Positions 1-64,000 of a stretch of 64,000 nucleotides of DNA are shown here, in pieces (the first letter of the stretch is position 1; each line of letters starts with the position of its first letter). This DNA is from Azolla caroliniana (lineage: Eukaryota; Plantae; Polypodiophyta): contig JBHGNT010000009.1 in NCBI GenBank assembly GCA_043228905.1, positions 21,142,001 to 21,206,000 on the forward strand. Direction: 5' to 3'. The notes beneath the pieces were generated by a model. That model searched no databases and was not told where the DNA came from. It saw only the letters and a program-made list of their open reading frames with translations. Made by a program: the position numbers and the translations under genes.

Positions 1-108
1 CTACTATTTTGAACTACTCTCATATGTAATAGAAATTCTGTTTTCATATTTCCATCTCTGCAGTTGTAACTCTATATACCTATCTACTCGATTCTCAATA
101 TTTCTAAT

Positions 109-2867
109 ATAACTAATATACAATGACGATTCCTCCTCATCATCCTCGGATGTACCAATCAGTGCATTATCTTCGTCATAAAGCAAATGGTTTGACTCTA
201 GATTATATGTAGCAGATCTCGTTTGCCTTTGACTCGAGCCACCTTGTAGACCTGGTAATTTTTCTTTTATTATATCTATTGTTGACTTAATCGTCCGGCT
301 TTTGTAAGTGTGAAGTCGTACACGATGATATCCACATCAGAGATATCAAGGGTCGAGGTGTTACGAATGTTTCGCTTCCTCTTCCTACCTCCCCTTCTTG
401 TTTGGCATTCAATCATCTCCAATGTATACTTACCTGTAAAAGCATTTGCACTTCTAGTGTTGTACCAATGAACATTTATAGACTTGATCGTGTTTTCTAT
501 TTCATGCATTAGCACTTCTAGAATTTTACCAACCCAAAATTGGTGGCCATGTGAGTTCTCATCAGCCGGCGTTGCAATCAACATCCCCGCGGTGAGCTCT
601 TGCAAATTTCCTTGCCATCTAGCTTCGGCTGCTTTGGTCATCCTTGGTCCCACATAAATGTCTCTTTGTTGTGGATGGACCAAGCTGTCATTAATCGCAT
701 TTACTAGTCGCTCCGGACTTCTATTTACGCGATCATGTTGCAGCGACCATGTGAATGGCGTTTCCAAATTCCAATTATCAACAGATACACAATTGTCTAT
801 AATTTCTTTCTGATCACTATAAAATACATCCCACCATGACGTGTCTTGTTGTGCGGCATATTTCTTGGCGGCCTCAATATGCTTTCTTTTTTCTTCTAAG
901 GCTTGGAGCCATGACCGTTTTTGTTCTGATACCAAGTCGCTCTGCAACTGTCCTTTCTTCTCAATTGGCATTTGCTTAGCTCCATGGACAATTGTACTCG
1001 GCATACAAAGTAATAATTGGCAACCACCTTCAGGTTCCCATGTTGTAGAAGATGAATATTGTTTAGCATACAAAAGTGTAGAACCACTTATTCCATTTTT
1101 CTTTATCAAAAAAATGTGATTGAAACTTATATTGTTTAACTGAGCAAGCACTTTAACATTCCCACCACCCCCATCTAATATATATCTCTTAAAGTCATAT
1201 ACCTCCTTCAAGTGTAACACTTTTGGGCGTGGTGTATATGCATCACAAATGACATCAAATAGTTTAGGTAAAGTGAAAGCATCATGCCGAGACAACTGTC
1301 TGGAGAATGTGCTAAACATCTGATCTATATGGTCATGTGTGTGGCCAACCAAAAGGAAATTGACTTTCACTTTCCTAAACAATTCTAGGTTGACCAACAT
1401 ACTTAGATAGCCAAATACAGTTGAATTTTTGTTCTCTCTAGCAGTATTGTCCAATTGAATGTATAGAACAGGGGGGAAAGGTTGTCCCCAAGACATCAAA
1501 ACTCGGTGAATCACTGTAACTGTTAGGTTAGGGTCATTGTGAACATTGGGGTAAGTAATGAAGACGTGAGGTCGAACAGACCTATTATAAGCCAAGCATC
1601 CCACCAAGTGCATTTGAACAAGGCACTCATCATTGACATCTTTGGGGAGCCTCCGCATATGCGGCAAGCATGTCTTCTTCTGGTCCATGCCATCTATCAT
1701 TAAGCACATGTATTGTTCAGGCCTCTTCAAACACTTCTCTCTATGATGCATCGCCTTCCTTCGTTCTAAGGATTGTGCCTCACGATGCTCTTGTAGTAAC
1801 TTCTTACTCGTATCCTTTTCCATTGATGTCTTTGCACCTTTAGCCAAACTTTTAAGATTTGCACAAATGGAGCAATACCCCATACGTACTTTACGAGGAA
1901 TAATAACATTTGAAAACCGAGCTCTCCATAATCTTGTGAATTGGCTATAGGTGATAGACTTATTACGTGAGCGTAGCATTTCAGATCGATAGACATCATA
2001 AACTTCCCGACGGGTATAATTATCAGAAAGATGCATCCTACCTGTAGTGGGCATTACTTCACAATTTAACTGAAAGTAAGTTTTCATCCAGCCAATAGCT
2101 AGTCTTCCAATTGCACCTTTCATACTTGGAACCTCTTTACAATTGAGCATCTGATCCCCGCTAAGTAGACGTTGTTGTACTCTATGTAGCCGCATGTTAC
2201 TAACACATAACGCAATTTTGAATGCAACTCTACATATCTGTTGCGCATGGAAGATATAATACTCGAATGATACTTTGATCCCCGTACATTTGTCAGATAC
2301 TAGTTGCATATGTGATCCGAGGTAAGTGTCTTGCTCATCACCGGTCATCGAAAAATAGTATCGCCTTAATTCTCGCAACTTTGATTTTCCAATCATAGAC
2401 ATACAACCACGGGCACAACATATTTTGTTGACATCAAATCCAATCTGTTTATCTGATGTCACCAAGCTAAATCTAGCCAGACGAATTCTTCGTGGGATTC
2501 TTCTAATATGCATAGGGCTCCCAGATTTCTCTTCCTACATAGAGGTTGCTGTAACCTTGTTAAAGTCTAATTCTCTGTTCTGACCATCGCCAATGTTATT
2601 CAATGTTTCCTGGGCACTTCCTTCATTCTCGGTATCTTTATTAATATCGTATTCTTCAATAGAGAACTCTTCACATGTGTCATTATTTACATTCCCTGTA
2701 GATGAGCTCAAACAATATTCTTCGATAGAATATGGTGAGTCGGTCGAAAGACAATATTGTTCAATCGAATATGGTGACTCTGTTGACAAACAATACTCTT
2801 CAGTAAAAAACGATGGGTCTGATGACAAACAATATTCTTCAATCGAGAACGGTGAATCTTCACTCAT
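109..2867 (-). pseudogene. Sola-like DDD transposase (DUF7869-like), copy A, inverted
   Basis: Near-identical to 6132-8912. Motifs CCARGC, CSICANLK, IDGMDQKK, LDNTARENKN, FLLVGHTHDHIDQMFS. CAG>TAG stop at 2535-2537, 4-bp deletion frameshift near 288, homology ends near 109. Confidence 0.8.
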
Positions 2868-3538
2868 GGCTTAAGGTCTAGATAGGGCTCTCTAAGTTAT
2901 ACTCCTCTCTAACCATATACTCCTCCCTAAACATAAACTTCTCTCTAAACAAAAGCCAAATCAATAGAATGTCTATATTATGTGATATTCTATTAATACA
3001 ATACATCTAAAAATTATTTTTAATAAAGTAATTTAACTTAAATTATCAATCATTATATAAACTAGATCTAAATGATGTTAAATCAAGTAAAATATAAAAC
3101 TAATCATTAACAAGCCTTGAATATGTTGGATTAATGTTAAAATCATTGGCTAATTAATGACACCCATTTTGATATAGAACGTCTCACTCATTGGTTCTTT
3201 AATGCTCACCATTTTAAATATTAGACTTATCAATCATTGGTTAATTCATGCCCACATCTTTAATACATAACATTTGAGAGTCATAAAAATTGTTGCTTTT
3301 AGTAATCAATCATTGGTACATTCATGAACCTCTATCATTGTCTCCTTCATAACCTTTGAAGTGATTGTAGGTTGTTATGACTATAAAAGATTGATCAATA
3401 TGTTAGTTTGACTTTGTAATCATTAATACAATCATAAGTTACTCTAGTTAATGTGACTATGGTTACCAACTAACTATCCTCAAAGTTACCAACATTGGTT
3501 AAGGTGACTATGGTTACTTTAACCATGGGTTCAATCCC

Positions 3539-3730
3539 TATAAATAGGAAGACCTCATCATATTTCACTCACCAGAGCGTACAGAGCGTACAGAGCACAC
3601 AGAACGCAAAGAGCACACAAAGCACACAAAGCACTCAGAGCACAAAGCACGAAAGCGCGATCTCCGCCTCCACTTCAACACGATCAACCATGTCTTCAAA
3701 GAGAATCGAGCGCGAGGACTCCAGGTAGGC
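3539..3730 (+). promoter_or_regulatory. TATA promoter, 5' UTR and orphan exon 1 of gene 3 (copy A)
   Basis: TATAAATA 3539-3546, 9-bp CAGAGCACA-type UTR repeats, ATG 3690, MSSKRIEREDS, then AG|GTAGGC donor at 3725. Confidence 0.6.
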
Positions 3731-3774
3731 CTCTGACACTGTCGACATTTTTGTAAATATGTTTCGTTTCTCAA

Positions 3775-3900
3775 GAACTCGATACGGCGTATCGAGTTCA
3801 TGTATACAATAAAAATATTTATACACGAACTCGATACGGCGTATCGAGTTCGTGTTTAAAACCTACACTTTAAACCGGAACTCGATACGCGTATCCGGTT
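3775..3900. repeat. Short palindrome array (2 intact units, 1 degenerate)
   Basis: GAACTCGATACG-G-CGTATCGAGTTC centred at 3787 and 3839; degenerate third unit ~3875-3900. Confidence 0.95.
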
Positions 3901-3937
3901 CTTCCACCACGAGTATTTAGATGTGAAACAAAAGTTT

Positions 3938-5385
3938 CGCCGAATCTGCATCTTCGTAGTCAAATCGTAGAATACGGCCATACATAAATGGGGTTTCTTT
4001 TCCAAGCTGCCCCTCACCCTTCTTCTTTGTTGTATACAATACGACTTTTTTCTTTGAGTCGACATATTGCATACACCATTCGTTGTCCGTTAGATCTCGG
4101 TCAGGAAGGTCTTCGCCTCCAGTAGTGGCTAACATCACTATGGGGCTGAGATTTTGTCTCTTCGTTAAAGAGAAGCTTTTTTCCTCTCTTCATGGTCTCC
4201 GGAGTTACCTTGGTCTGGGCTTCGATTGGAGAACCTTGTATGCGAAGCTTAATTTTCTTCACGGGTCGGTCTGACAGATTCGCAAACGACCTATTTAAGA
4301 AAGTATATGCAAAAACATAAGTTAGATAGTTACGTAGATTGAAGTTGTTATTATAATGAAGAACAGTTTCTAGGAGCAGTAACATATTCAAAAATCTATT
4401 CTAGTCAGGGCTATTCAACCTAAAAAATATATATCGTAATAAGTAAAACGGGTTATATATTCTTTTAAATAGTAGGTATGACTTATATAGATTCTAAACC
4501 TATATTGATGAGAATTTGCCATAGTGAATGCAATTTGTAGATCATTCTCTACTATTTTAAGCTAAAGTAGGTCAAAAAACACCTATAATTAGAGCATGTA
4601 TTTGTTTAGAAGTAAGTAAACTCAACATAAAAAGACTTATTTTGACAGACAATTTGATAACATTTCTACCCCGTAAACGATTTTTGTCTCTCAAAGGCTA
4701 CACTTTAAACACGAACTCGATACGGCGTATCGAGTTCGTGTTTAAAGTTTGAATTTTAAACACGAACTCGATACGGCGTATCGAGTTCGTGTTTAAAGTA
4801 TAGGTTTTAAACACGAACTCGATACGGCGTATCGAGTTCATGTTTAAAATTCAAACTTTAAACACGAACTCGATACGGCGTATCGAGTTCGTGTTTAAAA
4901 CCTATACTTTAAACACGAACTCGTTACGTCGTATCGAGTTCGTGTTTAAAACCTTTACTTTAAACACGAACTCGATACGCCGTATCGAGTTCGTGTTTAA
5001 AACCTATACTTTAAACACGAACTCGATACGCCGTATCGAGTTCGTGTTTAAAAGGTAAGTTTTAAACACGAACTCGATACGGCGTATCGAGTTCGTGTTT
5101 AAAACCTACACTATGAACACGAACTGGATACGCCGTATCGAGTTCATGTTTAAAACCTATACTTTAAACACGAACTCGATACGGCGTATCGAGTTCATGT
5201 ATACAATACAAATATTTACACACGAACTCGATACGCCGTATCGAGTTCGTGTATAAATATTTGTATTGTATACATGAACTTGATACGCCGTATCGAGTTC
5301 TTGGGAAACGAAACATATTTACAAAAATGTCCACAGTGTTAGAGGCCTACCTGGACTCCTCGCGCTCGACTCTCTTGGAAGACAT
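3938..5385 (-). pseudogene. Gene 3: divergently transcribed gene of unknown function (exon 1 5385-5351, intron 5350-4291, exon 2 from 4290, truncated at ~3938)
   Basis: TATA at 5519-5526 (minus), ATG 5385, phase-2 GTAGGC donor, CTAAC branch-like motif plus T-rich tract and TAG acceptor at 4291. Splicing gives in-frame MSSKRVEREESRSFANLSDRPVKKIKLR...; probable frameshift near 4140 into ...EWCMQYVDSKKKVVLYTT... Confidence 0.6.
4702..5300. repeat. Tandem array of 12 palindromes TTTAAACACGAACTCGATACG-N-CGTATCGAGTTCGTGTTTAAA
   Basis: Centres at 4725, 4776, 4827, 4878, 4929, 4980, 5031, 5082, 5133, 5184, 5236, 5288 (51-52 bp period). Short linkers occur in both orientations. Confidence 0.97.
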
Positions 5386-6131
5386 GGTTGATCGTGTTGT
5401 GTGGAGGCGGAGATCGCGCTTTCGTGCTTTGTGCCTTGAGTGCTCTGTGTGCTCTGTGTGCTCTGAGTGCTCTGTACACTCTGTACGCTCTGGTGAGTGA
5501 AATATGATGAGGTCTTCCTATTTATAGGGATTGAACCCATGGTTAAAGTAACCATAGTCATCTTAACCAATGTTGGTAACTTTGAGGATAGTTAGTTTGT
5601 AACCATAGTCACATTAACTATAGTAACTTATGATTGTATTAATGATTACAAAGTCAAACTAACATATTGATCAATCTTTTATACTCATAACAACCTACAA
5701 TCACTTCAAAGGTTATGAAGGAGACAATGACAGAGGTTCATGAATGTACCAATGATTGATTACTAAAAGCAAATTTTTTTATGACTCTCAATAGTTATGT
5801 ATTAAAGATGTGGGCATGAATTAACCAATGATTGATAAGTCTAATATTTAAAATGGTGAGCATTAAAGAATCAATGAGTGAGACGTTCTATATCAAAATG
5901 GGTGTCATTAATTAGCCAATGATTTTAACATTAATCCAACATATTCAAGGCTTGTTAATGATTAGTTTTATATTTTACTTGATTTAACATCATTTAGATC
6001 TAGTTTATATAATGATTGATAATTTAACATTCTATTGATTTGGCTTTTGTTTAGAGAGAAGTTTATGTTTAGGGAGGAGTATATGGTTAGAGAGGAGTAT
6101 AACTTAGAGAGCCCTATCTAGACCTTAAGCC

Positions 6132-8912
6132 ATGAGTGAAGATTCACCGTTCTCGATTGAAGAATATTGTTTGTCATCAGACCCATCGTTTTCTACTGAA
6201 GAGTATTGTTTATCAACAGAGTCACCATATTCGATTGAAGAATATTGTCTTTCGACCGACTCACCATATTCTATCGAAGAATATTGTCTGAGCTCATCTA
6301 CAGGGAATGCAAATAATGACACATGTGAAGAGTTCTCTATTGAAGATTACGATATTAATAAAGATACCGGGAATGAAGGAAGTGCCCAGGAAACATTGAA
6401 AAACATTGGCGATGGTCAGAACAGAGAATTAGACTGTAACATGGTTACAGCAACCTCTATCCAGGAAGAGAAATCTGGGAGCCCTATGCATATTAGAAGA
6501 ATCCCACGAAGAATTCGTCTGGCTAGATTTAGCTTGGTGACATCAGATAAACAGATTGGATTTGATGTCAACAAAATATGTTGTGCCCGTAGTTGTATGT
6601 CTATGATTGGAAAATCAAAGTTGCGAGAATTAAGGCGATACTATTTTTCGATGACCGGTGATGAGCAAGACACTTACCTCGGATCACATATGCAACTAGT
6701 ATCTGACAAATGTACGGGGATCAAAGTATCATTCGAGTATTATATCTTCCATGCGCAACAGATATGTAGAGTTGCATTCAAAATTGTGTTATGTGTTAGT
6801 AACATGCGGCTACATAGAGTACAACAACGTCTACTTAGCGGGGATCAGATGCTCAATTGTAAAGAGGTTCCAAGTATGAAAGGTGCAATTGGAAGACTAG
6901 CTATTGGCTGGATGAAAACTTACTTTCAGTTAAATTGTGAAGTAATGCCCACTACAGGTAGGATGCATCTTTCTGATAATTATACCCGTCGGGAAGTTTA
7001 TGATGTCTATCGATCTGAAATGCTGGGCTCACGTAATAAGTCTATCACCTATAGCCAATTCACAAGATTATGGAGAGCTCGGTTTTCAAATGTTATTATT
7101 CCTCGTAAAGTACGTATGGGTTATTGCTCCATTTGTGCAAATCTTAAAAGTTTGGCTAAAGGTGCAAAGACATCAATGGAAAAGGATACGAGTAAGAAGT
7201 TACTACAAGAGCATCGTGAGGCACAATCCTTAGAACGAAGGAAGGCGATGCATCATAGAGAGAAGTGTTTGAAGAGGCCTGAACAATACATGTGCTTAAT
7301 GATAGATGGCATGGACCAGAAGAAGACATGCTTGCTGCATATGCGGAGGCTCCCCAAAGATGTCAATGATGAGTGCCTTGTTCAAATGCACTTGGTGGGA
7401 TGCTTGGCTTATAATAGGTATGTTCGACCTCACGTCTTCATTACTTACCCCAATGTTCACAATGACCCTAACCTAACAGTTACAGTGATTCACCGAGTTT
7501 TGATGTCTTGGGGACAACCTTTCCCCCCTGTTCTATACATTCAATTGGACAATACTGCTAGAGAGAACAAAAATTCAACTGTATTTGGCTATCTAAGTAT
7601 GTTGGTCAACCTAGAATTGTTTAGGAAAGTGAAAGTCAATTTCCTTTTGGTTGGCCACACACATGACCATATAGATCAGATGTTTAGCACATTCTCCAGA
7701 CAGTTGTCTCGGCATGATGCTTTCACTTTACCTAAACTATTTGATGTCATTTGTGATGCATATACACCACGCCCAAAAGTGTTACACTTGAAGGAGGTAT
7801 ATGACTTTAAGAGATATATATTAGATGGGGGTGGTGGGAATGTTAAAGTGCTTGCTGAGTTAAACAATATAAGTTTCAATCACATTTTTTTGATAAAGAA
7901 AAATGGAATAAGTGGTTCTACACTTTTGTATGCTAAACAATATTCATCTTCTACAACATGGGAACCTGAAGGTGGTTGCCAGTTATTACTTTGTATGCCG
8001 AGTACAATTGTCCATGGAGCTAAGCAAATGCCAATTGAGAAGAAAAGATAGTTGCAGAGCGACTTGGTATTAGAACAAAAACGGTCATGGCTCCAAGCCT
8101 TAGAAGAAAAAAGAAAACATATTGAGGCCGCCAAGAAATATGCCGCACAACAAGACACGTCATGGTGGGATGTATTTTATAGTGATCAAAAAGAAATTAT
8201 AGACAATTGTGTATCTGTTGATAATTGGAATTTGGAAACGCCATTCACATGGTCGCTGCAACATGATCGCGTAAATAGAAGTCCGGAGCAACTAGTAAAT
8301 GCGATTAATGACAGCTTGGTCCATCCACAACAAAGAGACATTTATGTGGGACCAAGGATGACCAAAGCAACCGAAGCTAGATGGCAAGGAAATTTGCAAG
8401 AGCTCACCGCGGGGATGTTGATTGCAACGCCGGCTGATGAGAACTCACATGGCCACCAATTTTGGGTTGGTAAAATTCTAGAAGTGCTAATGCATGAAAT
8501 AGAAAACACGATCAAGTCTATAAATGTTCATTGGTACAACACTAGAAGTGTAAATGCTTTTACAGGTAAGTATACATTGGAGATGATTGAATGCCAAACA
8601 AGAAGGGGAGGTAGGAAGAGGAAGCGAAACATTCGTAACACCTCGACCCTTGATATCTCTGATGTGGATATCATCGTGTACGACTTCACACTTACAAAAG
8701 CCGGACGATTAAGGAAGTCAACAATAGATATAATAAAAGAAAAATTACCAGGTCTACAAGGTGGCTCGAGTCAAAGGCAAACGAGATCTGCTACGTATAA
8801 TCTAGAGTCAAACCATTTGGTTTATGACGAAGATAATGCACTGATTGGTACATCCGAGGATGATGAGGAGGAATCGTCATTGTATATTAGTTATAGTAGT
8901 GATTCTCCGTAA
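6132..8912 (+). pseudogene. Sola-like DDD transposase (DUF7869-like), copy B; 926 aa if the stop is read as Gln
   Basis: One frame broken only by TAG at 8049-8051 (CAG in copy A). N-terminal 13-aa repeats, Cys motifs, putative catalytic Asp residues in IDGMDQ / LDNTARENKN / GHTHDHID, basic NLS-like RRGGRKRKR. Confidence 0.82.
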
Positions 8913-9314
8913 AGGAGTGATCATGAATGTATATTTGGCTATTAAGTGTAACTACATTCCGCTTGTAACAAATCGAGTAATATAAAATCATGTGTTTTGA
9001 ATTCTTATGATTTCCCAAAAATCGTTTCTTATAAAATAACATTGGTTGTAAAGTTTGTGATATAAATTGAGAATGTATGTTTTTGAAATTCGTCTTTTTT
9101 TAGTTACTTCTAAATCACGAAAATAGTGGATTTTTAAGCTTTTTCATAGTATGTTTGAACTTGTATGATACTGGTATCAATGTGTTTTGTAAAATCATTG
9201 AAAAACCCCTAAAATTTCCCTTCTCCTTCCATTTATGCGCGATCCTTCCACTTGTGAACGCGAACGTGTTTATCCAAAGTCCAGTCAAGACCAGTCAAGA
9301 AGAAGACAACGAAA

Positions 9315-11918
9315 ATGTCGGATACGGATTCAACAAGTGAAAATGAAGAAGAGGATAATAAGGGGACGCCAGGAGCCGAGCTGGCCTCGGGTGTCTTGTC
9401 ATCCGAGCAGAATAAAATAAGGAGAGAGTTAATGCAACGGAAGCTGGTCAGGAAAGGGCAAGTATTTAATTTGCCTATAACACACATCCATCGGCCCCCT
9501 ATTGATGAAAAAACAGGTTGAAGACCACTTGAGATTAGAGAGCCTCATCGCATGCATGTTCAAAATCTCAAGAAAAAAATGAAAATTAATCCTCATGCCA
9601 CTGTGGTGCCTTTTATTGTTATGGTGGATCCTGAAGAATGTGAAACCATTGAAGATTTTGATATCAGAAAGCATGATCAATATAATTATTTTGTCATTGG
9701 TGGATCGCATTCAGCAGAGGCACGTCGGCAACTTGTGAGAGAACATCCAACCACTTTCTTCTTCAAGTATGCTGAGTGCAAAATTTATGTTGGGCTCACA
9801 ACCGAAGAGGCTAAGCTGTTGGCATGGGACCATAATAATGATAATGACTATCGGCAGAAAATGTCGTCTATTGAGCGTATACGGTTCTTCCACCACGAGT
9901 ATTTAGATGTGAAACAAAAGTTTGGTGTGAAGTTACATCCAGGCCTTCGACGTCAATGTCTGCATGAAGTCGGCATTGTGGTAGATGATAATGTTAGGTC
10001 CGATGGTCTTCGAAAGTATGAGTCTTGGTTTCAATTGGCGTTTAGAGATGGAGAAGTATGGGACCTCCAAGATCAAATATTCTCAATGTGGGAGAATAAG
10101 GAGGTAAAGGGTCAACGACAAAAGAAATGTAGGGTTGACCCTCAACTAGAATTAAAGTCACAAGCCGCCAAGAAATTTGACTTGACAATTGAAGAAGCGG
10201 CAGACAACATGAAGCTGTCTCTATGGAGAGCGATGCAAGGTATTAAGGACGAGCAGCTTCTTGTGTCGGTTTTGTCAAGGGTTGTGGCGAAAGATTTAAG
10301 CCTTGAAGAAATGGTCACCGAGTTCAATAAGTAAGTCTTTCAAATACTGAAATTGTAGTCTATCTGGTGTAATTCAAAGTTCTAATCTTGATTTCTAATT
10401 TTACAGTCATAAGGTGTACATGAAGATCCAAGAAGTTATGATGAAACAACTTGGATGTATAACTTGGGAACAAGTGACCGAGGATTATCCTCTAACGTCT
10501 TCGTATAAGGCGTTATCAGAGTATTTTATTGCATTCAAGGATTGGGTTAGTATTCATGTTTTTTCATTACCCTTTCATCATATGTAGAGCTTGTATAATA
10601 ATACCTGATGTTCTATTGCTTCTATTAGAAACCGTGTCGAGGCAAGAAACAAGGAGAAGTTAAGGATATACACGATTTCCCTACATCCTTCCTTGCACAT
10701 CTCGAGCGAGCCAGAAAAGAAAAGGATCGTCGCTTAGTCAAGGCGTACGAAATGGAGGAAGATGGCTCGTTAAAAAAATTTAGCCACAAAAAAGATATTA
10801 CGAGAGATCTTTACTACAATGTGGTTTGCGGTGATGTCATCGACTTGATCCAGAAGGTGCCAAAGAAGGAATATACGCTAATGATTGCGGATATTCCTTA
10901 CGGATTTCGAATGGCTGGGTCATCATACGACGATGAACCGTTTAGGTTTAAACAATTGGAGAAGATGGTCAAGGATTTCGCTGAGCTAACGACCGCATCC
11001 TTGTGGCGAATAGTTGTCTTTCATAGTATGGACCAAGGGTACTCGGTAGCTCAAGCTTTGAGATCTCGTTGCCATGGCATCGAGAACCTTGCATGGTAAG
11101 GATTATTTATAGGTGTCTTTCATTATATTGCAATTCTTAAGGTTGTTGAATCTATTCTTAACTCGATGAATTATTTTTTATAGGATCAAGACCAATGTAA
11201 ATAGAGGTCCAACTTTTCGGTTCGTTAATGCCATTGAATACATAACGGTTGGCTACTTCGATGACATTAAGAAACAGAGAATCAAAGAGCATTCTAATGA
11301 AGTGGGAGGTTCAAATCTGTTGGTATATCCAGCAGTGACTCGGAAATTGTGACATGTCACCACGACAGAACGGGGACTTGTCAACCCATACCAAAAACCT
11401 CAACGACTTATGATGCGCTTGATCGAGATGTTTTCTGTCGAAGGAGACTGGATATTAGATCTCTTTTCTGGCACAGGTATTCCTCGAACTAGGGTAACGA
11501 TCTTGAGATAACCAATCACTTTTTTTTCGTTTGACAACTAAATCTTCTTGTTACTTACATCATAGGAACTACGTCAGCATGTGCATTGAAGCTGTTTAGA
11601 AATACAGTTGCATTGGAGAAGGACGAGGACCAAGTTATATTTATTAATATGCGGATTAAGGCTTTGTGGGAGTGCCCAGACCAGGATGAGGAGGTCGGTG
11701 CAAAGAACCTCGCCAATACAGAAAGGTTTCAACCTGCTTCACGAGAGCCTATTCCTCCGTTAGCCGGCGAACCGGGGGAGCTAATAGAGCTTGATGATGA
11801 GCTTATAGAAGATATTTCGTTGGCTCGGCTAACAGGGGAAACCAATGCACGTATAGCCGAAGAGAGTTCTACACAAGATGATGAAGAAAATGACGTTGAT
11901 GAATTGATTGCTATGTAA
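9315..11918 (+). pseudogene. ParB/Srx-like domain fused to beta-class N6-adenine/N4-cytosine DNA methyltransferase (5 exons, ~755 aa)
   Basis: Exons 9315-10330, 10407-10545, 10629-11095, 11184-11476, 11566-11918 with GT-AG introns keep one frame (2268 nt). ParB-like YFVIGGSHSAEARRQL and LTTEEAKLLA. MTase motif IV IADIPYG precedes NPYQKP..L and motif I WILDLFSGTGTTS..ALKLFRNTVALEKD. In-frame TGA at 9519-9521 and 11350-11352. Confidence 0.85.
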
Positions 11919-25179: not shown

Positions 25180-26031
25180 TGTTGGGAGACAGGTCCCTCC
25201 GGATGGGAAGGGAGAAGAACAGTGCCGACGAACAAACTCGGCCGAGGCCGAAACGGTATGAGGGGAACCCGGCTATGGAGAGCCGGATGATACAGACCCG
25301 GTATGAACCGGATGAGGAAAACCCGGCTACGGAGAGCCGGATGATACAGACCTGGTATGAACCGGATGAGGAGCACTTGGCTACGGAGAGCCGGATGATA
25401 CAGACCCGGTGAAGACCGGATGAGGAGTACCCGGCTACGGAGAGCCGGATAGTGCAGACCTGGTATGAACCGGATGAGGAGTACCTGGCTATGGAGAGCC
25501 AGATGATGCAGACCCGGTGAAGACCGGATGAGGAGTACCCGGCTACGGAGAACCGGATGAAGAGACATATTCGTAAATATGTTTCTGATAGTCCATCGAG
25601 GCTATATTTGTAAATAGCCGAAAAGTCATATTAGTATAAATATGACTTAGGGCAAACTTTTTTGAAAACAGTTGTTGTGATTTTCTTGTTGGTGCAAGAA
25701 GAAGGGAGAGCGCGTAACTGTATAGAGAGAGAGAGAGAGAACGAGGTCGTTGCCTCTGTCGTAACCGCCGCCTGTGGCGAAGATCGTGAGCACGAGGTCG
25801 TTGCCTCCGTGAACTCACTGTCTGTACATTCTTACATAGTGACAGTTTGCAGCCTGAGGGCTGCCGTGGTTTTTCCCCCTAGTTTGGGATTTTCCACGTA
25901 AACCTCCTGTGTATTGTTGTGTATCTTCCTCTTCTTTTGTGTCGTGTTCTATTTTCCGTTTTCTGTGTGTCAATCTAAGCTCGGTTGTGGCCGAGCGTTG
26001 CGCATAAGGAACGATCGTTGGGTTCCCGACA
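25180..26031 (+). mobile_element. Solo LTR (family Y) with internal ~55-bp tandem repeats
   Basis: TGTTGGGA...TCCCGACA termini and 5-bp TSD TTGGG on both sides. Confidence 0.88.
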
Positions 26032-26229
26032 TTGGGTTTATTTCTTGTGTTGGGATTATGTGATTGTTGTTCCTTAATGCAATTGATGTGGTGAGGTATT
26101 CTCTACGTACTAACTTAGAAGGAAGAGACCTCCCTTACGTAATGTATTAGAAATCCCGTTTACTGGTATCGCCTTGACCACCACGTACCACAACTCTTGG
26201 TCCTATTTCGGCTAGAAATCGAAGGTGTC

Positions 26230-26781
26230 GCCTTTGGGTAGGAAGGTAACACAATTTGGCCCACCCGGTTCACGTTGTCCAGCACAACGAACTCACATCA
26301 GTGGTCATCCCAGTCGCCATTACGGCGCCAAATAGAATTACTCGCTCTCGGCCACCTCCCCGCAGCACAAAGCCCGCCGAGGACAAGGTCGATTCTATGC
26401 TTACACAACACTTGTCCTAGGATCAAAATCTTCACCACTCGTAATCCTGGACACACTGTCGTAGATCAGTCCTGACCTTGCTACCCCTCAGAGTCCTCCC
26501 GAAGTCTCACCACAACCAAAGCTCAACCCTTTCCCGGCCCTACCGGGAGATTCAAAGCTTGACACAATGTCATACCACCCCTATGGCCACTACACGGATG
26601 GCCCGGACGCCGACATCCACATCTGTTCCTTTCTGAACACATGGCAAGCCAACCATTCGACACAGTAACTCATTGCCACGGAGGTTGACGCCTTCAAAAT
26701 CACCAAATTCACTCTCTCCCTCGACGGCCCCGCTGCACGGTGGTACGATCCTGGAGAGTTTACAACGTTCCAGGAGGTCCG
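26230..26781 (+). mobile_element. Degenerate gypsy gag remnant
   Basis: Frameshifted gag-like peptide (LSLDGPAARWY). Confidence 0.45.
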
Positions 26782-27343
26782 TGTTGGGAGACAGGTCCCT
26801 CCGGATGGGAAGGGAGAAGAACAGTGCCGACGAACAATCTCGGCCGAGGCCGAAACCGGAAGAGGAGTCCCGGCTACAGAGAGTCGGATGGTGCAGACCC
26901 GGTGTGAACCAGATGAAGAGTACCCGGCTACGGACCGATAGGCTGAGGCCGAAACCGGAAGAGGAGTACCCGGCTACGGAGAGCCGGATGGTGCAGACCC
27001 AGTGTGAACCGGATGAAGAGTACCCGGCTACAAAGAGCCGGATGGTACAGACCCGGCATGAACCGGATGAAGAGACATATTAGTAAATATGTTTCTGATA
27101 GTCCATTGCGGCTACATTTGTAAATAGCCGAAAAGTCATATTAGTATAAATATGACTTAGGGCAAACTTTTAGATCGTTGTTGTCATTCTTGTTGGTGTA
27201 AGTATAGAGAGTGTGCGTAACTGTACAGAGAGAGAGAGAGAGAGAAAGAGGTCGCTGCCTCTGTTGTAACCGCCGCCTGTGGCGAAGATCCGTGAGCACG
27301 AGGTCGGTGCCTCAGTGAACTCACTGTTGTACATACTTACATA
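26782..27343 (+). mobile_element. Truncated LTR of family Y
   Basis: Homologous to 25180-25840; interrupted at 27344. Confidence 0.85.
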
Positions 27344-27736
27344 TGTCAGAACCAAGGATAAAAGATACAGTGATGGAAGAAGGATAGAGAAGAATGGATG
27401 TATAAGATAGAGAAAGAAAGAGAATGGATACAAGATATGTAATGAGAGCTAAAGACTGGTGTTGATTCGAATTGATTTGAGAATACATGTATGCGCTTAT
27501 TTATAGGTTCCTATAGAATAGCTTAGAGATTTCTAGAATGTTCTAGAATGTTCTAGACCTAGAATGCTCTAGGACATTCTAGAACATTCTAGAATAATCT
27601 AGAGTTTTTACAATAATCAATGTAATACAAGAAGTAGCTTTTATTGTTTCATATAACAATAAGCTATCTTAATGGTTGAGGTTTTCAAGTATGAATTACA
27701 AGGTTCGAGGTTCAAGTCCGGGTGACGCCATAAGTG

Positions 27737-29868
27737 TCATGTGTTCATGACACTATCCCTCCTTCGAGAATGCCGAGTGGAAGTCGGCGTTAACATTGTT
27801 GGGCCGGGCTTGTTTGGATAGTGACGATGGAAGTCGTTGACCAGAGCTTTAGCATTACAAACGTTATCGATGGGTTCCCAAGTGCGATCACTCGGAGGAT
27901 AACCAAGCCAATCAACTAGATAATAAAGCTTATTGCGCACAATCTTATAATCGAGAATAGCAGCTACCTCGTATTCGGGGCCGTCCACAAGTTGTACAGA
28001 AGGCGGTGGTGGCACGACACGATCAGGAATTAAAGAGGTGTGGCAAGGTTCCAAAAGAGAGCTATGAAAGACAGGGTGAAGCCGCATATGTGCAGGAAGG
28101 TTAAGACGAAATGTTGCATCATTAATCTGCGCCGTGATGACAAAAGGACCTAAGCGTTGATAGTCAAGCTTAGCACACGGTCAGGTAGTCTTGATGTGAC
28201 GACGAAGCAACCATACACGGTCACCAACCTTAAACAGAGACTTAAGACGATGTCGATCGGCATTGGTCTTATGGTGTGCTTGCGCTTTCTGAAGATGTGA
28301 CGATAACTCGAACTGGATTTGTTGTAGTCGGTGGAGGTGATGCGCCGCACTAGGGTTTCGTGACACCTCAGGAAGATCCATGAAATGCTTGAATAATTAT
28401 GTATGAATTTGCGATAGAAGTTCGCAAATCCGAGGAAACACTGGACATCCCGAACTGAGCATGGGGGTTTCCATTCCAATATTGTTTGGACTTTTGCCGG
28501 GTCCATGAAAACACCCTGGGATGAAATAGTGTATCCCAAAAATTCGACTTGTTTGCAATCAAAACTGCATTTCTCAAGTTTGGCGTAAAGACCATACTTC
28601 CTTAGGCGTTCAAGTACTTGCCGCACATGTATATCATGCTCCCCCTGTGTTTTAGAGTAAATCAATAGATCATCTAGGTAGATGATTAGAAAAATATCCA
28701 AGAAATCCCGGAAGATGTCATTTGCCATATGTTGGAATACGGCAGGTGCATTTGTGAGCCCGAAAGGCATGACTGTATACTCGAAATGACCATACCGAGT
28801 ACGAAATGTTGTTTTCCACTCATCTCCTGGCCGAATTCGAACAAGATTATATGCACCCCTTAGATCAAATTTGGTAAAATGCTTTGCCCCACCAATGCGT
28901 TCTAAGAGATTGGAGATTAAAGGTAAAGCATACCTATTCCTTATGGTGACTTTATTTAAGCCTCGATAGTCCACGACCAAACGAAGGGAGCCGTCCTTTT
29001 TCTTCACAAAAAAGATAGGAGCACCAGCTGGAGACTTTGAATGTCGAATAAACCCATGTGCAAGATTTTCCTCGATGTATTCTCGAAGAACCTCAAGCTC
29101 AATGGTTGATAAATTGTAAATCGGACCCCATGGAGGCTCTTTTTCTGGTTGGAGATCAATAGGACAGTCGCACGACCGATGCTTTGGAAGAACACTAGCT
29201 TTGACTTTGTCGAAAACATCAGCATAGTCTTGATATTTTTTGGGAATTTGGACGTCTGAATTCCCTTGAGTGACACTAGAAGGTGTCACTGATACTGCAA
29301 ATAAGAAAAGGTCCTCCTTGCCTCCCACTTGGTGCAATTGTTGCAATGTGATGGCTGAAATTTGATGAGAAGGATATGGTGCATCGGTAGAACTATATAC
29401 TTTGGGAGGATAATCCCGAGTTCGATCCTTGACAATGATATTTTCTGGTAAAGGGCACCTAATTTCTCGCTTCCTCCAATCAATTCTAGGGTTATGTAGC
29501 TCGAACCATGGCAAACCGAGGACAATTGGATGCTCAGGACTACGGATTATGTTAAAGGAAACTACACATCCTAAATCACCCAAGAGTATGTGTATTGGCT
29601 CAGACTCTTCAAATATCTTCCCGGAAGCTATGGGGCGTCCATCAATCACTACTATGGAAACTGGACAAGGAAGTGTGTGCAAGGATATTTGGTGTTTTTG
29701 GGCAAAATCTCTATCCATGAAACAAGAATTGGCTCTAGTATCTAAGAGGGCTTGGACTTGAAGTTGACAACTGGGTGTCCTAACTTGTACTAGGGCTGAG
29801 AAGACTCTACTAACATGCTTGGAAGAAATGGAACCCCCACTAGGTTGTACATATCTAGGGTTGTCCAA
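27737..29868 (-). pseudogene. pol remnant (protease, RT, integrase C-terminus, chromodomain)
   Basis: ALLDTRANSCF, YLDDLLIYS, HPVFHSSLL, YEVAAILD...YLVDWLGY...TWEP. Confidence 0.88.
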
Positions 29869-29894
29869 CCAAATGGCTCCTATTTTGGCCGGAC

Positions 29895-31058
29895 TTATTC
29901 GTTTGACTCCTCTTCTAATTGGCTTAGGACTTCAAATTTATTGGACAAGGGTGGATTATTCATAATATTAGATTCACTAACTACTTCTAAAATGTTGGAC
30001 TCATTTTTATTGTCATAGTGAATTTGATTTACCTGACGTCTCGGCCTACGGGAGCAATGAATGGCTATATGTCCTGGACCTCCACAATATAAGCACAGAT
30101 GGTTCGCTCGACGACGTTGCTTCTCTTCGTTTGACAACGGTCCTCGTCGTTGAGTCATATCGATCTCCATGGGTGTAGGACTATCCATTGGGACTGGACT
30201 ACGTGTTTGCCTTGGAGTTGGAGCAGGGCTATACATTTGCCTTGGGGATGATTGCGCCGTTACTGATGCATAAGTTGGTGTGAATCTAGATCTTGTTATT
30301 TGTTGTTGTCGCTCACATCGACGCTCAAAAAGGCGATTATCACACCGTATTGCTCGACTAATAGCTTCTGTAAGTGACCTTGGATCCTCGGGGAAGGTAA
30401 GAAGTAAGTCTTTGACATCACTACGAAGGCCTGAACGGAATTGCTCCATTAGGGCTTGTTCATCCCAAGGAATATCGCTTGCGATGAGACGGAAATTGAC
30501 AACATATGTTGAAGCTGGTTGATCACCTTGACGAAGTGTACGAATCTTGTTGATAGCTGTTCTCGCCCCATCAGTATCTCCGAAACAAGCCTTAAATTCC
30601 TTGATAAATTCCTCGAAATTATTCAGTAGAGGAGAATTGGTCTCTAGCAATGGAGCAAACCACGACAACGCTATGCCAGTCAATAAAGTGCCCACTAGCC
30701 CGACTCGTGATGCATCTGTTGGATAACGTGCGGGATGCATTTGAATCACCAACCGTACTTGATTCAAAAAACCTCGGAAATGCGCCCTCGACCCATCAAA
30801 TTTAGCTGGGAGGCTAATTTTGGGCTCCTTGATAAGTCCCTGACCTTCAACCCTTTGTTGTTGTAACACGCCGATTGTCGACTCTAACTGTTGCACTCGT
30901 CGCGTGAACTCCTCTTGTTGTTGTTGCTTCTCTATAGTAACCTTTTGTAGATCCCCAAGTAGACGTTGATTCTCTACTTCAAGAGATGCGAACTTGGATT
31001 TAAGGTTCTCCATTTCTGCAACAAGGGTGAGATATTCTTCTGAGTTAATGGCAGCCAT
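29895..31058 (-). CDS. gag with CCHC zinc knuckle
   Basis: EPKISLPAKFDG, PMEID, CLYCGGPGHIAIHC. Confidence 0.9.
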   Translation of the reverse strand: MAAINSEEYLTLVAEMENLKSKFASLEVENQRLLGDLQKVTIEKQQQQEEFTRRVQQLESTIGVLQQQRVEGQGLIKEPKISLPAKFDGSRAHFRGFLNQVRLVIQMHPARYPTDASRVGLVGTLLTGIALSWFAPLLETNSPLLNNFEEFIKEFKACFGDTDGARTAINKIRTLRQGDQPASTYVVNFRLIASDIPWDEQALMEQFRSGLRSDVKDLLLTFPEDPRSLTEAISRAIRCDNRLFERRCERQQQITRSRFTPTYASVTAQSSPRQMYSPAPTPRQTRSPVPMDSPTPMEIDMTQRRGPLSNEEKQRRRANHLCLYCGGPGHIAIHCSRRPRRQVNQIHYDNKNESNILEVVSESNIMNNPPLSNKFEVLSQLEEESNE

Positions 31059-31083
31059 GGTTTCAAGATAGTTACAAAGGAGG

Positions 31084-31133
<50 letters not shown>

Positions 31134-31486
31134 GAATCAAACTGTCAGAACCAAGGATAAAAGATAGAGTGATGGAAGAAGGATAGAGAAAGAAAGAGAA
31201 TGGATACAAGATATGTAATGAGAGCTAAAGACTGGTGTTGATTCGAATTGATTTGAGAATACATGTATGCGCTTATTTATAGGTTCCTATAGAATAGCTT
31301 AGAGATTTCTAGAATGTTCTAGAATGTTCTAGACCTAGAATGCTCTAGGACATTCTAGAACATTCTAGAATAATCTAGAGTTTTTATAATAATCAATGTA
31401 ATACAAGAAGTAGCTTTTATTGTTTCATATAACAATAAGCTATCTTAATGGTTGAGGTTTTCAAGTATGAATTACAAGGTTCAAGT

Positions 31487-33276
31487 ATTAGTAAATCTGA
31501 TAATCTATTCTTGTGGGATTCACAAGTTTTTAATATCTCTCTTTTAATCGAAATTCATATTCTTATAATCTATTCATAACCAAACTTGTCTCAAATTCTT
31601 CTTTCTCGTAGTGCAAAACCTCAGTGGTTCCCACCCGACTCACGCAACGATCTGGCGCCAAAAGGCATGAGACAAGTGGTGAACCCGACGTGAAGGCGGG
31701 CGGCAAGGAGATGGAGAATCAACAAGAGGCGATGAGGATAATGATGATGATGATTGAGTGGATGCAACAAGAGCAACGTGCGATGTCGGCAGTAGAGCGG
31801 CTTGTGCAACAAAACGGGCAATTCAATGGAAATGATGTGTCACGCTATCTACGTGACTATAAGACGGAGATGATGCGATGTCGGATACCAGAAGGATTGC
31901 AAGTGATATCCTTTAGTGTGGTGGCCTCGGACGAGATACGACAACAGAACACAACGTGGGTGTCCTTTGAGAAAGCACTATTGGAGAAGTATGACTACGA
32001 GAGATCGATGGGACGAGATCAACACGAGTTTGTCCAGTGGGTGGCATCGACAAAGACTCACCGAACTGTGACACTAGCATTCTTAGAGTTTGAGTATCAT
32101 TTTGCTCAACGCTCAGAGCGGGAACAAAGATCAGTGGGGGTGGATAAAGTCCTAATGTTCGTAAGATCAATCAATCGAAAAGAATGGATGGACATCGGGA
32201 TCGAACTCGAAGACGATGACGGTGCGAATGGTTCCATTGAGGATTGGGCTGAAGTTGAAAGAGTATGCCGAAGACAGAGCCGGCAACCAAGAACGACCGG
32301 CGACGAAACCAACCGGGCGGAGACCAGACGGACAAGACTAACAATCACCGATAGCTTCGGCACATACCGGAGGATGTGCGGGTTCGGAGGGGGCGAGTGT
32401 CGTACTGTAATTCGCACACTACGTAAAAAATTGCATTTTTGGTCTCTCCGGATAGGACATGGAGTACTCGGTGAGAACCAGAAGGAGGAACCGGTAAGGA
32501 CCAGACCCGATAAGGAGAACAGGTGAGAACCGGATGAAGAAGGCCGATGAGAGTCTCTCACTGGATGAAGAGACATATTTGTAAATAAAAGAAAGTATAA
32601 ATATACATAGATTACACGCATAGGCCAAGATTCAAACCTTGCACCTCCATGTTTATAATGTAAAGCCTTACCATTACACTAACATATCATTAGTGTTAAA
32701 AAAGTAAACGTCCCACATAGAAAGGTAAGGTCACGCTAGGATAAACTTCAGTTAGAAGAAAACGCATGATAAAAGAAAAGGCTACGCATGCACATGTAGC
32801 GTGCATGAACACCATAATCGATAAAAACGCATCAAGTTAGAAAAAGTAGGATCGCTTTAGAAAAAGCATGTTAGAGAAAGCATAGAGTTTATCTATAGAA
32901 AAAGCATGCATTGTTAAGACTCTCTTATCACTATATAAGGATGAGGAGCACAATGTAATGGATGTGGAATATTTGGAAATTGGATTTATTTCCTAAAACA
33001 CCAATTAATAAAATATAATCGTGGGATTCATGAAGTATTATATAATCTCTCTCTTCCAATCTATGATAAATTGTCATTAGGATTCTAAATATTAATAAAT
33101 ATGATCATCTATACTTGTGGGATTCACAAGTTTTTAATATCTCTCTTTTAATCGAAATTCATATTCTTATAATCTATTCATAACCAAACTTGTCTCAAAT
33201 TCTTCTTTCTCGTAGTGCAAAACCTCAGTGGTTCCCACCCAACTCACGCAACGATCTGGCGCCGAAAGGCACGACA
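31487..33276 (+). mobile_element. Non-autonomous (internally deleted) family-X-related gypsy element
   Basis: Partial 5' LTR, PBS TGGTGAACCCGACGTGA ~31677, gag remnant, PPT GGAGGGGGCGAG 32386-32397, 3' LTR 32398-33276 (TGTCGT...ACGACA). Confidence 0.82.
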
Positions 33277-33840
33277 TCGTTCACTGACAGCATCCTCAAT
33301 ACGGTTGCCGAACATGACTGTTATAGTTTTTCTAGACGGGTTCAGTGGTTACAATCAAATTCGTATGCACCCGAATGATCAAGAAAAGACAGCATTCGTA
33401 ACGGAATGGGGTGTGTTCATAGTCGTAGTCATGATGTTTGGATTAAAAACGACACCCGCCACATTTCAACGAATCATCTCCGACTTCGAGGACTTCATTC
33501 CGGCTTTCATGCAAGTCTTCCTTCATGATTTCGCGGTGTATGGGCAGCAAATGGAGGACCTTGCGCATTTACGATTGTGCCTTGAAAGATGTCGGTAGGC
33601 ACGACTCAACCTAAATCCGGCAAAATGTGCTTTCCACGTTACAAACAGTGCTTTACTCGGTCACATTGTCAGTCAGGATGGCATTTCCATGGACCTTGAC
33701 AAAGTTCAAGCCATCTTGAATGCGCCAGCCCCAGCCACAGCCAAAGCACTTAGCTGATTTTTAGGTCAAATACGATGGCCTAGCGGTATGCTCCGATACC
33801 TCGCTGATTTCGCGACCCCCTTACACGCAGTAGTCCACAC
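33277..33840 (+). mobile_element. Old gypsy element W, RT fragment
   Basis: FLDGFSGYNQI, MMFGLKTTPATFQR, FLHDFAVY; continues at 47197. Confidence 0.85.
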
Positions 33841-36800
33841 TGTTAAGAGTCTATTACTAATGAATAGACCAAAGTAAAGTAAAAGAAGGAAAATAGATTG
33901 GATAGAAGAACATGTTCCACCCAACCACCCCCGAGCTATGATCTAGACATAGCCAACCTACCATCGACGTCCCATACCGCTGAATATTAGGATGACTAAT
34001 ACCTTGGAAGAGATAAACACGATCATCGAGACGAAAGCCTAGCCCGCACCACCAGTGTCTAAGATAACAACCTTCCGACGTAATGTCCTTATGAGGGTAG
34101 CTAAACCTCATATTTATACCTTTTCCTAGGCCCCTTGAATAGATGTGCCTTTCTTAAAGGCTCTCCATTCATTGGTTGTCCAAATCATGATAGTGCATGC
34201 ACCTATCATTCCATCTATCCAATCATTAGTCCCTTCACTAATGTAAATATTAGTGACCTACCCTCACCAACGTTATGTGTACATAACATACTCCCCCACT
34301 TCAAAAGATTGCACTCTTGCAATATAAAGTGAGGAAATTGTGCCTTAAGAGTATGCTCGCGTTCCCATGTGGCATCATCAATAGGTTTATCCATCCATTT
34401 GATCTTGAATAGCCTAATCTCTTTAGAATGTAAACATTAAGTACGAGAATCAAGAATTTGTTCATGAACATGAGGTTTGTAAGAAAAATCCTCTAATATT
34501 ACAAGATCTTGGATTGTAATGGTGTTATCAGGTGTTATCACCAGAGCCTAAAAATGGTTTTAGACGACTGACGTGAAAAACAGGATAAATACCAACGTTA
34601 CGGGGTAAGGCAAGGTGATAACCAGATGACCCAACCTGCTTAAGGATTTCAAATGGGCTACAATATTGTGGGGCTAACTTAGCGCACTTGCCTGTAGACA
34701 ATGACGTAGAGTCATTAGGGACACACAAAAAAAGTTTTTGACCACTAGTAAATGCACGGGGATGTTTATCTTGATTAGCATAAAATCGAGCACGATATTG
34801 AGCCGTCTTGACATTCTCTTTGGCAATATGCAACATTTGGTTCATGTCTTGCAAAAAATTGTGTGTACTATCTAATGTATCACGATGAATCGTGACATCA
34901 ACTAGGGCACATGGCTGAAAACCATACATCAACATAAAAGGACTATATCCAGTGGATGTATGTTTAGAGCTATTATAGGCAAATTCTAAGATAGGAAGGT
35001 ATTGCTCCCACTTAGAAGGGGTTTTTGCTACATAAGCTCGAAGCATGTCCTCAATAATTTGATTAACTCGTTCAGTTTGCCCATCAGATTGAGGATGATT
35101 TGCGGAACTCATGCTCAACGTATTTTCTAGGTTCTTAAATACCTGAGTCCAAAAGTCACTAGTAAACTTGGAATCTCAATCACTAACAATATCCATCGGT
35201 AATCCATAAAAGCGAAATAACTCATCAACAAATTGAATCCGCAACAAATTGAATCCGCGACAAATAACTAAGAGAATTCGCAACAATGTTCATAGAACCC
35301 TTGTGATACCCTATGGAAAAATCAACATCTTGCATAAGGTCGGCCCAACGGCCTTTACAACCAACAAGATCTGGCTGGTCACAAAAATACTTCAATGATT
35401 GATGGTCTGTTGTAACCACAAATTTATTTCCATAGAGATAGTTCACGAATATGACGGGGAATGGGCCAAAGTTTAACCTTTTCAATACGAGACGGTTCAA
35501 TTTCAACGCCATTTTCCATAATTAAATGACCTAGGTACACAATAGATTTTTGGAAAAAATCACATTTTGAATGTTTTGCATAGAAAGAGTTGTCACGCAA
35601 CTTTTGCAAAACAAATCGAACATGTTGAACATGATCTGGTAAGGTACGGCTATATATCAAAATATCATCCAAGAAGACGACAACAAAATCACCGAGTTGA
35701 TCTTGGAAAACATCATTCATCACTTGTTGGAATATGGCTGGAGCATTAGTCAACCCGAAAAGCGTGACTAAAAACTCATAATGGCCATAGCATGTACGAA
35801 AAGTGGTTTTAGGAATATCATCCTCGGCAATGCAAATCTGATGATAACCTGTTCGTAAGTCAATTTTCGTAAAATATCGAGCCCCATGCAAATGATCAAT
35901 CAAATCATCGGCACAAGGTAACGGATATGCTTTTTTAATTGTCATTTTATTCTTCTTAACTAATAGAGTTGGCGCACCCCAAGGTGATTTACTATACCTA
36001 ATGTGGCCCATACTGAAGTATTCCTTAAGATGTTTAGCGATCTCATCCTCTTCTAATCGACTAAGTCGGTAAGGTGGAATGCTCACAGGAGCAACACCGG
36101 GGATGAGTTCAATTTGATGGTCCACATTACGTTGTCGTGCCTTTCGGCTCCGGATCGTTGCGTGAGTCGGGTGGGAACCACAGAGGTCTTGGACTAGGAG
36201 AAAGGAGTTCGTGAGATAGAGATTAATTATGAGTAAATAGCAAAGAGAAAGATAAGAAACTCGTGAATCACACGAGTATACTATATTAATTGGTACTTAG
36301 GGTGTTAAGAGAGAAGTAGATGTATAAATCGTGAATCCCACGAATAATTTTTGTATTGATTAATTCTTAATCCAAAAAAAAAATCAACAACCCTTTACAT
36401 ATTTCTCTCCTCCTTATATAAGGAAAAAAAGCTAAGCATGGCTTCATGCTTTTTTTTTTTACAAAAAGTGTTCATGTCCCCTAAAAATGTGCATGTGATG
36501 CGTTTTTATTTCCTAAGTATAGGGCTCATGCACGCTAGATGTGCATGAGTTATTTTTAGTGTCTCGTGTTTTTTCTTTTTCATATATTAAAGAAATACAC
36601 GATCTACCTTTTAATAAAGGTATGCATAAATAAAGGTCTTATACATATTAAATCTATATTTAAAACACTTAAGATAAATTAATGTAATGGTAAGGTTGAG
36701 GTTTGTCAACGTGGAGGTGCAGAGTTTGAATCACGCCCTGCGCAATAGTGAATATTTCCTTCTTTTTTACATTTATGTCTCTTTATCCGGCTCTTCCTTG

Positions 36801-36980
36801 CCGGTATGCCGTTTTCTTCCTTGCCGGTATGCCGTTTTCCTCCTTGCCGGTATGCCGTTTTTCCTCCTTGCCGGTATGCCGTTTTCCTCCTTGCCGGTAT
36901 GCCGTTTTCTTCCGGTTCTCACCGAGCACTCCATTCTCTATCCGGAGGGACAAAAATATAATTTCCGCATAGTGTGCAAC

Positions 36981-39900
36981 CTACACTACGACACTCGCCC
37001 CCTCCAAACCCGCACATCCTCCAGTATGTGCCGAAGATCTTGATTCTTCGTATCCGTCTTCATCCGAAGCTTCCCCCGATTCTCCCCTTATGTCGACTAT
37101 GAGTTGTAATCCACTTTCTTCGCTTCCCGCATCATTGTGGTCTTCGTCCGATTGCTCCTCGTTGTCGGCCTCGACTTGGATCACATAAGGTTTGTCGTCG
37201 GTCCGCTTCTTGAAAATCTTCACCCGCTTCCCGGCTATAGGCACTCGTAGTATTGTTCCATCCAACTCGGACAGTCGGTACGTCCCGTTGTCGAAGACCT
37301 TCCGAACCTCGTACGGCCCGAACCACCTTTTCGCGAATTTCCGCATCGTTGTATGTTGATGGTCCAAGCTACTATCATAGACGATCACCCAATCTCCTTC
37401 TTCAATCCTCCTCGGTCGTAGTCGGTGCTTTGTGTCGAACCGGCTTTTGTTCCGGAACCGTGCTTCTTGTTGTCGGCGTGACGCTTCCGTTACATCTTTC
37501 GGTCTTCCCTCCAGTTGTCGTATCCGGACCGCTAGTAGTTCTTCCCGGCTCATCTCTTCCTTCCACGGTAGTATTGTCCATGTCGCAATTGCGGTTTCCG
37601 TTGGCATTACCGGTGCTTGTCCGGTCATGAGTTCTGCCGGCATGTAACCGGTCACGGAGCTATGCGTCGTCCGATCCGCCCATAGTGCATACGGAAGCAT
37701 TTGTGGCCAATCCTTCACCCTTCCGTCGCATGCCTTCGCAAGTGCTTTCACGATCGGACTATGTCATCGTTCGATCTTCCCGTTGGCCTCCGGATTGTAG
37801 GCCGTTGTCAACGTTAACCGAACTCCATGTTTGGCGAAGAATCCCCTAGCTTTGTCCGAGTCGAGTTCTCCCCGGTCCGCAATCACTTGTCCTACGCAGC
37901 CGTACCTACAAAACACTTCTTCCAAAAGAAATTGGCACACTGCGGCACACGTTTTCCTCCGAAGCGCTCGACCTTCAACTTGGTTTGTGAGATCTTCTCG
38001 AGCTAACACCAAGTATTTCTTTTGTCCAACCCCGGTCGGCATAGCTACAATGTCGACCATCCACTTGAAGTTGATTGTCGGTGAGAATGTCGGATGCAGC
38101 TCATCTCGGTGTCGGACCCCGGAGTAGACTTGACATTTCTCGCAGCTTTCTGTGAACTCCGCGACATCTTTATACATGTTCTTCCACCAATATCTTTGCT
38201 TGATTTTCACAAAAGTTGCCCATGTTCCTCGATGTCCAGCCCAATCGGATTCGTGGAACTCGGACATTATCCGGTTTCGTTGCTCTTTCGTCCCGACTAC
38301 TCGAAGTGGTATCCCATCCGGTCTTTTCGGCGTCCTCCATATTAAACCGTTTTCCAAGAAGAACTTTTGGACTTGCCTCTTCTTCCTTCGGATCTCGGCT
38401 CTCCTTTCTTTATCATTGGTTGAATCCTCGACCTCTTGTAGCATCTTCCCGATCATCAAGGTTTCCCCTTCGTATTCTTCTTCCCGGAATTCTCGGATCA
38501 TGTTCACTCGGCATATGTGTTCTGACGTGAAGTAGTCTTCGGAAACTTCTTCATTATCTGATTCGGTTATGTCGTCTTCAAACCGCGCCCTCGATAACAT
38601 GTCCGCTACCGCGTTGTCCTTCCCCGAGATGTGTCGAACCTCCGGATTAAGTGACTTGACATATGCAATCCACCTTAGCATAGCCACATCCGGTATCGTA
38701 CAACACCGCATCATCCCGAGTATCGGAAGACAATCCGTCTCGATCACCACTTCAGCTCCGATCAAATAATCCCGATCCGATTTTATCGCCGACACGACTC
38801 CCCACAATTCTCTTTTGACTTGTGCATATCCGCGTTGCCTTTCGTTGAGGACCTTTGCTCCAAATCGGATCGGATACCGCGAACCATCCGAGTCGGCTTG
38901 ATTGATGACCCACCCGATACCGGTTGGACTTGTATCAACCGTTACTATGATTGGCCGCTCGTAGCTTGGCTTCTTAAGTGATTCCGCCCTCCATAGTGTC
39001 TTCTTGAGCTTCCTCATGGCTTTAGTGTGTTCCGGTTTCCACTCGAATTTCTTACCTTTCCGCAACAAGTGATAGAGCGGGTCCGCTATATGTGCATAGT
39101 GCGGAATCCATATGTGATAGAATGCACACGCACCCAGAAACCTTCGGACTTCCGATGTTGACTCACATACTTCCTTCATAGCTTGAATCGCATCGACCTT
39201 TGTTGGTGACGGTCTTCGGCCGTAGGGTCCACATAGATGTCCGACCACCAATATTTCTTCTTGCCCGAATGCCGATTTCTCCCCGGAAAGTGTTAGGTGC
39301 ACATCTTCTAGCTTTCGCAACACTTTCTCGCAATCATGAATATGGTCGACCACGAACTTTCGGCATCCCCGATCATCCATAGTCTCATCTTTTTCTTCCA
39401 CCGCGCATCCTTTCATCGGAATGTCATCTAGAAACGGCATCGTTATCTCCGGGATGCAATCTCGAAGCACCTTGTTCATCGCGTTCATCATATGTGCAAC
39501 CGAGTTTGTCGCTCCTTGTGGTAGTGTGCACATTCGAACTAGTCCTATCGGTGTCCGCATGGTAGTGATGTCTCGGCTCTCCACGGCTAGTTGGAATTGG
39601 TCATACCCCGAGTATAGGTCCCCGATGGAGTATATCGCACGTCCGGCAAAAGCTTCCGCGAATTCGTCCACTATCGGACCGACTCCCGAGTTCCGGATCG
39701 TGACCTTGTTCACCGGTTGCAAGTCTTGGATGAATCGGAGTGACCCATTCTTCTTCGGAACCGTAAACCATCGATTTGAGTACGGAGCACTTGATGGCTC
39801 TAGAATCCCCATCGCCACCTTCTCCTTGAGCAAGTCGATGACTTTCGGAATATGCGCCCGTGGCACCGGAATCGGCTTCAGGTTCCACGCTACATGATCG

Positions 39901-40585
39901 ATCGTGAAAATCACCATCGGCTCCACTATCTTTGGATCAATGCATCCGATCTCCCTCGATGTGAACGCGAATGCTTTGCAGTGTTGCTCCAACATCTCTC
40001 GAAACCGTTTTTCTTCTTCTTGTAAGAGGAACCCACCTCCACCGATCCGAAGTTTCTTCCGGGTCTCATCTGTGAAGGCATGTCCGATATCCACGGACTC
40101 CCGAAGTGTCGGATCTCCCGAGACTTCTTTCTTCTTTTGTTCGCTATCGGCGGGTAGTGGTCCCGCGGCCGGTTTCACCTTCTTCTCCACGGTCTTGTAT
40201 TTCGTACTTACCATTGCTTCTTCTTTGCGGAGCGCATCCGGCCCCATTTTCGCAACGATCTCGTACATCTCGACCGATTCCACCGGGACTACCCGGTTCC
40301 CTTGGCTTTTATCTTCCGCAAGCTCTTCAAGCCGTTGTAGTGTATTCCCATAGAACACTTCCTCGATCACTCCCACGATTTCTTCGTCTTCTTTTATTAT
40401 TGATGCCGACCGTAACTTATCCTCCACTTGTCGGTATTGTTTCTTCATTCCTCCGGTTACGGCCGTGTACGTAGATGCCCCATCCGGGCCGATTCGTACT
40501 TGTTTTGCTCCGAGAGTTTTCTTCCTGTGTGGGGTATCAGGGCTTCTCGGACTATCACTTCCCCACTCCGCAACAGTCCGCTTTA
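36981..40585 (-). pseudogene. pol (RT-RNase H-integrase) in the -1 frame relative to gag, one nonsense codon at 37764-37766
   Basis: LPQGATNS, FLDDIP, VDTSPTGIG, H..GH...C..C, DRGE, YNPEANGKIER; same frame resumes after the TGA. Confidence 0.9.
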
Positions 40586-42622
40586 AAAATCCATTCTCAC
40601 TTGGGACAAGAGTTCCCTCTTGTTCCTTTCGTGATTTGCCGGCACCGTTAGGAATTGGACGGATTTCCCTCCGTTTTGGCTCCGAATTCGCGCAAAAGCC
40701 GCACCACTATCGAGCACCTTCGTCTCCATCCGTGAAGCCGTGATAAAGGGTTGGCCGAGGATGACAGAATGTGAAACCTCATCCTGCACAAAGAAATTTT
40801 GGTCAATTTCGACATCCCCGATCTTTACCGTCACATCCGGACAAGCCGCAAATAGGTCTTCTGTCGTTTTCGTGGCTGCCCGAATCTTCCATCCATGGTT
40901 GGTGTTTATAGGCCACTTCCCCTTTCGGTAGAACTCCTTGGACATCAAGTTGATCTCCGATCCGTGATCAATCAATGCTAGCACGGGTTCTTTGATGTTG
41001 CCGATTCGGACCGGAGTCTCCGTAGTTGCACGTGCCCAGTGTGGCCTTGTATAGTGGGAGTTCGGAATTTCGCCTTCCACTTCGGTGTCGTTCATCGAAA
41101 CGGTATTTGCATTCACCCTTGGAGCATTTTCCTCCGTACTTTGTCTCTTCCTTTTCACGAGATCCACGAGAAGATCGTGAAACTCCTTCTTCGCTATTCC
41201 GAGTAGTTCCCGCAGCGAAAAATCTACCCGGCTATCCAAGATTCTTTCCTCGAACACTCTTTTCAAGTCGGTTTGTTGTTCTATGTCCGAGGCGAGCTTG
41301 AATGCCGGAGTCGCCTTTTCTTTTCCCTTACCTCCGGAGTTCCAGCTTTCCGGTATCTTCGATGGTCCGGCCGCATCCTCCGTGCGCCGTCGTTTCTCGT
41401 CCACATACACCTCATGTAATTGACACAGGGCGTATATGCTATTCTTGTCGACAGGGCACTCCCATCCCGTAGCTTCCCGGACGCCTTCCGCGGTGTTTCG
41501 GATATCGTTGGAGTCGGTTTTCTCGGTGTTTCCTAGCACCTCCGGCCAGAAAGACGCCTTCGCTCCCGATGACTCCCCGACACATATTCCCGCGGTTGTC
41601 GCATAGTTGCTTCTTGCCGCTAACTCCTCCTCGAGCACCTTCTTCATGCCGCCTTTCCGGAAGTTCGGTCGGAGTGGCTTCCGAGAGTCCATCGAATGAA
41701 TCCGGTTTCCCTCGTAGTAGATGAGATCCCGTCGTAGTGCCTCCTTATGGTCGTCGCAATCCCTCCGATCGTGTTCGGCGCAATCGCACCATATGCACCG
41801 TCGATCCGTATATTTGGAGCTTGTGGGGCGGTCATCCGACTTCTTCACCATCGCGATCTTTAGATTCTCCATCTCCTTCAGCAGCTGCTCCACCGTAGAC
41901 GCGTCGACTCCCTTCTCGGCCGTAATCTCCCGAGCCCTCGGTTGATGGTCTTCCAGTCCCGTTCTCGGTTTCGAAATCGGTTCCGAAACCCTCTTTTCTT
42001 CGTTGGCAAGCCATTGCCCCCTCTTCGTGTACCGCGCGACGATATCCCGCACGCTTTCCCATGTTTCGGTGAGGCCGCTTTCGGTGGTCGTGTCCTCAAG
42101 AAGCACTCCGAGATCTTTCCGGTCCCGGACGTCCACAGCTCGCAAAAACATGATGACTTTGTCCGGTGCAAGAATAGTTTGATCTCTCGCGGACAACCTC
42201 CCGAACCGACTTTCGAATGTCGAAAACACTTCGAGGACCTTCAGCCCCTTACCTGACGTTTCCACCCAATCCTCGAATCCCCTCCGCGTTGCCTTGGAGG
42301 AGTCCTCGATGGCGAACGTGGTCTTTAACGCCTCTTCGAATGCTTCCCACGTCGGATTTTGTTGTTGCAACTCGTGGATACTCCCTTGAAGCCCGTCGGT
42401 CGCCACCCGGTTAAAGGATGTCACTTGCAGTCCTTCCGAAGCCCGGCACCGGAGCATCTCCGCCTTGTAGTCCTGCAAATATCGCGACACATCCTTACCA
42501 TTAAATTGCCCGTTGCGTTGCACGAGCCGCTCTACTGATGCCGAAATCTCCGACATCGTGCGTTGTTCTTGAAGCATCCGTTCGAACATCGCCATCATAT
42601 TGTTAGCTTGTTGAGCCTCCAT
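40583..42622 (-). CDS. gag-protease, 679 aa
   Basis: CIWCDCAEHDRRDC knuckle and protease ALIDHGSEINLM. Confidence 0.9.
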   Translation of the reverse strand: MEAQQANNMMAMFERMLQEQRTMSEISASVERLVQRNGQFNGKDVSRYLQDYKAEMLRCRASEGLQVTSFNRVATDGLQGSIHELQQQNPTWEAFEEALKTTFAIEDSSKATRRGFEDWVETSGKGLKVLEVFSTFESRFGRLSARDQTILAPDKVIMFLRAVDVRDRKDLGVLLEDTTTESGLTETWESVRDIVARYTKRGQWLANEEKRVSEPISKPRTGLEDHQPRAREITAEKGVDASTVEQLLKEMENLKIAMVKKSDDRPTSSKYTDRRCIWCDCAEHDRRDCDDHKEALRRDLIYYEGNRIHSMDSRKPLRPNFRKGGMKKVLEEELAARSNYATTAGICVGESSGAKASFWPEVLGNTEKTDSNDIRNTAEGVREATGWECPVDKNSIYALCQLHEVYVDEKRRRTEDAAGPSKIPESWNSGGKGKEKATPAFKLASDIEQQTDLKRVFEERILDSRVDFSLRELLGIAKKEFHDLLVDLVKRKRQSTEENAPRVNANTVSMNDTEVEGEIPNSHYTRPHWARATTETPVRIGNIKEPVLALIDHGSEINLMSKEFYRKGKWPINTNHGWKIRAATKTTEDLFAACPDVTVKIGDVEIDQNFFVQDEVSHSVILGQPFITASRMETKVLDSGAAFARIRSQNGGKSVQFLTVPANHERNKRELLSQVRMDF

Positions 42623-45600
42623 CTCCTTGCCACCCGTGTTTCACGTCGGGTTCACCAACTGTGTCGTGCCTTTCGGCTCCGGATCGTTGCGTGAGTCGGG
42701 TGGGAACCACAGAGGTCTTGGACTAGGAGAAAGGAGTTCGTGAGATAGAGATTAATTATGAGTAAATAGCAAAGAGAAAGATAAGAAACTCGTGAATCAC
42801 ACGAGTATACTATATTAATTGGTACTTAGGGTGTTAAGAGAGAAGTAGATGTATAAATAGTGAATCCCACGAATAATTTTTGTATTGATTAATTCTTAAT
42901 CCAAAAAAAAGCTAAGCATGGCTTCATGCTTTTTTTTTTTACAAAAAGTGTTCATGTCCCCTAAAAATGTGCATGTGATGCTTTTTTATTTCCTAAGTAT
43001 AGGGCTCATGCACGCTAGATGTGCATGAGTTATTTTTAGTGTCTCGTGTTTTTTCTTTTTCATATATTAAAGAAATACACGATCTACCTTTTAATAAAGG
43101 TATGCATAAATAAAGGTCTTATACATATTAAATCTATATTTAAAACACTTAAGATAAATTAATGTAATGGTAAGGTTGAGGTTTGTCAACGTGGAGGTGC
43201 AGAGTTCAAATCACGCCCTGCGCAGTAGTGAGTATTTCCTTCTTTTTTACATTTATGTCTCTTTATCCGGCTCTTCCTTGCCGGTATGCCGTTTTCTTCC
43301 TTAACGGCATGCCGTTTTTCCTCCTTGCCGGTATGCCGTTTTTCCTCCTTGCCGGTATTCCGTTTTCCTCCTTGCCGGTATGCCGTTTTCTTCCGGTTCT
43401 CACCGAGCACTCCATTCTCTATCCGGAGGGACAAAAATATAATTTCCGCATAGTGTGCAACCTACACTACGACAACGTTTTGGTGGTAAAGTAAGCGGCA
43501 ATTCGTTAGGAAACATGTCTTGAAAATCATCTAAAATAGAGTCGAGTAATCGTTTTTCATAATGTGGTAATGGTGTGGCGTCAATATTAAAATAATAAAA
43601 TTGAAGCGCAAGATCAATTATACACGAATAAATTAATGAACCAGAATACCCACTTAAAGATTTAGAAGACACAAGTGAACGAGAAGGAAGTTTGGAACAT
43701 TGAATAAAATGTTTACAATTATTAAGTTCAAATGTGATTGAGTGATTAACCCAATCAATGGACAAAGAAGGGTTTTTATTAAAAAACCAAGGGTATCCTA
43801 AAATGACATCTGCGTATTATAGTTTCATAACATGAAAGTCAATCTTCTCCAAATAAGTATCTATTTGAATTGGCAGTTGACAAACAATGTCACTGATGTA
43901 TTGAAGGCTTCCATTTGCCATGTGAACTTGATAGATATGATCACTTGTGTTTATGTGGAGTTCCATTTGCTGCACAAAGTGATCGTTAAGAAAATTGTGA
44001 GAACTACCGGAATCAAACAAGAAATGTGTTTGTGTTCCATTGATATACCTAACTGCTCGGAGTAAATCATTAGGTCCAAGTAAATGTGAAGGAAAAGTGC
44101 ATTCACATGAACTTAAGTGGTTGGTATGAACTTCAACAACATCAAAAGACTCACCTGTGTGACTCGTAGATTTGTCTTGAGGAGGGGTGTTCATTGACTT
44201 CCTCTCAAGACGACAACAAGTATCCTTTGTGTGGCCTCGCTTCTTGCAATATGCACAGAAGAGGTTCAGTTTCTTGGACTCACGGTCAAGAGTGTCACTG
44301 GATTGCTTACGTTTCCCAATGAACTTGACATTCGGAGTTTTGGCGAACTCAGGTTTATTGTGGTCTTTCTTGGAAGCCCTATGGTACCGAAGTACAATGC
44401 TGACGGCTTCCTCGAAAGTTGTGGGGTCCTTGTCATGGACAATCCAATGGTAATCCCCATTGGGAATACCATTCAAATAGCAAGCAACAAATCATTTCTC
44501 ACCCATAAGTCCCGATTTTTGGATCTGGGCCCGAGCATGATGCACATAATCCTCGAGAGAGGTAATGGCTTACTCGACAATGTGAGCAAGTGCTGCGCTT
44601 GTTCAGTTTGAGAAGGTGGCTGCAAAAACTATTTCTTAAAAACATCAACAAAAGCTTCCTAAATTGTGGGTAAGTTCTTTGCAATCCTTAGGCCGCACCA
44701 CCAAACAACAGCCCGGCCACCTAACTCACGACCGACATAACCAATTTTTACAGCATTGGGATTGGGGAGGAGCTCAAAGTTAGACTCCCAACGACCAAAC
44801 CAAGTGCCAATGGCCTCCTCGGTTCTTTCTTTCTTATCTCCCTTGAATGGCGTTACTACGAAAGAAGGTTCACCTTCTTTCTTGGACTCAATAGTCAATT
44901 CTTGGAATTTCTTTTCCAATGCCATATTGGCTTGCCTCATTTCGGCTAATTGATTCAAGGTAGTAGTGAGCAATTGCTCAATAGTGATCTCAACTTGTGT
45001 GCGAGATGCGGATTGGAGTTGAGAGGTCTCGATCGAAGAGATCGCTCCAACAACGTTCAAAACTTCTTCCATGATGCAAGTTGTGGGTATGCAATATAAA
45101 TAAGGAGGTTTAGAAAATACACAAGCAAAATGAATGCTTTAAATTTTGATTGTAAGAACTTTACCAAGAAAGCATCTCACGTCTTTACCCCTCTAGACAT
45201 ATGAGATGTGATTCGAGATCCGATAACTATGGTAACACTATGGTGTTTTAAAAACCATGGGAGAAAACATAGCTAAGATGTCTTTCTCGGATCTCTATCT
45301 TGAATAATCATGGCGGCTCCCCGAGGCTCAACCATGGTTCTAACATCAATGTAGTTTCCTAGTTAGCCATATATATTAGAATGCCAACCCAAGATGTATT
45401 GATATGGTCGAGAAAGTGTATTACGTGAAAAAACAAGTGCACTCCCAAGTAATATTCTAGTCTTGCGAGTAGCAAGCAAATGTTATGAAAAAAACGATAA
45501 AATAAGGCACTACCCATAAAAATCAAGCAGTGACGAAAACAAGGGTCAAAAAACCCATGTGTTGCCTACTAAAAAAAATGTCACAAATAAATGGATGGTG

Positions 45601-47196
45601 CGAGATATGCACATATACATCCCAATATGGTGGTTGTAATTTGCACAATTGTGACATAAGCCACAAATTGATACAAGTGGTGGTGGTGTTGTGCGCAAAG
45701 CCACATCAATAAGGGAACTCATGTGGTTTTACTCGAGTTCTAAGGCTCAATAATATGAGTTAAACCTAGATGAGCCGTTGGAAAAAATCGTTCAAAAAAC
45801 GGCATGATGCCCACTCAATATTAAAAAATAGTCTAAACATGAATCGTTACACCATTAAACGTACATAAATAGTGTAGATGAACTTAAAATAAGGGCGAGA
45901 AAGAGAGTTAATTGTGGGCGGGTAAATGACAATTACTAGAAAATCATACAAAAGTGAAACGAAAATTTGTGTAATTAGAAATTAATTAGAATAATAATCA
46001 ATTAGGTGTATGGAACATTAAGCATGCCTTAAGGTACGAAACCTTAGAGTAGTCGACATGCACCTCCTCAAGATCACCACATATCCCTAGAATCGGCCAA
46101 TAAAGAGTAAAGTGATGGCTCAATAAAGAGTAAAATGACATAGGTAAGCGGCATATACCTCGTCAAGACCACAACATCCCATAGAATCGGCCAAGTGATA
46201 GCTGAATAGAGAGTAGAGTGACATAGGTAGGCGACACACACCTCGTCATAGCCACAACATCCCATAGACTCGGCCAAGTGATGGCTAAATAGAGGGAAGA
46301 GTGGCATACTCAACATCATATGCAAAAGGGTCGTGAGGTGAGCGTGTGCGATTAGAACAAACACGCTTGACCCAATGCACAACAATAATTAATATCGTAA
46401 GAGAAGGCTCAAGACAGGGGAGCATAAGAGATACATCGCAATATACAAAAGGGCCATGAGTTGAGCGTGCGCGATTAGTGCAAACACGCTCAGCCCGATG
46501 CACAATAATAATTAAAATCTTATCGTGGTAGAAAGAAGAAAGAAAAGAAAAGAAAATGCAATACAAATTTGATTCGACCAACAAGAACGCATCATAGAAA
46601 GAAGAAAGATCGAGAAAGAAGAATACCGGGTTTAGAGTGTTATTTTGATCTTGAGAACAGCATGACGAGCCTTGTTAGATCCTCATCACTCACACGCGAA
46701 AAAGATCAAAACAACAAAAAAATTTGTTAGTAATAGCTCTGATACCATTGTTAAGAGTCTATTACTAAACAATAGACCAAAGTAAAGTAAAAGAAGGAAA
46801 ATAGATTGGATAGAAGAACCCGTTCCACCCGACCACCCCCGAGCTATGATCTAGACATAGCCAACCTACCACTGACGTCCCATACCGCCGAATATTAGGA
46901 TGACTAATACCTTGGAATAGATAAACATGATCGTCGAGATGAAAGCCTAGACTGCACCACCGGTGTCTAAGACTGCAGCCTTTCGACGTAATGTCCTTAT
47001 GAGGGTAGCTAAGCCCCATATTTATACCTTTTCCTAGGCCCCTTGAATAGATGTGCCTTTCTTAAAGGCACTCTATTCATTGGTTGTCCAAATCATGATA
47101 GTGCATGCACCTATCATTCCATCTATCCAATCATTAGTCCCTTCACAAATGTAAATATTAGTGACCTACCCTCACCAACGTTATGTGTACATAACA

Positions 47197-49260
47197 CACA
47201 CAGTCCCCTTTCGGTGGACGGAACGGGAGGACAAGGCCCATCAATCACTTAAAGTAATGCTTTCCCGTGCTCCAATAGTCCAACGTCCGAATTGGGCATA
47301 GCCCTTTCACGTATTCGTAGATGCATCCGACATCGCCATTGGCAGCACTTTAATGCAGAAAACTCCCCCGAATTGGTATCGCACCGTTTACTACACTATC
47401 TGACGTCTCTCGGCAGCGGAAAGGAATTACTCCACCACAGAACGTGAAGTGCTTGGCATGATATATAGTATCACTAAGTTCCGACACTATCTGCTCGGCC
47501 GAAAATTCACTTTCCACGTGGATCATTCGGCATTGTTGTATCTTGTTCATAAACAAACCCTAACTGGTTGCTTAGCACGGTGGATGCTACTCCTTCAAGA
47601 GTTTGATTTCGATATCCAACACCAACCAAGGGTCCAACATGCGATAGCCGATTATCTTAGTCGGTTAGAATCTAGGGAACCCATGGAACAGGAATACGAT
47701 GATTTACCAGACGCATCCCTCTTCTCCATCGACACAAAGTCCACCGATCCCGAAGACATTTGGATCATGGAAATGACACACTTCTTGAGTATTGGCCTTC
47801 CATCGAACTATCTCACGCTCGATGCTAAAAAACGGCTAGCAGTCCAAAGCCGAAATTTTGTGTTTATTTTCGAATACTTTGTATCACAAAGGCTCGGACG
47901 GCATCTGGAGACGCGCAGTCTGAAAATTCAAGAAGGATGTCATACTCCACGATGCGCATCAAGGAATTGTGGGCACCCATTACGCAGGAGACACCACAAC
48001 AAAAAAAATCTGGCAAAGCGAGCTATGGTGGCCGACTACGAAAAAAGACACTCATAACTTTTGCAAACAATGCGACCTTTGCCAACGGATGGGACAGCCC
48101 AGCGAACGCGACCGCATGCCACACCAACCAATCCTTCCCTTGGAACCTTTCCAAAAGTGGGGATTGGATTTCGTGGGTCCCTTTAAACCTCCCGCCACAT
48201 GCACGAGTAGCAAATACATCCTCGTGGCGACCGATTATTACACGAAATGGGTCGAAGCGAAAGGTCTTCGAGATAACACGACCATGTCCACTGCAAAATT
48301 CATCTACGAAAACTTATGGTGCCATTTCGGGTGTCCCATCGAACTGGTGAGTGATCAGGGAGGCCACTTCGTCAATCAAATCATATGCGAATTAACCTCA
48401 CATTACGTTGTCGTGAAGATTTCCGGCTACGGTGAGAAACCGAGAGGGACAAATAAAATGGGGATGTGCAACATTGCACATGCACTTGTAAATTTGTGTA
48501 ATAAGAATAAGTAAACAAAATGTAATGGGAAGGGTAATAATCTAAGGTGCTAAAGGTGCACCACTAAGTTCGTAGAGGCATAAATGTGATGTGCACTTTG
48601 TAGAGTAGAATGAATAGTGGGCATTGAGAGTGAATGTGATAGGAGAGAGAGAGAGTTAAGGCCCACCGATTTAAGATCAAGGGAGATACTCCCCATTAAA
48701 TGAAAGGGGATTTGACTCCCTCTTGTAATGTGCTCACCCCTTACTACTATAAAAGGGAGTGAGGGGTCACTTGTGAAGGGGTTGCCTATTTTGGAGTGTG
48801 AAAGGTATACCACATAGTTCTAGGGTTCTTCTTCTTCCCATTTCAGTTTAGGGTTAGGGTTCCTTATTCATCTTCTTTACTTTACTTATCCGGTTAAGGT
48901 TTCTTGTAGTCGTTGGGTTTTGGCCTATGCCGCCATGGTTGTATTCGTTTGTGTTTTCTTAATATAACTTGTTGAGTATTTTGCCTCCATCCATCTCTTG
49001 TTCAATCTTCATGTCATATTCATTCTCCTCTCCTCTTGAGCTAGGCTTCCGTTTCGTGTCTTATTCCTTCTCCTCAACTCCCTAGTTCAAGATCCCTACG
49101 GTCCCACCTCGGATCCTACACGCGATCACGGAATATCACGACAACACAATGGTACATAAGAAAAGCACCCCGTACTACCCCCAAGCCAATGGTCTTGTCG
49201 AGTCAACAAATAAAACCCAACCTCATGACCAGGACCAAACCATGGTAGGTGACACCGAAG
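47197..49260 (+). mobile_element. Old gypsy element W, RNase H-integrase remnant
   Basis: [38 protein letters not shown]; interrupted by a solo LTR. Confidence 0.88.
48409..49143 (+). mobile_element. Solo LTR
   Basis: TGTCGTG...CACGACA termini; flanks ACGT/ACAC fit a decayed 4-bp TSD. Confidence 0.8.
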
Positions 49261-49905
49261 ATTTCGGGGGCACCACGCCCCAATCACAGTAATTTTTTCA
49301 CCTACCGGCCACATGTATACAATTATGGGAAAAAAAAAATCCACTCACTATTTAAGGACGAGGCAAGCCACACGAGAAAAGAAAGTACAAACAGTTCACA
49401 CGACGTGTGGCCTTAACTATCAGTATGGCAGGAAAGATTCTCAATCTAGGGCACAAGGGCACGTCTTGAGAACTGAGGCATTCACATAAAAGATGCAACT
49501 ATAGCCATAGCGACCACAATCATTTTGCTCTAACCTCCTATCACTCTCTTACTCTCTGTAACCTACCTCCCTCTCGCTCTCCATCTCCACAGCCTTCTGA
49601 GTTTTCTGATCACAACATGTCGATCGAAGTATTTAAGGAGCTCCGCACCTGGATAACCAGACACGGCTTAACAGGTTATCTCAACATCCTCGAAGCACCT
49701 GCTCACCCCTAAGTATTTGATGTATTCTACATATTTAATAAGTATTTAACATTTGCAGAAAGTTTTAAACAATTTTTGAAAAAATAATTTTAAATTATAA
49801 GAAGTGTTTAACGTATCTTACACTTATTCTACATATTTATCTGTGCATAGTTCTACTTATTTCCATTTCAGATAGTTGGGAACTACAACGGGTTGGCTGC
49901 CAACC

Positions 49906-50100
49906 TTTTTTTTTCCCCAAAAAAACTCCTTCCATTAGTAATAAAATTTTACAAATGAGACTATTATATACAAATCCCTGTAGGGACACGATAGTTCCAT
50001 CTTATGTGGATGCCCACTGACTCAAGAAAGGGAGAGGACGACCATTGTTGGATGAAGGCTATTCGTTGTCTTTCAACTCCATCGGAGCCGCCCTTGAGGC
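49906..50100 (-). mobile_element. 5'-truncated non-LTR retroelement (LINE/SINE tail)
   Basis: Poly(T) at 49906 and 10-bp TSD GCTGCCAACC at 49896-49905 and 50101-50110. Confidence 0.72.
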
Positions 50101-51664
50101 GCTGCCAACCAATTTTAGTTCGATACTTGGGAATAGATGATCATAAATAAAGATCTCAAATGTTTGTTGATGGAAACAAATCAAATGAATGGATTTGTGC
50201 CAACATCCTTTCACTAATTGTACTAACTTAATTAGGACAATTTGTTAAGGATTCCCCTTAAATGATATACCACAAGAATATGACGTATTTGTCTACAAGA
50301 CTTGCATATCTACCCATAACCTGGCTTGATCAATGTACGAATCTCTTATCTTTAGAGGAATAGGAAATATTTGAAGGTTACAATGGAAACTCCTTCATAA
50401 ATTGTGCTTGCAACAGAAAAGCATGTCTGATTAAGAAAAGTGATGCAAAGAAGTTATCGCAAAAGTGTTGAATCAAGCATGATGTGAAGGATACTCTTCC
50501 TAACTCATCTTTACCTCTGTCCTACTTTAATTTAATAACAAACAAATCCCAATAATGTTATAAAATGGATCATTCTGGAAAAAACACTAGTATACTATGT
50601 TATAGAAACCCCTTCAAAAAGTTTATTTCCTCAACTATAATGAATCCAATAAAGAACATATTCAAATGTCACAATCCATACATCTATCCATTGATGCAAA
50701 TAATGCATCATCTATAGCACCAAAAGGACACAATAAAAAGGGCAAGACAATAATAATCAAAGCCAATCAAATAATGTAATGTCATTTTGCTAGGAAAATA
50801 GTGTTGTACATACAAGTTACTTTCGTAAAGATGTGTTTTTATGAGAAAAATATGTGCACATCATGAGCTTCATTGTATAATCATCTTTGAATTGCATCGT
50901 TTTCAACCCTTGGGTTGTGGATTGTGGATTTGTAAAACTAGTTTTTTGACGTGAAAAGTGATGTGTACCACCATATGTTGAACCCAAAAAACTTGAATTT
51001 TACGACGAACATTTAAGCATAACATCAGACACATTACATTCGACTTGAACTCGCATCGTAAGCTCATAAAGCATAATAGTTGCCTCTACCTATATGTTTA
51101 ATGTGAATGCTTGGACATTGTGATTTAGAACATAATATCATGGTCTTTTAGGGTTCGCTCCCCATCCGTGCTGTGTTTAGGGTATGCATTAAGCCTCTGA
51201 GTGGGTACACATCCACGCATTTGCATTAAAAGTGTCCATCCAATGTGTGTGTTAAGGTCACCATATTAGGCTATCTTGTGGTTATTCTCATCTATGATGT
51301 TCCGATAATCAAATTCGACACAAGTCTTCAGTGTTCTCTTCGACTCTTTTCACACATGGTGTCACTTCCTCGACACTATCGGTTGGGAGGAACACTTCTC
51401 GTGTGGCCTACATGACATGAGATACAGATGAAGTGGCAAAGGAAATGTATTGAGTAAGAGTAAATATAGGTCACATACCACACCAAACATGTGTTAGGTT
51501 ACAGTCATTAAGATAAAAAGAGATTATAATTAGCAACTAATCATCCGAATCTCTATTAGGTTAAGTTAATTGCTCGTGATTAGTGAAAGGAGAAGCGTAA
51601 TGAAATAATCATTGGAGAAACTGGTTTAGAACCTCATGAACCAATCCGGAATTCCTCGGTTTGG

Positions 51665-64000: not shown

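What the first reader, a model, noticed from the sequence alone, without database searches (positions are those of the whole stretch)
3938..11918. Candidate new system: transposon module with Sola-like transposase, ParB-fused amino-DNA methyltransferase and a palindrome array
Seen: three tightly linked genes (gene 3 leftward; transposase then ParB-MTase rightward, 402 bp apart) and 12 perfect palindromes. Copy C repeats the transposase plus the intergenic spacer up to the MTase promoter. Known: ParB/Srx domains load at palindromic parS sites and slide as CTP-dependent clamps. Beta-class amino-MTases are prokaryote-type enzymes that are rare in plants (co-opted eukaryotic examples include bdelloid N4CMT and Marchantia 4mC MTases). 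Sola elements are usually described as transposase-only. Inference: an autonomous element that writes its own 6mA/4mC mark, possibly loaded at its own palindromes, to evade host 5mC silencing or to license transposition.
Basis: partly seen in the sequence, partly recalled or inferred. Interest (0 to 1): 0.93.

Follow-up and report, generated by a model that had tools for sequence, protein, structure and literature searches.

The report
Fern transposon carrying own DNA methylase
This is a scrambled nest of three dead copies of a many-copy cut-and-paste transposon of fern-like plants that carries a bacterial-style ParB-plus-DNA-methylase gene and a row of evenly spaced palindromes that this protein likely binds and methylates to control the element, a design reported in algae in 2025 but not found described for land plants.

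Summary
There are two genes, not three: 'gene 3' is the inverted 5' part of the ParB-methylase gene. The '402-bp spacer/promoter' is the transposon's end, a 36-bp terminal inverted repeat (TIR) found at 9235-9270, 12934-12969 and 16207-16242. The locus is best read as three nested, broken copies. Intact relatives are 7.6-7.8 kb TIR elements (AACAC...GTGTT; a 4-bp target duplication shown at one site). Their transposase and ParB-methylase genes lie head to head in 13 of 13 informative contigs, with palindromes between them. The 23-bp palindrome units are spaced at multiples of about 10.3 bp and lie in the predicted first intron of the methylase gene. The ParB fold, beta-class methylase motifs (invariant DIPY) and strong purifying selection are shown; binding and methylation are inferred. 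The design is in print for the brown alga Ectocarpus (Sola1-1_Ec32) and, with arrays, for red-algal Plavaka elements; my searches found no land-plant report. Ectocarpus has almost no 5mC, which weakens the anti-5mC idea. This scan found the same family twice before, on other pieces of this genome.

The parts
3938..4290 (-). 'Gene 3': 5' part of exon 1 of the ParB-methylase gene of the inner copy (about 120 codons, one frameshift), cut off at 3938
   Evidence: tblastn to intact first-exon protein P0002, residues 13-176; contig loose ends continue in frame
4291..5350 (-). Predicted intron 1 of the ParB-methylase gene; holds the palindrome array
   Evidence: GT donor at 5350 and AG acceptor at 4291 join in frame; same layout in relatives; no RNA evidence
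4714..5299 (.). Array of 12 palindromic 23-bp units, 51-52 bp apart, in mixed orientation; candidate ParB-methylase binding sites
   Evidence: consensus AAHTCGATRC-N3-GYATCGADTT over 220 units in 35 arrays
5351..5385 (-). Predicted 35-nt first coding exon of the ParB-methylase gene
   Evidence: short phase-2 exon found in 14 of 16 sequences tested
5520..5526 (-). TATA box of the methylase gene, at the edge of the shared promoter region 5400-6130
   Evidence: sequence
6132..8912 (+). Transposase of the inner copy (A): DUF7869, RNase H-like fold, conserved D395/D476/D518; in-frame stop at 8049-8051
9235..9270 (.). TIR, right end of the inner copy, joined directly to the middle of a methylase exon
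9271..11918 (+). 3' part of the ParB-methylase gene of the middle copy; predicted exons 9271-10330, 10407-10545, 10629-11095, 11184-11476, 11566-11918; stops at 9519 and 11350
   Evidence: ParB fold
12934..12969 (.). TIR at the methylase end of the middle copy, joined to the transposase upstream region of copy C
12970..16242 (+). Copy C: right part of the outer copy (transposase 13104-15884 with the same stop as A; TIR 16207-16242), abutting a Gypsy-type retrotransposon ORF at 16243
104..3901 (-). Copy B: inverted copy of 5172-8899 (transposase 104-2867 with a stop and a frameshift, promoter, first exon, remnant array at 3776-3900); likely the left part of the middle copy
3889..3937 (+). 49-bp filler copied from the ParB exon (9875-9923) at the deletion joint, with microhomology to the palindrome

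Best explanation
This is a nest of three dead copies of a 7.6-7.8 kb Sola1-like cut-and-paste transposon of fern-like plants, whose second gene encodes a ParB-fold DNA-binding domain fused to a beta-class amino-methylase that likely binds the palindrome array in its own predicted first intron and likely methylates adenines there. The likely purpose is a self-recognition feedback loop that keeps the shared head-to-head promoter of both genes usable. Shown: TIRs, a 4-bp target duplication at one site, gene order, conservation and helical phasing of the array, folds, motifs and purifying selection. Inferred: splicing, dimeric binding of the array, 6mA rather than 4mC, and the direction of the effect on transcription.
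For: Head-to-head transposase in 13 of 13 contigs with at least 1.5 kb upstream of a near-complete methylase exon, all 13 with the palindrome; 24 of 25 with at least 600 bp upstream have it. Motif density 213 in 87 kb upstream against 16 in 241 kb downstream, 12 of those 16 in a nested copy. Complete elements L026, L029 and L033 are 7594-7805 bp. A 4-bp gap at the joint of the L029 flanks against an empty homologous target in L024. ParB/Noc/KorB are the best structural matches, across the N-terminal and helical DNA-binding parts (Foldseek E 4.5e-5; VIA Z 10.3, rmsd 2.9 over 100 residues with PadC; Z 8.4, rmsd 3.9 over 194 with pNOB8 ParB). ADIPYG is invariant in 10 of 10 aligned exons; PF01555 hits exon 4. 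dN 0.02-0.10 against pS 0.24-0.90 in two methylase exons. Spacings peak at 30-33, 39-43, 50-53, 63 and 72 bp, best period 10.2-10.4 bp; 0 of 5000 uniform draws reach the phasing score. Transposase and ParB distances correlate over 12 elements (rho 0.52, 2 of 2000 permutations) and the trees share three groups. Same hypothesis proposed for algal elements.
Against: No binding, methylation or expression data. Symmetric covariation of unit positions 3/21 (110 of 134 paired, 44 expected) and 9/15 (122 of 134, 66 expected) can arise from gene conversion between oppositely oriented units, and the units are related, so it is not independent proof of protein binding. The phasing votes are also not independent; a conservative four-class estimate gives about 0.01. 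The 4-bp duplication was seen in 1 of 4 complete elements (the contigs are collapsed multi-copy assemblies). Motif IV is DIPY, not canonical DPPY, and this domain has switched between 6mA and 4mC repeatedly (PMC8885841 passage). An in-frame acceptor was not evident in 4 of 16 sequences, and no good first exon in 2 of 16. Several contigs show only 1-2 units (L023, L026, L028, L033), possibly collapsed.
Confidence: 0.5

Rival explanations
1. The protein is mainly a negative or timing control: a KorB-like autorepressor bound in its own first intron, with methylation of the symmetric site coupling transposition to the brief hemimethylated state after replication, as Dam does for IS10 (recalled).
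For: The array sits about 300 bp downstream of the methylase TATA box, a roadblock position. KorB, a ParB-family repressor, is the second structural hit (Z 9.3, rmsd 11.8 over 144 residues). The site is symmetric, with A16 invariant in 134 of 134 distinct units. This works without host 5mC, as Ectocarpus requires.
Against: No expression data; a plain repressor would not need a conserved catalytic domain; A/T positions are less mutable than CpG, so the invariance of A16 is weak evidence.
Confidence: 0.22
2. The module is a dedicated shield against host 5mC silencing, a methylase-based analogue of the VANC proteins of Arabidopsis VANDAL transposons.
For: VANC binds tandem-repeat targets in its own element and removes DNA methylation (PMC5735166 abstract). 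Ferns have heavy CG/CHG methylation in repeats (PMC9477723 passages). The family is abundant, and the core contains CpGs on both arms.
Against: The same design persists in Ectocarpus, which has negligible 5mC. The stops in these copies look like C-to-T changes in CG/CAG contexts (partly inferred), so protection was at best incomplete here.
Confidence: 0.15
3. The array is read by the transposase, or is a hairpin-prone by-product of concerted evolution, and the methylase acts elsewhere, for example broadly on host chromatin.
For: Arms are perfect over up to 22 bp; covariation keeps symmetry rather than sequence; the transposase has extra predicted N- and C-terminal domains.
Against: The array is internal, shows no likeness to the TIRs, sits in the methylase gene's intron in every informative copy, is helically phased, and red-algal ParB genes in an unrelated superfamily also lie beside inverted-repeat arrays.
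Confidence: 0.1
4. The mark gives target immunity, preventing insertion of the element into itself.
For: Self-marking could in principle do this (inference).
Against: Two of the three TIR junctions in the window are insertions into other copies, and L011, L035 and L038 show the same.
Confidence: 0.03

Closest known systems
Sola1-1_Ec32 of the brown alga Ectocarpus (PMC12477816; passages and supplement rows seen)
   Same: Sola1 TIR transposon; accessory gene on the opposite strand encoding a ParB-like domain plus an N4C/N6A methyltransferase; AAC...GTT ends; 4-bp target duplication; self-modification proposed.
   Different: 21.5 kb with a 282-bp TIR and 2 intact copies, against 7.6-7.8 kb with a 33-36-bp TIR and high copy number here; host lacks 5mC; no palindrome array is mentioned in the main text ('palindrom' 0 hits); sequence homology to this family was not tested.
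Plavaka (EnSpm) elements of the red alga Bostrychia, PAG2 and PAG3 (bioRxiv 10.1101/2025.02.11.637652; passages)
   Same: Transposon-borne PF01555 methylase and ParB-like protein; tandem arrays of inverted repeats beside the ParB gene; self-binding proposed.
   Different: Different superfamily; the methylase is fused to SET and ParB to a 2OG oxygenase, on separate genes; 17-19 kb.
Bacterial ParB/Noc/KorB with palindromic parS, NBS or operator sites
   Same: Fold of the N-terminal and helical DNA-binding parts; clustered palindromic sites beside the gene.
   Different: Box II arginines replaced; fused to a methylase and to an N-terminal beta-rich domain; spliced; no ParA; CTP use untested.
VANDAL/VANC anti-silencing system of Arabidopsis (PMC5735166; abstract and section list)
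   Same: Plant TIR transposon with an accessory protein that targets tandem motifs in its own non-coding DNA.
   Different: Unrelated protein, causes loss of 5mC rather than writing a mark; its targets vary fast, whereas this core is conserved across subfamilies 50-90% alike.
Domesticated amino-methylases N4CMT (bdelloids, PMC8885841) and MpDN4MT1 (Marchantia, bioRxiv 10.1101/2021.02.12.428880); passages
   Same: Beta-class PF01555 enzymes in eukaryotes.
   Different: Host genes with SPPY, making 4mC; no ParB domain; not carried by a transposon.

Membership tests
Sola (Sola1) DNA transposons | Terminal inverted repeats | tested here: met
   33-36 bp TIRs at both ends of L026, L029, L033, L057
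Sola (Sola1) DNA transposons | 4-bp target site duplication | tested here: met
   L029 against the empty target in L024; 1 of 4 complete elements, the other three uninformative or negative
Sola (Sola1) DNA transposons | RNase H-fold transposase with a conserved acidic triad | tested here: met
   D395 in 96%, D476 in 98%, D518 in 100% of 45 sequences; top Foldseek hits IstA, TnsB, Mos1, weak (best E 2.5e-3)
Sola (Sola1) DNA transposons | Sequence homology to curated Sola1 transposases rather than Sola2/3 | not testable with these tools
   No Repbase or Sola profile on hand; DUF7869 has 0 papers; ends resemble AACCG-CGGTT of Sola1-1_Ec32
Beta-class DNA amino-methyltransferases (PF01555) | Motif IV before the target-recognition region and motif I (FxGxG) | tested here: met
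   DIPY in exon 3, FSGTG at the end of exon 4; PF01555 above cut-off; nearest solved structures TTHA0409-like 2zie, M.RsrI, CcrM and a 4mC enzyme
Beta-class DNA amino-methyltransferases (PF01555) | Methylates DNA at N6-A or N4-C | not testable with these tools
   Needs biochemistry or native long reads
ParB/Srx CTP clamps | ParB N-terminal fold followed by a helical DNA-binding domain | tested here: met
ParB/Srx CTP clamps | GxxRxxA arginine-rich CTP-binding box (recalled) | tested here: not met
   GSHSAEAR in ferns, GCHSVEAR in Ginkgo, GNHSACAR in Calypogeia; works-like-ParB binding is not excluded
ParB/Srx CTP clamps | Loads at cognate palindromic sites | not testable with these tools
   Linkage and phasing only
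Sola1-1_Ec32-type elements (ParB-methylase accessory gene) | ParB-methylase fusion gene on the strand opposite the transposase inside the TIRs | tested here: met

The most novel reading that the evidence does not exclude
Land plants carry a transposon-encoded, sequence-specific 6mA writer: a ParB-type clamp that loads at helically phased palindromes in its own first intron and methylates them at hundreds of loci per genome, forming a private epigenetic switch. It has travelled with Sola-type elements since before land plants (the fusion protein is also in Chara, liverworts, a lycophyte and Ginkgo) and could account for real, localised 6mA in fern genomes.
Probability: 0.3. Interest if true: 0.85.

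Novelty: new member of a known kind. Interest (0 to 1): 0.5.

Why it matters
Transposon-borne ParB-methylases have been noted in algae only as predictions. This family makes the idea testable: it is compact and abundant, has intact members, and supplies a defined candidate site (a 23-bp consensus with subfamily variants) at a defined place (predicted intron 1, beside the shared promoter). If the enzyme marks its own array, it is a transposon-owned epigenetic circuit in vascular plants, a source of non-5mC DNA methylation there, and a possible sequence-specific methylation tool.

Tried and rejected
No host genome is held, so copy number and target duplications could not be counted genome-wide. 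No RNA holder listed. Scans with the methylase alignment found no relative in viral contigs or in prokaryote genomes; both used two narrow peptide patterns, so they do not exclude a prokaryotic source. The ESM Atlas gave no usable hit for the N-terminal domain and only DUF7869 clusters for the transposase. The N-terminal domain (residues 63-182) matched the M18BP1 SANTA domain at Z 5.8 (rmsd 4.3, 100 aligned) and PH-like folds at Z about 4.5: too weak to name. Pfam does not detect the ParB part. Rejected: a Helitron/Replitron end hairpin or a recombinase cassette array (the repeated motif is a true TIR); a TTAA target or a split AA|TT target (flanks vary); 'gene 3' as a separate gene; the A/C similarity as evidence of a fourth part. 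Linkage of methylase and transposase outside the fern-like contigs (Chara, Riccia, Ginkgo) could not be tested: cluster listings gave no neighbouring locus tags. The look-up of notes near this place returned nothing.
Full report
Setting. The window is plant nuclear DNA rich in LTR retrotransposon pieces, with a PPR gene. The nearest named relatives of both genes are from the fern Ceratopteris (72% over the ParB exon; 55% for the transposase), so the host is likely a fern; this is an inference. No genome is held.

Observation. Six of 12 units are perfect over 20-bp arms and 9 of 12 over the 23-bp core; the core has no match elsewhere in the window. 'Gene 3' is not a gene. Intact homologues begin with its sequence and continue into the sequence at 9273 onward: residues 13-176 map to 3920-4424 on the minus strand and residues 241-593 to 9273-10331 on the plus strand. 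Contigs of two runs run on past 3939 into the missing methylase codons.

Ends and history of the locus. A 36-bp motif occurs at 9235-9270, 12934-12969 and 16207-16242. It is the TIR: related contigs carry it inverted at both ends. Its three junctions lead into a methylase exon, into the transposase upstream region, and into a Gypsy-type ORF. The simplest reading (inferred) is a nest. The outer copy is C. The middle copy is B plus 9271-12969. The inner copy is 3938-9270. A deletion with a 49-bp filler (3889-3937) removed the parts in between. A and C share 18 differences from B, including the stop at 8049; 14 differences are private to A and 24 to C. C starts exactly where A has a private 65-bp deletion, so they share local history. 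Every gene here is broken.

The intact element. A scan of metagenome contigs found 152 relatives, of which 80 were kept. Of 13 contigs with at least 1.5 kb upstream of a near-complete methylase exon, 13 have the transposase head to head and 13 have the palindrome (10 with two or more units); 24 of 25 with at least 600 bp upstream have it. Complete elements are L026, L029 and L033 (7594-7805 bp) and the deleted L057, with three TIR subfamilies, all AACAC...GTGTT or nearly so. The L029 flanks align to an empty homologous target in L024 with a 4-bp gap at the joint. The other three complete elements show no duplication; they are collapsed multi-copy contigs. Four runs lay 1,843-11,352 contigs on the 9-kb stretch. 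Summed depth in run X3 is 26,000-133,000, against 88-127 for near-identical contigs of the PPR gene. The tool warns that this is no copy number; it suggests hundreds of copies. Transposase and ParB distances correlate over 12 elements (rho 0.52, 2 of 2000 permutations), and the two trees share three groups but differ at weak nodes.

The proteins. The transposase has D395, D476 and D518 in 96-100% of 45 aligned sequences. Its model (pLDDT 74) matches RNase H-fold transposases only weakly (best E 2.5e-3). The first-exon model of the second protein (pLDDT 67) matches ParB, Noc, PadC, KorB and sulfiredoxin, across both the nucleotide-binding and helical parts. The Box II arginines are replaced, so a CTP clamp is not established. 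The C-terminal part is a beta-class amino-methylase with invariant ADIPYG and FSGTG. D in motif IV favours N6-adenine, but specificity has switched often in this domain (PMC8885841, passages). Two methylase exons from six loci show dN 0.02-0.10 against pS 0.24-0.90. Proteins with both the ParB part and the methylase part occur in Chara, Riccia, Adiantum and Ginkgo, with partial matches in Ceratopteris, Calypogeia and Diphasiastrum. DUF7869 transposases occur in Chara, Riccia, Adiantum and Ceratopteris, but linkage there is untested.

The array. 220 units in 35 arrays give the consensus AAHTCGATRC-N3-GYATCGADTT. Variable positions stay complementary (3/21: 110 of 134 distinct units, 44 expected; 9/15: 122, 66 expected), but the units are kin and inverted gene conversion could produce this. 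The 183 spacings cluster at 30-33, 39-43, 50-53, 63 and 72 bp, best period 10.2-10.4 bp. With one vote per locus and spacing class (84 votes), 0 of 5000 uniform draws reach the score; counting only four independent classes gives about 0.01. That is the pattern expected for proteins bound on one face of the helix. A 26-38-nt phase-2 first exon downstream of the promoter precedes the array in 14 of 16 sequences tested, and an in-frame acceptor follows it in 12 of 16. The array therefore lies in the predicted first intron of the methylase gene; no RNA confirms this.

Mechanism. Most likely the fusion protein binds its own array as phased dimers and methylates adenines there, acting as a feedback switch on the shared promoter (0.5). 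Rivals are autorepression or replication timing (0.22), a dedicated anti-5mC shield like VANC (0.15; PMC5735166, abstract), an array read by something else (0.1), and target immunity (0.03; self-insertions are common).

What is known. PMC12477816 (passages; supplement rows) describes Sola1-1_Ec32 of Ectocarpus: a ParB-like plus N4C/N6A methyltransferase gene opposite the transposase, AACCG-CGGTT ends, a 4-bp duplication, self-modification proposed, in a host with negligible 5mC. It cites Iyer 2011 (not seen) for green algae. The Bostrychia preprint (passages; its supplements are closed and may hold array details) reports ParB genes beside inverted-repeat arrays in Plavaka elements. Iyer 2016 (PMC4738411, passages) and a survey of active plant TIR elements (PMC12973397, passages) do not mention this family in what I saw. 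Searches found no land-plant report; subscription journals and Repbase were not searchable. The general definition of Sola is recalled.

Verdict. A new land-plant member of a recently noted, untested kind. The array's consensus, helical phasing and intron position were not found in print and make it testable. Interest 0.5.

Noticed in passing
window 21285-22712 (+): Two ORFs of a likely spliced gene; the second resembles natterin-like, aerolysin-type pore-forming proteins (4zno, E 8.7e-6). Aerolysin-like genes are known from ferns and lycophytes (PMC9477723 passages).
   Followed up: partly
window 51587-53725 (+): PPR gene with an in-frame stop at 53003-53005, where three of four runs read another base, and a 9-bp insertion at 52978 in three runs; a pseudogene allele or an assembly difference.
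   Followed up: partly
L011:3280-5883: An element of another TIR subfamily is inserted in the methylase gene; it shows a TIR and a 12-unit array, with no transposase hit in the stretch held.
   Followed up: partly
L035:3960, L038:4040: TIR ends joined directly to the inside of transposase genes, the same kind of self-insertion as in the window.
   Followed up: partly
window 6132-6290: The transposase N-terminus holds 3.5 copies of a 39-bp repeat (a 13-residue serine/acidic unit), predicted disordered.
   Followed up: no
window 5620-5940 and 3141-3263: Repeated CCAAT-like units of about 46 bp between the two gene starts, a possible bidirectional promoter.
   Followed up: no
P0001 residues 63-182 (window 3938-4290): Confidently folded beta-rich N-terminal domain of unknown kind; weak match to the SANTA domain of centromere protein M18BP1 (Z 5.8).
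   Followed up: partly
P0145-P0155: A more distant group (about 30-47% identity) appears to encode the whole methylase domain in one ORF, also with ADIPYG; useful for expression, host not named.
   Followed up: partly
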